A DNA stretch of 64,000 nucleotides. It comes from Flavobacteriales bacterium. GTDB lineage: Bacteria > Bacteroidota > Bacteroidia > Flavobacteriales_F > PHOS-HE28. The stretch is taken from the NCBI GenBank assembly GCA_044346705.1, contig JBIIYP010000012.1, positions 20,117 to 84,116 on the forward strand, in the 5' to 3' direction. Position numbers and translations under genes: made by a program. Numbering within the stretch: position 1 is the first letter of the stretch; each line of letters opens with the position of its first letter. A model generated the notes under the pieces. The model was given only the letters and a program-made list of their open reading frames with translations. It had not been told where the DNA came from and did not search any database. Below are positions 1-64,000 of this stretch, piece by piece.

Positions 1-137
1 GCGCCCTGGGGCATTTTGACGGCCGGCACCTGGCCGGTGTGCCGCCCTTCCGGATGGAGTGGCAGCGGCTGGTTAACCTGCTGCGCAAGCAGCGGTGCGT
101 GGAGCAATAGCGCGAGGATCGCGTAGTGTCGGTTCAT
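1..137 (-). CDS. 5' part of a secreted protein that runs off the window edge; probable paralogue of the downstream T9SS cargo gene
   Basis: Not in the ORF track. The reverse strand from ATG at 137 reads MNRHYAILALLLHAPLLAQQVNQPLPLHPEGRHTGQVPAVKMPQG with no stop. It has a signal-peptide pattern and resembles the N-terminus of 294..2252 (MNLHYTAILALL...QWAQP). Confidence 0.7.
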   Translation of the reverse strand, partial: MNRHYAILALLLHAPLLAQQVNQPLPLHPEGRHTGQVPAVKMPQG

Positions 138-241
138 GGCAACAAGGGTTTGAAGGGCTTAATGTAGGAAGCGTTGATGCCACGCCGCACATCGTGCCCA
201 AGGAGGCGTGGTCATTCGTTCGGGGCGGGATGGAACGTGGG

Positions 242-277
242 AAATGAAAAGCCCCCCGGCAGTGCCGGAGGGCTTTC
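242..277 (-). terminator. Intrinsic terminator downstream of the 652-aa T9SS cargo gene
   Basis: The minus strand reads AAGCCCTCCGGC-ACT-GCCGGGGGGCTT followed by TTCATTT, about 15 nt after the stop at 294. Confidence 0.75.
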
Positions 278-293
278 CCATGCTTCGGTCTGA

Positions 294-2252
294 TCAACGC
301 ACCACCGTCATGCGCTTCGTAAGGCGCACGTCACCGCTGGTGAGCGTGTAGAAATAGATGCCCTCGTTCAGCGCGCTAACGTTCACGTTGAGACGGTGCG
401 CACCGCCAGCGCGGTTGGCATCCTCCAGCACACGCACGAGCTTGCCGCTCACATCATGCAGCTCCACGCGCACACGATCTCCCGTGCGCAGTTCGAAGGG
501 AATGGTGACCTGGTCGTTGGCAGGGTTGGGGAAGCTCTGGCCAAGGCCCACACCGTTCTGGAAGTCGCCCTCCTCGATGCCCACGCTCGGATCGAACAAT
601 AAACGCACCATCGGACGACCAGTGACGAGGAACAGGGGGTTGGCCTCGGCAGGGTCGAGCAGCAGGCCCGCAGCCGTGGCCGCAAGTCCGCTGGTGGCCA
701 CGTAGACCGGAGCGGCTCCGCCGAAGTACTGCATGGTGACGAAGAGCTCCTCACCGGCCAGCACATCAAGCGGCGTCAGCAAGGGAAGCGTGACGAACTT
801 GTTCTGCCCGTTGGTGTTCAAATTCGCTGCGGTGATCTCGTGCAGGTCGGTCTCCGCGATGGGGTCGAGGTTGCCGTCGTAGATCGTGCCCTGCACCTGC
901 TCACCGACCGGGGTGGTCTGCGTGGTGGTGTTGCTGGCGATGGCGATCTTGATGCCGTAGGCCGTACCATCGTTCACAATGGAGAAGATGTTACCGGCAG
1001 AGTACTCCAGCGGTGCGCCCAGCGTGGTGGTGTTGCCTTGGCGGCCATCACGGCTGCCTCGATCATACGCGTACTCGAACTCCTTCACCTGGAAGGAAAG
1101 CACCTTGGTGTTGTCATCCGGACGCTCGTCCGGTGCGTCGCTCGTGAGGGTGTAGGTCACGTCGTAATCAGCCGTCGTTGCAGCCGGGGTATAGCCGTCC
1201 ACCTGAATGCTATCCAACACGCCCGTTGCCATTGAGGCCAGGGTGTTGGAACCGGTGAACACCGAGGTGCCACCACCGTTGGTGACGTCCACCGCCATCT
1301 GCACGTTGGTCTGGGTCGCCGATCCGTCATTGAGCACCTTGCTCTTCAGGGTCATCTCACGCACCTGGCTGAACGGGTAGATCGAGTACTCGATGTTGAG
1401 GCCGGAGCCATCGAACACGTTGCCGTCGTTGAAGTAATCGTCGATCTGGGTGTTCTTCAGCACCATGTCATTGCTCGGGCTCTCGGTGATCACCACGTCG
1501 TCCACCTGCCAGTGGTAGTGGGTCATATTGGTGGTGAAGCTGCCCTCCCAGGCGATGCGGAAGCGCACGTTGGCCGGGTTGCCGGAGATGGCCTGGGCCA
1601 TGTTGATATAGACACCGTAGGTGCCGGGATCGATGTTGGTGTTATGGCCTTCCTGGCGGACTTCGACGCGCGTGGGCCAGGTTGCGCCACCGTCGCTGCT
1701 GATGTCCACGAAGTGGCCGCTGGCGGTGCTGCAGCACCAGCGCATCTTCATCTGGAAGGAGAGGTGCACCAGTGGAGTGGCCGTCAGGTCCAGCACCGGG
1801 GACACGAGGTAGCCGTCCCATGTGGTGAAGCTCGCCAATGGGGTGGGCGGGTTCGCGGTGGTGTCGCTGTTCGCGCGGTCGGCATCGAAGATCATGAAGC
1901 CGTTGGCAGCAGTGGTGCTCTCGATGATCTCGCCAGCGTTGCTGTAAGCACCCAGTGGGCCATTCGTGTCGTACTTCCAGATGCTGCCGTGAGGGCCGCT
2001 GCGGGACCATGCGCCCACGCCGTTGTTCCCGGCCAGACCGTTCGCGAAGTCCTCGTAGAACACCGTGTCGCCCGCTGCCTTCGCGGCGCCAGCGTGGTCC
2101 TTGTCCTTGTCCTTGGACCCATCGTTCAGGAACCTGCGGAATCCCTGTTCGTTGGTACCGAGGTCATTCGTTCGCGGGCGGGGCTGCGCCCATTGTCCGT
2201 TCACGGTCCCGGCTGCAAGCAGGGCCAGGATCGCAGTGTAGTGAAGGTTCAT
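294..2252 (-). CDS. T9SS type A sorting-domain protein (cleaved-adhesin/MAM-like beta-sandwich, Ig/CARDB-like domain, CTD)
   Basis: Signal peptide; SPVLDL...VRFRIAW...WQVDDV adhesin-like motif; C-terminal FPNPAND...LHDVSGKLV...GIYFYTL...KRMTVVR is a typical T9SS CTD. Confidence 0.85.
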   Translation of the reverse strand: MNLHYTAILALLAAGTVNGQWAQPRPRTNDLGTNEQGFRRFLNDGSKDKDKDHAGAAKAAGDTVFYEDFANGLAGNNGVGAWSRSGPHGSIWKYDTNGPLGAYSNAGEIIESTTAANGFMIFDADRANSDTTANPPTPLASFTTWDGYLVSPVLDLTATPLVHLSFQMKMRWCCSTASGHFVDISSDGGATWPTRVEVRQEGHNTNIDPGTYGVYINMAQAISGNPANVRFRIAWEGSFTTNMTHYHWQVDDVVITESPSNDMVLKNTQIDDYFNDGNVFDGSGLNIEYSIYPFSQVREMTLKSKVLNDGSATQTNVQMAVDVTNGGGTSVFTGSNTLASMATGVLDSIQVDGYTPAATTADYDVTYTLTSDAPDERPDDNTKVLSFQVKEFEYAYDRGSRDGRQGNTTTLGAPLEYSAGNIFSIVNDGTAYGIKIAIASNTTTQTTPVGEQVQGTIYDGNLDPIAETDLHEITAANLNTNGQNKFVTLPLLTPLDVLAGEELFVTMQYFGGAAPVYVATSGLAATAAGLLLDPAEANPLFLVTGRPMVRLLFDPSVGIEEGDFQNGVGLGQSFPNPANDQVTIPFELRTGDRVRVELHDVSGKLVRVLEDANRAGGAHRLNVNVSALNEGIYFYTLTSGDVRLTKRMTVVR

Positions 2253-2279
2253 GTGCTGAAGGTTTTTCTTGGGAAGCTC

Positions 2280-2287
2280 CGAAAGTA
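2280..2287 (-). promoter_or_regulatory. Bacteroidota sigma70 -7 element variant TACTTTCG
   Basis: Matches TAnnTTTG with one T>C change, 28 nt upstream of the ATG at 2252. Confidence 0.55.
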
Positions 2288-2431
2288 GGACAGTTCAGTG
2301 ATCGGGCCAACCGGCTCGACCGGTCCGGAACGGTCCATCACAGAAAGGTTCCGGAGAAAGGACATCCGTTGGACCGGATCCGCTGCTCGGGACCCTGGCA
2401 GAACAGGGCTGCGATATACAGGTCCAAGGAC

Positions 2432-4213
2432 CTAGCGCGCCACCATCAGGCGGCCTGCGCGGACCGATCCTCCCGAACGGACCTGAAGCACGTAGCTGCC
2501 TGGAGCCAGCTGGGATACAGGCACTTCGAACCGAGGTGAAGAAGACCTGCCGTTCAATACGATACGGCCCCGCAGATCCATCACAGCCCAATCCTGGGTG
2601 CCGAAAGAGCCTTCCACCTGCACAACCGCCACCTGGCTCACCGGGTTGGGCGCGATCCGCAGGGAGAGCTGCCGCTCCGGAACTTCCACCACGCCCACCT
2701 CGGGAGTTGACAGGTAGAGCCGGACCATGGGTACGTTCAACAGGTAGTCCCAATCCACACCGGGACCATCGAAGAACATCGCGCTGCCATGCGTGGCCGC
2801 CTGGCCCAAGGCAACCGTCACCGCACCACTGTCGCTTTCATGCTCGATAACGGCATACACATCAGCCTCCCCGTCCAAGGCATGGGGCAGGATGAACGGC
2901 AGATAGACCATGGTGCCCTTGGTGAGCGCATCGTCGATCTCCACCTGGGTGAGCGCGTGCTCCAAGGAAGAGGCCAGCAGGTTGAATTGCTGGTCGAGCA
3001 ATTTGCCCACCAGCCGCCCGTTCGCGAAGCATCCTTCTCCAGGCAGGAATCCCACAGCGTAGGCCAGGCTGCCCGGTCGCGTTGGCTCCAAGCGCACAGC
3101 TACCGCGTAATCCTCGCCTTCGTTGAAGATGGATCCGGTCACCGTGCTGTCGTCCAGTGCCATGGCGTTGTTCCCTTGGTCCAACCCGGTACCGGTCAAG
3201 TAGAGCGACCGTATGGCGGTATTGTCAGAGGGCGCTTCATCCACGCTTAAGGCGGTGATCATGAAGGTGGCTTCGAGATCGCCTGGGGCCATCGGCAGCC
3301 ATCCGGTGTTGATGAACAGGGTATCCGTTCCGCCGGCACCGATGGCCGGCACCGTTACGGTGAACGTGCCCTGTGCCGTGCCGTTGAGGCTGATGGTCAC
3401 ACTGCAGGTGGCGTTGATCGCGGCAAGGCTGCCGGAGTTGAACACCACGATCTTCACCACCAGCGTATCGGCCTGTTCGACCGGCAGTTGGGTGTAGCCC
3501 AAGGTGCGCCGGGTGCCATCGAAGGCAGTGACCTGCGCATCGCTGAGAAAGGCATCAAGGAGCACGAGGTCATGCGCAGGCCGCGCATTGACGCAGATGT
3601 CGTCGATGGCAAGGCCACCGGCCCAACCGCCATTGTCGCTCCACCGGATCCGAACGCGGACCGCGGATGACCCATCGAACGCGGACAGGTCCGCCTGGAA
3701 CCACTGCCACACATGGGGTATTGCACCGATGGTCGCCACTGCTGTCCAGGTGTTCCCGTCACCGCTGGCCTCCACCACACCATCACCCCCTCCGAAGGCG
3801 CCGTTGTTGAACGCGCGGAACCGCATGGCGGCGTTCTGCACACCGCTGAGGTCGATCACAGGGGACGTGAGCGCCACATCGTTCATGGCACAATTGCAGG
3901 GCGTGGCATCGTCGTTCGCCATGGCGAAGCTGTTCCCCGAGGGGATGTCCGGCACGGGAAAATACCCGTTCACCCGCGCTGTGGCCGAGGTCCCCGTGGT
4001 CCAGGCATCCACGAACGTGCCGAGCCCATTGCCCAATTCATCCTGCTGTTCCACAGGTGCACCCACGGACCAACCCGCCGGGATCCCCGAACCGAAGTCG
4101 GCCCCCAGGAGGCAGATGCTTTTGGGAGCGCCGTTGCCCGGTCCCTTTCCCGCCATCGTTGCGTGAGGGAGCAGGCTGGCGGACAAGAGGAGGGTCTGGA
4201 GCAGGCGGGTCAT
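2432..4213 (-). CDS. T9SS type A sorting-domain protein, paralogue of 294..2252
   Basis: Start moved to ATG 4213 (MTRLLQTLLLSASLL, signal peptide). Contains SPVIDL...VRVRIRW...AIDDICV, PSDNTA and PMVRL, with CTD IAPNPVS...DLRGRIV...PGSYVL. Confidence 0.85.
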   Translation of the reverse strand: MTRLLQTLLLSASLLPHATMAGKGPGNGAPKSICLLGADFGSGIPAGWSVGAPVEQQDELGNGLGTFVDAWTTGTSATARVNGYFPVPDIPSGNSFAMANDDATPCNCAMNDVALTSPVIDLSGVQNAAMRFRAFNNGAFGGGDGVVEASGDGNTWTAVATIGAIPHVWQWFQADLSAFDGSSAVRVRIRWSDNGGWAGGLAIDDICVNARPAHDLVLLDAFLSDAQVTAFDGTRRTLGYTQLPVEQADTLVVKIVVFNSGSLAAINATCSVTISLNGTAQGTFTVTVPAIGAGGTDTLFINTGWLPMAPGDLEATFMITALSVDEAPSDNTAIRSLYLTGTGLDQGNNAMALDDSTVTGSIFNEGEDYAVAVRLEPTRPGSLAYAVGFLPGEGCFANGRLVGKLLDQQFNLLASSLEHALTQVEIDDALTKGTMVYLPFILPHALDGEADVYAVIEHESDSGAVTVALGQAATHGSAMFFDGPGVDWDYLLNVPMVRLYLSTPEVGVVEVPERQLSLRIAPNPVSQVAVVQVEGSFGTQDWAVMDLRGRIVLNGRSSSPRFEVPVSQLAPGSYVLQVRSGGSVRAGRLMVAR

Positions 4214-4240
4214 GCGAGGGCGATAGGCCGGGAAGGTGCG

Positions 4241-4248
4241 CAAAGGTA
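4241..4248 (-). promoter_or_regulatory. Bacteroidota -7 promoter element TACCTTTG
   Basis: Exact TAnnTTTG match 28 nt upstream of ATG 4213; supports the reassigned start. Confidence 0.7.
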
Positions 4249-4639
4249 GCCGGATGTCACAGGCCAGGAAGCAGCGAGGGTCCTCCAACGGGGACCCTGC
4301 CCCTGCAAGCGGTGAGCGGTTCCTTTTCCTGGCTGCTACCGGATTGTTGCGAGCGCTGCGCTGCGGCGTGGAGCACCACCAACCGGCCGAGGAGCAGGGC
4401 GCCGTGTTGCGTATGGCGGGGTGTTGGGCCGATGGGTGGACCGCCGATGATCGCCGGCCATGGACCGGAGGGAACGCCGTGCAAACGGTTGGTGCTAGTG
4501 GAACGGGACGCTTATGGGACGAACCGGGCGAGCGGTCGGCGCCACCGCAAGAGCAGGCAAGTCAGCTTCCGAAAGCAACGCATCGCCGCAGGGAGCAGCG
4601 GTGCGTTAAGTGATGGATCGGACCTGTTCGAAGCGGTGC

Positions 4640-7501
<2,862 letters not shown>

Positions 7502-7527
7502 GGGGTCGAGGATTCAAGAAAAGCGGC

Positions 7528-7535
7528 CAAATATA
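7528..7535 (-). promoter_or_regulatory. -7 promoter element TATATTTG for gcvP
   Basis: Exact TAnnTTTG match 27 nt upstream of the gcvP ATG. Confidence 0.7.
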
Positions 7536-7628
7536 CGGGGCACTTTCACCCCTGTTCCTGACCTGTGTGGGGTGAACACATGCGGTCCATTCTTGTTCGT
7601 GTGATCCTTGTCTACATTGGCCCGGCGA

Positions 7629-8249
7629 ATGCGCACGTTACTCCTTCCGCTCCTGTTCCTGCTCCTGCGGCCTGCCCTCTGTCAGGACCGCATCCTGCTC
7701 ATGAACGGACAGGAGCTGAGCGGTCGCGTGGTGGGCCAGAGCACCCTTGAGGTACGCTATCTCGAAACGCACAAGGGGAGCCTGCTGGAGCGCCGGGAGC
7801 CCACGGAAAGCGTGTTCAGTGTCACCGACAGCCTGGGCCTGGAGAAGGTGTGGTACTTCCATGATCCCGCGTTCGGCAATGACCTCACCGTGGACCAGAT
7901 GCGGTGGTACATCAAGGGCGAGCAGGATGCGCGGATCGGCTACAAGCCGCGTGTGCCGGTCTGGGGCGGTTTCCTGCTGGGTGCCGGCCTGGTGGTCGCC
8001 ATGGACCTGGAAGTGAACTCCTTGCTCATTCCGCCGGTCTATGCCGGGCTCATGGCCTGGCCGCGTGTGCATGTGACCCCGGGTTCGGTGCGCGATCCGC
8101 TCATGGAAGGGGATGAGTACTACGCCACGGGTTACTCCGCAGTGGGCCGGCCCAAGCGCGTGGTGAACAGCCTGCTGAGCACCACGGTCGGCGTGGTGGC
8201 GGGGCTGCTCGTGCGGCAGCTCATCATCAACCCGAACCAGAACCCCTAG
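7629..8249 (+). CDS. Hypothetical exported/membrane protein
   Basis: Likely start ATG 7629 (MRTLLLPLLFLLLRPALCQD signal peptide); short beta-rich DRILLMNG domain followed by hydrophobic segments; host-like codon usage. Confidence 0.7.
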   Translation: MRTLLLPLLFLLLRPALCQDRILLMNGQELSGRVVGQSTLEVRYLETHKGSLLERREPTESVFSVTDSLGLEKVWYFHDPAFGNDLTVDQMRWYIKGEQDARIGYKPRVPVWGGFLLGAGLVVAMDLEVNSLLIPPVYAGLMAWPRVHVTPGSVRDPLMEGDEYYATGYSAVGRPKRVVNSLLSTTVGVVAGLLVRQLIINPNQNP

Positions 8250-8253
8250 CGCC

Positions 8254-9144
8254 ATGGTCCAGGGCATCCGGAACCCGGTGTTGCGGATCCTGGTGTACGG
8301 ACATGTGTGGCTGGCCTTGGGTGCGGCCGTGCAGACCGCCTGGATGCAAGAGCTGTTGGACCTTGCAGGTTGGCGCGCACCCCTGTTGGCCTTCTGCGGA
8401 ACGATCGTCGGCTACACCTTCATGCGGTGGGCACGGATGGACCATCCCGAGCTTGGGGGCGCACCTCACTTGGCCTGGTTCAGGGCGAACAAGAAGCCGT
8501 TGTTGTACTTCGCGCTGTTCTGTCTCGGGTGCGGAACGGCGCTCGCGTTGCCGCATGCCTTGGCGCTCTTTCGGCTCCTCTGGCCCGCAGCGTTCGTCAC
8601 GCTGTTCTACGTGGTGCCACCACGGTTGGTGGGCGGAAGAACGACCGGGCTGAGGTGGGTGCCCTTGCTGAAGGCGCTGCTCATCGCGGCCGCGTGGTCG
8701 CTGGTCACCATCGGTCTGCCGTTGGCGATGAATGGAATGGACCAGCGTGCGGAACGCTCCGGATCGCTGCTCGCTTTACAGTTCACCTTCTTCCTTCCGC
8801 TGGCCATCACGTTCGATCTGCGTGACCAGGTATCGGACCCGCATGATCTGCGCACCATTCCGCAAGTGATGGGACCACGTTCGGCCAAGGCATTGGCGGT
8901 CGTGTTGCTGCTCTATCCGGTTTCCGTGCTCCTCCTTCTGGCCTACCTCGCAAGGGCCATGGATGAACCGGGCATCACACCGACGCCAGCGTGGGAGGAC
9001 CTGCTCGGCGCATTGGGCTATCTGGTCACCTTGGTCCTTGTCGTTCGGTCCCGACCGGATCGCGGACCGCTCTACCACGACCTGCTCGTGGACGGTGTGC
9101 TTGTGCTGGTGCCCATGCTGTGGTGGCTGGGCACGCTTCTCTGA
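8254..9144 (+). CDS. UbiA prenyltransferase-like integral membrane protein
   Basis: About 8-9 hydrophobic helices; P(L)LKALLIAAAWSLVT and FDLRDQVSD...LRTIPQVMG resemble the second Asp-rich UbiA motif (D.RD...D...TIP). Confidence 0.65.
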   Translation: MVQGIRNPVLRILVYGHVWLALGAAVQTAWMQELLDLAGWRAPLLAFCGTIVGYTFMRWARMDHPELGGAPHLAWFRANKKPLLYFALFCLGCGTALALPHALALFRLLWPAAFVTLFYVVPPRLVGGRTTGLRWVPLLKALLIAAAWSLVTIGLPLAMNGMDQRAERSGSLLALQFTFFLPLAITFDLRDQVSDPHDLRTIPQVMGPRSAKALAVVLLLYPVSVLLLLAYLARAMDEPGITPTPAWEDLLGALGYLVTLVLVVRSRPDRGPLYHDLLVDGVLVLVPMLWWLGTLL

Positions 9145-10434
9145 TCACATCACCGCATCCAACGCCTCGCACATGGCCCGGGCCACCTGCTGCACCTGCG
9201 CATCGGTGTGCGCGGAGGAAAGGAAGCCGACCTCATATCCGCTGGGCGCCGCGTACACCCCCCGTTCCAGCAAGGCCGCGTGCAGCTTCGCGTAGGTCTT
9301 CATGCTCGCGCTTTCGATCGCGTCGGCCCGACGGATGTGATCCGCGTCCGCGAAGAAGCCCCAGAAGATGGAGCCGATGTGGTCCAGGTGGTAGGTATAA
9401 CCCCTGGCCTTCGCATGGGCGTTCACGAGGGTACAGAGCAAGGCGGTCTTTGCTTCCAGTGCTTGGTAGAATCCTGGCTTCAGGCATTCGGTGAGCTGCG
9501 CATGACCAGCCGCCATGGCTACCGGGTTGCCGCTCAAGGTGCCTGCTTGGTACACCGGGCCTTCGGGAGCTACGTGCTTCATCAGGTCGAGCCGTCCGCC
9601 ATAAGCACCCACCGGCATGCCGCCACCGATGATCTTGCCGTAGGTCACCAGGTCGGGCACGATCCCAAAGCTGCAGAACGAACCGGCGAAACCGACGCGG
9701 AAGCCGCTGATCACTTCATCCAGAATGAGCACTGCGCCGTGTTCCGTGCAAAGCTCGCGCAGGCGTTGCAGGAAGGTCCGTTCCTGGAGCAGCAGGCCGT
9801 TGTTCGCGGGGATCGGCTCGATGATCGCGCCGGCGAGCTGCGCACCGTGTGTACGGAACACCGTTTCCAACGCGGCCAGGTCGTTCAGCGGCACCACCAG
9901 TGTGAGCTTCGCCAATTCCTCCGGCACACCGGCGCTGGACGAGGTTCCGAAGGTGGCCAGCCCGCTGCCCGCGTTCACCAGCAGGCTGTCCACGTGGCCG
10001 TGGTAGCAGCCGTCGAACTTCAGGATCAGGTCCCGCTGGGTGGCGCCACGCGCAAGCCGGATCGCGCTCTGCACCGCTTCCGTGCCGCTGCTCACGAAAC
10101 GCAAGCGTTGCACGAAGGGGATGTGGTCCATGATCAGTCGGGCCAACTTGTTCTCTTCTTCGGTCGGCGCACCGAACGTGGTACCCAGCGCCACGCGCTT
10201 GGTGATCGCCTCCACCACCGCCGGATGGGCATGCCCCAGGATCAGCGGACCCCAGCTGTGGCACAGGTCGATGAAGGTGTTGCCGTCCACGTCGTGCAGC
10301 AGGGCGCCCTCGCCGCGCGTGAAGAAGATGGGCGTGCCGCCCACCGATCGGAAAGCCCGAACAGGACTGTTCACTCCGCCGGGAAAGAGCTCCAGGGCTT
10401 CCTTGTACAACTGCTCCGACCGATCGCGCTTCAT
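9145..10434 (-). CDS. hemL: Glutamate-1-semialdehyde 2,1-aminomutase
   Basis: True start is ATG 10434 within the 884-aa track ORF; FPGGVNSPVRAF, SGTEAVQSAIRLARG, GKIIGGGMPVGAYGG, VYQAGTLSGNP. Confidence 0.97.
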   Translation of the reverse strand: MKRDRSEQLYKEALELFPGGVNSPVRAFRSVGGTPIFFTRGEGALLHDVDGNTFIDLCHSWGPLILGHAHPAVVEAITKRVALGTTFGAPTEEENKLARLIMDHIPFVQRLRFVSSGTEAVQSAIRLARGATQRDLILKFDGCYHGHVDSLLVNAGSGLATFGTSSSAGVPEELAKLTLVVPLNDLAALETVFRTHGAQLAGAIIEPIPANNGLLLQERTFLQRLRELCTEHGAVLILDEVISGFRVGFAGSFCSFGIVPDLVTYGKIIGGGMPVGAYGGRLDLMKHVAPEGPVYQAGTLSGNPVAMAAGHAQLTECLKPGFYQALEAKTALLCTLVNAHAKARGYTYHLDHIGSIFWGFFADADHIRRADAIESASMKTYAKLHAALLERGVYAAPSGYEVGFLSSAHTDAQVQQVARAMCEALDAVM

Positions 10435-10448
10435 GTGATGTTCCTCAT
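10435..10448. promoter_or_regulatory. Crp/Fnr-like TGA-N6-TCA box in the hemL/kynU divergent region
   Basis: GTGAT-GTTC-CTCAT (reverse ATGAG-GAAC-ATCAC); similar to the boxes before ccoI and ccoS. Confidence 0.4.
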
Positions 10449-10469
10449 GTAGGAGGAGTGCGAAGCTCC

Positions 10470-10477
10470 TACTTTCG
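10470..10477 (+). promoter_or_regulatory. -7 element variant TACTTTCG for kynU
   Basis: Lies 17 nt upstream of ATG 10495; the same variant occurs at 2280 and 15646. Confidence 0.6.
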
Positions 10478-10494
10478 CACGCACTACAGGTCAC

Positions 10495-11772
10495 ATGCCG
10501 GTCATCTTCGAGAACACCCCCGCTTTCGCCAAGGCCCAGGACACAGCCGATCCGCTGCGCGCGTTCCGCGACGAGTTCCATTTCCCCCAGCATCAGGGGA
10601 AGCCCGTGATCTATTTCACCGGCAACTCGCTCGGGCTTCAACCCAAGGCCGCCGCTGATGCCCTGAAACAGGAGCTCGACGACTGGGCCCGTTTCGGGGT
10701 GGAAGGCCATTTCCTGGCGAAGCACCCATGGTACAGTTACCACGAGGAGCTCACCGCAAGCACCGCGCGGATGGTCGGTGCGCTTCCAGAGGAGGTGGTA
10801 GTGATGAACCAGCTCACCAGCAACTTGCATTTCCTGCTGGTGTCCTTCTATCGCCCTGCAGGAAAGCGGACGAAGATCCTCACCGAGACCCGTCCCTTCC
10901 CGAGCGACACCTATGCCTTCGCTTCGCAGATCGCCTTCCATGGCGGTGATCCGGAGAAGGACCTGGTGGAGGTACAGCCCCGTGCCGGTGAACACACCCT
11001 GCGCACCGAGGACATCGTGGCGAAGATCAACGAGCTGGGCGACACGCTCGCACTGGTCTGCTTCGGCGGTGTGAACTTCTACACGGGTCAGGCCTTCGAC
11101 CTGTCCGCGATCACGAAGGCCGCACACGCAGTGGGAGCCAATGTCGGTTTCGACCTGGCCCATGCCGCCGGCAACCTGCACCTGAAGCTCCACGACATCG
11201 GCGCTGACTTCGCGTGCTGGTGTACCTACAAGTACCTGAACAGCGGGCCCGGCAGCGTGGCCGGAGCCTTCGTGCACCAGCGCCATCTCGGCAAGGGCTT
11301 GCCGCTCTTCGCCGGTTGGTGGGGACATGACAAGGCCGAGCGCTTCAAGATGGACCGCACCTTCAAGCCCATGCCCACGGCCGAAGCCTGGCAGGTGAGC
11401 AACGCACCGGTGTTCAGCATGGCCGTGCACCGAGTGGCCCTGGAGCAGTTCGACCGTGCGGGCATCGCGAACCTTCGGGCCAAGAGCGAACAACTGACCG
11501 GGTACCTGGCGTTCATCATTGCTGAAGTGGCGAAAGCCACGGGCACGAACCTCGAAGTGATCACCCCGAACGATCCCGCACAGCGCGGTTGCCAGTTGAG
11601 CATCCTTGCCCATGGACACGGTAAGGCCCTCTTCAACAAGCTGACCGAACGCGGCGTGATAGCCGATTGGCGTGAACCCAACGTGATCCGTGTCGCCCCG
11701 GTACCGATCTACAACAGTTTCGAGGATGTCTTCCGTTTCGGTGAAGCGCTTCGCGCCAGCCTCACGGTATGA
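10495..11772 (+). CDS. kynU: Kynureninase
   Basis: YFTGNSLGLQP, GFDLAHAAGN, WCTYKYLNSGPG (PLP lysine), GWWGH, DWREPNVIRVAPVPIYN. Confidence 0.97.
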   Translation: MPVIFENTPAFAKAQDTADPLRAFRDEFHFPQHQGKPVIYFTGNSLGLQPKAAADALKQELDDWARFGVEGHFLAKHPWYSYHEELTASTARMVGALPEEVVVMNQLTSNLHFLLVSFYRPAGKRTKILTETRPFPSDTYAFASQIAFHGGDPEKDLVEVQPRAGEHTLRTEDIVAKINELGDTLALVCFGGVNFYTGQAFDLSAITKAAHAVGANVGFDLAHAAGNLHLKLHDIGADFACWCTYKYLNSGPGSVAGAFVHQRHLGKGLPLFAGWWGHDKAERFKMDRTFKPMPTAEAWQVSNAPVFSMAVHRVALEQFDRAGIANLRAKSEQLTGYLAFIIAEVAKATGTNLEVITPNDPAQRGCQLSILAHGHGKALFNKLTERGVIADWREPNVIRVAPVPIYNSFEDVFRFGEALRASLTV

Positions 11773-11937
11773 AATGTGGAAATGTGGGAATGAGGACATG
11801 TGAACTTGACCTCGGTGGCTCCGGTCGTAGGATCGATGTTCGGTCAGCGTTCGTGAATGGCCGTGTTCCTTCGTTCATCCCCTCATTCCCTCAGTTCTCC
11901 CTTTCCCCCTTTTCATATTCTCCCATTTGCACATTCG
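11773..11937. repeat. Inverted arrays of degenerate 8-mers (AATGTGGA-like) flanking a ~70-nt spacer
   Basis: Left arm: aaatgtgg aaatgtgg gaatgagg acatgtga. Right arm: ctcattcc ctcagttc tccctttc cccctttt catattct cccatttg cacattcg, the reverse-complement type with 8-nt period. Confidence 0.7.
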
Positions 11938-11947
11938 CGATAGCGCC

Positions 11948-13294
11948 ATGAAGAACATCACCATCGTCGGCGGCGGGCTGGTCGGCAGCTTGCTCTCCGT
12001 GTTCCTCGCCAAGCGTGGGCATACGGTGAACCTCTTCGAGCGACGCGCGGATCCCCGCAAGGCGAACCTGTATGCAGGTCGAAGCATCAACCTGGTGGTA
12101 AGTCATCGCGGCTGGACGGCGTTGAAGGCCGCGGGTGTCCAGGAGGCCGTGGAGCGCATCGTGGTGCCGGTGTACGCGCGCATGACCCATGACCGTGACG
12201 GCCAGACCACACGATTGCCCTACAGCATCGACGGACGCGCGATCCACAGCGTGAGCCGTGGCGAGTTGAACCGGGTGATGCTCACGGAGGCGGAGAAGTT
12301 CCCCAACGTGAAGCTCCACTTCAACCACCGATGTGCAGGCGTCCATCTGGATACCGGTACCTGCACCTTCGTCGATGAACAGACCGGCCAGGCCAGCGCC
12401 GTCCCGGCCGATGTGGTCTTCGGCAGCGATGGTGCGCCCAGCGCCGTGCGCCAGGAGATGATGAAGGGCCGCTTCAACTTCAGCCAGAGCTTCATCGAAC
12501 ACGACTACAAGGAGATCGCCTTCCCCAGCAACGCGGACGGCACGCCGAAGATGGACCCGCAGTGCCTGCACATTTGGGCGCGACGCTACTTCATGATGAT
12601 GGGGCTCGCCAACCAGGACGGTGGCTTCACCGGCACGCTCTTCATGCCACATGACGGCGAGTTCTCCTTCAGTAGCATCAAGGATGAGAAGGACCTGATG
12701 CGCTTCTTCGAGGCGCACTTCGCGGACGCCATCCCCATGCTGCCCGATCTCGCCGAGCAGTACTTCCGCAACCCCCAGAGCAACCTCGCCATCATCCGCT
12801 GCGGCCCTTGGACGCACAAGGACAAGGTGGCGCTGATCGGTGATGCGGCCCACGCCATCGTGCCCTTCTATGGCGAAGGCATGAACGCGGGCTATGAGGA
12901 TTGCAAGGTGCTGAACGACCTGCTGAACGAGCACGGCGACGACAATTGGGGCACCGTGCTCGACGCCTACGGCAAGGCCCGCAAGCCCAACGGCGATGCC
13001 ATCGCCGACCTCAGCCTCCGCAACTTCGTGGAGATGCGCGACCTGGTGGCCGACCCGCAATTCATCCTGCGCAAGAAGATCGAAGGACGCCTGCAGGCCA
13101 AGCACCCGGACAAGTGGCTGCCGCTCTACAGCCAGGTGAAGTTCAGCGACATCGGCTACAAGACCGCGTGGGACGAAGGCCTGCGCCACGACCGTATCAT
13201 GGAACAGGTGCTGGCGCTCCCGAACATCGAGGATCAGTGGGAGAGTGAGGCGGTGGAGAGGAAAGCGTTGGAGTTGCTGACGACCATGGCCTGA
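11948..13294 (+). CDS. kmo: Kynurenine 3-monooxygenase (FAD-dependent)
   Basis: Start at ATG 11948; GGGLVG Rossmann motif, GRSINLVVSHRG, DGAPSAVR, LHIWAR, LIGDAAHAIVPFYGEGMNAGYED; adjacent to kynU. Confidence 0.93.
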   Translation: MKNITIVGGGLVGSLLSVFLAKRGHTVNLFERRADPRKANLYAGRSINLVVSHRGWTALKAAGVQEAVERIVVPVYARMTHDRDGQTTRLPYSIDGRAIHSVSRGELNRVMLTEAEKFPNVKLHFNHRCAGVHLDTGTCTFVDEQTGQASAVPADVVFGSDGAPSAVRQEMMKGRFNFSQSFIEHDYKEIAFPSNADGTPKMDPQCLHIWARRYFMMMGLANQDGGFTGTLFMPHDGEFSFSSIKDEKDLMRFFEAHFADAIPMLPDLAEQYFRNPQSNLAIIRCGPWTHKDKVALIGDAAHAIVPFYGEGMNAGYEDCKVLNDLLNEHGDDNWGTVLDAYGKARKPNGDAIADLSLRNFVEMRDLVADPQFILRKKIEGRLQAKHPDKWLPLYSQVKFSDIGYKTAWDEGLRHDRIMEQVLALPNIEDQWESEAVERKALELLTTMA

Positions 13295-13297
13295 CCC

Positions 13298-13831
13298 TCA
13301 GCGGTCGAGGAACCGGTACTCGGTGAATACCGGCCTGCCTTCGCGCAGCAGCTGATCGGGTGATACGAACTGGACCGTGATATTCCTGACCGTTGTGTGC
13401 GATGAGCGCTCATGCTCGCCACGGAGCAGCGCCTCAAGGTCGCTGCGGTGAAGGCCATGGCGCAGGTCTCCAAGGCGCTCGGTCACACGTTGCTTGAATG
13501 ATGCATGATCAGCGGCATCGCTGACATGGAACGCCGCGTTGTAGAGCAGGTCGCACGGCTTGTGGTAGCGCATGAACTCGGCCATCACCTTGGGATGGTC
13601 GGTCATGAAACGTTCCAGTTCGATCCGGTCCCGCTCACCGATGGGGTCGATCAGTGAGATGTGGAAGCTCGACCGGTCGAAGGCGCGCTTGAAGCGGTCG
13701 TTCAGCAGCCGTTTGCAGAACACGATGCGGCCGTCGCTTTCGGTCCCATGGTCCAGCTGGTGGTCGATGCGCTCGATCTGCCAGATGCCGGGATCCATGG
13801 TCCTTACCCAATGCCCTGGCTCAAGTTCCAT
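13298..13831 (-). CDS. Hypothetical 177-aa cytoplasmic protein (orphan)
   Basis: Fills the gap convergent with kmo and has a globular-looking composition; no family recognised. Confidence 0.6.
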   Translation of the reverse strand: MELEPGHWVRTMDPGIWQIERIDHQLDHGTESDGRIVFCKRLLNDRFKRAFDRSSFHISLIDPIGERDRIELERFMTDHPKVMAEFMRYHKPCDLLYNAAFHVSDAADHASFKQRVTERLGDLRHGLHRSDLEALLRGEHERSSHTTVRNITVQFVSPDQLLREGRPVFTEYRFLDR

Positions 13832-13950
13832 GAAGGTTCATAATGCGTTTCGCACCGAAATATATGCTCGTCCATGGCCTCACCGGATGTGTGGCTTTCC
13901 AACCTCAATACCCCACCACGTTCGGCTGGCTGAACGCGATGTCTCTTTTC

Positions 13951-13980
13951 CCTCAGGGTCTCACGGAGTGGACCCTGAGG
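13951..13980. other. Intergenic hairpin CCTCAGGGTC-N10-GACCCTGAGG
   Basis: Perfect 10-bp inverted repeat, with extra CAC/GTG pairing in the loop, in the divergent gap between the orphan ORF and 14088. Confidence 0.6.
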
Positions 13981-14087
13981 TTGCCAGATCCGCTTCACAG
14001 GAATCCCTGATGCCCACACGCTCCCGTTGATACGTTCGGGCTTCGGGTGGCGTTGAGGACCTGATGGCGGAACCAACTTGCAGGGCG

Positions 14088-14933
14088 ATGCAACGAAGCC
14101 TGCTGATCGTCCTGTTGTTCGTGTCCGGGCTGTCCGCCATGGGCCAGAGCCTTTATGACCGCAAGCGCAAGGACATCATCCCGTTGGAGGGCCAGGCCAA
14201 GCGCATCGGGTGGTTCGTGGCGCCGGGGCTCACCTACACACTGCCCCGTTTCAAGAACGAAGAGGAGGAAGTGTTCCGGAGCGCGGATACGGTGTACACC
14301 ACCACCTACGACCCCGATGGCCGTCTTGGCTTTTACCTCGAAGGCGGGCTCACCTGGTACACGCGTGATCCAGTGGTCGTGGATTATTTCGATGTGGGGC
14401 TGGCCTACAAGAACCTGCGGGGGAGCGAGTCCTACGCGGGAAACCTGATGCGCGGCGACAGTGTCTCCACCATGACCGGGGAAGGCACCTTCGCAGAGCG
14501 CGTGCTCACCTTCAATGCCAACGCCAACAAGTTCATCCCCACGTTCGACTACCAGTTCGTGCAACTGAGCCTTGGCGCCAACGTGGACTATCGCCTGGGC
14601 AGTGACTACGAGCACACCGGCGACTCCCTGCTGAACGGCCACACCTTCCCGCCGGACCTATGGGCTCAAGTGCATTTCAAGCTGGGCTACGGATTCAAGC
14701 TCACCGGGAACCTGATCCTGATACCGGCGATCGAGACACCGGTGTTCAGCATGGTGCCGCAGGACGAGGGCTTGGGGCAGGTGCAGTGGTTCAGTAGCCG
14801 CTACCGCCCGCTGATCTTCAGTGTGCGCTTCCTGTTCCTGCGGGCCCGTGAAGGTTTCGACTGCCCGCCGCCGATCAAGCACAACGGGTTCGAGAAGAGC
14901 CGGACCGTGAAGCCGACGCTTCCGGGACAATAG
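14088..14933 (+). CDS. Hypothetical outer-membrane beta-barrel-like protein
   Basis: Signal peptide MQRSLLIVLLFVSGLSAMG; alternating aromatic/hydrophobic strands (GFYLEGGLTWY, VHFKLGYGF, LIFSVRFLF). Confidence 0.7.
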   Translation: MQRSLLIVLLFVSGLSAMGQSLYDRKRKDIIPLEGQAKRIGWFVAPGLTYTLPRFKNEEEEVFRSADTVYTTTYDPDGRLGFYLEGGLTWYTRDPVVVDYFDVGLAYKNLRGSESYAGNLMRGDSVSTMTGEGTFAERVLTFNANANKFIPTFDYQFVQLSLGANVDYRLGSDYEHTGDSLLNGHTFPPDLWAQVHFKLGYGFKLTGNLILIPAIETPVFSMVPQDEGLGQVQWFSSRYRPLIFSVRFLFLRAREGFDCPPPIKHNGFEKSRTVKPTLPGQ

Positions 14934-14946
14934 GCCCGCGTGCCGA

Positions 14947-15597
14947 TCAAGTCTGCTGCAGTGCCTTCAGGAACGGATTCCCTTTCCGTTCGGCACCGAT
15001 GGTGGTGGACGGTCCATGACCGCAGTGGACCACCACATCATCCCCCAACGGCAGCAGCTTGGTGGCGATGCTCGTCAACAAGGTCTCAAGGTCGCCTCCG
15101 GGCAGGTCCGTGCGCCCGATGCTCCGCTGGAACAGCACATCGCCGAGGATCACGAAGCGCTGCTCCGTGTTGTACAGAGCGATGTGCCCGGGAGCGTGGC
15201 CAGGCACGAAGAGCACCTCCATTCCTGCATTCCCAAGCAGGACCTTGTCGCCTTCCGCCAGGAAGCCTTCGGGTTCCGGAGAGGGGTCGCAATGCACGCC
15301 GTACATCCGGCCCTGGGCCGGGGCTCCGTGAAGCAGGTCCAGGTCCGCCCGGTGCATCCACGGCTTCAGGCCGTAGCGCTGTTCCACCCACGCGCAGCCG
15401 AACACATGGTCGATGTGGGCGTGGGTGAGCACAAGTCGGACCGGCTTCAGCCCGTTCTCCGTCAGATAGGTCTCCAGTTCATGCTCCTCCCCGCCGTTCC
15501 AACATCCGGGATCCACCAGAATGGCCTCGCGACCATCGTGCACCACGTAGGTGTTCTCCTGAAAGGGGTTGAAGGTGAAGGAGGCGATGTGCAGCAC
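14947..15597 (-). CDS. MBL-fold metallo-hydrolase (glyoxalase II/YcbL-like)
   Basis: THAHIDH (HxHxDH), PGHAPGH, GDVLF..SIGRTDLPGGD, GHGPSTTIGAE. Confidence 0.92.
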   Translation of the reverse strand: MLHIASFTFNPFQENTYVVHDGREAILVDPGCWNGGEEHELETYLTENGLKPVRLVLTHAHIDHVFGCAWVEQRYGLKPWMHRADLDLLHGAPAQGRMYGVHCDPSPEPEGFLAEGDKVLLGNAGMEVLFVPGHAPGHIALYNTEQRFVILGDVLFQRSIGRTDLPGGDLETLLTSIATKLLPLGDDVVVHCGHGPSTTIGAERKGNPFLKALQQT

Positions 15598-15645
15598 GAG
15601 CGGAAAAGCCTGAAATTCGCGGAGCGGAAGCCAACAGATCGGCTT

Positions 15646-15653
15646 CGAAAGTA
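15646..15653 (-). promoter_or_regulatory. -7 element variant TACTTTCG for the MBL hydrolase gene
   Basis: Lies in the short divergent intergenic region. Confidence 0.5.
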
Positions 15654-15668
15654 GTTAACTTCCCTACG

Positions 15669-18600
15669 GTGTTCTCCTGGTCGAAGCTCCCCTTCAAGCG
15701 CCTGATGCCCACGCTGGTCCTGCTGGCATTGGTCACCGGTGCGCGTGGGCAGTTCTACAACGGCTCGTTCCAGGAGTACGGAAAGAACCGGGTCCAGTAC
15801 CAGGATTTCCTCTGGCAGTACTACCGGTTCGACCAACTGGAGACGTATTTCTACAAGGGTGGCCGGGATGTGGCCCGCTACGTGGCCTACAGCGCTCACG
15901 CGAACAAGAAGGACCTCGAGTCCTTTTTCGATCACACCATCGACGAGCGCCTGCAGTTCGTGGTGTACAACTCCCTCACCGACTTCCGGCAGAGCAACAT
16001 CGGCATCACTACCGACGAGACCTACAACATTGGCGGGGTCACCCGGATCGTGGGTACGAAGATCTTCGTGTACAACGAGGGTGACCATGCTTCGCTCGAT
16101 CGGCAGGTGCGATCCGGCATCGCGCAAGTGATGCTGGACCGCATGATGTACGGCGGTAATTGGCGCGAGGTGCTGCGGAACAGCGCCCTGCTGAACCTGC
16201 CGGAATGGTACACCAAGGGCGTCATCGCACATGCCACCGGACCCTGGGACCCCATTGCTGCGAGCCGCATCCGCGATGGCATTTTGAACGGGCGTTTCGA
16301 CAAGTTGAACCGCTTGACCGGCGAGGATGCCACCCTGGCGGGACAGGCCCTGTGGGCCTACGTGGCCGAGGTGTACGGCCCCAGTGTGATCCCCAACATC
16401 CTGTACATGACGCGGGTGAGCCGCAATCCCGAGGGGGGCTTCCTGTATGTTCTGGGTGTGGGCCTCAAGTCCCTCCAACAGGAGTCCAATGCCTACTACC
16501 GCGAGCGCTACGCCCAGGAGGACCGTGCCCGGGATGAGGCCATCCTGGAGAGCATCCCGGTGAAGACCCGGAAGACCCGCACCTACAGCCAGTTCAAGTT
16601 GAGCCCCGATGGACGGCATGCGGCGTGGGTGAGCAATGAGATGGGTCAGTACAAGCTCTGGCTCTACGATCGCACCGAAGACAAGTTGCGGCGCATCCTG
16701 AAAGGGGAGAAGAAGCTTAACCGCATCGTGGACCGCAGTTTTCCCGTGCTCGCCTGGCACCCCACGGGCCGGGCGCTCACCTACGCGGTGGAACGACGTG
16801 GCGAGCTCTTCCTGGAGACCTACACGATCGACGACCGGAAGACCGTTTCGAAGCCCGTGTTCCTGCTGGAGAAGATCCTGAGCATGGCGTACAGCGCCGA
16901 CGGCCAACGCATGGTGTTCAGTGCGGTGCGGGAGGGTCATACCGACCTGTACCTGTACTATGCCATCGGCAACCGGCAGGAGCAGCTCACCGATGACCTG
17001 TACGACGACCTGGAACCCCGTTTCGTGGATGGCGATGAGGGGGTGATCTTCAGCAGTGACCGCACGGATGACACGCTTCGTGTGGTGAAGGACGTGACCT
17101 ATTACCGGGCCACGCGGGACATTTTCGTCCTCGATCTGCTGAACCGCGCACCGGTGCTGAAGCGGTTGAGCGGAACACCGGCCTACAACGAGACCCAGCC
17201 TGCGCAGTACGACAGCGCGAGCTACACCTTCCTCAGTGACCAGGGGGGGCTTCAGAACCGCTGGCTGGTGACCTATGACAGTACCATCTCCGGCATTGAC
17301 ACCACGGTGCATTACCGCTATTTCACCCGACAGAACAGGATCACGGACCTGAAGCGGAGCATCCTGGAACAGGAGGTGAACGCCCGTCGGAACACCTACA
17401 GCCAGTTGATGTACCAGGACGGCAAGTACCGCTTCCTGTTCGGTTCCACGACCGGTGCGCGGACGGCCCAGGGTCAGGATCCCCCGTTCCCCGGCCCTGA
17501 CCAACGCGAGGACCGGACCGGCGGTGCGATCGCCGACGACATGAGCCCGGTGGTGAAGGTGGATCCGCAGTTCCCGGCGGACACCACCTCCAATGGCGTG
17601 GATGTGCGTGACTACCGTTTCGCGGACGAACGTGCCAACACGCAGCCGGGCAATGTGGCCATCACCGCCCCCCCAGGGCCCCCCGCGACCGTTCAGGGAC
17701 AGGACAGCATCCCGCTCGCGGTCCGGGGTGTAGCGCTCCAGTTCCCGGATCAACGGAACTACAATGTGAACTTCGCCACCGATGAGGTGCTCACCCAGTT
17801 GGGCAACACCTATAACGCACAGTTCTACCAACCCCTGGCCGGTCCGGGGGCCATCAACCCCGGACTGAGCGGCATGATCAGCATGGGCGCCAGCGACCTG
17901 TTCGAGGATTACAAGGTCGTGGGCGGCTTCCGTCTTGCGCTCGACCTCAACAACAACGACTATATGCTCCGCTTCACGAACCTGAAGCGCCGCATGGACA
18001 AGGACATCATCTTCCAGCGCCAGAGCCTTCAGGATTTCAGCGGGCAGGCGTTGCTCAAGCTGCAGACCCACCAGGTCACCGGCCGCCTTTCCTGGCCGTT
18101 GAGCGAACTGGCCAGCGTGCGCGGGTCGCTGATGTACCGCAACGACCGCTATGTGGTCCAGAGCACCGATGGGGTCACCCTGCGCGCGCCCAACTTCAGC
18201 GATCACATGGCCGGAACCCGGCTGGAGTACGTCTATGACAGCTCGATCCCACGGGGGTTGAACCTCTGGACCGGATGGAAGCTGAAGTTCTTCGGAGAGT
18301 ATTACATCCAGCCTGACGAGCGTGAAACCGATATGCAGGTGGTGGGCCTTGACCTGCGGCATTCGATGAGCATCCACCGGGAGATCATCTGGGTGACCCG
18401 CCTGGCCGGGAGCTCCTCCTTCGGCAGCAGAAAGGTCCTGTTCTTCATGGGTGGGGTGGACAATTGGTTCTTCCCCAAGATCGATGGTTCCGTGCCCATC
18501 GACTTCTCACAGAACTACACCTATCAGGCGTCCGGTGTGCCCTTGCGCGGCTTCTACTACAACGCCCGGAACGGAAGCAGCTTCGCCCTCGTGAACACTG

Positions 18601-18935
18601 AAGTGCGTGTGCCCTTGTTCCGCTACCTGCTCAACAAGCCGATCCGCAGCGACCTGATCCAGAACTTCCAGATCGTGGGCTTCGCGGACCTGGGCACGGC
18701 CTGGACGGGGACCGATCCGTACAGCCCGGACAACACCTTCAATCAACAGGTGATCGACCGCAATCCGCTCACCATCACCATCCTCAACCAGCGCGAACCC
18801 ATCCTGGGCAGTTATGGCTTCGGGTTGCACACGCGGATCCTCGGCTACTTCATGCGCGGTGACTGGGCGTGGGGCGTGGACGACGGGGTGATCCAGAAGA
18901 GCATCTTCCATTTCTCCCTGGGCCTCGACATCTGA
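15669..18935 (+). CDS. Outer-membrane protein with a peptidase-MA-like N-domain, a PD40/TolB beta-propeller and a C-terminal Omp85/BamA-like barrel
   Basis: Signal peptide (start GTG 15669 or ATG 15705); LSPDG, AWHPTG, YSADG PD40-like repeats; C-terminal LRGF..NAR.G..FAL.N.E.R.P and GSYGFGLHT...FHFSLG. Confidence 0.8.
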   Translation: MFSWSKLPFKRLMPTLVLLALVTGARGQFYNGSFQEYGKNRVQYQDFLWQYYRFDQLETYFYKGGRDVARYVAYSAHANKKDLESFFDHTIDERLQFVVYNSLTDFRQSNIGITTDETYNIGGVTRIVGTKIFVYNEGDHASLDRQVRSGIAQVMLDRMMYGGNWREVLRNSALLNLPEWYTKGVIAHATGPWDPIAASRIRDGILNGRFDKLNRLTGEDATLAGQALWAYVAEVYGPSVIPNILYMTRVSRNPEGGFLYVLGVGLKSLQQESNAYYRERYAQEDRARDEAILESIPVKTRKTRTYSQFKLSPDGRHAAWVSNEMGQYKLWLYDRTEDKLRRILKGEKKLNRIVDRSFPVLAWHPTGRALTYAVERRGELFLETYTIDDRKTVSKPVFLLEKILSMAYSADGQRMVFSAVREGHTDLYLYYAIGNRQEQLTDDLYDDLEPRFVDGDEGVIFSSDRTDDTLRVVKDVTYYRATRDIFVLDLLNRAPVLKRLSGTPAYNETQPAQYDSASYTFLSDQGGLQNRWLVTYDSTISGIDTTVHYRYFTRQNRITDLKRSILEQEVNARRNTYSQLMYQDGKYRFLFGSTTGARTAQGQDPPFPGPDQREDRTGGAIADDMSPVVKVDPQFPADTTSNGVDVRDYRFADERANTQPGNVAITAPPGPPATVQGQDSIPLAVRGVALQFPDQRNYNVNFATDEVLTQLGNTYNAQFYQPLAGPGAINPGLSGMISMGASDLFEDYKVVGGFRLALDLNNNDYMLRFTNLKRRMDKDIIFQRQSLQDFSGQALLKLQTHQVTGRLSWPLSELASVRGSLMYRNDRYVVQSTDGVTLRAPNFSDHMAGTRLEYVYDSSIPRGLNLWTGWKLKFFGEYYIQPDERETDMQVVGLDLRHSMSIHREIIWVTRLAGSSSFGSRKVLFFMGGVDNWFFPKIDGSVPIDFSQNYTYQASGVPLRGFYYNARNGSSFALVNTEVRVPLFRYLLNKPIRSDLIQNFQIVGFADLGTAWTGTDPYSPDNTFNQQVIDRNPLTITILNQREPILGSYGFGLHTRILGYFMRGDWAWGVDDGVIQKSIFHFSLGLDI

Positions 18936-18941
18936 TCCGCC

Positions 18942-19310
18942 ATGCCTGTCGCAACCGTCCTCCTGCTCCTGCTCATCGGTCTTGCTGCCGGTTTGCTGAG
19001 CGGCTTCGTGGGGATCGGAGGTGGCATTGTGATGGTGCCCGCGCTCGTCTGGCTGCTCGGGTACGAACAGCATCAGGCACAAGGCACAAGCCTTGCCGTG
19101 CTCGTATTGCCGGTGGTGTTCCTGGCCGCGTGGAACTACCACAAGGTCCATCCGCTCGACCTCAAGGCCGTCGCCATCATCGCAGGGGCCTTTGTGCTGG
19201 GCGGCTTCATGGGCAGCAAGGTGGCGCTCGCGCTTCCAGCGGACATTGTGAAGAAGGTCTTCGGTGTGTTCATGATCGTGGCCGCCCTCAAGCTCATCTT
19301 CGGCAAGTGA
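18942..19310 (+). CDS. Half-size sulfite exporter TauE/SafE family protein
   Basis: GLLSGFVGIGGGIVMVP, QHQAQGTSLAVL; 4 TM helices in 122 aa. Confidence 0.85.
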   Translation: MPVATVLLLLLIGLAAGLLSGFVGIGGGIVMVPALVWLLGYEQHQAQGTSLAVLVLPVVFLAAWNYHKVHPLDLKAVAIIAGAFVLGGFMGSKVALALPADIVKKVFGVFMIVAALKLIFGK

Positions 19311-20515
19311 TCGACACGATCAAGGGCCAGCTGGCCGCCCTGCGGGAGCAACTCGTACAGTGGCGCCGGCATTTGCACGCGCATCCGGAGCTGTCGTTCC
19401 AGGAGACCGGCACGGTGCGCTATGTGGTGGAGCAATTGCGCGCTGAAGGCATCGAAGTGCGCGATGGCGTGGGCCGCTTGACACCGGACTCCGCAGGCAC
19501 CGGTGCGATCGCCCTGGTGCGCGGCACACGTGGGCCGAGCGACCGCTGCTTCGCGTTGCGCGCGGACCTCGACGCACTGCCGATCTTGGAGGAGGGCAAG
19601 CCGGCGTACTGCTCCACGGTGCCGGGTGTGATGCACGCCTGCGGGCACGATGCGCACACGGCCATGGTGCTTGGCGCCGGGGTCGCGTTGCATCGCCTGC
19701 GCGAGCACTGGTCGGGCACCGTGATGCTCGTATTCCAGCCGGGGGAGGAGAAGGAACCCGGCGGCGCATCGTTGCTGGTGAAGGAAGGCGTGTTCAACGA
19801 CCCGAAGCCTGCAGGGATCCTGGGGCAGCATGTGACGCCGGAGCTGGCCCTCGGCAAGCTGGGCTTCCGAAGCGGCCCCTTCATGGCCGCCGCGGACGAG
19901 CTCTACCTCACGGTGAAGGGCAGGGGCGGGCATGCCTCGGTGCGCGACCGTCTGGTCGACCCCATCCTCATCGCGGCCCGGCTGCTGCCTGCGCTCTATG
20001 CCGAGGCGCGCTCCGCGGTGCCCGAGGGTGAGCCCATGGTGATGAGCTTCGGTAAGTTCATCGCCAACGGTGCCACCAACATCGTTCCGGACATGGCCGT
20101 CCTGGATGGCACCCTGCGCACCTTCAACGAGGAACTGCGTGCCCGCCTGCACGAACTGCTCCCGCATGTGAGCGCGGCGATCGCCAAGGAGATGGGCGGC
20201 GAGGCGGAGCTCCGCATCGTGAAGGGTTCGCCCGTGGTGAAGAACGACCCGGAGCTCACCGCACGGATGCGGGCCGTGGCTGTGGACCTGGTGGGCGCTG
20301 AGAACGTGCTGGACATGGACATCCGCATGGGCGCGGAGGACTTCGCCTACTATACGCACGTGATGCCCGGCTGCTTCTTCCGCCTGGGCACCGGGAACCC
20401 CGCGATACCGGGCACGCAGAGCGGCCTGCACACGGCGGCTTTTGACATCGATGAGGATGCGATGGACATCGGGGCCGCGATGATGATCTTGGGGGCGCTG
20501 GCGGAATTGCAATGA
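19307..20515 (+). CDS. M20 family amidohydrolase (Acy1/IAA-amino-acid hydrolase-like)
   Basis: True start is GTG 19307, overlapping the TauE stop; RRHLHAHPELSFQE, LRADLDALP, MHACGHDAH, FQPGEE, MGAEDF. Confidence 0.92.
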   Translation: MIDTIKGQLAALREQLVQWRRHLHAHPELSFQETGTVRYVVEQLRAEGIEVRDGVGRLTPDSAGTGAIALVRGTRGPSDRCFALRADLDALPILEEGKPAYCSTVPGVMHACGHDAHTAMVLGAGVALHRLREHWSGTVMLVFQPGEEKEPGGASLLVKEGVFNDPKPAGILGQHVTPELALGKLGFRSGPFMAAADELYLTVKGRGGHASVRDRLVDPILIAARLLPALYAEARSAVPEGEPMVMSFGKFIANGATNIVPDMAVLDGTLRTFNEELRARLHELLPHVSAAIAKEMGGEAELRIVKGSPVVKNDPELTARMRAVAVDLVGAENVLDMDIRMGAEDFAYYTHVMPGCFFRLGTGNPAIPGTQSGLHTAAFDIDEDAMDIGAAMMILGALAELQ

Positions 20516-20538
20516 GGGTAAACGTTGTTGGCACGGCA

Positions 20539-21066
20539 ATGAATTACATGCCCGCGCTTTTCATTGCCTTGTTGGTGGGATGTGGCGCACCACCCGCGCC
20601 CGCAGAACTAGAGCTGGAGATTGCGGATACATGTGGGTCATGGCCTACCCCGGAACTGGAGGCGCGCATTGCCGAGTTGGATGCCGACACCACCGTAACC
20701 GAAACGACCCTGAGCCTTTACAATGTGCGCCATCACCTGCGCATCACCGGCGTGGGCAGCGGCGCATCGAACTTCGACCGTGCGTACCGGATCCAGTTGT
20801 CGAACGCGGATGGTATCGTGGTGGATACACTACTGACCAAGATCTCCTTCGCGGACAGCCTGGACGCCGACTTCACAGCCAGAGCCGGACTGTACGCGCT
20901 GAACTTCGACTTCGTACGGTCTCAAAGTCTCTACTTCAACGCCTTCGTCGGTGTGGATGAAACGGACTACATACAGCCCATCGGTTTTTTCCTCACTTAC
21001 ACTGGCGAGCGCAAAGGCCGCATGCTTTATTGGCTTGTGCCGGAGGATGAGCTCGGTTCGGAGTGA
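20539..21066 (+). CDS. Hypothetical lipoprotein (DUF4738-like)
   Basis: Lipobox LLVGC after a hydrophobic stretch; DTLLTKISF..SLD.DF...A.LY...FD resembles Bacteroidota DUF4738 lipoproteins (recognised by eye); lower GC. Confidence 0.6.
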   Translation: MNYMPALFIALLVGCGAPPAPAELELEIADTCGSWPTPELEARIAELDADTTVTETTLSLYNVRHHLRITGVGSGASNFDRAYRIQLSNADGIVVDTLLTKISFADSLDADFTARAGLYALNFDFVRSQSLYFNAFVGVDETDYIQPIGFFLTYTGERKGRMLYWLVPEDELGSE

Positions 21067-21097
21067 GCAGCAACACGAACGGTCCCGCCTCTCCGCT

Positions 21098-21433
21098 TCA
21101 CCGTTGCACGATATCATCCAGTTCGATGACCGGCTTCCCGTTCTTTTCGTGCACCGTCATCTCCACCACATGGGTGGAGCGGCCGCGCGCCGTGTACAGG
21201 TCGACGTGGATGGAGAAGGCTCCGGGCCAGTTCCGGATGGCGACGACCTGAAGGGCGTTCCATACCGCGGCCGGTGGCATCACCAGCGGAGCACCGATGT
21301 CCTCCACCGCATCCATCATCGCATCCGCAGAAAGCCGCACACCGCCGGTGGCCTGCTCCAGTTCATCGTAACGCCGCTCCACCAGCAGCTTCATCACGTG
21401 CTTGGCGATGAGGGTGAGGTCGTTGGGGCTCAT
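21098..21433 (-). CDS. Small hypothetical protein resembling the DUF7668/immunity-like family
   Basis: LV...Y..LE...GG.RLS...A.ED.G..LVMPP...DLYT..GRS...V.MTV...IELDDI pattern, recognised from memory. Confidence 0.6.
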   Translation of the reverse strand: MSPNDLTLIAKHVMKLLVERRYDELEQATGGVRLSADAMMDAVEDIGAPLVMPPAAVWNALQVVAIRNWPGAFSIHVDLYTARGRSTHVVEMTVHEKNGKPVIELDDIVQR

Positions 21434-21441
21434 CGGACAGT

Positions 21442-21678
21442 CTACGGCGTGGCACCACCTCTTTGGGCGCCGTCTAGTTCAATAAGCAGCAGCATCACCA
21501 ATAAGGAGGTGGAGCTGTAGATGATGAGCGCAGCGGTCTCCGACCGTGCCATCCAGCTCTTCAGGCCAGGTGACTTTGTGAAGCGTTGTCCACCTCTCCA
21601 AATGAGACCCCAGGCAAGGACGCTCAGACACCAGATCGCCGGTCCTTGATCGCTCAGGTTCAACCCTGGAAGCTCCAT
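21442..21678 (-). CDS. Small 2-TM hypothetical membrane protein
   Basis: 78 aa with two hydrophobic segments; co-oriented between recQ and the 111-aa ORF; lower GC. Confidence 0.4.
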   Translation of the reverse strand: MELPGLNLSDQGPAIWCLSVLAWGLIWRGGQRFTKSPGLKSWMARSETAALIIYSSTSLLVMLLLIELDGAQRGGATP

Positions 21679-21706
21679 TGGTTCGTGTGAGCGCGTACCA
21701 GGTCGA

Positions 21707-23899
<2,193 letters not shown>

Positions 23900-24079
23900 T
23901 ACGGAATACACGGCCTTGGAGCGCCGCCCTGCTGTTGAATGCTTAAATGTAAGGCAACCGCCTTGAACCGTAAAGGACCGTTAACAACGTTTACAAGGCG
24001 ATGACGCCCCAGGCCATTGTTGCGCCCGTAACTGTTCATAGTTCAGGCGGTTGCGGCCCCGGCCGCCGGGGCATGCCGC

Positions 24080-24087
24080 TATCTTTG
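24080..24087 (+). promoter_or_regulatory. -7 element TATCTTTG for tatC
   Basis: Exact TAnnTTTG match; implies the tatC start is downstream of 24087 rather than at 24001. Confidence 0.65.
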
Positions 24088-24144
24088 GGCCTGTGCGAGC
24101 TGCCCTGCGTCATGGCCGGCTGCGCCGCGCTCGCCTCACCCCGC

Positions 24145-24990
24145 ATGGCCGACCAAGGCAAGGAAATGAGCTTTCTCCAGCACCTGGAGGAGCTGCGTTG
24201 GACGCTGGTGCGTTGCGCCATCGCCGTGGTGTTGGGCATGATCGTGGCCTTTATGTTCAGCACGGCGATCTTCGACACGGTGGTGCTGGCCCCCCAGCGT
24301 GCCGACTTCATCACCTACCGGTGGATGTGCGACCTGGGCCGTTGGGCCGGTGCCGGCGACGCCATGTGCATCAAGGATGTGGGCTTCACCTTCCAGAACC
24401 AGACCATGGGCGGGCAGTTCATGGCGGACCTCCTGGTGTCGTTCGTGGCCGGTTTCATCCTGGCCATGCCCTTCGTGCTCTGGCAGTTCTGGCGCTTCAT
24501 CGGGCCAGGCCTCAACCCCAAGGAGCGCGGCGCCGTCGGTGGCATCGTGTGGGCCATGGCCTTCCTCTTCCTGCTGGGGGTGGCCTTCGGTTATTTCATC
24601 CTCACCCCCATGAGCATCCAGTTCCTCGGAAGCTACCGCGTGGGCACCACCAATGCGGTGGCCAACGAGATCAACCTGGACAGTTTCATCGGTACGGTGA
24701 CCTCCCTCACCATCTGGACCGGCGTGGTGTTCCAGATGCCGCTGATCATCCTTTTCCTCACCCGCATCGGCCTCGTGGGCCCTGATTTCCTTCGCACGTA
24801 TCGCAAGCATGCCTTCGTGGCCATCCTGATCCTCGCCGCCATCATCACGCCTCCCGATGTCACCAGCCAGATCCTGGTAAGCCTTCCCCTGTTCCTGCTC
24901 TACGAGGTCAGCATCCTTCTCGCTGCCCGTGCACATGGACGACAACTGCGCGCAGAAAAGAACACTACCGCCCTGGCCAGGAGCCGTTGA
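24145..24990 (+). CDS. tatC: Twin-arginine translocase subunit TatC
   Basis: MSFLQHLEELRW, FWRFIGPGL...ER, VFQMP, LRTYRKHAFV, AAIITPPDVTSQ..V..P...LYE. Confidence 0.95.
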   Translation: MADQGKEMSFLQHLEELRWTLVRCAIAVVLGMIVAFMFSTAIFDTVVLAPQRADFITYRWMCDLGRWAGAGDAMCIKDVGFTFQNQTMGGQFMADLLVSFVAGFILAMPFVLWQFWRFIGPGLNPKERGAVGGIVWAMAFLFLLGVAFGYFILTPMSIQFLGSYRVGTTNAVANEINLDSFIGTVTSLTIWTGVVFQMPLIILFLTRIGLVGPDFLRTYRKHAFVAILILAAIITPPDVTSQILVSLPLFLLYEVSILLAARAHGRQLRAEKNTTALARSR

Positions 24991-24995
24991 ACCGC

Positions 24996-27485
24996 ATGAT
25001 ACGCTGCCTGCGTTTGCTCTTTATCCTGTGCGCTCTCCACGTCCCGTTGGTCCTGTGCGCCCAGACCACGCGTGTCACCGGTGCGGTATCCGATGCGGTG
25101 ACCGGCGAAACGCTGCCCTTCGTGAACGTGGGCTTCGTGGACAGTCGCATCAGTACGAACACCGATCTCGACGGGCAGTACGTGCTCGAGACCTACTACG
25201 CCACCGACAGTATCCGGGTGAGCTGTGTCGGGTACAAGCCGCTCACCAGACCTGTTTTACGGGACAAGGCACAGGTCATCGACCTGAAGCTGCAGCCCGC
25301 TGATGCCGAGCTCACGGAATTGGTGGTGAGGCCTTCGGAGAACAGTGCCTTCTCCATCCTCCGACGCGTGGTGGCCAACAAGCCGGTGAACAACCGCGAG
25401 AAGCTCTCGGCCTACGAGTACGAGGCCTACAACAAGATCGAGTTCGACATCAACGACATCACCGAGGAGTTCAAGCAGAAGAAACTCTTCCAGCCCATCG
25501 CCTTCGTGTTCGAGAACGTGGACAGCAGTGATGCCAAGCCGTACCTGCCCATTTTCATGACCGAGAGCCTGAGCGACCTCTACTTCCGCCAGACGCCCCG
25601 AAAGCGAAGGGAGGTGATCAAGGCCAACAAGGTGAGCGGCATCGAGAATGAAAGTGTGTCGCAGTTCATGGGCGACATGTACCAGAACGTCAACATCTAC
25701 GAGAACTTCCTGGTCATCTTCGGCAAGAACTTCATCAGCCCCATTGCCGATGGGGGCCGCGGCTACTACGATTACTACCTGGTGGACAGTGCCTGGATCG
25801 GGCACAACTGGTGCTACAAGCTCACCTTCGCTCCCAAGCGCGTCCAGGAGCTGGCCTTCGAGGGCGAGATGTGGATCAACGACACCACCTATGCCGTGCG
25901 CCGCATCGAGGCCGGCATCGACGAGGGCGCCAACCTCAACTTCGTACAGGGGTTCTGGGTGAAGCAGGAGTACGAGGAAGTGAGGCCCGAGATCTGGATG
26001 CTCACGCGGGACCAGCTCGTTGTTGACCTGAACGTGGTGCGCGACAAGGGGGATAAGAACACGAACACCGTCCAGGGATTCTACGGGCGGCGCACCGCCA
26101 CCTACCGCGACTTCCTCATCAATGAACCCCGGATGGACGCCTTCTATGAGGGGGCGGACGAGGTGGTGGTGGCCAAGGACCCTGCGGGCGAGACCGAGGC
26201 CTTCTGGGAGGAGAACCGCCATGTGCCGCTCACCGAGAAGGAGGCGAGCATCTACCACATGGTGGACACGATGAAGTCCATCCCGCGCTTCCGCACCTAC
26301 ATCGATGTCATCAGCACCGTGATCACCGGCTATTACAGCAAGGGTGACATCGACTATGGCCCCTATTTCACCGCCTACAGCTTCAATCCGGTGGAAGGGC
26401 ACCGGTTCAGGGTGGGTGGGCGCACCAGTTCAGCCTTCAACAGGAGGCTCGAGTTCGAAGGGTACCTGGCCTATGGGCTCACCGACCAGCAGTTCAAGTA
26501 CAAGTTCGGCGGTCGCGGGTTCGTGAGCAAACAGAACCGCCAGATCCTGGGGCTCTATTACAAGCGCGACATCGAGCAGCTGGGCCAGAGCACCACCGCC
26601 TTCCGGCAGGACAACATCCTCAGCAGTGCCTTCCGGAGCAGTCCCAACGTGAAACTTACCATGGTGGAGGAGTACCGCGCGAACTATGAGCGCGAGTGGT
26701 TCACGGGCTTCACCACCACGGCCATGATGCGCTATCGTACGCTGCTGCCCCGCGGTTCGCTCACGTATGTGAAGTTGATCCCCGACCCCCTGGAGCTCCA
26801 GGTGGTGGACGCCATCCGCACGGCGGAGTTCAGTCTCAACACGCGGTTCGCCTACCACGAGAAGTTCGTGAGCGGTGATTTCGAACGGATCAGCCTGGGC
26901 ACCAAGTGGCCGGCCTTGGAGCTCCACCTCGCCTTCGGCTTGCCCAACCTGGGCAACAGCGAATATGCCTACCAGAAAGTGGTCGGCCATGTGTACCAGA
27001 GGCTGCAGCTCGGCACTGCGGGGTGGATGCGCATCAACGTTGAAGCGGGCAAGCTCTGGGGGGCCTTGCCGTATCCCCTGCTCATCATCCACAGCGGCAA
27101 CGAGACCTTCTATTCGGACGACGCCTCCTTCAACACCATGAATTTCTTCGAGTTCCTCAGCGACCGGTATGGGCAGATCCAGGTGGAGCATCACTTCGAA
27201 GGGCTCTTCTTCAACCGGGTGCCCTTGTTCCGCCGCTTGAAGTGGCGGGAGGTGGTTGTGGGCAAGGCCGTGGCAGGCAGCCTCGACCTGGAGAAGCACC
27301 TGAAGGAAATGCTCCTGTTGCCCGGCATGTACACGTTGAACAGAGGACCCTACATGGAGCTCAGTGCAGGCGTGGAGAACATCTTCAAGGTGCTCCGGGT
27401 CGACGCCATCTGGCGCTTGCGCTACAATGACCACCCGAACACGTCCCCGTTCGTCATACGTTTGAAGCTCTTCATCAACTTCTGA
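24996..27485 (+). CDS. Carboxypeptidase-regulatory-like domain plus DUF5686 outer-membrane protein
   Basis: [17 protein letters not shown]...TDLDGQY...SCVGY (CarboxypepD_reg); [12 protein letters not shown]; C-terminal barrel ending in F; start TTG 24987 or ATG 24996. Confidence 0.85.
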
Positions 27486-28219
27486 TGCTCCGCGCCACCG
27501 ACCTGTTCAAGCGATACAAACGCCGCACGGTGGTGGGGGGCGTGAGCGTGGAAGTGAAGCAGGGCGAGATCGTGGGCCTGCTCGGCCCCAACGGCGCTGG
27601 CAAGACCACTACCTTCTACATGATCGTGGGCCTCATCAAGCCCAACGAAGGCCACATCTTCCTGGACGCCGAGGAGATCACCGACCTGCCCATGTACAAG
27701 CGGGCCCAGCGCGGCATCGGCTACCTGCCCCAGGAGGCCAGCGTGTTCCGCAAGCTCAGCGTGGAGGACAACATCCGCGCGATCCTGGAGATGAGCGACC
27801 TGCCGAAGACCGAGCAGGTGCGAAAGTTGGAGGAACTGCTTGACGAGTTCCACCTGCAGCATGTGCGGAAGAACATGGGCGACGTGCTCAGCGGAGGCGA
27901 ACGCCGACGCACCGAGATCGCCCGGGCCCTGGCCACCGAGCCGAAGTTCATCCTGCTGGACGAGCCCTTCGCAGGCGTGGACCCCATCGCCGTGGAGGAT
28001 ATCCAGGGCATCGTGAGCCAACTGAAGAAACGCAACATCGGTGTGCTCATCACCGACCACAACGTACAAGAAACGCTCAGCATCACCGACCGCGCCTACC
28101 TGCTGTTCGAGGGCAAGATCCTGAAGCAGGGCACCGCCGAAGAGCTTGCTGCGGATGAGACCGTGCGGAAGGTATACCTCGGGAAGAACTTTGAGCTGAG
28201 GAGGGCGAAGACCCAATGA
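27485..28219 (+). CDS. lptB: LPS export ABC transporter ATP-binding protein
   Basis: [73 protein letters not shown]. Confidence 0.97.
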
Positions 28220-28246
28220 GCAATTAGGAATTCCTAATTGCTCATT
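28215..28246. repeat. Perfect 32-bp palindrome built from AATKAGS heptamers between convergent lptB and purS
   Basis: AATGAGCAATTAGGAATTCCTAATTGCTCATT equals its own reverse complement; a further CCTAATTG unit follows. Confidence 0.9.
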
Positions 28247-28247
28247 C

Positions 28248-28508
28248 CTAATTGCCGGCCTCCTCGATCGCGAAGCTGTACTTCTCCATGATCAGGTTGG
28301 CGAGCAGCTTCTTGCAGGCCTCGTCCACCTTGGCTTCGGCGGCCTTCTTGTCGGCGGCCTCCACGTGCAGGGTGATGTGCTTGCCGATGCGCACGCCGGT
28401 GATCTCGGCCAGGCCCAGGTTCGGCATGGCGCCGGTCACTGCCTTGCCTTGGGGGTCCAGCAGGTTGTCGTGGGGCATCACATCGATGGAGGCGCGGAAG
28501 GTCTTCAT
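28248..28508 (-). CDS. purS: Phosphoribosylformylglycinamidine synthase subunit PurS
   Basis: LLDPQGKAV, VRIGKHITL, CKKLLANLIMEKY; start ATG 28508. Confidence 0.95.
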   Translation of the reverse strand: MKTFRASIDVMPHDNLLDPQGKAVTGAMPNLGLAEITGVRIGKHITLHVEAADKKAAEAKVDEACKKLLANLIMEKYSFAIEEAGN

Positions 28509-28573
28509 GCCGCAAAGATGCAAAATGGTGACCGCAGCTGTAGCGTCGATCCACTGCTTCGACCTACGCTTGG

Positions 28574-29386
28574 TCAGGACGCGGCCTTCGGGAACAACCT
28601 GCCCCACAACGGGCTCAACACATAGAGCACCAGGATCAGCGGCACCGCCAGGATCCCGTACAGCACGACCAGCACCGCGCCGAGCACTGCCAGCACGTAG
28701 ATCACCTGGTTGCCCCGCCAGCGGAAGTGCTTGAACTTCAGGCCGGGGAGGGGGAGCTCGGAGAGCATGAGGGTGGCTAGACCCAAGGCCGAGATCAGCT
28801 TTGCGAGCGGATCGTAGGAAAGCAACAGAGCCACCTTGTTGATCGAGCCCGAGAATGGCCCGGGATGAACGAGCATGCCCGAACCGATCAGCGCGAGAGA
28901 GATCCAGAACAGCGCGTTCGCTGGTGTCGCAAGGCCCAGAAATCCTGAAGCTTGTCGGGTGTCGATGTTGAATTTGGCAAGTCGCCAGCAGGACGCCACG
29001 GCAATGATGACGGCTGTAAGGGCCGATATCCAGAATGGGTCGCCGAAGAGATCCCCTGACCCTTTCCAGTCATCCCAGGAGCTTGGGAGATAGTCCCGAT
29101 GCAACGAGATCACCTGCTGCAATGCCTTTCCGGGGTGGACCACGGCAATGAACGCCGGCGCCACCCCGAAGCTCACCATGTCCGCCAGGCTGTCCAACTG
29201 GGCGCCGAGGGGAGTGCCGCCGCCCATGGCCCGGGCCGCCAGCCCATCGAATACGTCGAACACCGCCGCAGCGAACACCAGCCAACATGCGGCTGTTAGC
29301 TGTCCTTGGGAGGCCAGAAGAATAGAGGCCACCCCGCACGCTAGGTTCGCGGTCGTGAGCAGGTCGGGGAAGCGGGGGAGGCGCAT
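28574..29386 (-). CDS. pssA: CDP-alcohol phosphatidyltransferase (phosphatidylserine synthase-like)
   Basis: PDLLTTANLACG, FDVFDGLAAR...LGAQLDSLADMVSFGVAPA, WRLAKFNID, FLGLATPA. Confidence 0.88.
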   Translation of the reverse strand: MRLPRFPDLLTTANLACGVASILLASQGQLTAACWLVFAAAVFDVFDGLAARAMGGGTPLGAQLDSLADMVSFGVAPAFIAVVHPGKALQQVISLHRDYLPSSWDDWKGSGDLFGDPFWISALTAVIIAVASCWRLAKFNIDTRQASGFLGLATPANALFWISLALIGSGMLVHPGPFSGSINKVALLLSYDPLAKLISALGLATLMLSELPLPGLKFKHFRWRGNQVIYVLAVLGAVLVVLYGILAVPLILVLYVLSPLWGRLFPKAAS

Positions 29387-29465
29387 GGAACGGGCCGAAG
29401 TTGGGTATTTTCGAGGCAATAAAGGAGGCCACCTTCAGTTAGAAGCTGCGTCTAACCACAACGGA

Positions 29466-30569
29466 ATGAAGACCTTGAGCTTGAGCGTGATGCGAGTAGT
29501 GGCCGCAACGGTATCGGTCCTGGCCCTGACGGGAGGGGTGGTGGCGCAGGACGCCCCCAAATACAGCAACGAGTTCCTCACCATCGGGGTGGGTGCTCAG
29601 GCGCTGGGCATGGGCCAGGCCGTGACCGCGAACATCAGCGATGTGAACGCCGGTTATTGGAACCCTGCGGGCTTGCTGGGCGTGCGCAGCGACCTGCAGG
29701 TCGGCGCCATGCACAGCGAGTTCTTCGCCGGCATCGCCAAGTATGATCACATCGGACTGGCGAAACGCATCGATAGCAGCAGCGTCATCGGGATCACCTT
29801 CCTGCGGTTCGGGGTGGACAACATCCCCAATACGATCGACCTGATCGACAATGCCGGCAACCTGAACTACGATCGGATCACCTCCTTCAGCGCCGCCGAT
29901 CACGCCTTCCTGATCAGCTACGCCCGGAAGCTCTCGGTTCCGGGCCTGAGCCTGGGGGGTAATGCCAAGATCATCTATCGTCGGGTCGGTGAGTTCGGCA
30001 AAGCCTGGGGCTTCGGGCTGGACGCGGCGCTCAACTACCAGCGCAAGCAATGGCGCTTCGCGGCCGTTGCCCGCGATGTTACAGGCACCTTCAATGCCTG
30101 GAGCTATACGCTGGACCAGCGCACCATCGAGGTGTTCCAACAGACCGGGAACGAACTACCGGCCAACAGTGTGGAAGTGACCCTGCCTCGGTTGGTACTG
30201 GGTGCAGCCCGCGGGTTCCGCATCGGCGACAAGGTCGACCTGATGGCCGAGATCGATGTGGAGAACACCTTCGACGGACCGAGGAACACGCTGATCTCCA
30301 CATCCACATGGAGCGCCGATCCCCGCATCGGAATTGAAGTGGGTTATTCCCGCATCGTATACCTCCGCGCGGGTGTGAACACCTTCCAATACGTTACGGA
30401 CGACAACGATGCCCGCCAGCTCACCATGCAGCCCAACCTCGGCTTGGGCATCCGCATCAAGAGCTTCCACCTGGACTACGCGCTCTCGCGCATCGCATCG
30501 GGCAACGAGGACCTGTTCTCGAACATCTTCTCCATCCGGTTCGACCTCTTCAAGAAAGGAACCTCATGA
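29466..30569 (+). CDS. PorV/PorQ-family T9SS outer-membrane barrel (PorV2-like)
   Basis: FLTIGVGAQALGMGQA, AGYWNPAGL, SAADHAFLISYA, GFGLD, GLGIRIKSFHLDYA; start ATG 29466. Confidence 0.85.
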   Translation: MKTLSLSVMRVVAATVSVLALTGGVVAQDAPKYSNEFLTIGVGAQALGMGQAVTANISDVNAGYWNPAGLLGVRSDLQVGAMHSEFFAGIAKYDHIGLAKRIDSSSVIGITFLRFGVDNIPNTIDLIDNAGNLNYDRITSFSAADHAFLISYARKLSVPGLSLGGNAKIIYRRVGEFGKAWGFGLDAALNYQRKQWRFAAVARDVTGTFNAWSYTLDQRTIEVFQQTGNELPANSVEVTLPRLVLGAARGFRIGDKVDLMAEIDVENTFDGPRNTLISTSTWSADPRIGIEVGYSRIVYLRAGVNTFQYVTDDNDARQLTMQPNLGLGIRIKSFHLDYALSRIASGNEDLFSNIFSIRFDLFKKGTS

Positions 30570-33500
30570 AACGGATCCTGCTGCCCTTCCTCTTTTCATT
30601 CTGCGCTGTGGCCGTTCATGCCCAGCCCTACGGGAACCAATGGATCGATTACGGGAAGCAGTATTGGTCGTTCAAGGTCGCGGCGGACGGGCTGCTGAAG
30701 ATCGACTCCACCACCCTGGCCAACGCGGGTTTCCCGGTGGCCACCGTGGATCCGCGAACGATCCAGATCTTTGCCAAGGAGCGGCAGGTGCCCCTCTATG
30801 TGGCAGGGGAAAGCGATGGTGTCTTCAATACCAATGACTTCATCGAGTTCTTCGCCGCGCGCAACGACGCGTGGAAGGACCTGCCCCTGTGGGATGACCC
30901 TGCCCACCAGAACAACCCGGTCTTCTCGCTGTACAACGACACCCTGCGGTATTTCCTCACCTGGGGTGCGGCGCCCACCACCGAACGTGTGGTGCCCTTC
31001 CTCAATACCGACTACGCCAGCCAGCCGGCGCGGGATTGGTTCCTTACCGACACCTATTTCCAGACCTACGACCGATACTACCAAGGCAAGCGCACGAGCA
31101 TCCAGGCCTCCAGCGCGTTCTTCGGTGAGGCGGAGGGGTACTTCCATTCGGCCGAGCTCTTCAACGATGGCACCAACCCGAACAGTTGGCAGCAGGATTT
31201 CCCCTTCCCCTTCACTAATCCCAGCCTGGTCTTCGGCACCCCTGCGGCCCGCATCAAAGTGGTGACGGCCGGTACGAACAACGTGGGTGGCGATAACTGC
31301 GATGATCACCACCTGCAGGTCCTTTGGAACGGTTACTTCAAGGTGGATACCGTGTTCCGTGGGTACCAGCTGAACAAGTTCGAGTTCACCATGCCGTACG
31401 TCACCCTGTCGGCGAACAACACCCTGCGGCTGCGGGCCGTGCACGACCTGGGGCCCTGCGGATCGGTGACCGGCGCATACCCTGACCGGCAGGCCCATAG
31501 CTATACGGTGGCTCGTTATGCGCGCCTGTTCCAGATGGCGTTCCAGCAGCGCGTGGAGATGTTCCTGCCGGACCAGCCCGGCGATCCGCTCGCCCATATT
31601 GAATTCACGCAGTACTCCCAGGTACCGATCATGTACGTCTGGGGCGATACCGTTCGCCGTGTGTTGCCCGAGCTCAACAACGGCGTTTGGAGGAGCATGT
31701 TGCCGGCCGATGCGCTCAGCGACACCACCCGCATCTGGATGCAGGGGGAGGTCTACATCGAACAGGTGCCGCCGCTCTCGCTGGTGAACGGTACGGGGTA
31801 CTTCACCGATTTCGCTGCGGCCGTGCAGGATTCCGCGGTGCTCATCGTATCCCAGACCGGCCTGATGAACGCCGCAGCGGCCTATGCCGCCTACCGCGAA
31901 ACAAGCCCCGTGAATCCGTACAACACGGTGCTCGCCGATGTGGAGGAGCTGTACATGCAATATGGCGGAGGCGTCCGCAAGCACCCCATGGCCATCCGCG
32001 GTTTCGTGGACCACCTCATCGATGTGGCCCCCACCAAGCCGGAGGGCCTGCTGCTCATCGGCAAGGCCATACAGGCCCACCGGACCAACTTCCAGAGCGG
32101 CACCCGCTTCAACCAGGACACCGCGTCCATCCGCAAGAGCCTCGTGCCCACCCTGGGCTATCCGCCCAGCGACATCGCCTACACCCTGGGGCTGGAAGGC
32201 GATGGCCGTGTGATGGAGGTGCCCGTGGGGCGGATCGCGGCCCGGGACGAACAGGAGGTGCTCGACTACCTCGACAAGGTGCAGGCCTTCGAAGGCAACC
32301 AGGCCCAGCCCGAAGCATGGATGAAGAACATCCTCCATTTCCGGGGGGGCTTCAACCAGACCGAGTGGGTCGCCTTCGACCAGGCGCTAAGCGTCTTCCA
32401 GCAACATGCCGAGGACACCATGTTCGTGGGGCGGGTCACCAAGTTCGTCAAGAACGGTTCGGGCCTCATCCAGCCTGCCAGCGCGGACAGTGTTGCCGAC
32501 ATGATCGCCGCAGGCACCACGCTCATGACCTTCTTTGCGCATGCCACCGGCGGGGGCTTCGACATCACTGTGGACAATCCGCAGGACTACGAGTGGAATG
32601 GGAAGTATCCGATGATGATCGGTAACAGCTGCTACACCGGTAACATCCACCTGCTGAACAACGCCAGCGCGAGCGAGACCTTCGTACGGCCTGCCGGGGT
32701 GGGAGCGGTCGCGTTCATGTCCCCTGTGGACATCGGGCTGTCCAACCTGCTCCAGCAATACTGCGGGAAGTTCTACCAGAGCTTCAGCACACTGAACTAT
32801 GGCAGGCCCATCGGCCAGCACATGAAGGAGTCCGTGTTCGACATGATGAACATCGGCGGCACCGACCTGAACCGCATCAACGCCGCACAGAGCTTCACCT
32901 TGCATGGCGACCCCATGCTGGTGCTCAACTCGCCCGCAAAGCCCGAGTTCGTGTTGAACACCGAGGACATCCGCCTGCTGCCGGATCCCGTGACCGCGGA
33001 TGCCGATTCGTTCCAGGTGCAGGCCACCGTGCGCAACATCGGCCGTGGCACCTTGGTACCCATCAGCGTATCGGTCCAACGCACCCTGGTGGAGGAGGGC
33101 CTCGCCATCCAACCGGTGGTGCGCCAGCTTAGCCTTTTCGATGAAGGGACCGCAACGTTCACGCTGCCGGTGCTTGCCGATTCCGGTGGTTCGGGACAGA
33201 ACGCTTTGACGGTGCGGGCCGACCTTGACCCTGACCTGGTCGATGAGGACTTCGATGACCTGTTCAACAACCAGGTCGACACCACTTTCCTGATCGTGAG
33301 CGGCGACATCAACCCGGTGTACCCCTACGAGTATGCGGTGACCCCCGATGCCGGCCCGGCGTTGAAGGCCACCACCGGTGACCCCTTCTCCCCGGCGCGC
33401 ACCTACGTCTTCCAGATCGACACCACCGACCTGTTCAACAGCCCCCTGATGGAACAGGGTCAGGTGACGGCGCCCGGTGGCGTGATCACCTGGCAGCCGC

Positions 33501-35701
33501 AATCGGTGTACAGCGTGAACAGCACGGACAGCGTGGTCTTCTTCTGGCGCTGCAGCGTGGACAGCGCGGGCAACAACGGGTACAACTGGAAGGAGTTCTC
33601 CTTCCAGCACCTTACCAACAGGCGCGGTTGGGGACAGGCGCACCACTTCCAGTTCAAGAAGAACAACTATCAACAGATCGTCTTCGACCGCCCGGGCCGC
33701 GACTTCGACTACTTCGTGGGCCAGCGTAAGATCGCGGTGAACCTCAAGGGCAACACCGGTACCCTGTGCGACTGGTTCATCGACCTGAGCTGGCAGGACG
33801 GCAATGGCTGTGGGGGCACCCCTGCTTTCCACGTGGCGGTGATCGATCCCTTCAACTTCACGCCCTGGGGTACCAAGTGCGGCTCGGTGAATCCGGACCA
33901 CGATTTCGGCAATGCGAATGGTGATTGCGTAAACCACCCATGCAATACGCTGAACCGCCCGATCAACTACTTCTCGTTCCGGCAGAACAACTTCCAGACC
34001 GAGCTCCAGTTCATGGACACCATGCTCACCCAGGACATCCCGGATGAGCATTATGTGCTCATCTACACCTATCTCTTCCTGAACAAGGACGCAGCGCCGA
34101 CGCACTTCAATACCATCCGGGGCATCCTAGGCTCTTGGGGCGCCGATGACCTATTGAACGATGTGGTGCCCGACAGCGTACCCTACATCTTCCTGGTGAA
34201 GAAGGGCGACCCCAGCACGGCCGTGGAGAGTTATGGACAGACGCTCACCGATTTCCTGGACTTCAATTCCTTTGTGAACGTGACCTCGCGCAGCGGCACC
34301 ATCTCGGCGCCGCTCGCGGGTCCGGCCTTCGAATGGAACGGGATGTACTGGAACGATGTGCTGCAGCCCACCGACAGCACCACCATGAACCTGGTCGGCC
34401 GGAACATCTTCGGCGCGGAGCAGCAGTTGCACACCAGGCCTTCTCCGGAGGACTCGCTCACCGCCTTCACCTCACCCACCTTGAGCGTGGACGCGAACAC
34501 CTATCCCGATGTGCGCCTCATCGGCAACTTCGCACAGACCAGTGAGCTGGATACCACGCCTTCGCAATTGAAGCGTTGGCACTTGCTGGGTGCGCCTGCC
34601 CCGGAGTGCGCCATCGACCCACCGTTGGGCTTTGTGGAGGTCCTGGACAGCATCTTCGAAGGGCAGCCCGGAACGGTGATGGTGGCGGTGAACAACATCA
34701 GTGAGTTCGACATGGACAGCCTGTTGCTCGCGGCCTGGGTGGTCGACGCAACCAACCAGCGTACGCTCGTCCACTACCGCTACAACGCACCGTTGCCTGC
34801 CGGTGGCGTGGCCCGCGACACCATCGTCTTCAACACCGATGGCTTCGCGGGGGTGAACACCCTCATCATCGAGGCCAACCCGCTGGACACGCTCACAGGC
34901 CTCTACGACCAGATCGAACAGTACCACTTCAACAACATCGCCCACATCCGCTTCATGGTGCAGGACGACCGGGAGAACCCGATGCTGGACGTGACCTTCG
35001 ACGGCATGCACATCCTCGATGGCGATGTGGTCAGCGCACGTCCGGAGATCCAGGTGACCCTGGACGACGAGAACACCACTCTGCTGCTCGATGCGCCTTC
35101 GGACACCATCCACTTCAAGGTCTTCCTCACCGATCCCGGCAACGTCACCCGGCGCATCTACTTCCGCGAAGGCACCCTGGACATCATGCAGTTCATTCCC
35201 GCTGACGGGTCCGCGAACATCAGCAAGGTCATGTACCGCCCGGTGTTCGCAACGGATGGATCCTACACCCTCACCGTGCAGGCCAGCGACATCAGCCGCA
35301 ACCAGAGCGGCGACAACGATTACAAGGTCCGCTTCGAGGTGATCAACAAGCCCACCATCACCGAGGTGCTGAACTACCCGAACCCCTTCACCACCAGCAC
35401 ACGCTTCGTGTTCACCGTCACCGGCCAACAGCCACCGACCTACATGAAGATCCAGATCATGACCATCAGCGGCCGTGTGGTGCGCGAGGTGGGGCTCGAT
35501 GAGCTGGGTCCGATCCGGGTGGGCCGCAACATCACGGAGTTCGCATGGGACGGCACCGATGCCTTCGGCGACCGCCTCGGACGGGGGGTATACCTGTACC
35601 GTGTGGTGGCCAAGTTGAACGGCGAGGAGATCGAGTACCGCTCCACGAGCGCAGGTGGCTACTTCGAGCGCGGCGTGGGCAAGATGTACCTGCTGCGCTG
35701 A
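30566..35701 (+). CDS. Peptidase C25 (gingipain-like) T9SS sortase-like protein (PorU2-like)
   Basis: QYWSFKVAADG N-domain; DVEELYMQYGGG, LLLIGK, EVPVGRIAA, FFAH (His), GNSCY (Cys), TLHGDP; CARDB-like Ig domains; C-terminal LNYPNPF...WDGTD...GVYLYRV. Confidence 0.85.
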   Translation: MKRILLPFLFSFCAVAVHAQPYGNQWIDYGKQYWSFKVAADGLLKIDSTTLANAGFPVATVDPRTIQIFAKERQVPLYVAGESDGVFNTNDFIEFFAARNDAWKDLPLWDDPAHQNNPVFSLYNDTLRYFLTWGAAPTTERVVPFLNTDYASQPARDWFLTDTYFQTYDRYYQGKRTSIQASSAFFGEAEGYFHSAELFNDGTNPNSWQQDFPFPFTNPSLVFGTPAARIKVVTAGTNNVGGDNCDDHHLQVLWNGYFKVDTVFRGYQLNKFEFTMPYVTLSANNTLRLRAVHDLGPCGSVTGAYPDRQAHSYTVARYARLFQMAFQQRVEMFLPDQPGDPLAHIEFTQYSQVPIMYVWGDTVRRVLPELNNGVWRSMLPADALSDTTRIWMQGEVYIEQVPPLSLVNGTGYFTDFAAAVQDSAVLIVSQTGLMNAAAAYAAYRETSPVNPYNTVLADVEELYMQYGGGVRKHPMAIRGFVDHLIDVAPTKPEGLLLIGKAIQAHRTNFQSGTRFNQDTASIRKSLVPTLGYPPSDIAYTLGLEGDGRVMEVPVGRIAARDEQEVLDYLDKVQAFEGNQAQPEAWMKNILHFRGGFNQTEWVAFDQALSVFQQHAEDTMFVGRVTKFVKNGSGLIQPASADSVADMIAAGTTLMTFFAHATGGGFDITVDNPQDYEWNGKYPMMIGNSCYTGNIHLLNNASASETFVRPAGVGAVAFMSPVDIGLSNLLQQYCGKFYQSFSTLNYGRPIGQHMKESVFDMMNIGGTDLNRINAAQSFTLHGDPMLVLNSPAKPEFVLNTEDIRLLPDPVTADADSFQVQATVRNIGRGTLVPISVSVQRTLVEEGLAIQPVVRQLSLFDEGTATFTLPVLADSGGSGQNALTVRADLDPDLVDEDFDDLFNNQVDTTFLIVSGDINPVYPYEYAVTPDAGPALKATTGDPFSPARTYVFQIDTTDLFNSPLMEQGQVTAPGGVITWQPQSVYSVNSTDSVVFFWRCSVDSAGNNGYNWKEFSFQHLTNRRGWGQAHHFQFKKNNYQQIVFDRPGRDFDYFVGQRKIAVNLKGNTGTLCDWFIDLSWQDGNGCGGTPAFHVAVIDPFNFTPWGTKCGSVNPDHDFGNANGDCVNHPCNTLNRPINYFSFRQNNFQTELQFMDTMLTQDIPDEHYVLIYTYLFLNKDAAPTHFNTIRGILGSWGADDLLNDVVPDSVPYIFLVKKGDPSTAVESYGQTLTDFLDFNSFVNVTSRSGTISAPLAGPAFEWNGMYWNDVLQPTDSTTMNLVGRNIFGAEQQLHTRPSPEDSLTAFTSPTLSVDANTYPDVRLIGNFAQTSELDTTPSQLKRWHLLGAPAPECAIDPPLGFVEVLDSIFEGQPGTVMVAVNNISEFDMDSLLLAAWVVDATNQRTLVHYRYNAPLPAGGVARDTIVFNTDGFAGVNTLIIEANPLDTLTGLYDQIEQYHFNNIAHIRFMVQDDRENPMLDVTFDGMHILDGDVVSARPEIQVTLDDENTTLLLDAPSDTIHFKVFLTDPGNVTRRIYFREGTLDIMQFIPADGSANISKVMYRPVFATDGSYTLTVQASDISRNQSGDNDYKVRFEVINKPTITEVLNYPNPFTTSTRFVFTVTGQQPPTYMKIQIMTISGRVVREVGLDELGPIRVGRNITEFAWDGTDAFGDRLGRGVYLYRVVAKLNGEEIEYRSTSAGGYFERGVGKMYLLR

Positions 35702-35720
35702 GCCTGCGGGCCCTTCCGGA

Positions 35721-35728
35721 TATCTTCG
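35721..35728 (+). promoter_or_regulatory. -7 element variant TATCTTCG before lnt
   Basis: Lies 5 nt upstream of ATG 35734, implying a very short leader if real. Confidence 0.5.
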
Positions 35729-35733
35729 CCGCC

Positions 35734-37425
35734 ATGGCGCGCAACCGCGGGATCTTCCTGCTCGCATCCCTCACCACCGGCCTGCTCTGGATACTGGCCT
35801 GGCCGGCCACCGGTGGGTTCACGCCCCTGGCCTTCATCGCCTGGGTGCCCTTGCTGCTCGCCGGGCATCGCTTCCTGCACGAGCCACCCAAGGAGCGGCC
35901 AAAGCACTGGCTGCCTTACGTCTACCTCGCGGTCTTTCTTTGGAACGCGTTCACCACCTATTGGCTCGGGCTGGTGGATGAGCCGTGGAGCACGCGGCTC
36001 TTGAGCGGTGGCTTTCCCATGGTGGCCAACTCCATGCTGATGGTGTTGCCCTGGTGGATGTATCGCGCGGCGTACCGTCGCATCGGCCCCCGTACGGCCC
36101 CGTTCGCGCTGGTCGCAGGATGGCTCGCCTTCGAGCACCTTCACTTCGACTGGGACCTGCAATGGCCCTGGCTCACCCTGGGCAATGTCTTCGCCATCCG
36201 CACCGGTTGGGTGCAGTGGTATGAATGGACCGGTGCCCTCGGTGGCTCGCTCTGGGTCTGGCTGGTGAACCTCCTGGTGTTCCGATCGATCCTCGCACAA
36301 CGGCAGGGGAGGGCAGGCTTGTTCCGGCGCCTGGGAGCCGCCGCGCTTTCCGCGGTGCTGCTGCCCATCATGGTGTCCTTCGTCATCGATCGCTCGCGTG
36401 CGGATCACGGTGGACCTGCAGTGGAGGTGGTGGTGGTACAGCCCAACATCGACCCCTACACTGAAAAGTTCGGAGGCATCGATCCACTGGCCCAGTTGGA
36501 AGCCATGCTCGCCCTGGCCGAAGGGGCCATGACCGACAGTACATTGCTCGTGGTGCTGCCGGAAACGGCGCTGCAGGAGAACGCCACCATGGACCGGTCC
36601 GCTGGTGAGCCGCTGCTGAAGGGGCTTTGGGAGAATGACCTCACCCGGTCAGGGAGCTATGCGCTCATCCGCCGCTTTCAGCAACAGCATCCGCGCGTGG
36701 CGGTGCTCACTGGCATGTCGTCGGCCTACCTGTTTCCCAAGGATGAGGCGCCGTCCGCCACAGCCCGCTACCTGGAAGGCGTGGACCGTTGGTTCGATGC
36801 GTACAACGCTGCGATGCTTGTGGATGATCAGGGCCGTGTGCAGGTCTACCACAAGTCGAAGCTGGTGGTGGGTGTTGAACTGATGCCTTTCCAATGGTTG
36901 CTCAAACCCCTGATGGGCGGGATCAGCATCGATCTGGGGGGCACCAACGGCAGCCTTGGTTCCAGCGAAGCCCGGCCCATCCTGCGCACCGCCGGGGATC
37001 GCATCGGCCTGGTGCCTGCCATCTGCTACGAGAGCGTGTTCGGGGATCACCTTGCCGAGCACACCCGACAAGGCGCGAACCTGCTTACGGTGATCACCAA
37101 CGACGCGTGGTGGGGTGATTCGCCAGGTTATCGGCAGCACCTGGCGTTCGGCAGGTTGAGGGCCATTGAGCTCCGGCGCTGGATCGCACGGTCCGCGAAC
37201 ACGGGCATCAGTTGTTTCATCAGTGACCGGGGGGAACTGGTGCAGCCCACGGCATGGTGGCGTCCAACGGCCATCCGCATGGCCGTGCCCACCTCCACGG
37301 AGACCACGCTCTTTCTGCGGTACGGTGATGTTGTCGGTCGGATGGCCGTTGTCCTGGCCGTGCTGCTCTTCGCGTGGTTGTTCGGCTCCTGGCTGTTGCG
37401 CCTGTCCCGAAGAGTGAAAACGTAG
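35734..37425 (+). CDS. lnt: Apolipoprotein N-acyltransferase
   Basis: QWPWLTLG, VQPNIDP, LPETAL (Glu), YHKSKLVVGVE (Lys), ICYESVFG (Cys), TNDAWWG, RSANTGIS. Confidence 0.93.
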   Translation: MARNRGIFLLASLTTGLLWILAWPATGGFTPLAFIAWVPLLLAGHRFLHEPPKERPKHWLPYVYLAVFLWNAFTTYWLGLVDEPWSTRLLSGGFPMVANSMLMVLPWWMYRAAYRRIGPRTAPFALVAGWLAFEHLHFDWDLQWPWLTLGNVFAIRTGWVQWYEWTGALGGSLWVWLVNLLVFRSILAQRQGRAGLFRRLGAAALSAVLLPIMVSFVIDRSRADHGGPAVEVVVVQPNIDPYTEKFGGIDPLAQLEAMLALAEGAMTDSTLLVVLPETALQENATMDRSAGEPLLKGLWENDLTRSGSYALIRRFQQQHPRVAVLTGMSSAYLFPKDEAPSATARYLEGVDRWFDAYNAAMLVDDQGRVQVYHKSKLVVGVELMPFQWLLKPLMGGISIDLGGTNGSLGSSEARPILRTAGDRIGLVPAICYESVFGDHLAEHTRQGANLLTVITNDAWWGDSPGYRQHLAFGRLRAIELRRWIARSANTGISCFISDRGELVQPTAWWRPTAIRMAVPTSTETTLFLRYGDVVGRMAVVLAVLLFAWLFGSWLLRLSRRVKT

Positions 37426-37463
37426 TTTCGCGGCCTGAACAACACGGCCTTCCGTGCGTTCGC

Positions 37464-38525
37464 ATGAACACCATGGGAACTTCCGCTCGCACCGGCGTGG
37501 TGCTGATCAATGTAGGCACGCCAGACAGCCCAGCCGTGGGCGATGTGCGCCGCTACCTCCGTGAATTCCTGGGCGATGGGCGCGTGATCGACGTGCCGTG
37601 GTTGCTGCGCAAGGTGCTGGTGAACGGCATCATCGCCCCGTTCCGAGCGCCGAAGAGCGCCAAGGCCTACCGCAAGTTGTGGACGCCCGAGGGCTCCCCG
37701 TTGATCGTGCACGGCAATGCCTTGGTGGAGGCTCTTCAGGAGCGGCTGGGACCTGCGTTCAAGGTGGTGCTCGCGATGCGCTACCAGAACCCCCGGATGA
37801 AAGCCGCCCTCGACGGATTGGTGCGGGAAGGGATGGACCGTGTGGTACTGGTGCCGTTGTTCCCACAATACTCCAGTGCCGCTACCGGTACCGCAATGCA
37901 GGAGGCCATGGCCTTACTGGGGCGCTATACCGATGTGCCTGCGGTAAGCACCGTGCCGCCGTTCTACACGGATGAAGGTTATCTGAGCACCTTCGCGGAG
38001 CGCATCCGCAGCCATGGTCCTGAAGGCTACGACCATGTGCTGTTCAGCTTCCACGGATTGCCCGACCGCCACATCCAGCGGTCCCACAAGGCCTGTTCCA
38101 CGTGGACGCAAGGCTCCGTGGACAAGACTCCGATCGCCGGCTGCGCCTGCGAACGAGGGGAGTTCCTGAAGTACCCGAGCTGTTACAAGATGCAGTGCCA
38201 TGCCACGGCACGCGCTCTCGCTGATCGATGCGCCATACCCCGTGAACGTTGGTCCGTGGGATTCCAGAGCCGCCTCGACCAGAAGTGGGTGACCCCCTTC
38301 AGCGACAAGCTGGTGGAGCAGTTCGCCAAGACCGGCATGAAGCGCCTGCTGGTGGTGAGCCCCGCCTTCGTAGCCGATTGCCTGGAAACGGTGATCGAGA
38401 TCGGCGATGAGTACGACGAACTCTTCAAGGAGCACGGTGGCGAACACCTTCAGCTTGTGGAGAGCCTGAATGCACACCCGGCCTGGGCTGATGCCCTGGC
38501 CCGCTTGGTACGGCAGGCCTGTTGA
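37464..38525 (+). CDS. hemH: Ferrochelatase with a Cys-rich insertion
   Basis: NVGTPDSP..VRRYLREFLGDGRVID, GSPL, AMRYQNP, PLFPQYSSA, LFSFHGLP, FQSR, FVADCLETVIEI. Possible own promoter TAGTTTCG at 37423-37430 overlaps the lnt stop. Confidence 0.95.
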   Translation: MNTMGTSARTGVVLINVGTPDSPAVGDVRRYLREFLGDGRVIDVPWLLRKVLVNGIIAPFRAPKSAKAYRKLWTPEGSPLIVHGNALVEALQERLGPAFKVVLAMRYQNPRMKAALDGLVREGMDRVVLVPLFPQYSSAATGTAMQEAMALLGRYTDVPAVSTVPPFYTDEGYLSTFAERIRSHGPEGYDHVLFSFHGLPDRHIQRSHKACSTWTQGSVDKTPIAGCACERGEFLKYPSCYKMQCHATARALADRCAIPRERWSVGFQSRLDQKWVTPFSDKLVEQFAKTGMKRLLVVSPAFVADCLETVIEIGDEYDELFKEHGGEHLQLVESLNAHPAWADALARLVRQAC

Positions 38526-38529
38526 ACGC

Positions 38530-38558
38530 GAAAGGGCCCCGACCAGCGGAGCCCTTTC
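38530..38558. terminator. Probable bidirectional terminator between hemH and the T9SS cargo gene
   Basis: GAAAGGGC...GCCCTTTC inverted repeat between convergent stops. Confidence 0.6.
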
Positions 38559-38576
38559 CATAGCGCTCGCAACGGA

Positions 38577-39950
38577 TCAGTACACCATCACCCGGCGTTG
38601 CATCAGCTCGGTGGTGTTCTGCAATTGGAACACGTAGATGCCGGTGGCCAGGTTCTCCTTCGGGAAGGAGATCGTCGTCATGCCGTTCACGATGGACTGC
38701 TTCGGCTTGAAGCCCATCGTCTTGCCCTGCATGTCCACCAAGGTCACATCATGGACCACCTCATCGGTGCTGCTCACCAATACGTTCACGTTCGTGCCAT
38801 CATCCCATGTGGTAACGATCTCCGTGGCGTTGGTGCCACTGCAGCCGGCACTGATCATGCCCAAGGGGCTCACCGTGCCATCCAGGTCGGTCTGCGACAG
38901 GCGGTAGTAGGCCAGCTCGTTGGTCTGCTCATCCACAAAGCTGTAGTTGGTGAGCGTGATGCTGTTGCCCGCTCCGTTCACGGTGCCGATCGGCTCCCAA
39001 ACGGTCAGGTCGCGACTTTTCTCGACCGTGAAGAAGTCGTTATTGCTCTCTGTCGCAGTGGACCAGACCAGCTTCACGCTGTTGTTCTCGCAGGCACCAG
39101 AGTAGGAAACGAGCTCGATGGGCAGGGGGGCCCCGGAGTTGCTCAGCGTCCAGCTCTTGAAAAAGTTCGCGGCGCTCACGGGTACGTCCGCCACGCGGCT
39201 CACGCCGGGTGAAACGTTCGGAATGTAATTCGCAGGAAGGAGCACGTCGCCCCATTCGTTCGATGGGGTCTTGAAGCGCTGCGCGATCAAGGAGGTGACG
39301 CCTGGAACGATGGCATTGCTGGGTTGTATGTCGCCATGGGCATGATCGAATGTCAATTCCGCCACTGGATTGGTCGTATACGCCCACCCGGCCTCTTTCG
39401 TATCGATGATCCAGAAGCGGTCGATCGCCTGGGAGGAGTTGTTCACCGAGCCCGAGGCGTAATCGTTCATGTGCGTTACGTTGGCGGCAGCCATGTACTG
39501 GGTGTTGTCCCAAGCGGTCGCTGGTGCCACGACCCCACCCAAACCACTGGAGGTCAAATAAGGGAAATAGCTGTAGGTGGACAGGACCAGGGAGCCAGGA
39601 CCGGTACCCCCTGTGATGAGGTTAACGGTCAACGGGAAGCCTGTGCCTGCTTGATTGCTGTAGTTAATGACATAGGCGCCGGTCGAAGTCCCCGTATTCC
39701 AGCGGATCTTGTTCTGCGCGGCCTCCGTGCGGAAGTTTCCGGTGGTGTTGGCTCCGGTGTAGGTGATCGCGTTCGTTGCCGGGTTGTCGATCACCAGGTA
39801 GGCACCCGCGTTGTCCGCAGCGTCCGGGTCCGGGTTCCACACGAAATAGGGATCGGTCGCGCCAGCGTTGTTCAACACGATCCGCGCTGCCTGTCCCCAG
39901 GCCATCACCGTGATCGTCGATCCCAGAAGGAGGAGTACGGATTTCTTCAT
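38577..39950 (-). CDS. T9SS type A sorting-domain protein
   Basis: Signal peptide; conserved Bacteroidota module PLPIELVSY...WSTATESNNDFFTVEKS...GAGNS...YYRL.QTDLDG; CTD with DMQGK...GIYVFQL. -7 box TACCTTTG at 39959-39966. Confidence 0.85.
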   Translation of the reverse strand: MKKSVLLLLGSTITVMAWGQAARIVLNNAGATDPYFVWNPDPDAADNAGAYLVIDNPATNAITYTGANTTGNFRTEAAQNKIRWNTGTSTGAYVINYSNQAGTGFPLTVNLITGGTGPGSLVLSTYSYFPYLTSSGLGGVVAPATAWDNTQYMAAANVTHMNDYASGSVNNSSQAIDRFWIIDTKEAGWAYTTNPVAELTFDHAHGDIQPSNAIVPGVTSLIAQRFKTPSNEWGDVLLPANYIPNVSPGVSRVADVPVSAANFFKSWTLSNSGAPLPIELVSYSGACENNSVKLVWSTATESNNDFFTVEKSRDLTVWEPIGTVNGAGNSITLTNYSFVDEQTNELAYYRLSQTDLDGTVSPLGMISAGCSGTNATEIVTTWDDGTNVNVLVSSTDEVVHDVTLVDMQGKTMGFKPKQSIVNGMTTISFPKENLATGIYVFQLQNTTELMQRRVMVY

Positions 39951-40185
39951 GGTAACCTCAAAGGTAGGTCATTCGCCAGTCGATGATACGCCGGGATCCG
40001 CAAGATGGATCCATTGTGGGACTCCTGTCAAGTTGGGCACTTGTTCAACGTATTTCATCGCCCTGAACATCAACGTGTTCCGTGCCTCTTTGTTCATGGG
40101 GTGGAGGGACGCTTGACCGGTTGGTCCGAGGCTTTGACGCAGGCACCCCCGAACGGTTGCCCCGCCCCGGGATAACTTCACGGCC

Positions 40186-41406
40186 TTGTTGACGGAACGT
40201 GTCATCCTTCCCTGGTCCGGGACCATCGCGTGGAACGCCTTGGAGCCTTACCCCGATCTGCTGGTGCGTCGCTTGGACAGCGGTGCCTGGTTGGTGGGGG
40301 TGGGAAGCGCCCGGTATCATGCTGCGCCGCCGGCCGGGCTGTGGAGCTTCGGACATTTGGCCTACGACCTGAAGAACTGCCTGGAACCACTGAACAGCCG
40401 GCACCCGGTCGAGGACGGTTTTCCGGATGCTTCGTGGACGGAAGCTCGATGGATCGTGCGCCTGCAGGAGGATCGGGCCGAGCTATGGGTGGGAGAGCAG
40501 GATGCCGCAGAAGCCCGGGCTTTCCTTGAATGGCTCATTTCACCCACGATGCCGCCTCCCGGAGCGCCCTTGACCGGTTGGGTCGTACACACGCCACGCG
40601 AACGCTATCTGGCACAGGTGGAGCGCATCCTCCATCACATCCAGCGAGGCGATGTGTATGAGTTGAATTACTGCACCGGCCGAACCACCACGTCCTTGGG
40701 CTGGGATCCCTTCGCCGGTTTCGCGCGCCTGATGGCCGCCAATCCTGCACCGCATGCCGCCTTTTACCGGCGCGGACCGCTCTTCGCCCTGTGCGCCAGC
40801 CCGGAACGGTATCTCAAGGCGGAAGGGGACCTGCTGACGGCCCAGCCTATGAAAGGCACCCGGCGGCGCAATGCCGATCCTGTGGAGGATGCTCGCCTTG
40901 CCCATGAGCTCGCTGCCGATCCCAAGGAGCGGAGTGAGAACATCATGGCCGTGGACGTGATGCGCAACGACCTCAGTCGGGTCGCTGCGGCTCGCTCGGT
41001 GCACGTTGCGGAGCTTTGCGGGGTGCATCCTTATCCGCACGTCCACCAAATGACGAGCACCATCAGCGCCCGCTTGAAGGCCGGGGCCACGACGTGGGAC
41101 GCGGTACTCGCTTCCTTTCCCATGGCCAGCATGACCGGTGCGCCCAAGTTGCGGGCGATGCAATTGATCGACGAGATCGAGGATCTGCGGCGCGGCCTCT
41201 TCAGCGGTACGTTGGGATTCTTCGATCCTGAGGGCGACGCGGACCTGAACGTGGTGATCCGCACGCTCACCTACGATGCGACCACCGGACGCGTCGCGCT
41301 GATCACCGGTAGCGCCATCACTGCGTCCAGTGTGCCCGAGCAGGAATGGGAGGAATGTGAGCTGAAGGCCCGATCGGTGCTCAACGCCCTCGGTGATGCG
41401 CGATGA
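40186..41406 (+). CDS. pabB: Aminodeoxychorismate synthase component I (anthranilate synthase component I family)
   Basis: GDVYELN, ASPERYL, QPMKGTRRR, KERSENIMAVDVMRNDL, FPMASMTGAPK, RRGLFSGTLG, LNVVIRT. Confidence 0.8.
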   Translation: MLTERVILPWSGTIAWNALEPYPDLLVRRLDSGAWLVGVGSARYHAAPPAGLWSFGHLAYDLKNCLEPLNSRHPVEDGFPDASWTEARWIVRLQEDRAELWVGEQDAAEARAFLEWLISPTMPPPGAPLTGWVVHTPRERYLAQVERILHHIQRGDVYELNYCTGRTTTSLGWDPFAGFARLMAANPAPHAAFYRRGPLFALCASPERYLKAEGDLLTAQPMKGTRRRNADPVEDARLAHELAADPKERSENIMAVDVMRNDLSRVAAARSVHVAELCGVHPYPHVHQMTSTISARLKAGATTWDAVLASFPMASMTGAPKLRAMQLIDEIEDLRRGLFSGTLGFFDPEGDADLNVVIRTLTYDATTGRVALITGSAITASSVPEQEWEECELKARSVLNALGDAR

Positions 41407-42682
41407 AGTGAACCGCTTCATCCGGCGCCACCACCTGCTGCCGGAACGGGCCCACGTGCTCGTCGCTGTGAGCGGTGGCATGGACAGCATCGTGCTGCTT
41501 GACGTCCTCCGGCACCTCGGCCACCGATGCCAGGTGCTGCATGTGGACCACGGCCTTCGAGGAACGGAAAGCGAAGCCGACCGTGCGTTCGTAGAGGAGC
41601 ATTGCGCGGCCTTGGGTGTTCCGTGCCACACGCGCAAGGTGGCGGTGAAAGACCTGGCGGCCACGGCCGGCACCTCGGTCCAGATGGCCGCGCGGGAACT
41701 GCGGTATGCCGCCGCCCGCTCGGTCGCTGCGGAGCTTGGCCTTGGGCACATCGCCCTGGCCCACCATCGCGATGATGCCATCGAGACCTATCTGATGGAG
41801 TTGATGCGCGGCGGTCTGTCGACCATCCCGTTGCGCTCCGGACCCTTCGTGCGACCGCTGCTTTGCGTTGGGCGCTCGGACCTTGCGGAGCACGCCGAAC
41901 GCCATGGGTTGATGTGGCGCGAGGATGCCAGCAACGAGGATCCGAAGTACCTCCGCAACAGGGTACGCCATGAGGTGCTGCCCCTGTTGGAGGCGCTCTC
42001 GCCATCCCTGCGCCGTGTGCTCGGGCGCTCGCTGGACCGGTTGCGCGCGCAGGGCCTTGTTGCGGATGCGGTGTTGGACGAACTCCTCGAACCTGTTGGT
42101 GATGCCCTTCCGCTTGAGCTGTTGGAGGATACTGGTCGGGGGGGCTTGCTGCTGCACCATTGGCTTCGGCCGCTGGGCTTTCATCCTGACGTGATCGAGC
42201 GCGTGCTGGATGCGGTGGAGGCCGGGCATGTGGGGGCCGCGTTCACCTCCGGAGCCCATCGGTTGACCGTGGACCGTGAGGCCTTGTTGTTGTCCGGAGC
42301 GGCGGAACCCATGCCTTCCATTTCCTTCGGCAGTGACCTTGCTCTTCCGGCGGCAGCACCGTTCACCGTGCAGCGTTGCTCTCCCGATGCCGTGAACCTC
42401 AGTTCGGGGTCTGGCGTGGCTTGGCTCGATGAGCAAGCCTTGGACTTTCCCTTGTTGTTCCGGCCTTGGCGGCAGGGCGATCGGATCCACCCCATCGGCC
42501 TCGGCGGCAGCAAGTTGATCAGTGACATCCTGATCGATGCGAAGGTTCCTGCACCGGAAAAAGAGCGCACGGCCGTCCTGGTCAGCGGCGACCGCATCGT
42601 GTGGCTGGCAGGGCACCGCGTGGCCGAAGGTGCACAAGCCAGAGCGCAGAGCCATTCTGTGCTTCGTGTGTCGCTGAAGTGA
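41396..42682 (+). CDS. tilS: tRNA(Ile)-lysidine synthetase
   Basis: VAVSGGMDS PP-loop, ARELRY, AHHRDDAIET, RPLL, EDASN..KYLRNRVRH, C-terminal FRPWRQGD...KLISD. Confidence 0.95.
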   Translation: MRDEVNRFIRRHHLLPERAHVLVAVSGGMDSIVLLDVLRHLGHRCQVLHVDHGLRGTESEADRAFVEEHCAALGVPCHTRKVAVKDLAATAGTSVQMAARELRYAAARSVAAELGLGHIALAHHRDDAIETYLMELMRGGLSTIPLRSGPFVRPLLCVGRSDLAEHAERHGLMWREDASNEDPKYLRNRVRHEVLPLLEALSPSLRRVLGRSLDRLRAQGLVADAVLDELLEPVGDALPLELLEDTGRGGLLLHHWLRPLGFHPDVIERVLDAVEAGHVGAAFTSGAHRLTVDREALLLSGAAEPMPSISFGSDLALPAAAPFTVQRCSPDAVNLSSGSGVAWLDEQALDFPLLFRPWRQGDRIHPIGLGGSKLISDILIDAKVPAPEKERTAVLVSGDRIVWLAGHRVAEGAQARAQSHSVLRVSLK

Positions 42683-42735
42683 ATGCGTTGCATTGGATCG
42701 CGCAGGGCCTTATCTTGGGGCAAAGACCGCGTGCC

Positions 42736-43026
42736 ATGATCCCCGCCACCGCCGAGAAGATCGACAAGGAGGACCTCCCCAGCCTCAGCTTTCCCAAGGA
42801 ACCCGTGCACCTCAGCGAGGAGCACCGCCAAGAGCTGGATGCCAAGCTGGAGATGGCCAGGAAGCTCGGCAATACCGATCGCAACAAATGCCGCATCCTG
42901 TTCAAGGATGGTAGCGGCTTGAAGTACGTGGAGACCACCGTGTGGTCCTTTGACACGCACAATGTGGTGGTGAAGTACGGCCATGTCATCCCGCTCCAAC
43001 GGGTGCTGGATGTGCAAATGTTCTGA
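42736..43026 (+). CDS. Conserved Bacteroidota-type 96-aa hypothetical protein; possible Sm/Hfq-like fold
   Basis: LGN...K.RI.F.D..G.K.VETTVW...V..K.G..IP pattern recalled from Bacteroidota hypothetical proteins; host-like codon usage. Confidence 0.75.
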   Translation: MIPATAEKIDKEDLPSLSFPKEPVHLSEEHRQELDAKLEMARKLGNTDRNKCRILFKDGSGLKYVETTVWSFDTHNVVVKYGHVIPLQRVLDVQMF

Positions 43027-43093
43027 ATTGGCGAGGGCGGGTAGGATCACAATTGTGTAACGGAACGATCGGAAAGGCGACCTTCCGAGGGGC

Positions 43094-43101
43094 TACTTTT
43101 G
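43094..43101 (+). promoter_or_regulatory. -7 element TACTTTTG for the dsbD operon
   Basis: Exact TAnnTTTG match 20 nt before ATG 43122. Confidence 0.65.
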
Positions 43102-43121
43102 AGCCTGTCAGAACGCACATC

Positions 43122-43574
43122 ATGCTCCGGTCCATCCTCATTTTCATTGCGCTGCTGGCCACGGCATTGGTATCCAGGGCCGGTGGACCCGTGACTTGGA
43201 CCTTTGAGCCATCGGTCCATGCGGATGGCCGCGTGGAGGTGCTGCTGAAGGTGACCTGTGAGGAGGGCTGGCACATCTATGCGATGACCCTGCCCCGTGA
43301 TGATGGGCCCATTCCCACGTCGATCCAGGTGGCCGCCTCCACGAGCTTTTCGGCCGGCCCGGTGTTCGAGCCGACACCGGAAACGGCGTATGACGCCAAC
43401 TTCGCCATGGAGCTGCGCTTCCACTCCGGTGTCGTTGTGTTCTCCGTGCCTCTGCAACGCCTGAACAACGGACCGCTCACGGTCTCCGGCGAAGTGGAGT
43501 ACATGGCCTGCAACGACAAGACCTGCCTGCCCCCGAAGGTGGTGCCCTTTTCCGTAACCGTTCCTGCACTTTAG
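43122..43574 (+). CDS. Stand-alone exported DsbD N-terminal (Ig-like) domain protein
   Basis: Signal peptide; GWHIYA, GPIPTSI, YMACNDKTCLPP (C-x4-C). Confidence 0.85.
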   Translation: MLRSILIFIALLATALVSRAGGPVTWTFEPSVHADGRVEVLLKVTCEEGWHIYAMTLPRDDGPIPTSIQVAASTSFSAGPVFEPTPETAYDANFAMELRFHSGVVVFSVPLQRLNNGPLTVSGEVEYMACNDKTCLPPKVVPFSVTVPAL

Positions 43575-43577
43575 TCC

Positions 43578-46064
43578 ATGATGAGAACGTGGTTGACGAT
43601 CCTGCTGGCCGCCTTCGCTGGCCTGCTCCAGGCCCAGGTGCCCGGCTCGGTGGCCGCTGAGGACCCCGTGAAGTGGTCCATCAGCATGGTGAAGGTGGAG
43701 GAGGGTGCGTGGGACGTCATCTTCCGCGCCGACATCGAGCACGGCTGGTACGTTTACTCCCAGCAGAGCTTTGGTGACATGGGGCCCATTCCCACCACCA
43801 TTGTGTTCGACACACTGGCCCATGCTACCACGAGCGGACCCTCCATTGAGTCCGGCGAGAAGGTGATCGAGGGGCTTGACCCGAATTTCGACGACATCAA
43901 GGTGAAGAAGTTCAAGGGCTACGCGCTCTTCACCCAACGCCTGAAGGTCATCGACCCCGCGAAGCCGATCACAGGGCGCCTGGACTATCAGACGTGTGAC
44001 GATAGCAAGTGCATATTCCCCGATCCGATGTACTTCCGCGTCACCCTGAGCGCGGACAAGGGCGAGTTCGCGGCGCTGCCGTTCAAGGGCGATGCCGCTG
44101 CGGTCAACGCCCCGCCCGCAGAGGAGGAACCGGTGACCTGGTCACTGGCCACGGAGAAGGTGAAGGATGGCCTGTGGCGTTTCCGGTTCACGGCCACGGT
44201 GCAGGACGGCTGGGCCATCTACTCCCAGGAGAGCTTCGGTGACGGTCCGATCCCCACGAGCATGGTGCTGGACAGTACGGTGGCCCATGCGCACTTCGTG
44301 GGAAAGGCCACGGAAGAGGGCAAGGACATGCACGAGGGCATGGACGACATGTTCGGCATCAAGGTCCGCAAGTTCAAGCACACCGTCACCTTCGTGCAGG
44401 AGGTCCAGGTGACGGATGAGGCGAAGGACATCACCGGCGTGGTGAACTTCATGACCTGCGATGACAGCAAGTGCATCTTCCCAGATCCGCCGCCGCCCTT
44501 CACGGTGAACCTGGCCACCGGGGTGATCTCCATCGGTTCCAAGACCATGGCGCCCGGTGGCGAGTGCCGGTACAAGCTGAACACGGTGGACCTGAACGCC
44601 CCGGTGGTGAAGAGCACCGGATCGGACGAGCAGGAAGTGCGCGGGTCGGCCTCGCTGTGGCGGATCTTCTTCCTCGGTTTCCTCGGTGGCTTGGTGGCGC
44701 TGCTCACGCCCTGTGTGTTCCCCATGATCCCGCTCACGGTGAGCTTCTTCACCAAGGGCAGCGAGGACAAGGCGAAGGGCCTGAAGAACGCGCTCACCTA
44801 CGGCGGCTTCATCCTCGGCATCTACCTGCTCTTCAGCCTGCCCTTCCACGTGCTGGGCTCGGTGAACGCGGAGATCTTCAACGAGATCAGCACCAACCCC
44901 TGGCTCAACGTTTTCTTCTTCGTGATCTTCCTGGTCTTCGCGGTGAGCTTCTTCGGCTACTTCGAGATCACGCTCCCGAGCAGCTGGGTGAACAGCATGG
45001 ACCAGAAGGCCTCGAAGTTCGGTGGCCTCATCGGCATCTTCTTCATGGCGCTCACCCTGGCGCTCGTGTCCTTCAGCTGCACGGGACCGATCCTTGGTTC
45101 ATTGCTCGCAGGAGCGCTCACCGCGGATGGTGGTGCCTGGCAGTTGACCGCGGGTCTCGGTGGTTTCGGCATGGCCCTCGCGCTTCCTTTCGCGCTCTTC
45201 GCCCTCTTCCCCAGCTGGCTCAATAGCCTGCCCCGCAGCGGCAGCTGGCTCAACAGTGTGAAGGTGGTGCTCGGCTTCGCCGAAGTGGCGCTCGCGTTCA
45301 AGTTCCTCAGCAACGCCGATCTGGTGAAGCAATGGATGATCGTGCCCTACGAACTCTTCATGGTCGTGTGGGTGCTCTGTGCCCTGGGCATCACGTTGTA
45401 CCTCTTCGGCCTCATCAAGTTCCCCCATGACAGCCCCGTGAAGTCGCGGAGCACCGTGCGATGGAGTTTCATCGCGCTCTTTACAGCGGCCACCTTCTAC
45501 CTGGCCTTCGGCCTGCGTGTGGATAGCAAGGCGGGCACCTTCACGCCCATGGCGCTGATGAGCGGATTGGCTCCTCCCGTGGGCTACAGTTGGATCCTGC
45601 CCAAGAAGGCCGAAGCGTTCCACGACCTCGATGAAGCCCTTGCCCATGCCCGTGAGGTGGGCAAGCCCGTGATGATCGACTTCACCGGTTGGGCCTGTGT
45701 GAACTGCCGCAAGATGGAGGAGCACGTGTGGCCTGAACAAGGGGTGAAGGAGTTGATCGAGAACGACTATGTGCTCGTGTCGCTCTACGTGGACGACAAG
45801 CGTGAACTGCCGAAGGAGGAACAGCACGAGTACATCACCTGCACCGGCAAGCAGAAGCTGATCGTGACCAAGGGCAACAAGTGGAGCACGGTGCAGCTGG
45901 AGACTTTCGTGATCAGCAGCCAGCCCTACTACGCGCTGTTGAGCCCGGAAGGCAAGCTCCTCACCGATCCGGTCGGCTACACCCCGGATGTGCCCGAGTA
46001 CAAGGCCTTCCTGGAGCGCGGCCTCGAAGGCATGCGCGTGCTGAACCAGCAGGCCAGTCGCTAA
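43578..46064 (+). CDS. dsbD: Thiol:disulfide interchange protein DsbD with a duplicated N-domain
   Basis: Two N-domains (YQTCDDSKCIFP, FMTCDDSKCIFP); TM domain LLTPCVFPMIP and SFSCTGPILG; thioredoxin domain DFTGWACVNCRKME. Confidence 0.92.
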   Translation: MMRTWLTILLAAFAGLLQAQVPGSVAAEDPVKWSISMVKVEEGAWDVIFRADIEHGWYVYSQQSFGDMGPIPTTIVFDTLAHATTSGPSIESGEKVIEGLDPNFDDIKVKKFKGYALFTQRLKVIDPAKPITGRLDYQTCDDSKCIFPDPMYFRVTLSADKGEFAALPFKGDAAAVNAPPAEEEPVTWSLATEKVKDGLWRFRFTATVQDGWAIYSQESFGDGPIPTSMVLDSTVAHAHFVGKATEEGKDMHEGMDDMFGIKVRKFKHTVTFVQEVQVTDEAKDITGVVNFMTCDDSKCIFPDPPPPFTVNLATGVISIGSKTMAPGGECRYKLNTVDLNAPVVKSTGSDEQEVRGSASLWRIFFLGFLGGLVALLTPCVFPMIPLTVSFFTKGSEDKAKGLKNALTYGGFILGIYLLFSLPFHVLGSVNAEIFNEISTNPWLNVFFFVIFLVFAVSFFGYFEITLPSSWVNSMDQKASKFGGLIGIFFMALTLALVSFSCTGPILGSLLAGALTADGGAWQLTAGLGGFGMALALPFALFALFPSWLNSLPRSGSWLNSVKVVLGFAEVALAFKFLSNADLVKQWMIVPYELFMVVWVLCALGITLYLFGLIKFPHDSPVKSRSTVRWSFIALFTAATFYLAFGLRVDSKAGTFTPMALMSGLAPPVGYSWILPKKAEAFHDLDEALAHAREVGKPVMIDFTGWACVNCRKMEEHVWPEQGVKELIENDYVLVSLYVDDKRELPKEEQHEYITCTGKQKLIVTKGNKWSTVQLETFVISSQPYYALLSPEGKLLTDPVGYTPDVPEYKAFLERGLEGMRVLNQQASR

Positions 46065-46157
46065 GGGTCCCGAGATGCGGGGCACAGGACCGATTTGGTC
46101 CTTATGTTCCTGTTTGCCATCTTATGCATCCGATGATCGACGGCAAATCCGTCGAGC

Positions 46158-46775
46158 GTGAAGAGGATGGAGGTGGAAGAGAGGCTACCTGAAGAGGCGA
46201 TCGCCGCACGGACCTGCCTTGCCGGCAGGCAGGTCCATTGGGTCCGCAGCCAGAAGGTGATGTTGGATGCGGACCTGGCGCGCCTTTACGGGGTCCCGAC
46301 CAAGGAGCTCAACCTCAAGGTGAAGCGGCACCTGGAGCGTTTCCCAGCGGACTTCATGTTCCAGTTGACCGATGATGAATGGAGCGGTTTGAGGTTTCAA
46401 GTTGAAACCTCAAAGGGCCGGGGAGGTCGTCGTTACCCACCCTATGCATTCACCGAACATGGCGTCCTGATGTCGCCGACGCGCCAAAGCCGCTTTGGCG
46501 ACGGCGCGCTCAGCAGCGTGTTGAACAGCGAACGGGCCATCGCCGTCAACACCTGCCTGTCCGGCAGGCAGGTCCGCATCATGCGGGTCTTCGTGCGCAT
46601 GAACCGCCTGTTGCAGAGCGACCTGGAGCTTCAGCTGCGGATGGAGCGCATGGAAAGTCGCCAGGGCCGGATGGAAGAGGACCTCGGCGGCTTGTTCGAA
46701 GCGGTGAAGCAGCTGATGGAGGAGCCCGGTGCGGAGCGCAGGCGGCTGGGCTATAAAGGAGGAGACACGATCTGA
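46158..46775 (+). CDS. ORF6N (KilA-N-like) DNA-binding domain protein with three in-frame palindromic insertions
   Basis: QKVMLDADLARLYGV, ERFPADFMFQLT, GGRRYPPYAFTEHGV, LSSVLNSERAI, IMRVFV; C-terminal coiled coil and RRRLGY. Confidence 0.9.
   Translation: MKRMEVEERLPEEAIAARTCLAGRQVHWVRSQKVMLDADLARLYGVPTKELNLKVKRHLERFPADFMFQLTDDEWSGLRFQVETSKGRGGRRYPPYAFTEHGVLMSPTRQSRFGDGALSSVLNSERAIAVNTCLSGRQVRIMRVFVRMNRLLQSDLELQLRMERMESRQGRMEEDLGGLFEAVKQLMEEPGAERRRLGYKGGDTI
46213..46233. repeat. 21-nt REP-like palindrome inside ORF6N (copy 1)
   Basis: CCTGCCTTGCCGGCAGGCAGG; removing it restores ATC (Ile) in IAAR-I-HWVRSQKVML. Confidence 0.85.
46473..46508. repeat. 36-nt REP-like hairpin insertion inside ORF6N
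   Basis: Contains CGCCAAAGC-C-GCTTTGGCG; removing it restores TEHGVLM-LSSVLNS. Confidence 0.8.
46552..46572. repeat. 21-nt REP-like palindrome inside ORF6N (copy 2)
   Basis: CCTGCCTGTCCGGCAGGCAGG; removing it restores ATC (Ile) in AIAVN-I-RIMRVFV. Confidence 0.85.
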
Positions 46776-46790
46776 CGCATCTTTGGAACC

Positions 46791-47390
46791 ATGAGCCACG
46801 ACCGCATCCGCACCCATTTCGAAGAGGCCGCCAGCGTGCTGCAACGCTTCCTGGCCGATCCGGAGAACCTCACCAACGTGGAGCGCGCCTCCGCGTTCAT
46901 GAGCTACTGCCTGAAGCAGGGAGCGAAGGTGATCAGCTGCGGGAACGGCGGCAGCATGTGCGATGCCATGCACTTCGCGGAAGAGCTCACCGGCCGCTAC
47001 CGTGACGACCGGCCGCCGATCGCAGCCATGTCCATCAGCGATCCCAGCCACCTGACCTGTGTGGGCAACGACCATGGCTTCGAGCACGTGTTCGCACGGT
47101 TCGTGGAAGCGCACGGGCGCGAAGGCGATGTGCTCCTGGCCATCAGCACCAGCGGCAACAGCCCGAACGTGCTGCGCGCTGCGGAGGTGGCACGCGAGAA
47201 GGGCATGCACGTGATCGGCCTCACGGGCAAGGATGGGGGGCGCCTTGCCGACCTGTGCACCGTGGAGGTGCGGGTGCCCCATGACGGCTATGCCGACCGC
47301 ATCCAGGAGGTGCACATCAAGGTGATCCACGCCTGGATCGACCACATCGAGCGCGATCTTGCCGCGCCCCGCCGTTCCGAGCAGGCCTGA
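46791..47390 (+). CDS. gmhA: D-sedoheptulose 7-phosphate isomerase
   Basis: [63 protein letters not shown]. Confidence 0.93.
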
Positions 47391-47394
47391 GGCG

Positions 47395-48933
47395 ATGGTC
47401 ATCAAGAACTTCGGATGCGCCGTGTTCGGCATCAACGCCACCATCGTGGTGGTGGAGACGAACATCAATTCCGGCAAGTACTTCTTCATGGTGGGCCTTC
47501 CGGACAATGCGGTGAAGGAGAGCCACCAGCGCGTGAGCGCCGCCATCAAGAACATCGGCCTGCACATGCCTCGCGGGCGCGAGATCACGGTGAACCTGGC
47601 GCCTGCCGATATCCGAAAGGAAGGCAGCGCCTATGACCTGGCCATCGCCTTGGGCATCCTAGCGGCGAGCGAGCAGCTCAGTTCCACCCGTTTCCCGGAG
47701 TTCGTGGTGATGGGCGAGCTTTCGTTGGACGGTGAGGTGCGGCCGATCAAGGGCGCATTGCCGATCGCGTTGGAGGCGAAGAAGCATGGCTTCAAGGGGG
47801 TGGTGGTGCCCCGGGCCAATGCCCGCGAGGCCGCCATCGTGGAGGGGTTGGAAGTGATCGGCGTGGATCACCTCAGGCAGGTCGTGGACTTCTTCGAAGG
47901 CACGTCGGACCTGCCCCGCACCACCGTGGACATCGCCGCGGAGTTCGCGGCCGGGAGCGCCAATCACCTGGTGGACATCAGCGATGTGAAAGGGCAGGAG
48001 AACATCAAACGGGCCTTTGAGATCGCCGCTGCGGGAGGGCACAATGTGATCCTCATCGGACCCCCGGGCGCCGGCAAGACCATGCTGGCCAAGCGGCTGC
48101 CCACCATCCTGCCGCCGTTGCATATCGATGAGGCGCTGGAGACCACCAAGATCCACAGTGTGGCGGGCAAGTTGCGCAAGGACGACAGCCTCCTGAGCGT
48201 TCGTCCCTTCCGGTCCCCGCACCATACCATCAGCGATGTGGCCCTGGTGGGCGGCGGTTCGTTCCCGCAACCGGGCGAGATCAGCCTCGCCCATAACGGG
48301 GTGCTCTTCCTCGATGAGCTGCCGGAGTTCCAGCGCACCGTGCTCGAGGTGCTGCGCCAACCGTTGGAGGACCGCGTCATCACCATCAGTCGCGCCCGGT
48401 TCACGGTGGAGTACCCGGCAAGCTTCATGCTCGTGGCTGCGATGAACCCCTGCCCGTGCGGCTACTACAACCATCCGGACAAGGAGTGCGTCTGTCCTCC
48501 GGGGATGGTGCAGAAATACCTGAACAAGATCAGCGGCCCGTTGCTGGACCGCATCGACATCCATGTGGAGGTGACACCGGTGCCGTTCAGCGAACTGAGC
48601 AGTGAGCGCCAGAGCGAGAAGAGCGCCGATGTGCGCGAACGGGTCATTCGTGCCCGAAAGCTGCAGGAGTACCGCTACGCGGAGGACCCCATCCACTGCA
48701 ATGCCCAGATGAGCAGCCAGCAGCTGCGCCGGATCTGCCGGATCGACGCCACCGGCCAAGCCATTCTGCAAAAGGCCATGGAACGCTTGGGGTTGAGCGC
48801 CCGGGCCTACGACCGCATCCTGAAGGTGTCGCGCACCATCGCTGACCTTGGCGGTTGCAACGAGATCCGCACGGAGCACCTGGCGGAGGCCATCCAGTAT
48901 CGAAGCCTTGACCGCGAAGGTTGGGCCGGTTGA
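47395..48933 (+). CDS. YifB/ComM Mg-chelatase-like AAA+ ATPase
   Basis: VGLPDNAVKES, NLAPADIRKEGSAYDLAIA, GELSLDG, GPPGAGKTMLA, RPFRSPHHTIS, GEISLAHNGVLFLDELPEF, NPCPCG, GLSARAYDRILKV. Confidence 0.93.
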   Translation: MVIKNFGCAVFGINATIVVVETNINSGKYFFMVGLPDNAVKESHQRVSAAIKNIGLHMPRGREITVNLAPADIRKEGSAYDLAIALGILAASEQLSSTRFPEFVVMGELSLDGEVRPIKGALPIALEAKKHGFKGVVVPRANAREAAIVEGLEVIGVDHLRQVVDFFEGTSDLPRTTVDIAAEFAAGSANHLVDISDVKGQENIKRAFEIAAAGGHNVILIGPPGAGKTMLAKRLPTILPPLHIDEALETTKIHSVAGKLRKDDSLLSVRPFRSPHHTISDVALVGGGSFPQPGEISLAHNGVLFLDELPEFQRTVLEVLRQPLEDRVITISRARFTVEYPASFMLVAAMNPCPCGYYNHPDKECVCPPGMVQKYLNKISGPLLDRIDIHVEVTPVPFSELSSERQSEKSADVRERVIRARKLQEYRYAEDPIHCNAQMSSQQLRRICRIDATGQAILQKAMERLGLSARAYDRILKVSRTIADLGGCNEIRTEHLAEAIQYRSLDREGWAG

Positions 48934-48996
48934 GCCGTACGTAACCTTTTACCGGAAGATGCGTTCGACGGGGCGGAACCCTGTTCCAGATCCGCC

Positions 48997-49659
48997 ATGC
49001 ACGCCCCCTTCCTCATCGCCCTCCTGTCCCTGGCCCTGTCCGGCCCGTCCGGTGCGCAACGGACCTACCTCAGCGCGACCCTGGAGCCGACCACCAAGGG
49101 CAAGGCGTCCTTTTACAAGGAATCCGCCGGCAAGGTGGGCGACAACTTCCTGGGGAAGATCTACACCATGGATGGCAAGCTCAAGGCGGAAGGCCAGTAT
49201 GCCGATGCCGAGCTGAATGTGCCGAACGGCACCTTCACCTTCTTCCACCCGAACGGGAAGAAAGAGAGCATCGGAGAGTACCGCATGGGGCTGAAGGCCG
49301 GTGTCTGGCAGCGCTACGACCAATGGGGCCTCGCCCTTGCCGAGAAGGTCTACGACACCAGACCGATCGAGAACCTGGTGTACACCTATGCGCCCACCAT
49401 GCCTTCCTATCCCGGTGGGCAGAAGGAACTGGTCCGGTATATCCGGAAGCAGGTGGGTGATGAACCCTTTCGGAACGGCGATGCCACGGCTTCATTCGTT
49501 GTGGAACGCGACGGTGCGCTCACGGACGTCAAGGTGAAGGCTCCGGATGAGAACAGTGCGAAGGCCATTGAAGAGGCCCTTGCGGAATCGCCGAAGTGGC
49601 AGGTGGGAAAGAAGGATGGTGTACCTGTGCGCGTGTCCGTGACGGTGCCGATCAAATAG
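48997..49659 (+). CDS. MORN-variant repeat protein with a C-terminal TonB domain
   Basis: Signal peptide; YTMDGKLKAEGQY, FFHPNGKKESIGEY, GVWQRYD repeats; MPSYPGG...FVVERDG...PKWQVGKKDGVPVRV (TonB_C). Confidence 0.8.
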   Translation: MHAPFLIALLSLALSGPSGAQRTYLSATLEPTTKGKASFYKESAGKVGDNFLGKIYTMDGKLKAEGQYADAELNVPNGTFTFFHPNGKKESIGEYRMGLKAGVWQRYDQWGLALAEKVYDTRPIENLVYTYAPTMPSYPGGQKELVRYIRKQVGDEPFRNGDATASFVVERDGALTDVKVKAPDENSAKAIEEALAESPKWQVGKKDGVPVRVSVTVPIK

Positions 49660-49686
49660 AACCAGCTCAAATACACCATAGAAGTA

Positions 49687-49714
49687 GGAACGCCCCGACT
49701 CGTCGGGGCGTTCC
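49687..49714. terminator. Strong hairpin, probable bidirectional terminator between the TonB-C gene and secA
   Basis: GGAACGCCCCGAC-TC-GTCGGGGCGTTCC, a 13-bp perfect inverted repeat. Confidence 0.7.
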
Positions 49715-49733
49715 GCTGTTCGGGCAGATCGGT

Positions 49734-52700
49734 TCAGGCGTCCTTGCCGTGGCACTGCTTGAACTTCTTCCCGCTACCGCAGGGACAGGGGTCATTTCGC
49801 CCCACCTTCTTCTCCACGCGCACGGGCTGTGACGGTGGACGGGGCGGCCCCTGGGGGGGCATGGGCGTGCGCTGCTGCGCAGCAGCTCCGGCGGCGCGCT
49901 GTTGGGGTGGTGCGGAAGTTTGGCCGCCAGCGAACTGGGGCACCTCCGTGCGGCTGGTCTGTAATTTCTGCTGGGGTTCCCGCCGCGGTGCGGGGGCCTG
50001 TTTCACCGCTGGTTCCGCGGCGGGAAGCCCTGCGCGGGACAGGAAGGAGACCACCTCCGCGTTCACCCGGTCGATCATGGCCTGGAACAGGTTGAACGAC
50101 TCCAGCTTGTAGATCAGCAACGGGTCCTTCTGCTCGATGGTGGCGTTCTGCACGCTGCGGCGCAGCTCATCCATTTCGCGCAGGTGTTCCTTCCACTCGT
50201 TGTCGATGATGGCCAGGGTGATGTACCGCTCGATGCTGTTGCCCAGTTCCCGGCCTTCGGTCCTGTAGGTCTTCTCCAGGTTCGCCACCACCTGCATCGT
50301 CTTGATCCCGTCGGTGATGGGCACCACGATGTTCTCGTACTGCGCACCCTGGTTCAGGTAGACGTCGCTGATAACAGGAAGGGCCTGGCGGGCCATCTGG
50401 CCACTGTGCCGTTCGTACGCGCTCATGGCCGCCTCGTACAGCCGCTCGCTCACCTCATCGGCCTTCAGCTTCTTGAACTCCTCTTCGTTAACCGGGCTCT
50501 CCACGAACAGGCGGCGGAAGAGGTCCAGCTGGTAGCCGTCGAAGTCGCCAGCGGCATGGTGCTGTTCCACGATGCTGCGGCCCACGTCGTTGAACATGTT
50601 GAGGATGTCGAGCTTCAGGCGTTCCCCGAACAGTGCGTTGTGGCGGCGCTTGTAGATCACCTGGCGCTGCTTGTTCATCACGTCATCATACTCCAGCAGG
50701 CGCTTCCGGATGCCGAAGTTGTTCTCTTCGACCTTCTTCTGCGCACGCTCGATGCTGGCCGTGACCATGCTGTGCTGGATCACCTCGCCTTCCTTCAGCC
50801 CCAGGCGGTCCATGAGCTTGGCGATGCGTTCGCTGCCGAACATGCGCATCAGGTCGTCCTCCAGGCTGATGTAGAACTGCGAGGATCCGGGGTCGCCCTG
50901 GCGACCGGCGCGACCACGCAACTGGCGGTCCACACGGCGGCTTTCATGCTTCTCGGTGCCGATGATGGCCAGGCCACCCGATTCCTTCACGCCGGCCCCC
51001 AGCTTGATGTCGGTGCCGCGACCGGCCATGTTGGTGGCGATCGTCACCGTGCCGGGAAATCCCGCGTGCGCCACGATCTCGGCCTCGCGCGCGTGCTGCT
51101 TCGCATTGAGCACGTTGTGCTTGATGCCTTTGCTGCTGAGCATGCGGCTCATCAGTTCGCTCACTTCCACGCTGGTGGTGCCCACCAGCACCGGCCGGCC
51201 GGCCTTCTGGAGCCGGTCGATCTCCTCGATCACGGCCGTGTATTTCTCGCGCCGGGTCTTGAAGACCATGTCCTCATTGTCCTTCCGGACCACTGAACGG
51301 TTGGTGGGGATCACCATCACGTCCAGCTTGTAGATGTCCCAAAGCTCCTGGGCCTCGGTCTCCGCCGTTCCGGTCATGCCCGCAAGCTTGTGGTACATGC
51401 GGAAGTAGTTCTGGAGCGTTACGGTGGCATAGGTCTGCGTGGCGGCCTCCACTTTCACCTTCTCCTTGCTTTCGATGGCCTGGTGCAGCCCGTCGCTGTA
51501 GCGGCGACCGTCGAGAATGCGTCCCGTCTGCTCGTCCACGATCTTCACCTTGCCGTCCATCACCACGTACTCCACGTCCTTCTCGAACAGCGTGTACGCG
51601 CGGATCAACTGGTTCACGGTGTGGATGCGCTCGCTCTTGATGCCGAAGTCGCGCAACAGTTCATCCTTGCGCCGGGCCTTCTCCTCGGTCTGCAGCCCGC
51701 TCTTCTCGATCTCGGCGATGGTGCCGCCCACATCGGGCATGATGAAGAACGAGGGGTCGTTCACATCGCCGCTGATGAGGTCCACACCCTTCTCGGTGAG
51801 TTCGATGCTGTTCTGCTTCTCGTCGATGACGAAGTAGAGCTCCTGGTCCACCTTGGGCATCTCCTTGCCCTGGTCCTGCAGGTAGTAGGTCTCGGTCTTC
51901 TGCAGCAAGGCCTTCATGCCGGGCTCGCTGAGGAACTTGATGATGGCCTTGTTCTTTGGAAGGGAGCGGTGGGCACGCAGCAGGGCCATGCCACCCTTCT
52001 CCTGGTCCTCCTTCGACGCGGTGCCGCCTTCGAGGTTCTTCAACAGTTCCTTGGCCTCGGCCAGCAACTGGGTGGCCAGCTGCCGTTGGGCGCTGTACAG
52101 CCGCTCCACACGGGGCTTGTACTCGTCGAACTGGTGGATGTCGCCCTTGGGTGTGGGCCCACTGATGATCAGCGGCGTGCGGGCATCGTCGATGAGCACG
52201 CTGTCCACCTCATCCACGATGGCGAAGTGGTGCTTGCGTTGCACGAGCGCGTTCGGCGCATGGGCCATGTTGTCGCGCAGGTAGTCGAAGCCGTATTCGT
52301 TGTTGGTGCCGAAGGTGATGTCCGCGAGGTAGGCATTTCGGCGGGCGGGGCTGTTGGGCTCATGCTTGTCGATGCAGTCCACGCGCAGCCCGTGGAACTC
52401 GTACAAGGGACCCATCCACTCGCTGTCGCGCTTGCTGAGGTAGTCGTTCACCGTGACCAGGTGTACACCACGGCCCGCCAGGGCATTGAGGAACACCGGC
52501 AGGGTGGCCACCAGCGTCTTGCCTTCACCGGTGCTCATCTCCGCGATCTTCCCCTTGTGGAGGGCGATGCCACCGATGAGCTGCACGTCGTAGTGCACCA
52601 TGTCCCACGTTACCGGTGTGCCGGCCGCGCTCCAGGTATTGCTCCAGATGGCATCGTCCCCGTCCATGCGCACACTGTCCCTCCGCGCGGCCAGTTCGCG

Positions 52701-53120
52701 GTCCAGGTCCGAGGCACGCACGCGCAGTTCGCTGTTCTCCTTGAAGCGGCGGGCGGTCTCCTTCACGATGGCGAAGGCCTCGGGGAGGATGTCCAGCAGC
52801 CCGGTCTCGAGCTTCGCCACGATCTGTTCCTCCACCTTGTCGATCTCCTGATAGCGCTCCTCGCGGGAGTGGATGTCCATGTGCGGATCGGCCTCGATCT
52901 CGGCGCGCAGCTGGTCCACGCGGGCCTGCTCCTCCTTCACCAGGTCGCGCAAGCGCTGCTTGAGGTCCAGGGTGCGCTGGCGGAGTTCGTTGTTGCCGAG
53001 GGACGCGAGCTTGGGATACTCGGCCAGTACAAGGTCCACGAGCGGTTGCACCTCCTTCAGGTCGCGTTGCGCCTTGTCGCCGAAAACTTTCTTGAAGACG
53101 TTGGTCAGTGTGCCGATCAT
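49734..53120 (-). CDS. secA: Preprotein translocase subunit SecA
   Basis: [75 protein letters not shown] motif [18 protein letters not shown]. Confidence 0.98.
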
Positions 53121-53181
53121 GGCCGGGGAGGGGTGGGTGGGGATGGCGGAGAGGAACGTGCACCGCCGTTGAAAAGGCGGC

Positions 53182-53189
53182 CAAAGTTA
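53182..53189 (-). promoter_or_regulatory. -7 element TAACTTTG for secA
   Basis: Exact TAnnTTTG match about 60 nt upstream of the secA start. Confidence 0.65.
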
Positions 53190-53274
53190 GACGGCTTCCG
53201 CGAGGGGCCGCTGAAGCCCGGGAACACAGACCCTGCCAGAGGAGCACCGCTGACACTTCGGCAGAAGGGGCAAG

Positions 53275-53302
53275 AAAAAGCCCCCCGGTTCACGGGGGGC
53301 TT
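53275..53302 (-). terminator. Intrinsic terminator after DUF2795
   Basis: The minus strand reads AAGCCCCCCG-TGAAC-CGGGGGGCTT followed by a T run. Confidence 0.8.
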
Positions 53303-53322
53303 CCAGGGGTTCAAGGCGTTGG

Positions 53323-53544
53323 TCAGTATTCGTCCTCGTTGAAGAAGAAGTCCTCTTTGGAGGGGTAGTCCGGCCAGATGTCCTCAATGGATTCGAACAC
53401 CTCCTCATCGTCCTCGATGCTTTGAAGGTTCTCAACGACCTCCAATGGAGCGCCGGTGCGCATGGCGAAATCGATCAGCTCGTCCTTCGTGGCGGGCCAG
53501 GGTGCATCCTCCAGGTAGGAGGCCAATTCGAGTGTCCAATACAT
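53323..53544 (-). CDS. DUF2795 family small acidic protein
   Basis: MYWTLELASYLEDAPWPATKDELIDFAMRTGAPLEVVENLQ...IWPDYPSKEDFFFNEDEY; -7 box TATATTTG at 53577-53584. Confidence 0.92.
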   Translation of the reverse strand: MYWTLELASYLEDAPWPATKDELIDFAMRTGAPLEVVENLQSIEDDEEVFESIEDIWPDYPSKEDFFFNEDEY

Positions 53545-53668
53545 GTCAGGCCGTGTAGGGTCCTTGAAATCGGCGGCAAATATAGACGGATAGGAATGCG
53601 GAGGGCGGCTTCTTTTCAACCGCTGTTGATGAGCGGTTATTAGGCTCGTTATCAGGGGGATGCTTGCT

Positions 53669-54220
53669 TCAGCCGCGAGGCTTCCAAGGATGCTCGGCCA
53701 CCCCAAGCTCGTGCCCCAAGGACCGTGCCACCACAAAAAGGAGGTCGGAGAGCCGGTTGAGGTAGCGGATCAATATGGCCGGCACCTCCTCTTGCACGCC
53801 AAGCTGTACGCATCGGCGTTCGGCTCTTCGGCAGACCGTGCGGCAGATGTGGGCCTGCGAAACGGAGGGATGTCCACCCGGCAGGATGAAGTTCCGCATC
53901 ACCGGAAGGTCCTTGTCCAATTCGTCCATGGCCGTTTCCAGCGCCGTGATCTCGGCGTCCGTGACCTGCGGCACCTTGAAGCTGTCCGCTTCCGCATCGG
54001 AGCCGGAGGCGAGCCGTGAGCCGATGCTGAACAGGGTGGTCTGCACCTCCTGGAGCATTGCCTTGTGGCGTTCCGTGCTCCAGTCGCGCAACAGGCCCAG
54101 GTGGCTGTTGAGCTCGTCCACTGTGCCATAGGCTTCGATGCGCAGGTGGTCCTTCGGCACACGGGACCCGCCCAGCAGGGAGGTCTGTCCCTGGTCGCCG
54201 GTGCGGGTGTAGATCTTCAT
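53669..54220 (-). CDS. ATP:cob(I)alamin adenosyltransferase (PduO-type)
   Basis: MKIYTRTGDQGQTSL, RIEAYGTVDELNS, FILPGG, RTVCRRAER, YLNRLSDLLF. Confidence 0.93.
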   Translation of the reverse strand: MKIYTRTGDQGQTSLLGGSRVPKDHLRIEAYGTVDELNSHLGLLRDWSTERHKAMLQEVQTTLFSIGSRLASGSDAEADSFKVPQVTDAEITALETAMDELDKDLPVMRNFILPGGHPSVSQAHICRTVCRRAERRCVQLGVQEEVPAILIRYLNRLSDLLFVVARSLGHELGVAEHPWKPRG

Positions 54221-54230
54221 GGGGTGCGGT

Positions 54231-55019
54231 TCAATAGCGCAAACGGAAATGCTCGCGCGCTTGTTCGCTGCGGAGGAAGACCAGCCCCATGGTGTACAGG
54301 TCGATCGTCACGCTGACCCGGGGATGGTGCTTCACTTGCTCCCAAGCCTCCTCCATGCCCTGGCTCCAGTGAATGTCGTCCAGGATGAACACGCTGTCGT
54401 TGTGCGCTTTGCCGAGGCACTGCTCGAAGTAGTCGAGCGTGGGGTCTTTCAGGTGGTGCCCATCGATGAAGACGAGATCGAGCGCGTCCACATTGCGAAG
54501 CACTTCAGGCAGCCGCGCCCGGAAGCTGCCCAGCAGTGGCGTGATGTTGCGCTGGCGCAGCTCATCGAAATGGTGACGTGCGATGTGGTGCGTTTGTGGA
54601 CAGCCTTCGATCGTGATCACGTGGCCGTTCTCAGCCCCCCGTGCCAGGTAGAGCGCGCTCAGGCCGAAGGAGGTGCCCAGTTCGAGGACGGTACCAGGGT
54701 CGAAGTACCGCGCCAGACGGAAGAGCATCCGGGCCTGATGCGGGGGCTTCAAGGCGGTCCGGGCCATGTCCGCCACGCGACGGCCCGGCAGCTCCAGTAC
54801 GCGGCTTCCCGCCCCCAGGTCGTTCACGCGGATGGTCTGCTCGCTGTCCAGCAGCTCTTCGCGAAGTGCTTCGATGGCCGTGTATTCCTCGCGCTCGCCC
54901 GTGTCGCGCAGGACCTGGTCCGCGAGTTGGAACACGAAAGGGGAGTGCACGGCGTGCCGCGAACGGGCCTTCACCAAGTGGTTCAGGTAGCTGCCGATCT
55001 GCCGGAGTTGTTCGCCCAT
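54231..55019 (-). CDS. Class I SAM-dependent methyltransferase
   Basis: HAVHSPFVF, VLELGTSFGLS, TIEGC, DLVFIDGHH, ILDDIHWSQGMEEAW. Confidence 0.88.
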   Translation of the reverse strand: MGEQLRQIGSYLNHLVKARSRHAVHSPFVFQLADQVLRDTGEREEYTAIEALREELLDSEQTIRVNDLGAGSRVLELPGRRVADMARTALKPPHQARMLFRLARYFDPGTVLELGTSFGLSALYLARGAENGHVITIEGCPQTHHIARHHFDELRQRNITPLLGSFRARLPEVLRNVDALDLVFIDGHHLKDPTLDYFEQCLGKAHNDSVFILDDIHWSQGMEEAWEQVKHHPRVSVTIDLYTMGLVFLRSEQAREHFRLRY

Positions 55020-55084
55020 GTGCGTTGCGAATGTAGGTGCGGGTCGCTTCGCCCAGGCACCTTCCCGTCGCTGGGGTCAACAGG

Positions 55085-55098
55085 CTGATGTTCGTCAG
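55085..55098. promoter_or_regulatory. Crp/Fnr-like box upstream of ccoI
   Basis: CTGAT-GTTC-GTCAG, a 5-4-5 palindrome similar to TTGAT-N4-ATCAA, centred about 30 nt upstream of a CATCTTCG -7-like element (55121-55128). Confidence 0.5.
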
Positions 55099-55133
55099 TT
55101 CCCGGGTCTTGCCAGGCCGCCATCTTCGCGGCC

Positions 55134-57533
55134 ATGTCCACCCGCGCCGCCACGGAAACGAAGTGCTATCACTGCGGGGATGCGTGCGGTGAGGAGCATC
55201 TGGTCCACCAGGAGAAGGACTTCTGCTGTGGAGGATGCCAATTCGTGTACGACCTGCTGCAGGAGAGCGGCATGTGCGAATACTATTCGCTGGAGGACCG
55301 GCCGGGCACGAAGAGCAAATTGAACGCCGAGGAGGCGCGTCCGGAGCTGTTCGACCTGCCCGAGGTCCGCGACCGGCTGGTGGAGTATCACGAGGACGGC
55401 ATCACACGTGTGCGCCTGCACATCCCGCAGATGCATTGCAGCAGCTGCATCTGGCTGTTGGAGAACCTCCATCGCCTGCAACCCGCGATCATCCGTTCGC
55501 GTGTCCGGTTCACCCAGAAGGAGCTCACCATCACGTTCCGCGAGGAAGCGTTGAGCCTGCGGGCCTTGGTGGAGCTGATGCGCCGCATCGGTTACGGGCC
55601 ACTGCTGACCAGCGATGGCACCGGCACCCGGACCGGCCCGGTGATCCCGCAGTTGATGTACGTCAAGCTCGGCGTGGCGGGATTCTGCTTCGGCAACATC
55701 ATGCTCTTCAGCTTCCCGGAATACCTGGGGGCCGATGTGGAGGATGCCACGCTGTTGAACGGGTTCAAGTTCCTGAACTTCGTGTTCAGCCTGCCGGTGG
55801 TCCTGTTCGCCAGCACGGAGTTCTTCAGCTCCGCCTGGGCGGGCATCAAGGGACGACGGATCAACATTGACCAGCCCATCGCCCTTGGCATATTGGCCTT
55901 GTTCCTGCGAAGCACTGCGGATGTGCTGACCGGCGCTGGTCCGGGGTACTTCGATTCGCTGGCGGGGCTCATCTTCTTCCTGCTGATCGGCCGCTGGTAT
56001 CAGGCCTATACCTACAATGCGCTGAGCTTCGACCGCACGCTGAGCGATTTCCTCCCCCTGGCGGTGCTTCGCCGTCGGGGCGACGTGGAGGAACCGGCCA
56101 GCGTGGGCGACCTGCGGCCCGGGGACATCATCGTGGTGCGCGACCAGGAGCTGGTCCCTGTGGATGCGGTGCTCCGCTCCGGGATCGGCAACATCGACAA
56201 CAGCTTCATCACCGGTGAGCCCTTGCCGGTGAAGCGTTCCGTGGGTGATCCGGTCAAGGCGGGCGGTCGCCAGCGCGGTGCCGCCATCGAACTGGAGGTG
56301 CTCCGACCCTTCCAGGACAGTCATCTGAAGCGGCTCTGGGAGGAGCATACCGGCGACCATGAGCGTCCGTTGATGCCCCGCACGATCGATGCGGTTGCCC
56401 GCCGCTTCACCGTGGCCGTGTTGCTGATCGCCACGGGTGCCGGGCTCTATTGGTGGGGGCACGATGCCGCGCAGGTGTGGCCCGTGGTCACGGCGGTATT
56501 GATCGTGGCCTGTCCCTGTGCGCTGGCGCTGGCCATGCCGTTCGCCTATGGGCACACCATCCGGCTGCTGGGTGGCAGGGGCCTGTACCTGCGTGATGCC
56601 GAGGTGGTGGAGCGGATGGCCTTTGTGGATGCGGTGGTCTTCGACAAGACCGGAACGCTGACCGCACGGGAGGCCTACGCCATGCACTTCATGGGTGTTC
56701 CGCTCACGCTGCACGAAGGCTCCCTGGTGCGCTCCGTGGCGCGGAACAGCACCCATCCGCTGAGCGCGGTGCTCTACAACGGCCTGAAGGCCCCCTTGAT
56801 GGACGCCGTGCTGGTGGAGGAGACCCCCGGCGCAGGCATCCAGGGCCTGGTGGACGGCCGGAGGGTGCGCATCGGTTCCGCAGCTTTCACGGCAGGGCCG
56901 AACGCGGAACGGGTGCAGGGGCAGGCGCATGTGAACGTGAGCATCGATGGTGTGCATCGGGGGAGGTTCGAAGTGCGCAAACGGGCCCGCTCGGGCATGG
57001 CCGAAAGCGTGGCAGGGATCAGCGCGCAGGCCCGCACCTACCTGTTGACCGGGGATGCCACCGTGGATGCCGATGTGGCCGTGGCGTTCCAAGCGGACCA
57101 CATGGTGACCGGACAGACCCCGCCGGAAAAGGCCCGCTTCGTGCGCGGGCTGCAGGCGGAGGGTCGGCGGGTGATGATGGTCGGCGACGGGTTGAATGAC
57201 GCCGGGGCCCTGCAACAATGCGACGTGGGCGTGACCGTGAGCGAGAGCAGCGCGGCCTTGACCCCGGCGAGCGATGCGATCCTGGACGCGAATGCCCTGG
57301 GCGAACTGCCACGGATGATGCACCTGACCCGACGCGCCCGGCGCATCGTTTTCGCAAGCCTGGGGATCTCCCTGATGTACAACGTTACCGGCGTTTCCTT
57401 CGCCGTGAGCGGCCACTTGACCCCGCTCGTCGCCGCCATCCTGATGCCTTTGAGCTCGGTGACCGTGGTCGGTTTCATCTCCCTGGCCATCTGGCTGGCC
57501 GCCCGTGACCTCGGTCTGCGGGGTAAAGCATGA
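55134..57533 (+). CDS. ccoI: cbb3-assembly heavy-metal (Cu) P1B-type ATPase
   Basis: N-terminal CYHCG...FCCGGC, HMA CSSC, TGEP, ACPCAL, FDKTGTLT, MVGDGLNDA, LMPLSS. Confidence 0.92.
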   Translation: MSTRAATETKCYHCGDACGEEHLVHQEKDFCCGGCQFVYDLLQESGMCEYYSLEDRPGTKSKLNAEEARPELFDLPEVRDRLVEYHEDGITRVRLHIPQMHCSSCIWLLENLHRLQPAIIRSRVRFTQKELTITFREEALSLRALVELMRRIGYGPLLTSDGTGTRTGPVIPQLMYVKLGVAGFCFGNIMLFSFPEYLGADVEDATLLNGFKFLNFVFSLPVVLFASTEFFSSAWAGIKGRRINIDQPIALGILALFLRSTADVLTGAGPGYFDSLAGLIFFLLIGRWYQAYTYNALSFDRTLSDFLPLAVLRRRGDVEEPASVGDLRPGDIIVVRDQELVPVDAVLRSGIGNIDNSFITGEPLPVKRSVGDPVKAGGRQRGAAIELEVLRPFQDSHLKRLWEEHTGDHERPLMPRTIDAVARRFTVAVLLIATGAGLYWWGHDAAQVWPVVTAVLIVACPCALALAMPFAYGHTIRLLGGRGLYLRDAEVVERMAFVDAVVFDKTGTLTAREAYAMHFMGVPLTLHEGSLVRSVARNSTHPLSAVLYNGLKAPLMDAVLVEETPGAGIQGLVDGRRVRIGSAAFTAGPNAERVQGQAHVNVSIDGVHRGRFEVRKRARSGMAESVAGISAQARTYLLTGDATVDADVAVAFQADHMVTGQTPPEKARFVRGLQAEGRRVMMVGDGLNDAGALQQCDVGVTVSESSAALTPASDAILDANALGELPRMMHLTRRARRIVFASLGISLMYNVTGVSFAVSGHLTPLVAAILMPLSSVTVVGFISLAIWLAARDLGLRGKA

Positions 57534-57565
57534 CGAATGTCATGTTCCGCAATGAGCGACATCAG
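57530..57565. promoter_or_regulatory. Two tandem TGA-N6-TCA boxes upstream of ccoS
   Basis: ATGAC-GAAT-GTCAT (57530-57543, overlapping the ccoI stop) and ATGAG-CGAC-ATCAG (57552-57565), 22 bp apart. Confidence 0.55.
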
Positions 57566-57618
57566 GCCTGCACTGTCATGGATGGGTCAGTTTTGGCGCA
57601 CTTTCACCTTCGGCCTCG

Positions 57619-57786
57619 ATGAACGTCATTTTCCTCCTGATCACGGCCAGCACCCTTGTTGCTGCCGTTTTCCTCATGGCGTTCGTGTGGGCCGTGAAGA
57701 GCGGCCAGTACGATGACGATCGCTCTCCTGCGGTGCGGATGCTGGCCGAGAACGACCTCCCTCAAACACCACCCGAAACCAAGTGA
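57619..57786 (+). CDS. ccoS: cbb3 oxidase maturation protein CcoS
   Basis: Below the track cutoff; MNVIFLLITASTLVAAVFLMAFVWAVKSGQYDDDRSPAVRML, 55 aa. Confidence 0.92.
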   Translation: MNVIFLLITASTLVAAVFLMAFVWAVKSGQYDDDRSPAVRMLAENDLPQTPPETK

Positions 57787-57789
57787 CCG

Positions 57790-59970
57790 ATGATCGAGCG
57801 CTTTCACTACGATAACCGCATCGTCAAGGCCTTCCTGTTCGCCACTGTCCTGTTCGGGGTGGTGGGCATGCTCGTCGGCCTCATCGTCGCCATCGAAATG
57901 GTGGCGCAGAACACCTCGGTCGATGCCTGGTACTATTGGCTGGTCCGGCCTGTCACCTGGTTGGGTGAGCAGCAATGGTTCACCTTCGGCCGCCTGCGGC
58001 CATTGCATACCAATGCGGTGATCTTCGCCTTCGTGGGCAACGGGATCTTCGCCGGTGTCTACTACAGCCTGCAGCGCCTGTTGAAGACGCGCATGTTCAA
58101 CGATACGCTGAGCTGGATCCACTTCTGGGGCTGGCAGTTGATCATCGCCAGCGCGGCGATCACGCTTCCGCTGGGCTTCACCACGGGCAAGGAATACGCC
58201 GAGCTCGAGTGGCCCATCGACATCGCCATCACCTTGATCTGGGTGGTGTTCGGCATCAACATGATGGGCACCATCCTCAAGCGCCGCGAGCGGCACCTGT
58301 ACGTGGCCATCTGGTTCTACATCGCCACCTGGGTGACGGTGGCCATGCTGCACATCGTGAACAGCGTTGAGATCCCGGTGAGCCTGTTCAAGAGCTACAG
58401 CTGGTATGCCGGTGTGCAGGACGCGCTGGTGCAGTGGTGGTATGGACACAACGCGGTGGCCTTCTTCCTTACCACGCCCTACCTGGGCCTGATGTACTAC
58501 TTCATGCCCAAGGCGGCGAACCGCCCGGTGTACAGCTACAAGCTCTCGATCATCCACTTCTGGGCGCTGATCTTCATCTACATCTGGGCTGGGCCCCACC
58601 ACCTGTTGTACAGTTCCCTGCCCGATTGGGCGCAGAGCCTGGGCACCGTGTTCAGCATCATGCTGATCGCACCCAGTTGGGGTGGCATGCTCAATGGTCT
58701 GCTCACCCTCCGGGGCGCATGGGACCGTGTGCGTGAGGATCCCATCCTCAAGTTCTTCGTGGTGGCCGTGACCTGCTACGGCATGAGCACCTTGGAAGGT
58801 CCGCTCCTGAGCACCAAGCTCCTGAACAGCATCAGTCACTTCACCGACTGGACCATCGCCCACGTGCATGTCGGTGGACTTGGCTGGAACGGCTTCCTGA
58901 CCTTCGGCATGGTCTACTGGCTGATCCCGCGTCTCTACGGCACCAAGCTTTACAGCAAGGGCCTGGCCAACGCGCACTTCTGGGTCGGTACCCTCGGCAT
59001 CGTGTTCTACGCCGTACCGCTCTACTTCGCCGGGTTCACACAGGCCCTCATGTGGAAGCAGTTCACGCCGGACGGTTACCTGGTCTACAAGAACTTCCTG
59101 GACACCCTCCTGCAGATCGAGTACGCCTACTGGTTGCGCGTTCTGGGCGGTCTTCTTTACCTGTTCGGCGCCTTGCTGATGGTCTACAACGTCTGGCGCA
59201 CGGTCGCCCAAGGCAAGCTCATCGCCGATGAGGCCGCGGAGGCCCCGGCACTGGAGAAGAGCCCTGCGGCGCAGGAGGCCGGACACTGGCATCGCTGGAT
59301 CGAGCGTCGCCCCATGTTCATGTTGGTCTTCAGCCTGGTCCTCGTGGCCATCGGTGGACTGGTGGAACTGGTCCCGACCTTCCTGGTGAAGAGCAATGTG
59401 CCCACCATCGCGAGCGTGACACCGTATTCGCCGCTTGAATTGCACGGACGCGATATCTATATCCGCGAAGGCTGTTACACGTGCCATTCCCAGATGATCC
59501 GGCCGTTCCGCAGCGAGACCGAGCGCTACGGCGAGTATTCCAAGGCCGGAGAGTTCGTTTACGACCACCCCTTCCAGTGGGGCAGCAAGCGGACCGGACC
59601 GGATCTGTTGCGCGTCGGTGGCAAGTACCAGAACAGCTGGCACTTCTACCACATGCTCAACCCCGGGAAGTTCGTGAAGGGTTCGCTCATGCCGCCCTAT
59701 GCGTACCTCTTCGATGCCGCGATCGATACGGCCGGCACCAGGGCGCGCATCGAGGCCATGCAGACGCTCGGTGTTCCCTATGAAAAGGGTTATGAGGAGG
59801 TGGCGGTGGACAGCCTGATGGCCCAGGCGAACCTCATCGCCGAGGACCTCCGGAAGGGCGGTATCCCGATCGAGAGCGACCGCGAGATCATCGCGCTGAT
59901 CGCCTACCTGCAGCGCCTGGGCACCGACATCAAGAAGAAGCCTGCCACGATCGCCGGCACCAACCCCTGA
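57790..59970 (+). CDS. ccoN: Fused cbb3 cytochrome c oxidase subunits I/II (CcoN-CcoO)
   Basis: FGRLRPLHTNAVIFAF, QWWYGHNAVAF, WAGPHHL, HFTDWTIAHVH; CcoO part GRDIYIREGCYTCHSQMIRP, WGSKRTGPDL. Confidence 0.97.
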   Translation: MIERFHYDNRIVKAFLFATVLFGVVGMLVGLIVAIEMVAQNTSVDAWYYWLVRPVTWLGEQQWFTFGRLRPLHTNAVIFAFVGNGIFAGVYYSLQRLLKTRMFNDTLSWIHFWGWQLIIASAAITLPLGFTTGKEYAELEWPIDIAITLIWVVFGINMMGTILKRRERHLYVAIWFYIATWVTVAMLHIVNSVEIPVSLFKSYSWYAGVQDALVQWWYGHNAVAFFLTTPYLGLMYYFMPKAANRPVYSYKLSIIHFWALIFIYIWAGPHHLLYSSLPDWAQSLGTVFSIMLIAPSWGGMLNGLLTLRGAWDRVREDPILKFFVVAVTCYGMSTLEGPLLSTKLLNSISHFTDWTIAHVHVGGLGWNGFLTFGMVYWLIPRLYGTKLYSKGLANAHFWVGTLGIVFYAVPLYFAGFTQALMWKQFTPDGYLVYKNFLDTLLQIEYAYWLRVLGGLLYLFGALLMVYNVWRTVAQGKLIADEAAEAPALEKSPAAQEAGHWHRWIERRPMFMLVFSLVLVAIGGLVELVPTFLVKSNVPTIASVTPYSPLELHGRDIYIREGCYTCHSQMIRPFRSETERYGEYSKAGEFVYDHPFQWGSKRTGPDLLRVGGKYQNSWHFYHMLNPGKFVKGSLMPPYAYLFDAAIDTAGTRARIEAMQTLGVPYEKGYEEVAVDSLMAQANLIAEDLRKGGIPIESDREIIALIAYLQRLGTDIKKKPATIAGTNP

Positions 59971-59981
59971 TCCCCGGAGCC

Positions 59982-60158
59982 ATGCTGAAGTACATCAAGA
60001 GCCACCTCGATACCATCCAGGGCATCGACGTGTATCCGCTCATCTCGTTCGTGCTGTTCTTCGGGTTCTTCCTGGTGATGCTTTGGTGGGTGCTCACCTC
60101 GGGCAAGCACGCGTTCGATCACATGGAACAATTGCCGCTCAACGAAAAGGAGAACTGA
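59982..60158 (+). CDS. ccoQ: cbb3 oxidase subunit CcoQ
   Basis: Below the track cutoff; MLKYIKSHLDTIQGIDVYPLISFVLFFGFFLVMLWWV...MEQLPL, 58 aa, between ccoNO and ccoP. Confidence 0.88.
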   Translation: MLKYIKSHLDTIQGIDVYPLISFVLFFGFFLVMLWWVLTSGKHAFDHMEQLPLNEKEN

Positions 60159-60162
60159 AGCC

Positions 60163-61350
60163 ATGAACACGCGGAACTTCCTTCCCCTCGCGATCACCGG
60201 TCTGACACTTGCCTGCCTGCCCGGCATGGTCGTGGCACAGACCGCCTCAACGACCGCAGCGTCCACATCGGGCGGCATCGATCCGAACTACCTCCTGCTC
60301 GGCGCGGCCATCCTCCAGGTCGTCATCATCCTCTCCCTGAGCAGTGTCATGCGCCTGCTGGGTGGTTCCGGCAAGGTGTGGTCGGACCGCGCCCGCAAGA
60401 CCGGCACCGCCATGCTTGTGCTGTTCATGATGAGCGGCACCAGCGATGCCCAGGCCGCTCCCGGTCCCACACAATGGACGCCCGACCAGTTGTTCTATGT
60501 GCTGGTGATGGTGAACGTCTTCCTGTTCATCCTCCTGTTGGCGCAAGTGAACCTGTTACGCAGCATGACCCGCAGCCTCGTCGGTCGCCCGGAGGAGGCC
60601 GCTCAAGCCGCAGCTGCGGTGAAAGGACCCTCGTTCGGGTCAAGGATCCTGCAGGCGCTCACCCGTCGCGTGTCGATGGAGAAGGAGCAGGATCTGCTGA
60701 TGCACCACGAGTACGATGGCATCCGCGAACTGGACAATGCGCTTCCGCCCTGGTGGCTGTGGCTGTTCTATGGTTGTATCGCGTGGAGCGTCGTTTATCT
60801 CGTGAACGTGCACGTGACCGGTGTTTGGCCCGACCAGAAGACCGAGTATGAGCAGGAGATGGCGGAGGCCAAGGCCGAGGTCGCCGCTTACGTGGCCCGG
60901 TTGGGTGCGAGCGTGGACGAGAGCTCAGTGACCTTGTTGACCGACGCCGTGAGCATCACTGCCGGCAAGGGTCTGTTCGAGGCCAATTGCGTGGCCTGTC
61001 ACGGTGCTGATGCCGAAGGCAAGATCAGCCTGGGGCCGAACCTTACGGATGCTTATTGGATCCACGGTGGTGGCATCAAGAACGTCTTCACCACCATCAA
61101 GTACGGCGTGACCTCAAAGGGCATGATCGCGTGGAAGACACAAATGAAGGCGAACGAATTGCACGCGGTGGCCAGTTACGTGCTCAGCCTGCAGGGAATC
61201 AACCCGGCGAACGCCCAGCCTGCCCAGGGTGAGCTGTGGAAGGAGGAGGGTGCCGCGGCCACCGACAGCACAGCGACCGTTCCGCCCGATAGCACCCTCG
61301 CACCGGCCGATAGCCTGAAGAGCCAGCCCAGTTTGGCGCAAGCACAATGA
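60163..61350 (+). CDS. ccoP: cbb3 oxidase cytochrome c subunit CcoP (monohaem, N-terminally extended)
   Basis: HEYDGIRELDNALPPWWLWLFY, a single CVACH, GPNLTDAYWIHGG, KGMIAW. Confidence 0.92.
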   Translation: MNTRNFLPLAITGLTLACLPGMVVAQTASTTAASTSGGIDPNYLLLGAAILQVVIILSLSSVMRLLGGSGKVWSDRARKTGTAMLVLFMMSGTSDAQAAPGPTQWTPDQLFYVLVMVNVFLFILLLAQVNLLRSMTRSLVGRPEEAAQAAAAVKGPSFGSRILQALTRRVSMEKEQDLLMHHEYDGIRELDNALPPWWLWLFYGCIAWSVVYLVNVHVTGVWPDQKTEYEQEMAEAKAEVAAYVARLGASVDESSVTLLTDAVSITAGKGLFEANCVACHGADAEGKISLGPNLTDAYWIHGGGIKNVFTTIKYGVTSKGMIAWKTQMKANELHAVASYVLSLQGINPANAQPAQGELWKEEGAAATDSTATVPPDSTLAPADSLKSQPSLAQAQ

Positions 61351-62780
61351 GCGAAGGCCAGGACCCGGTGACGGAGGAACGGGACGCGGAAGGCTTCCGT
61401 GACTCCATCGCCACGGTCGACAAGAAGGGGAAGCGCATCTGGATCTACCCCAAGAAGCCCTCCGGGCGCTTCTTCAACTGGCGCAAGTTGTTCGGCTATG
61501 CGCTGATCGTGATGTTGCTCGCAGGGCCGTTCATCCGCATCGCGGGGGAGCCCCTGTTGATGATCAACATCCCGGAGCGGAGGTTCGTGTTCTTCGGCCA
61601 GACCTTCTGGCCACAGGACATCCACCTGTTCGTGCTCGGCTTCATCACCTTCATCCTTTTCGTCGCCCTCTTCACGGTCGCCTTCGGCCGCCTCTTCTGT
61701 GGCTGGGCCTGTCCGCAGACCGTGTTCATGGAGCTGGTCTACCGCCGCATCGAGTATTGGATCGAGGGCGACCGGCAGCACCAGATGGCCTTGAACAAGG
61801 GGCCTTGGACCTGGACGAAGCTGGGTAAGAAGACGCTGAAGCATACACTCTTCTTCGCCATCGCGTTCGTCATCGGGAACACGCTCTTGGGCTACATCGT
61901 GGGCAGCGATCAGTTGCTGCGCATCATCACCGAGCCCATGTCCGCGCATGTCGGCGGCTTCCTGACGATGATCGGGTTCTCCCTTGTGTTCTATGGGGTC
62001 TTCGCGTTCATGCGCGAACAGGTGTGCACCACGGTCTGTCCGTACGGCCGGCTGCAAGGCGTGCTGTTGGACCGCCATTCCACGGTGATCGCCTACGACC
62101 ATGTACGAGGGGAGCAACGCGCCAAGTTCCGCAAGGGCGAGGAGCGGAGCACGGCCGGCAAGGGCGATTGCATCGACTGCAAGGCCTGTGTGCATGTGTG
62201 CCCCACCGGCATCGATATCCGCAACGGCACCCAGCTGGAGTGTGTGAACTGCACGGCCTGCATCGACGCCTGTGACCACATGATGGACGGCGTGGGCCTG
62301 AAGCGAGGCCTGATCCGGTACGCCAGCGAGTCCGAGATCGCGGAGAAGCTCCCCTGGCGCTTCACCACGCGCATGAAGGCCTATTCCGCCGTGCTCACCC
62401 TGCTGGTGGGGGTGATCGTGGTGCTGCTCGTGACCCGCACCGACGTGGAGGCCACCGTGCTGCGCAATCCGGGTACGCTCTTTCAACGCCAGGACGATGG
62501 GCGCATCAGCAACCTTTATCAGTTCAAGGTGGTGAACAAGACCTCGCGGGACATGCCCATCCAGTTCCGGTTGCTGGACGCGCAGGGCGAGGTGCAGGTG
62601 GTGGGCAGGGAACTTGACCTGATGAACGCCCAGATGATCGAAGGCGAAATGTTCATCGTGCTGGACCCCGGACAGATGAAGGGTTACACCACCGAGCTTT
62701 CGGTGGGCATCTTCTCCGGCGACAAGTTGATCGATAAGGTGCGAACTTCGTTCATCGGACCCATGACCAAACGATCATGA
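61347..62780 (+). CDS. ccoG: Cytochrome c oxidase accessory protein CcoG
   Basis: FGRLFCGWACPQTVF, REQVCTTVCPYGRLQ, CIDCKACVHVCPTGIDIRNG.QLECVNCTACIDAC. Confidence 0.96.
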   Translation: MSEGQDPVTEERDAEGFRDSIATVDKKGKRIWIYPKKPSGRFFNWRKLFGYALIVMLLAGPFIRIAGEPLLMINIPERRFVFFGQTFWPQDIHLFVLGFITFILFVALFTVAFGRLFCGWACPQTVFMELVYRRIEYWIEGDRQHQMALNKGPWTWTKLGKKTLKHTLFFAIAFVIGNTLLGYIVGSDQLLRIITEPMSAHVGGFLTMIGFSLVFYGVFAFMREQVCTTVCPYGRLQGVLLDRHSTVIAYDHVRGEQRAKFRKGEERSTAGKGDCIDCKACVHVCPTGIDIRNGTQLECVNCTACIDACDHMMDGVGLKRGLIRYASESEIAEKLPWRFTTRMKAYSAVLTLLVGVIVVLLVTRTDVEATVLRNPGTLFQRQDDGRISNLYQFKVVNKTSRDMPIQFRLLDAQGEVQVVGRELDLMNAQMIEGEMFIVLDPGQMKGYTTELSVGIFSGDKLIDKVRTSFIGPMTKRS

Positions 62781-63220
62781 AGCTCAATTGGGGACACGGC
62801 ATCTTCATCACCATGACGATCTTCATCGTGCTGATGACATCGTTCATGGTGCGTGCATTCAACAACCAGGAGGAACTGGTGGCGGAGGATTACTACCAGC
62901 AGGAGCTGAAGTACCAGGACCGGATCGACCGGATGAACAATGCGAGCGAGGCGGGCGAGGCCATGCGCCCCGTGGTGAGCGAGGGTTCCCTCACGCTCAT
63001 CTTTCCGTCCAGCGTGCAAGGCAGGAACATCAGCGGTCAGGTACACTTGGTGAAGCCGAACGACAGCCGTGCGGACCAGGTCATCCCGCTTTCCGTGGAC
63101 AGTTCAGGTCGTAGTTCGTTCGATACGCGCAGCTGGATGAAAGGCGTCTATCATCTTCAGGTGGATTGGAACATGGACGGCGTGGACCACTTCAGCGAGG
63201 AGCATATCCACATCCCGTGA
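62777..63220 (+). CDS. ccoH: FixH/CcoH family protein
   Basis: MKLNWGHGI, ELVAEDYYQQELKYQ, KGVYHLQVDW; operon position after ccoG. Confidence 0.88.
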   Translation: MKLNWGHGIFITMTIFIVLMTSFMVRAFNNQEELVAEDYYQQELKYQDRIDRMNNASEAGEAMRPVVSEGSLTLIFPSSVQGRNISGQVHLVKPNDSRADQVIPLSVDSSGRSSFDTRSWMKGVYHLQVDWNMDGVDHFSEEHIHIP

Positions 63221-63921
63221 TCGCCTTCCTGGGTCCTGCGTTCCTGCTCGGCGCCCTGGGCAGCGCTCATTGCGTGGGCATGTGCGGGCCGATCGCCTTG
63301 GCGGTCCCTTCGGCACGCACGTCGTTCCTCGGCAGGACCGGTGATGCGCTGCTGCTCAACGGTGGCCGCGTGGTGACCTATGCTCTTCTCGGAGCCCTTT
63401 TCGGTGTCTTCGGACGGGGGGTGCATCTCGCCGGGTTGCAACAGGGTGTCTCCGTGGTGCTCGGTGTCATCATGCTTCTGGTGGTGATCGTGCCGGCGCT
63501 CTTCCGCAAGGACCTTTTCGCCGGTGCTGCGCTGGGCTCCATCGGGGCCTTGCGTGGTGCCATGGCCCGCAACCTGCGGCGCACCTCGCCGGAAGGTCTG
63601 ATGGTCACGGGGCTGCTGAACGGCTTGTTGCCATGCGGCCTGGTGTACCTCGCCATCGCCGGAGCATTGGTCCAGGACGGGGCCTGGAACGGAGCGTTGT
63701 TCATGGCCGCCTTCGGACTGGGTACCTGGCCGGCGTTGTTCGCCGTGCGACTGGGGAGCACGTGGATCACGGATCACTGGCGGTCCGCTCTTCGGCGCTC
63801 GCAGCCTTATGTGTTCGCCATCATGGGCCTGCTCTTCATCCTGCGGGGATTGGGCCTGGGAATACCCTACGTGAGCCCGGTGATCCACGATGTGCCCGTC
63901 GGGCAGCAGGACTGTCCGTGA
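63217..63921 (+). CDS. TauE/SafE-like (DsbD_2) membrane protein of cbb3 clusters
   Basis: GALGSAHCVGMCGPI, NGGRVVTYALLG, GLLNGLLPCGLVY, FGLGTWPAL; start GTG 63217 overlaps the ccoH stop. Confidence 0.88.
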   Translation: MIAFLGPAFLLGALGSAHCVGMCGPIALAVPSARTSFLGRTGDALLLNGGRVVTYALLGALFGVFGRGVHLAGLQQGVSVVLGVIMLLVVIVPALFRKDLFAGAALGSIGALRGAMARNLRRTSPEGLMVTGLLNGLLPCGLVYLAIAGALVQDGAWNGALFMAAFGLGTWPALFAVRLGSTWITDHWRSALRRSQPYVFAIMGLLFILRGLGLGIPYVSPVIHDVPVGQQDCP

Positions 63922-63928
63922 AGTGCGT

Positions 63929-64000
63929 TCAGGCGCGGGCCTCGGCCTTACGGCTCTTGAGGACCTCGCGATAGTACTTCATCGGCACCAGCAGCATGCC
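63929..64000 (-). CDS. 3' end of a gene entering from the right, possibly a beta-carotene hydroxylase (CrtZ)/sterol-desaturase family protein
   Basis: The minus strand reads GMLLVPMKYYREVLKSRKAEARA*; GMLxVPxKY recalls the C-terminus of flavobacterial CrtZ. Only 23 aa are visible. Confidence 0.45.
   Translation of the reverse strand, partial: GMLLVPMKYYREVLKSRKAEARA

Follow-up and report, generated by a model that had tools for sequence, protein, structure and literature searches.

An ORF6N gene with three hairpin inserts

The ORF6N-domain gene described here lies in a 64,000-nt stretch of Flavobacteriales DNA, hereafter referred to as the window, between a DsbD-like gene and a SIS-domain gene (Table 1). 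The initial annotation had taken it for a stand-alone gene. However, the order DsbD-ORF6N-SIS-Mg-chelatase/ComM is a conserved synteny, as is evident from the orthologue contigs L012-L015. The open reading frame can be read from a GTG codon, and the true start is likely the ATG at position 46167, giving a protein of 202 aa. According to the protein alignment, the orthologues usually have a length of 176 aa; this alignment together with tblastn identified the extra peptides TCLAGRQ (7 aa), SPTRQSRFGDGA (12 aa), and TCLSGRQ (7 aa) in the window protein. The insert-spanning segments of the predicted translation read AARTCLAGRQVHW, LMSPTRQSRFGDGALS, and VNTCLSGRQVRIM.

Table 1. Features at the ORF6N locus, with positions counted from the first letter of the window
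Feature	Position	Strand	Sequence, context or product
DsbD-like gene, 5' neighbour	43578-46064		
ORF6N-domain gene	46158..46775	+	205 aa from GTG; Pfam PF10543, E=1.6e-29
Insert 1, 21-nt PAL variant	46213..46233	+	CCTGCCT-T-GCCGGCAGGCAGG; context CGGA/CCTGCCTTGCCGGCAGGCAGG/TCCA, between GGA and TCC
Intrinsic hairpin, not an insertion	46389..46413	+	TTGAGGTTTC-AAGTT-GAAACCTCAA; encodes LRFQVETSK
Insert 2, 36-nt hairpin of family B	46473..46508	+	ATG/TCGCCGACGCGCCAAAGCCGCTTTGGCGACGGCGCG/CTC; boundary ambiguous by 1 nt (can slide); peptide as given in the text
Insert 3, 21-nt PAL variant	46552..46572	+	CCTGCCTG-T-CCGGCAGGCAGG; context AACA/CCTGCCTGTCCGGCAGGCAGG/TCCG, between ACA and TCC
SIS-domain gene, 3' neighbour	46791-47390		

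The inserts of 21, 36, and 21 nt, initially described as palindromic and frame-preserving, were confirmed as exact indels against insert-free orthologues. Insert 1 is missing from L012 and L014 and is also carried by L013; insert 2 is missing from L012 and L013 and occurs with two substitutions in L014, while insert 3 is missing from all three (L012-L014). None of the three inserts has a target-site duplication, as judged from a DNA alignment that included the syntenic contigs of three orthologues. Each insert is predicted to fold into a hairpin, with values of -11.3 kcal/mol (z = -3.35), -16.0 kcal/mol (z = -2.69), and -10.4 kcal/mol (z = -3.64) for inserts 1, 2, and 3, respectively. Inserts 1 and 3 are loop variants, with one extra base (21 nt), of the 20-nt perfect palindrome CCTGCCTGCCGGCAGGCAGG, which we refer to as PAL. 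Together with an altered flanking codon (Ile to Val at insert 1), they encode TCLAGRQ(V) and TCLSGRQ(V). Both are placed at A^TCC and have the motif GC(G/C)ATCGCCG upstream at equal distance, resulting in the context GC(G/C)ATCGCCG-N6-A^TCC. Insert 2 belongs to a REP-like family unrelated to PAL, designated family B. As had been noted, the window harbors no further copies: the 21-nt motif occurs only at inserts 1 and 3 (0 expected in shuffles), and the 36-nt core of insert 2 occurs once.

The inserts also occur singly in other alleles. P0003 (Logan SRR28411067) carries insert 1 alone, and P0005 (two other SRA runs) carries insert 2 alone. P0002 and P0003 are identical at 238/238 positions 3' of insert 1, yet differ in its presence; this allelic difference could result from recombination rather than from insertion or excision.

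Dispersal of the palindrome and its length classes

PAL is present in about 50 dispersed copies in this genome and is distributed patchily among relatives. The exact palindrome was found in >120 genome records among the matches listed, comprising many phyla (about 0.5 expected by chance), and the genomes holding it letter for letter span 30-70% GC. An independent genome of 43% GC (G024) has 96 copies. The 21-mer of insert 3 occurs identically in three other genes of the genome studied here and in other genomes. At one further locus (L100), a PAL copy is located about 70 nt downstream of an ORF6N gene. Family B is represented by a single copy in this genome and is dispersed in the congeners G013, G012, G004, and G016; the methylmalonyl-CoA mutase gene of G004 has an in-frame copy in the opposite orientation, adding 12 aa, at a site that is empty in this genome. 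The earlier view that the inserts are members of dispersed, REP-like hairpin families and not ancestral peptides was borne out.

Isolated 10-nt half-sites of PAL occur at background level only, and the idea of a larger IS or MITE whose ends have been joined to form PAL was rejected on these grounds. MITEs derived from DDE transposases are recognized by terminal inverted repeats with target-site duplications, and no duplication was present at the four insertion sites with known empty sites. Outside ORF6N, any target preference of PAL is weak: the first outward flanking base is a pyrimidine in 55/72 cases, a figure inflated by array copies. Neither the inserts nor the intrinsic hairpin matched an Rfam family, sub-threshold Flavo-1 matches being present elsewhere, and a literature search for the PAL sequence or its peptides returned only two unrelated zebrafish papers sharing a 12-nt substring.

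The PAL census was based on an in-house ORF/codon-usage gene caller instead of a standard annotator (3148 genes, 87% coding), which replaced an earlier coding classifier with 180-nt flanks that was too insensitive. All genic copies in the genome (9/9) are 21 nt long, and all three reading-frame phases are used. The 41 intergenic copies comprise 28 20-mers, four copies each of 19 and 21 nt, and five 18-mers; none of the 28 20-nt copies is located inside an intact gene (length versus location, Fisher p = 2e-6). A similar pattern was observed in G024, where all 15 sampled 20-mers are intergenic or upstream of start codons and 3-4 of the 7 sampled 21-mers lie inside ORFs. ORF6N is not the only gene struck, since seven further genic copies occur in genes including those for MnmA, a GDH-like dehydrogenase, methylmalonyl-CoA epimerase, and a DNA methyltransferase. 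The insert PASPAGR of the GDH-like gene (DNA context AAA/21 nt/CGC) is missing from 12/12 orthologues of the genus, and the MnmA insert corresponds to a 7-residue gap relative to PDB 9hln.

The initial annotation had proposed a system that inserts in frame. This does not hold, as the dominant 20-nt form occurs only outside intact genes, and a 20-nt copy breaks the paralogous ORF6N gene described below. Frame preservation of PAL is the outcome of selection, that is, of survivorship, and not of in-frame insertion. Because purifying selection would clear insertions that are not multiples of three from genes, the surviving inserts are probably translated, judging by this length rule alone, as 7- and 12-residue peptides. 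The length variants (18-21 nt) would arise at the tip of the hairpin. We consider it probable that the ORF6N gene was struck three times by two families of tiny mobile hairpins and that only the frame-preserving outcomes survived.

It had also been suggested that the hairpins are removed or bypassed in the DNA or RNA. A mature protein free of the peptides could then result from excision of the DNA, processing of the RNA, or bypass by the ribosome. Such a process would fit the strength of the hairpins, the interruption of conserved helices by two of them, and the near-identical alleles mentioned above, one with insert 1 and the other precisely without it. However, the length of the insert would then be irrelevant, yet all genic copies are multiples of three, which argues for translation and against excision or bypass; the same rule was seen in G024, and the 20-nt copy in the second ORF6N gene leaves two out-of-frame halves. 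Removal is thus very improbable. Still less credence can be given to an assembly or library artefact such as a palindromic adapter or a chimeric junction, which might be suspected from an identical 20-mer in assemblies of many unrelated organisms. The length of PAL differs between genes (21 nt) and other locations (20 nt), its flanks are diverse and its tRNA/GIY-YIG context is consistent, and the 20-mer occurs in isolate genomes too, e.g., those of Winogradskyella echinorum KCTC 22026 and Flagellimonas yonaguniensis. Orthologous inheritance was traced across assemblies obtained independently from different samples (SRA, JGI, and ENA), and the finding of the same inserts singly in independent assemblies makes an artefact very unlikely.

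ORF6N genes as insertion targets

The genome has one other ORF6N gene (C32), the product of which is only about 44% identical to its window paralogue. This gene contains a 20-nt PAL copy at AIAVS/IHII, a position homologous to AIAVN/IRIM in the window protein. It is frameshifted by this copy, and in-silico removal restores a single ORF. A hairpin of a third family, shared with the orthologue P0027, is also present, bringing the inserts across both paralogues to five. The ORF6N genes of relatives carry different inserts at different sites; that of another Flavobacteriales MAG (L189) has an in-frame 21-nt PAL, a frameshifting 20-nt PAL, and a third-family hairpin. The hotspot proposed in the initial annotation is therefore real, with both paralogues struck and other inserts in the ORF6N genes of relatives.

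ORF6N would collect insertions because the gene is dispensable and, in addition, has a DNA feature that attracts them. A possible but doubtful alternative is that tolerance is sufficient, i.e., that a dispensable, decaying gene accumulates random hairpins which are not purged, without being targeted. Dispensability is suggested by the distribution of the gene among congeners, as no match at E <= 1e-30 was obtained for 20/61 and a clear orthologue is present in only 11 others. Signs of decay comprise a premature TAG in the P0003 allele, the frameshifts in the C32 and L189 genes, and a Ser replacing a nearly invariant Gly in the window protein (RGQ to RSQ). Inserts 2 and 3 interrupt confidently predicted helices in the AlphaFold model of an insert-free orthologue, which was used since the model of the insert-bearing protein was poor (pLDDT 55); judging from this model, the inserts may cripple the protein. 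The involvement of three hairpin families likewise argues against the specificity of a single enzyme. In contrast, tolerance alone does not account for independent PAL copies (20 and 21 nt) at a homologous codon boundary of paralogues that are only distantly similar, or for the context shared by both PAL sites of the window gene. Moreover, ORF6N DNA makes up approximately 1.2 kb out of approximately 3.5 Mb of coding sequence, yet it contains 3 of the 10 PAL copies that are genic or disrupt a gene (chance ~5e-9 by a rough calculation). Among 120 unrelated PAL loci of other genomes, one also lies inside an ORF6N gene.

A candidate for the attracting feature, besides the repeated GC(G/C)ATCGCCG-N6-A^TCC context, is a conserved stem-loop intrinsic to the ORF6N coding sequence (Table 1). 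The structure, with a stem of 10 bp, is kept in all ORF6N orthologues and paralogues examined. In total, 95.3% of 320 stem cells are paired, and compensatory double changes occur at 8/10 pairs; 0/500 shuffles reached the observed pairing, and slid controls were 25-44% paired. This covarying hairpin offers an opportunity to test how the structure of a nucleic acid can constrain the encoded protein. A rather unlikely further possibility is that the DNA-binding ORF6N protein, the intrinsic hairpin, or both are functional partners of the hairpin elements, e.g., by recruiting or regulating them.

Candidate mobilising enzymes and known systems

The window holds no candidate mobilising enzyme, in agreement with the initial annotation. 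PAL would move as a hairpin, either single-stranded or as a cruciform, with a structure-specific nuclease acting on it in trans. An improbable alternative is that all three inserts are classical REPs/REPINs moved by RAYT (HUH Y1) transposases encoded elsewhere. The genome has seven Y1_Tnp matches, and a separate REP family flanks each of three of these genes: C70:46593-46928 (CGACCC..GGGTCG), C62:36605 (CGAGCGTCCACGCTCG), and C37:37514 (CACAGGCGTCCCGCCTGTG). HUH transposition leaves no target duplication, and intragenic REPs are documented (PMC3733652). In family B, the stem is adjoined by CGTC, and the copies of congeners have GTAG, so that by its sequence this family may belong to the tagged REPs. 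However, the flanks of PAL are variable, its ends lack the GTAG/CGTC tag, and no Y1_Tnp gene in this genome is flanked by PAL or family B. Among the 31 genomes searched for Y1_Tnp, the count of such genes was hardly related to that of PAL (rho = 0.11), and congener G006 has 21 PAL copies and no Y1_Tnp match. Together with the physical linkage of PAL to GIY-YIG genes and tRNA fragments at five loci, these data led us to reject RAYT as the PAL mobiliser.

At these five loci (L132, L213, L201, L054 in G024, and L216 in G006), PAL is located in a partial tRNA copy adjoining a mini GIY-YIG gene. The cassette consists of the palindrome in the partial tRNA copy, a GIY-YIG-only gene of ~85-95 aa, and an intact tRNA. 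When ORFs were counted as adjacent if they contained PAL in the open frame or lay no more than 32 nt from it, GIY-YIG ORFs were the only ones recurring across several loci (L132, L213, and L201). On genomic adjacency alone, the mini GIY-YIG protein would thus be the prime suspect for PAL mobilisation. In the genome studied here, no PAL copy adjoins a tRNA or any of the three mini GIY-YIG genes, and PAL copy number was not significantly correlated with the mini GIY-YIG count in 31 genomes (rho = 0.15). A literature search on GIY-YIG, tRNA, and palindromes retrieved only mitochondrial papers and no published description of the cassette. DUF559 endonucleases were considered as well: their count correlated with PAL copy number in the 31 genomes (rho = 0.37, p = 0.04), and the DUF559 gene at C79:4451-4858 is flanked by hairpin arrays including PAL variants. 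This candidate was rejected, as the correlation is weak and no adjacency was found in other genomes or at the 120 PAL loci.

Hence, the 21-nt element is no longer regarded as a lineage-specific REP but as a variant of a 20-nt palindrome with pan-bacterial distribution, which elsewhere is tied to mini GIY-YIG/tRNA cassettes and not to RAYT/HUH. A more far-reaching interpretation, rather unlikely in its entirety, would place PAL among the smallest mobile DNAs, as a self-contained, pan-bacterial hairpin of ~20 nt that is moved in trans by tRNA-based, domain-only GIY-YIG nucleases and for which ORF6N genes, via their covarying stem-loop, are preferred secondary targets. Evidence for autonomous mobility of the 20/21-nt palindrome comes from the exactness of the insertions, the unoccupied sites in alleles that are otherwise nearly identical, and the use of all three phases. 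The 20-nt copies outside genes, the 21-nt copies inside, and the one 20-nt copy in a broken paralogue constitute a natural experiment on selection. In-frame peptides in housekeeping proteins (MnmA, the GDH-like enzyme, methylmalonyl-CoA epimerase, and the mutase) are tied to a cross-phylum palindrome associated with mini GIY-YIG/tRNA cassettes. Should this link prove correct, the target choice and rate of the element could be examined with solo PAL insertions, and annotators should expect 7-residue peptides of the PAGRQ/LPxxQAG type in otherwise conserved proteins.

Like PAL, REPs are dispersed, mostly intergenic, GC-rich palindromes of 20-40 bp. According to the consulted parts of Di Nocera et al. 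2013 (PMC3733652), a minority of the GTAG-/CGTC-tagged REPs are located inside ORFs and encode short peptides, some ORFs are struck twice, and several families coexist in one genome. Unlike REPs, PAL has neither the GTAG/CGTC tag nor an identified RAYT partner, and it is identical across phyla, whereas each REP family is restricted to a species or genus. The split between 20-nt intergenic and 21-nt genic copies is a feature of PAL that the same parts of PMC3733652 do not describe for REPs. The 'peel and paste' transposition of IS200/IS605 elements resembles the PAL inserts in being hairpin-dependent, in leaving no target-site duplication, and in allowing precise excision, and a mechanism of this type would explain a preference for DNA exposing single strands. 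In contrast, IS200/IS605 elements depend on TnpA/RAYT and a fixed tetranucleotide target, both of which PAL lacks, and the 20-nt element is the hairpin itself. The mini GIY-YIG/tRNA cassette shares the 20-nt palindrome. Its nuclease gene and tRNA lie beside the palindrome, whereas neither is near the ORF6N inserts, which are 21 nt long, solo, and in a protein-coding gene. These inserts would be solo derivatives and not cassette members, because the cassette arrangement is absent from this locus and from the entire genome.

Rickettsia palindromic elements (RPEs) have a length of about 100-150 bp, are confined to Rickettsia, and have been reported to place their inserts on the protein surface. 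The inserts described here are 21 and 36 nt in length and occur in Flavobacteriales, and two of the three interrupt predicted helices. RPEs are in-frame palindromic mobile elements in protein-coding genes and seem to leave the reading frame open (Ogata et al. 2000, as cited in PMC3733652 and PMC3184786); in-frame intragenic REPs and RPEs are both already known. The likeness to RPEs drawn in the initial annotation is apt, as the ORF6N inserts are also in-frame hairpin insertions that leave the ORF open.

Exact hairpin inserts in the ORF6N gene

Homologues of the ORF6N protein number in the thousands in the collection of 5.8 billion proteins searched, and the nearest ones are nearly all 176 aa long. 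Alignment to these homologues revealed three additional segments in the window protein, and taking these out regained the family motifs AAR-I-HW, GVLM-LSSVL, and AVN-I-RIM, confirming both the foreign peptides and the underlying canonical motifs reported in the initial annotation. At the DNA level, we aligned the gene to three syntenic orthologues, which are insert-free (L012) or carry insert 1 alone (L013) or insert 2 alone (L014). The inserts were clean indels of 21, 36, and 21 nt, all three without target-site duplication, and their hairpin folding exceeded that of shuffled sequences. Identical inserts were found in independent assemblies from separate samples, indicating that they are not artefacts.

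A further hairpin in this coding sequence is intrinsic. Among 32 distinct ORF6N sequences of the genus, comprising orthologues and paralogues, its stem was paired in 95.3% of cells, with compensatory double changes in eight of ten pairs; none of 500 shuffles scored as high, slid controls were 25–44% paired, and comparison to Rfam gave no match. The third base of a Ser codon, which varies synonymously, covaries with the second base of an Ala/Val/Gly/Glu codon three codons downstream; the constraint therefore acts on the nucleic acid and drives the amino-acid covariation.

Location of ORF6N genes, hairpins, cassettes, and related features (C, other contigs of the same genome; L, fetched loci)
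Feature	Location	Details
ORF6N-domain gene	window 46158-46775 (+)	PF10543, E=1.6e-29
Insert 1 junction	ORF6N gene	GGA / CCTGCCTTGCCGGCAGGCAGG / TCC, 21 nt
Insert 2 junction	ORF6N gene	ATG / TCGCC...GGCGCG / CTC, 36 nt
Insert 3 junction	ORF6N gene	ACA / CCTGCCTGTCCGGCAGGCAGG / TCC, 21 nt
Fourth hairpin, not an insertion	window 46389-46413	10-bp stem, 5-nt loop, LRSQFATSK region
Second ORF6N gene	C32, about 28790-29350	Pfam E=3.9e-26
20-nt perfect PAL, second ORF6N gene	C32:29131-29150	at AIAVS/IHII, homologous to insert 3 site AIAVN/IRIM
Third-family double hairpin, second ORF6N gene	C32:29045-29066	in frame, peptide CGFAKPSAKQGR
PAL/GIY-YIG/tRNA cassette	L132	WWE3, tRNA-Lys
PAL/GIY-YIG/tRNA cassette	L213	tRNA-Leu
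PAL/GIY-YIG/tRNA cassette	L201	tRNA-Gly
PAL/GIY-YIG/tRNA cassette	L054 (genome G024)	tRNA-Arg
PAL/GIY-YIG/tRNA cassette	L216 (congener G006, C234:36500-38200)	tRNA-Leu(CAA)
Y1_Tnp (RAYT-like) gene	C70:46593-46928	flanked by own REP family CGACCC..GGGTCG
Y1_Tnp (RAYT-like) gene	C62:36605-36826	flanked by own REP family CGAGCGTCCACGCTCG
Y1_Tnp (RAYT-like) gene	C37:37514-37735	flanked by own REP family CACAGGCGTCCCGCCTGTG
Sub-threshold Flavo-1 match	L007 194-298 (C37)	21-nt PAL C37:219-239 in variable apical region
Sub-threshold Flavo-1 match	L008 8885-8964 (C36)	

Palindrome length within and outside genes

Inserts 1 and 3 are 21-nt loop variants of PAL, a perfect 20-nt palindrome (CCTGCCTGCCGGCAGGCAGG) that occurs with its near variants in about 50 copies in the 3.99-Mb genome of 62% GC. 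The genome-wide count proposed in the initial annotation was based on our own gene calls, using codon statistics trained on long ORFs (3148 genes, 87% of the genome covered). Nine copies lie within genes, and all nine are 21 nt long with one additional loop base, all three codon phases being represented; the intergenic copies are mostly 20 nt long (28 copies), with 4 copies at 21 nt, 4 at 19 nt, and 5 at 18 nt (Fisher's exact test on the 20- and 21-nt forms inside and outside genes, p = 2e-6). The genic hosts are ORF6N (two copies), MnmA, a Glu/Leu/Phe/Val-dehydrogenase-like gene, methylmalonyl-CoA epimerase, a DNA methyltransferase, an aldehyde dehydrogenase N-terminus, a formyltransferase-like gene, and one further gene. 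Beyond ORF6N, two genic copies were verified as true insertions: the peptide PASPAGR of the dehydrogenase-like gene is missing in 12 of 12 genus orthologues, with a duplication-free junction (AAA / 21 nt / CGC), and the MnmA insert is a 7-residue gap in the alignment to PDB 9hln. The same length rule was observed in G024, an independent genome from a different family (43% GC, 96 PAL copies), where the sampled 20-mers are intergenic and 21-mers lie within ORFs in 3–4 of 7 cases.

In this genome, genic copies are all 21 nt long, whereas 20-mers, the dominant form, lie outside intact genes, as do the sampled 20-mers of G024; therefore, PAL insertion is not intrinsically in frame, contrary to the earlier proposal of a REP-like system that inserts in frame, and within genes selection retains nothing but 3n variants. 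By the same logic, it is unlikely that the hairpins are removed or bypassed at the DNA or RNA level, as also suggested earlier, because insert length would then be irrelevant. A perfect AT-rich palindrome of 32 nt (AATGAGCAATTAGGAATTCCTAATTGCTCATT, window 28215-28246), unusual for a genome of 62% GC, occurs at the end of gene 27485-28219 (+). Two matches to the Flavo-1 RNA motif (RF01705) remained below threshold (35–38 bits; gathering score 42).

The 36-nt insert belongs to a different family, B. Its core is single-copy in this genome but dispersed in congeners (five copies in G013; also present in G012, G004, and G016), mostly intergenic and within longer repeats bearing GTAG/CGTC-type feet. 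The methylmalonyl-CoA mutase gene of G004 (L023, G004:C7, about 108285) has acquired a 36-nt hairpin of this family, in frame and in opposite orientation (APSPKRLWRIGD); the site is empty in our genome (FLSSKGSPT). In its behaviour, family B resembles classical REPs and plausibly has a RAYT partner, although none was found. For PAL, the RAYT genes present in the genome were rejected as partners, as their flanking repeats are other REP families. Some REPs of the GTCGACCC family lie within putative genes from our gene calls (C15, C85, C90). Hairpins of the type CCCCTCCTCGTCGAGGAGGGG and PAL variants (CCTGCCTGCCGGTAGGCAGG) are interspersed in intergenic arrays at L010 (C79:1-7000), L011 (C35), and the termini of C72 and C10; such arrays lie around a DUF559 endonuclease gene (C79:4451-4858) and at the ends of contigs.

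ORF6N genes as an insertion hotspot

The genome contains only two ORF6N genes, and both carry inserts. The second is frameshifted by its 20-nt PAL, and in-silico deletion of the 20 nt regained a single ORF; the insertion context is AGCA^TCCA, compared to AACA^TCCG in the window gene. The family of its third-family hairpin (core CTTCGCGAAGCCTTCGGCGAAG) is also inserted in the orthologue P0027, at yet another site and in opposite orientation. Three hairpin insertions also occur in the ORF6N gene of an unrelated Flavobacteriales MAG (L189, JAEUSY010000061.1, about 7400-8000): of its two PAL copies, the 21-nt one is in frame (PAYRTGR) and the 20-nt one causes a frameshift, and a third-family hairpin lies close to the C-terminus. 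The hotspot is thus real, and the earlier interpretation is partly supported.

All 11 species-representative ORF6N orthologues of the genus are without inserts, indicating that the window insertions are recent. The homologues P0002 and P0003 are identical at 238/238 positions beside insert 1, yet differ in its presence, and the window gene shares insert 2 with P0005, with 44/44 flanking bases identical. These mosaic alleles are compatible with recent gain, precise loss, or recombination.

Dispensability of ORF6N surely contributes to the hotspot, since the P0003 allele (L013) has lost its last ~17 residues to a premature TAG (DNA alignment column 565), a sign of relaxed constraint in the clade, the C32 and L189 genes are broken, Ser replaces a nearly invariant Gly in the window protein, and inserts 2 and 3 fall within confidently predicted helices of an insert-free orthologue (model pLDDT 81.8). 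The model of the insert-bearing protein was of poor quality. On the other hand, insertion at one homologous site in diverged paralogues and the A^TCC sequence common to the sites point to a degree of targeting in addition to dispensability, to which the intrinsic hairpin might contribute.

GIY-YIG/tRNA cassettes and comparison with known elements

PAL is patchily distributed among 31 relatives, with 31, 21, 12, 96, and 23 copies in five genomes and 0–3 in most congeners. The exact 20-mer occurred in at least 120 records among 185,579 species genomes scanned (chance expectation ~0.5). The matches listed include Patescibacteria, Omnitrophota, Bacteroidota, Planctomycetota, Bdellovibrionota, Gamma- and Deltaproteobacteria, Nitrospirota-like groups, Chloroflexota, and others, at local GC contents of 30 to 72% and with unrelated flanks. 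At several loci, a partial tRNA copy is interrupted by PAL in its D-loop, anticodon loop, or T-loop. Immediately downstream of this copy come a GIY-YIG-only gene (~85–95 aa) and then the intact tRNA, a design seen in several phyla; at L216 and L054, PAL variants also occupy the T-loop of additional partial tRNA pieces. In an all-against-all comparison of the ORFs around the 120 listed PAL loci, only GIY-YIG ORFs, among those adjacent to PAL (within 32 nt, or with PAL inside the open frame), recurred in several loci (L132, L213, L201). A literature search found no published description of such a cassette. The ORF6N 21-mers are therefore read as solo, non-autonomous derivatives of this system. 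As PAL-mobilising enzyme, GIY-YIG is a candidate only: none of the three mini GIY-YIG genes of our genome adjoins PAL or tRNAs, and PAL copy number did not correlate with mini GIY-YIG count across 31 genomes. At L218 (C24:43800-45400), a tandem pair of mini GIY-YIG genes, coding for 85 and 81 aa, lies beside an apparent tRNA 3' fragment, with neither PAL nor intact tRNA near.

In-frame palindromic insertions are described for the Rickettsia palindromic elements (PMC3733652; PMC3184786), and intragenic REPs are catalogued in several phyla, with some ORFs hit twice (PMC3733652); thus, the general phenomenon is not new. The PAL–GIY-YIG link and the intrinsic ORF6N hairpin are leads that could be considerably more novel than the ORF6N insertions themselves. 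The likeness to the Rickettsia elements noted initially extends to in-frame insertion but not to size. In contrast to those elements and to intragenic REPs, PAL is extremely small, conserved letter-for-letter across phyla, devoid of GTAG/CGTC tags and of a detected RAYT partner, linked to GIY-YIG/tRNA cassettes, and sharply split into 20-nt and 21-nt forms by location, and it repeatedly targets one gene family, ORF6N.

Follow-up and report, generated by a model that had tools for sequence, protein, structure and literature searches.

A 20-nt palindromic hairpin repeat inserted in an ORF6N gene of a Flavobacteriales bacterium is genomically linked to a clade of small Ssn-like GIY-YIG nucleases

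What placed two nearly identical 21-nt palindromes in a single bacterial gene, each directly after the first base of an ATC codon, and did the placement itself protect the reading frame? We address this question for an ORF6N-domain gene (46167-46775, plus strand; PF10543, E-value 1.6e-29; 202 aa from the ATG common to its orthologues) located in the window, the entire 64,000-nt stretch analyzed here (C91:20117-84116), of a Flavobacteriales assembly of 3.99 Mb in 101 contigs with 62% G+C (genome G000). A previous reading of the sequence alone had described the twin elements and attributed them to duplication-free insertion of a defined sequence into a fixed A|TC target, through either HUH (Y1) transposition or template-switch hairpin generation. 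The description holds: by pattern matching, 46213-46233 is occupied by copy 1, CCTGCCTTGCCGGCAGGCAGG, and 46552-46572 by copy 2, CCTGCCTGTCCGGCAGGCAGG. The two share the plus strand and the orientation, lie at the same position of the ATC codon (A^TC) and have an extra T in the left half and only two central mismatches between them. By comparison, dinucleotide-preserving shuffles of the window (n = 100) yielded 0.04 pattern matches on average.

The boundaries of both copies are independently defined by gaps in the orthologues. We compared the gene at the DNA level with five syntenic congeneric orthologues, whose proteins are 65-80% identical and which all keep the start of the downstream gene. 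Both copies are absent from all five, the gaps are exactly 21 nt long, and the empty sites read GGA|TCC, AGA|TCC, GTA|TCC or GCA|TCC at site 1 and ACA|TCC, ATA|TCC or ACA|TCA at site 2, that is, A|TCC throughout, with A|TCA once. Thus, the two palindromes are independent, clean insertions of a 21-nt unit, in which the target was neither duplicated nor lost, as the sequence-only reading had anticipated. Neither copy is present in ten additional homologues, which belong to other genera and families. Elsewhere in the genome, a long repeat of about 160 bp at contig ends provides filled and empty versions of one spot for the same element.

The ORF6N reading frame remains open across these two inserts and a third one. 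Copy 1 converts Ile16 into TCLAGRQV, a net gain of seven residues, and copy 2 converts the Ile of AIAVN-I-RIMRVF into TCLSGRQV, so that both gains follow the pattern T-C-L-x-G-R-Q-V in place of an Ile codon. Together with its flanks, copy 1 folds as DNA into a stem (-11.3 kcal/mol, z = -4.4), which had been noted before with a length of 9 bp and extends to 10 bp in our folding. The third insert, delimited by orthologue gaps, is a 36-nt palindrome of another family, TCGCCGACGCGCCAAAGCCGCTTTGGCGACGGCGCG (46473-46508, no strand assigned), which adds 12 residues in frame, SPTRQSRFGDGA, with a boundary ambiguous by 1 nt, and is absent from all 5 syntenic orthologues and the 10 further homologues. 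Its minus-strand sequence is CGTC-GCCAAAGC-G-GCTTTGGC-G-CGTC, with CGTC tags and no relationship to the twin copies; the hairpin has a predicted energy of -14.3 kcal/mol, and relatives of its core occur at C52:74146, C87:1051, C62:110417 and C12:19576 of this genome. In an AlphaFold2 model of the protein with all inserts (mean pLDDT 69), insert 1 falls in the low-confidence N-terminus, insert 2 lies within a predicted long C-terminal helix (pLDDT 56-67), and the 36-nt insert forms a loop whose pLDDT stays under 50. Judging from this model, the triple-insert protein may be impaired despite its open frame. The third palindrome had escaped the sequence-only reading, as had the genome-wide family and the paralogue with a 20-nt form that are described below.

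The twin copies belong to a dispersed family, here denoted element E, with the consensus CCTGCCTGCCGGCAGGCAGG, a perfect 20-nt palindrome of the structure (CCTG)2CC|GG(CAGG)2, from which the 21-nt isoform differs by one extra base at the apex. The strict pattern CCTGCCT-N3-7-AGGCAGG is present in 32 copies in this genome, and matches to the consensus with up to three errors number 58 versus about 5 in shuffled sequence. The ends of the element are CCTG/CAGG, and GTAG appears only internally, in the ..CCGGTAGGCAGG variant. Neither the 20-nt nor the 21-nt form contains a stop codon in any of the six frames, and the 18-nt form, also a multiple of three, is stop-free as well. Nothing relevant at E was found in Rfam, and the 20-mer had no match in the literature searched; E represents a hitherto undescribed family of hairpins, of the Ssn/REP kind. 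A full-length insertion sequence with inverted ends was also considered as the source of E and rejected, because this genome contains no pair of half-sites 30-6000 nt apart whose ends match.

To follow E beyond this genome, we counted the strict pattern in 60 genomes of relatives, with the reversed pattern as a control (0-1 matches per genome everywhere). Seven members of the genus, including this one, carry 15-60 copies, the E-rich congeners having 60 (G051), 26, 23, 21, 16 and 15, and most others have 0-4; genomes from other families of the class contain 96 (G030), 22, 12, 8 and 6. A cross-phylum set with one genome per prokaryotic species yielded at least 120 E-bearing stretches, and at least 10 phyla, cultured isolates included, share the identical 20-mer, with representatives among Bacteroidota, many CPR/Patescibacteria, Omnitrophota, Planctomycetota, Nitrospirota, Chloroflexota, Gamma- and Deltaproteobacteria, Bdellovibrionales and Ignavibacteria. 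The isoform of copy 2 is the common 21-nt form and is likewise found in other phyla (L105, L112, L125 and others). Copies often reside in AT-rich DNA, down to 26% G+C, and 94 viral contig stretches contain E, some of them in many copies. Recurrent locations are the exact center of other E copies (L124, L132, L140, L173 and L180 among the examples), unrelated hairpins, at the tip or at the edge of the loop, and positions within 150 nt of a tRNA gene (8 of about 110 cases).

The idea of a fixed A|TC target did not survive this wider sampling. Among 204 non-redundant copies, the junctions fall into several classes, C^C/G^G (64), A^C/G^T (43), A^T (32) and G^C (21), and in the cross-phylum set only 7 of the 20 A^T junctions continue with C. 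Y^R junctions (C^A, C^G, T^A) are underrepresented, at 12 of 204 (6%) compared with about 25% expected (p = 1e-12), and the outward flank is pyrimidine-rich, with TTC, TCC, CTC and TCT enriched 5-8-fold in this genome and its relatives. Thus, A^T followed by C is one favored context rather than a fixed target. Among 323 non-redundant copies, nine are flanked by ^TTCGA, including C46:61044 and C62:110535 in this genome, and eight are preceded by TAGA^. Extension of the palindrome by the flanks was no greater than at random positions. Taken as a whole, E prefers foldable or loop DNA and pyrimidine-rich flanks.

The preservation of the frame likewise has an explanation other than the target. Codon phase differs among the copies located within ORFs, so that the expected phase constancy is not seen. 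A paralogue of the ORF6N gene on C32 carries a 20-nt E at the codon matching copy 2 (AVS-I-HII), which shifts its reading frame at that point, and contains a 36-nt palindrome of its own, six codons upstream of where the third insert lies in the window. It is the 21-nt length of the inserted isoform that preserves the frame of the ORF6N gene in the window, and the 20-nt isoform breaks the frame of the paralogue at the same codon. Coding context was assessed with a spanning-ORF test (at least 60 codons on each side), codon-usage scoring being too weak for this purpose (about 0 for ORF6N itself). By this test, long ORFs contain 15 of 44 E copies with a length that is a multiple of three versus 16 of 122 other copies (p = 0.006), a trend that is weak in viral contigs (32/59 versus 25/59). 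Frame preservation thus reflects isoform length and selection, not the target.

The gene that accompanies E is a small nuclease. It encodes a single-domain GIY-YIG protein of about 80 aa (mostly 77-85) with PF01541 as the sole domain, for which NCBIfam provided nothing more specific. The residues Y6, Y17 and E63 (in G052, MVCAVY6...EYIY17VG...RKRE63K) were matched, by position only, to catalytic residues Y6, Y17 and E64 of SsnA, a 94-aa enzyme in which these residues were mutated (Chenal et al. 2025, PMC11893778). Among ten E-rich genomes examined, GIY-YIG genes of one clade have E on both sides in G030, G046 and G006, and E lies 39 nt from the nuclease gene in G052 and 170 nt in G045. In G036, E is located 266 nt from a GIY-YIG gene of another type, and the other GIY-YIG loci fetched have no adjoining E, with one copy 1.45 kb away in G045 (L223). 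The nuclease also recurs far outside this class: a hidden Markov model (HMM) of the clade detected it 20-80 nt from E in four of the cross-phylum loci, which had been fetched by the E pattern alone, from a Saccharibacteria MAG, WWE3, a Thermodesulfobacteriota MAG and a Bacteroidota MAG, with two additional weaker cases. The Saccharibacteria protein is 57% identical to a Bacteroidota one. Two E-bearing viral contigs encode the nuclease according to the HMM; a search of the viral contigs with back-translated nuclease patterns gave no match. Clustering of neighboring ORFs of at least 90 aa across the 120 listed cross-phylum loci had overlooked the nuclease, which is shorter, and returned only three RAYTs as recurrent neighbors; the HMM search that found it covered ORFs of at least 45 aa.

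The association is equally evident when the search starts from the nuclease. Eight of 378 database homologues, picked only by spread of identity (56-72%) and contig size, form a blind sample in which E adjoins the nuclease gene in all eight cases, 25-90 nt upstream of the start in seven and 56 and 107 nt downstream in one. Within the genus, the nuclease is present in 5 of 7 E-rich genomes, counting G051, where only fragments remain, versus 1 of 30 E-poor genomes (Fisher p = 2.7e-4). The two E-rich genomes without it are G000 and G024, and G011 has the nuclease and a single strict copy of E. The G011 nuclease (58-62% identity) is accompanied by hairpins of the CCTCCC..GGGAGG type at the same tRNA sites, and that of G055 (49% identity) is flanked by CCTGCCTACGTGCCGCAGGCAGG hairpins; on the sequence level, then, diverged nucleases appear with diverged hairpins, that is, the two co-vary. 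The nuclease is also encoded by a cultured isolate, Chryseotalea sanaruensis (locus L264). Since the GIY-YIG gene stands beside E wherever it was looked for, this nuclease, rather than an HUH transposase, is the likely partner, and we describe E as the repeat partner of a clade of Ssn-like GIY-YIG nucleases of about 80 aa.

The nuclease gene typically resides in a tRNA-associated cassette. In a scan of 18 nuclease loci with ARAGORN, 12 have the nuclease ORF directly upstream of an intact tRNA (tRNA-Leu in eleven, tRNA-Arg in one) and directly downstream of a partial duplicate of the tRNA comprising its 5' half. In the leftover copy, E occupies the D-loop or D-arm (GGCGGAA^TTGGTAGA, GGTAGA^CGCGC) or, in other arrangements, the T-loop (GCGGG^TTCGAGTCC), and the intact tRNA of the cassette is free of E. 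A role of E as a tRNA intron, or as a part of a working tRNA, was rejected, as ARAGORN shows the interrupted copies to be partial or extra ones beside an intact tRNA. The targets favored by solitary copies, ^TTCGAG, TAGA^ and hairpin apexes, are the sites occupied within the cassette; the resemblance of window site 1, CGGA^TCC, to the D-loop site CGGA^ATC of L262 is only suggestive.

The genome under study is itself devoid of the partner. A search of G000 for the nuclease gave no match at an E-value of 1e-5 or lower; the best tblastn match, with 34% identity, lies at C24:44688-44912, where a tandem pair at C24:44336-44906 is located beside a tmRNA-like 3' end and flanked by hairpins different from E. 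None of the E copies in this genome interrupts or adjoins a tRNA. With no cognate nuclease in G000, the 32 copies, including both in the window, are orphans. Many of them are still perfect palindromes in spite of its absence, which would fit either a recent loss of the nuclease or its supply in trans.

Could E nevertheless be an ordinary REP moved by a RAYT, a Y1 HUH enzyme, with the GIY-YIG link being secondary? This is close to what the sequence-only reading had favored, and we consider it improbable. The machinery exists, as G000 has seven Y1 genes, three of which are classical REPtrons with other hairpin families (C70, C62, C37), and G051, the congener with the most copies, has two 95%-identical RAYT genes that are each preceded by 3-5 tandem E within 250 nt. 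Three RAYTs are also found within 8 kb of E among the 120 listed cross-phylum loci, and for one of them the distance to E is about 30 nt when measured from the stop-to-stop ORF and about 50 nt when measured from the likely start codon. However, in the flanks we examined (the 7 genes here and 30 loci in nine E-rich relatives), no E flanks any of the seven Y1 genes of G000 or the five fetched Y1 loci (of 7 matches) of G030 with its 96 copies, and the other fetched loci have no E array, the nearest copies being one about 240 nt from a RAYT in G036 and one about 730 nt from a split Y1 gene in G051. Furthermore, the G051 RAYT has no close orthologue in other E-rich genomes (at most 42% identity), E lacks the terminal GTAG/CGTC tag of REP superfamilies (PMC3733652), RAYT genes are surrounded by many hairpins, a target of E in any case, and the nuclease adjoins E in every member of the blind sample. 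The second mechanism of that reading, local template switching, fares far worse, and the same applies to snap-back synthesis, quasi-palindrome correction or an assembly or library artefact: the GGA/TCC flanks do extend the stem of copy 1, and variation is concentrated at the apex, but the same 20-mer lies at hundreds of unrelated mid-contig sites across phyla, in isolates and MAGs from many projects, which excludes generation by template switching. E is, moreover, unrelated to the local sequence, its isoforms of 3n length are enriched in genes and it has a conserved partner gene, so that we give the whole group of local origins hardly any credence.

A more serious alternative accepts the nuclease as a partner that only binds or cuts E, for autoregulation, for restriction of incoming single-stranded DNA (ssDNA), as proposed for NTS/SsnA, or for homing of the cassette into tRNA-Leu, with solitary copies spread by another enzyme, by ligation of hairpin oligonucleotides at nicks or by recombination. 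It draws on the biochemistry of SsnA, which cuts and has no known joining activity (PMC11893778), as well as on the mismatches in distribution, that is, the two E-rich genomes without the nuclease and the nuclease-bearing G011 with its single copy. Against it stand the co-occurrence across the genus together with the co-variation of hairpin and nuclease, the match between solitary targets and the sites within the cassette, and the 120 listed cross-phylum loci, in which no other recurrent gene lies near E. On balance, we regard this alternative as unlikely, although less so than a RAYT mover.

Among known systems, the closest to E and its nuclease are the Ssn enzymes, small GIY-YIG nucleases with hairpin repeats on either side of their own genes; they cut ssDNA a few nucleotides upstream of such a hairpin, and no DNA-joining activity of theirs is known (PMC11893778). 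As in the Ssn/SRM system (NTS/dRS3 of Neisseria), the enzyme is very small, consists of a single GIY-YIG domain and has its catalytic residues at matching positions (Y6, Y17, E63/E64), its gene is flanked by its own hairpin repeat of 20-50 nt, some genomes hold amplified sets of the repeat and close relatives have none, and diverged enzymes go with diverged hairpins. However, the SRM consensus HGTCWYN(0-2)YYVSBRHN(0-5)WNVSBRGN(0-2)RNCYNB matched none of 419 E copies on either strand with 15-nt flanks and shows no excess in this genome (21 matches versus 40-52 in shuffles); because E lies outside this consensus, we name the enzyme only Ssn-like. In addition, NTS has conserved directional flanks, which E, as a perfect 20-nt palindrome, lacks, and E shows exact insertion with empty sites, self-nesting and in-frame coding copies, whereas NTS is rare in genes. 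The location of the nuclease beside tRNA-Leu and a partial tRNA duplicate is not mentioned in PMC11893778, and the partner nuclease is missing from G000, a carrier of E. With REPs and REPINs of RAYTs (PMC3733652, PMC3116915), E shares short, GC-rich, dispersed and mostly intergenic palindromes, some of which lie within ORFs and are translated or nest in other palindromes (Di Nocera et al. 2013; Bertels and Rainey 2011), and it differs in the missing GTAG/CGTC tag at its ends, in having no consistent RAYT partner, in its size of 20 nt and in its identity across phyla.

Insertion without duplication is also a property of IS200/IS605-type HUH elements, although E has several junction classes instead of a single fixed tetra- or pentanucleotide target. 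The presence of E in frame in a conserved gene, and its absence from the orthologues, resembles in behavior, not in sequence, the Rickettsia palindromic elements (RPE) that Ogata et al. are said to have described in 2000/2002, selfish palindromes inserted in frame and translated, also in Wolbachia. These elements are reportedly about 100-150 nt long and confined to one lineage, unlike the 20/21-nt E with its spread across phyla. Elhai et al. reportedly found, in 2008, the mobile 21-27-nt hairpins SDR4-6 of Nostocaceae, with exact ends, nesting and no known mover; they differ from E in sequence, in their restriction to cyanobacteria and in that no partner gene was proposed. Additionally, palindromic GC-rich mini-elements known as GC clusters proliferate, merge and cross species in yeast mitochondria, with a main unit of 42 nt and putative target-site duplications (Wu and Hao 2015, PMC4478555); they differ from E in being organellar, in the size of the main unit and in the putative duplications, E making none. 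Unusual features of E are its length, the sequence identity that it keeps across phyla, its nesting within itself and a nuclease cassette embedded in tRNA.

The account we prefer, and consider fairly probable, is that E is the repeat partner of the nuclease, seeded into foldable DNA and then filtered by selection, with the window copies as orphans of this process. We infer that the nuclease moves E on single-stranded DNA. The source would be the cassette, namely the nuclease gene beside an intact tRNA, usually tRNA-Leu, and a leftover tRNA copy with E in its D-arm or T-loop; solitary copies with exact ends would be seeded from this cassette without duplication. Seeding would be preferred in folded DNA that is potentially single-stranded, such as tRNA D/T loops, hairpin tips and the center of E itself, and would also occur at sites with a pyrimidine-rich 3' flank, for example GGA|TCC. 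Selection would then filter the copies, most of them surviving between genes, and copies of 3n length (21/18 nt) within genes would persist more often and be translated. Because E is a perfect palindrome, the same hairpin can form on both strands, so that cutting at both feet of the hairpin could release the unit or let it in. The published Ssn enzymes are only known to cut, and cutting by itself is not enough for exact insertion. Further points against this account are the E-rich genomes G000 and G024 that lack the nuclease, the many intact palindromes in G000, the misfit of E with the SRM consensus, the E arrays beside the G051 RAYTs and the weakness of the 3n trend in viral contigs. Phages, together with conserved tRNA targets, could carry the nuclease and E between phyla as a pair.

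In a stronger and rather tentative version, which we view as possible and somewhat doubtful, E and the nuclease would constitute a minimal two-part mobile system: nothing beyond the 20-nt hairpin would be transposed, the nuclease would cut it out or copy it and insert it into ssDNA loops with exact ends, and the nuclease gene would home into tRNA-Leu, regenerating the tRNA. If so, E would be among the smallest mobile DNAs known, and conserved tRNA targets combined with phage carriage would explain its letter-for-letter identity across phyla.

The multiplication of REP-like and Ssn-related hairpin repeats is an old problem, for which a perfect 20-nt palindrome and an enzyme of 80 aa make a very small test system, one with natural filled and empty sites, with hot spots in tRNA D/T loops, in hairpin apexes and in its own center, and with a cultured carrier available in C. 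sanaruensis. Ssn enzymes are being developed as ssDNA tools, and a clade with a new and fully palindromic recognition hairpin would widen this toolbox. For the hosts, the locus demonstrates that conserved proteins can gain seven-residue insertions from such elements, a single gene of about 200 aa holding three inserts.

Besides two copies of the GC-rich palindromic hairpin element E, the ORF6N-domain gene of the window carries a third palindromic insert of a different family (46473-46508), which is 36 nt long, in frame and adds 12 amino acids. Read from the minus strand it bears CGTC tags, and sequences related to its core occur elsewhere in the genome (C52:74146, C87:1051, C62:110417 and C12:19576; C numbers denote contigs); the insert itself is missing from all 15 homologues compared. 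An ORF6N paralogue outside the window (C32:28776-29338) has a 20-nt E in the same Ile codon as the second window copy and is frameshifted because of this insert; a 36-nt palindromic insert of its own lies six codons upstream of where the window gene has its third insert. ORF6N genes look like repeated targets of palindromic inserts.

Within the same genome, E is present in some copies and absent in others, at two fixed positions, of a ~160-bp mosaic repeat composed of multiple nested hairpins (CCCCTCC..GGAGGGG among others), which is found at contig ends (C79:1-5600, C72:10900-11176, C35:1300-2100, C67:3350-3560 and C10:69100-69386). Four copies of an 18-nt version, CCTGCCTCGGCAGGCAGG, spaced 66-93 nt apart at C12:3902-4159, belong to a tandemly repeated segment and share one 600-codon open frame, in the same phase throughout. 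Single viral contigs harbor at least 6-8 copies of E: IMGVR_UViG_3300038551_000082 (loci L296, L308 and L288), where the 21-nt isoform predominates, and IMGVR_UViG_3300037242_000417 (loci L324, L335 and L339).

The genome also encodes three classical REPtrons, each a RAYT (Y1 HUH transposase) gene with its own flanking hairpin family (C70:46593-46928, C62:36605-36826 and C37:37514-37735). These families are CGACCC-NNN-GGGTCG with GTAC/GTAG tags, CGAGCGTCCACGCTCG, and CACAGGCG-TCC-CGCCTGTG; the last forms a 49-bp tandem array at C52:30234-30854. In a relative (locus L080, positions 1240-1390, G051:C167), 21-nt E units form a head-to-tail array upstream of a RAYT gene, and one truncated E is nested within the loop of the RAYT's own CCCATGGC hairpin.

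At C24:44336-44906, two 81-aa GIY-YIG genes in tandem adjoin a tmRNA- or tRNA-like 3' end, and one and the same imperfect inverted repeat of ~115 nt comes after each gene; they may represent a further nuclease/repeat pair whose hairpin differs. The small GIY-YIG nuclease gene that accompanies E elsewhere is flanked by an intact tRNA, mostly tRNA-Leu, and a partial 5' duplicate of that tRNA at loci in relatives and other phyla (L262-L270, L225, L226, L235, L236, L214 and L254); at L267, the last ~33 nt of the nuclease ORF also belong to the duplicated segment. This arrangement, which is not mentioned in the Ssn paper (PMC11893778), looks like a homing-type insertion that would regenerate the tRNA.
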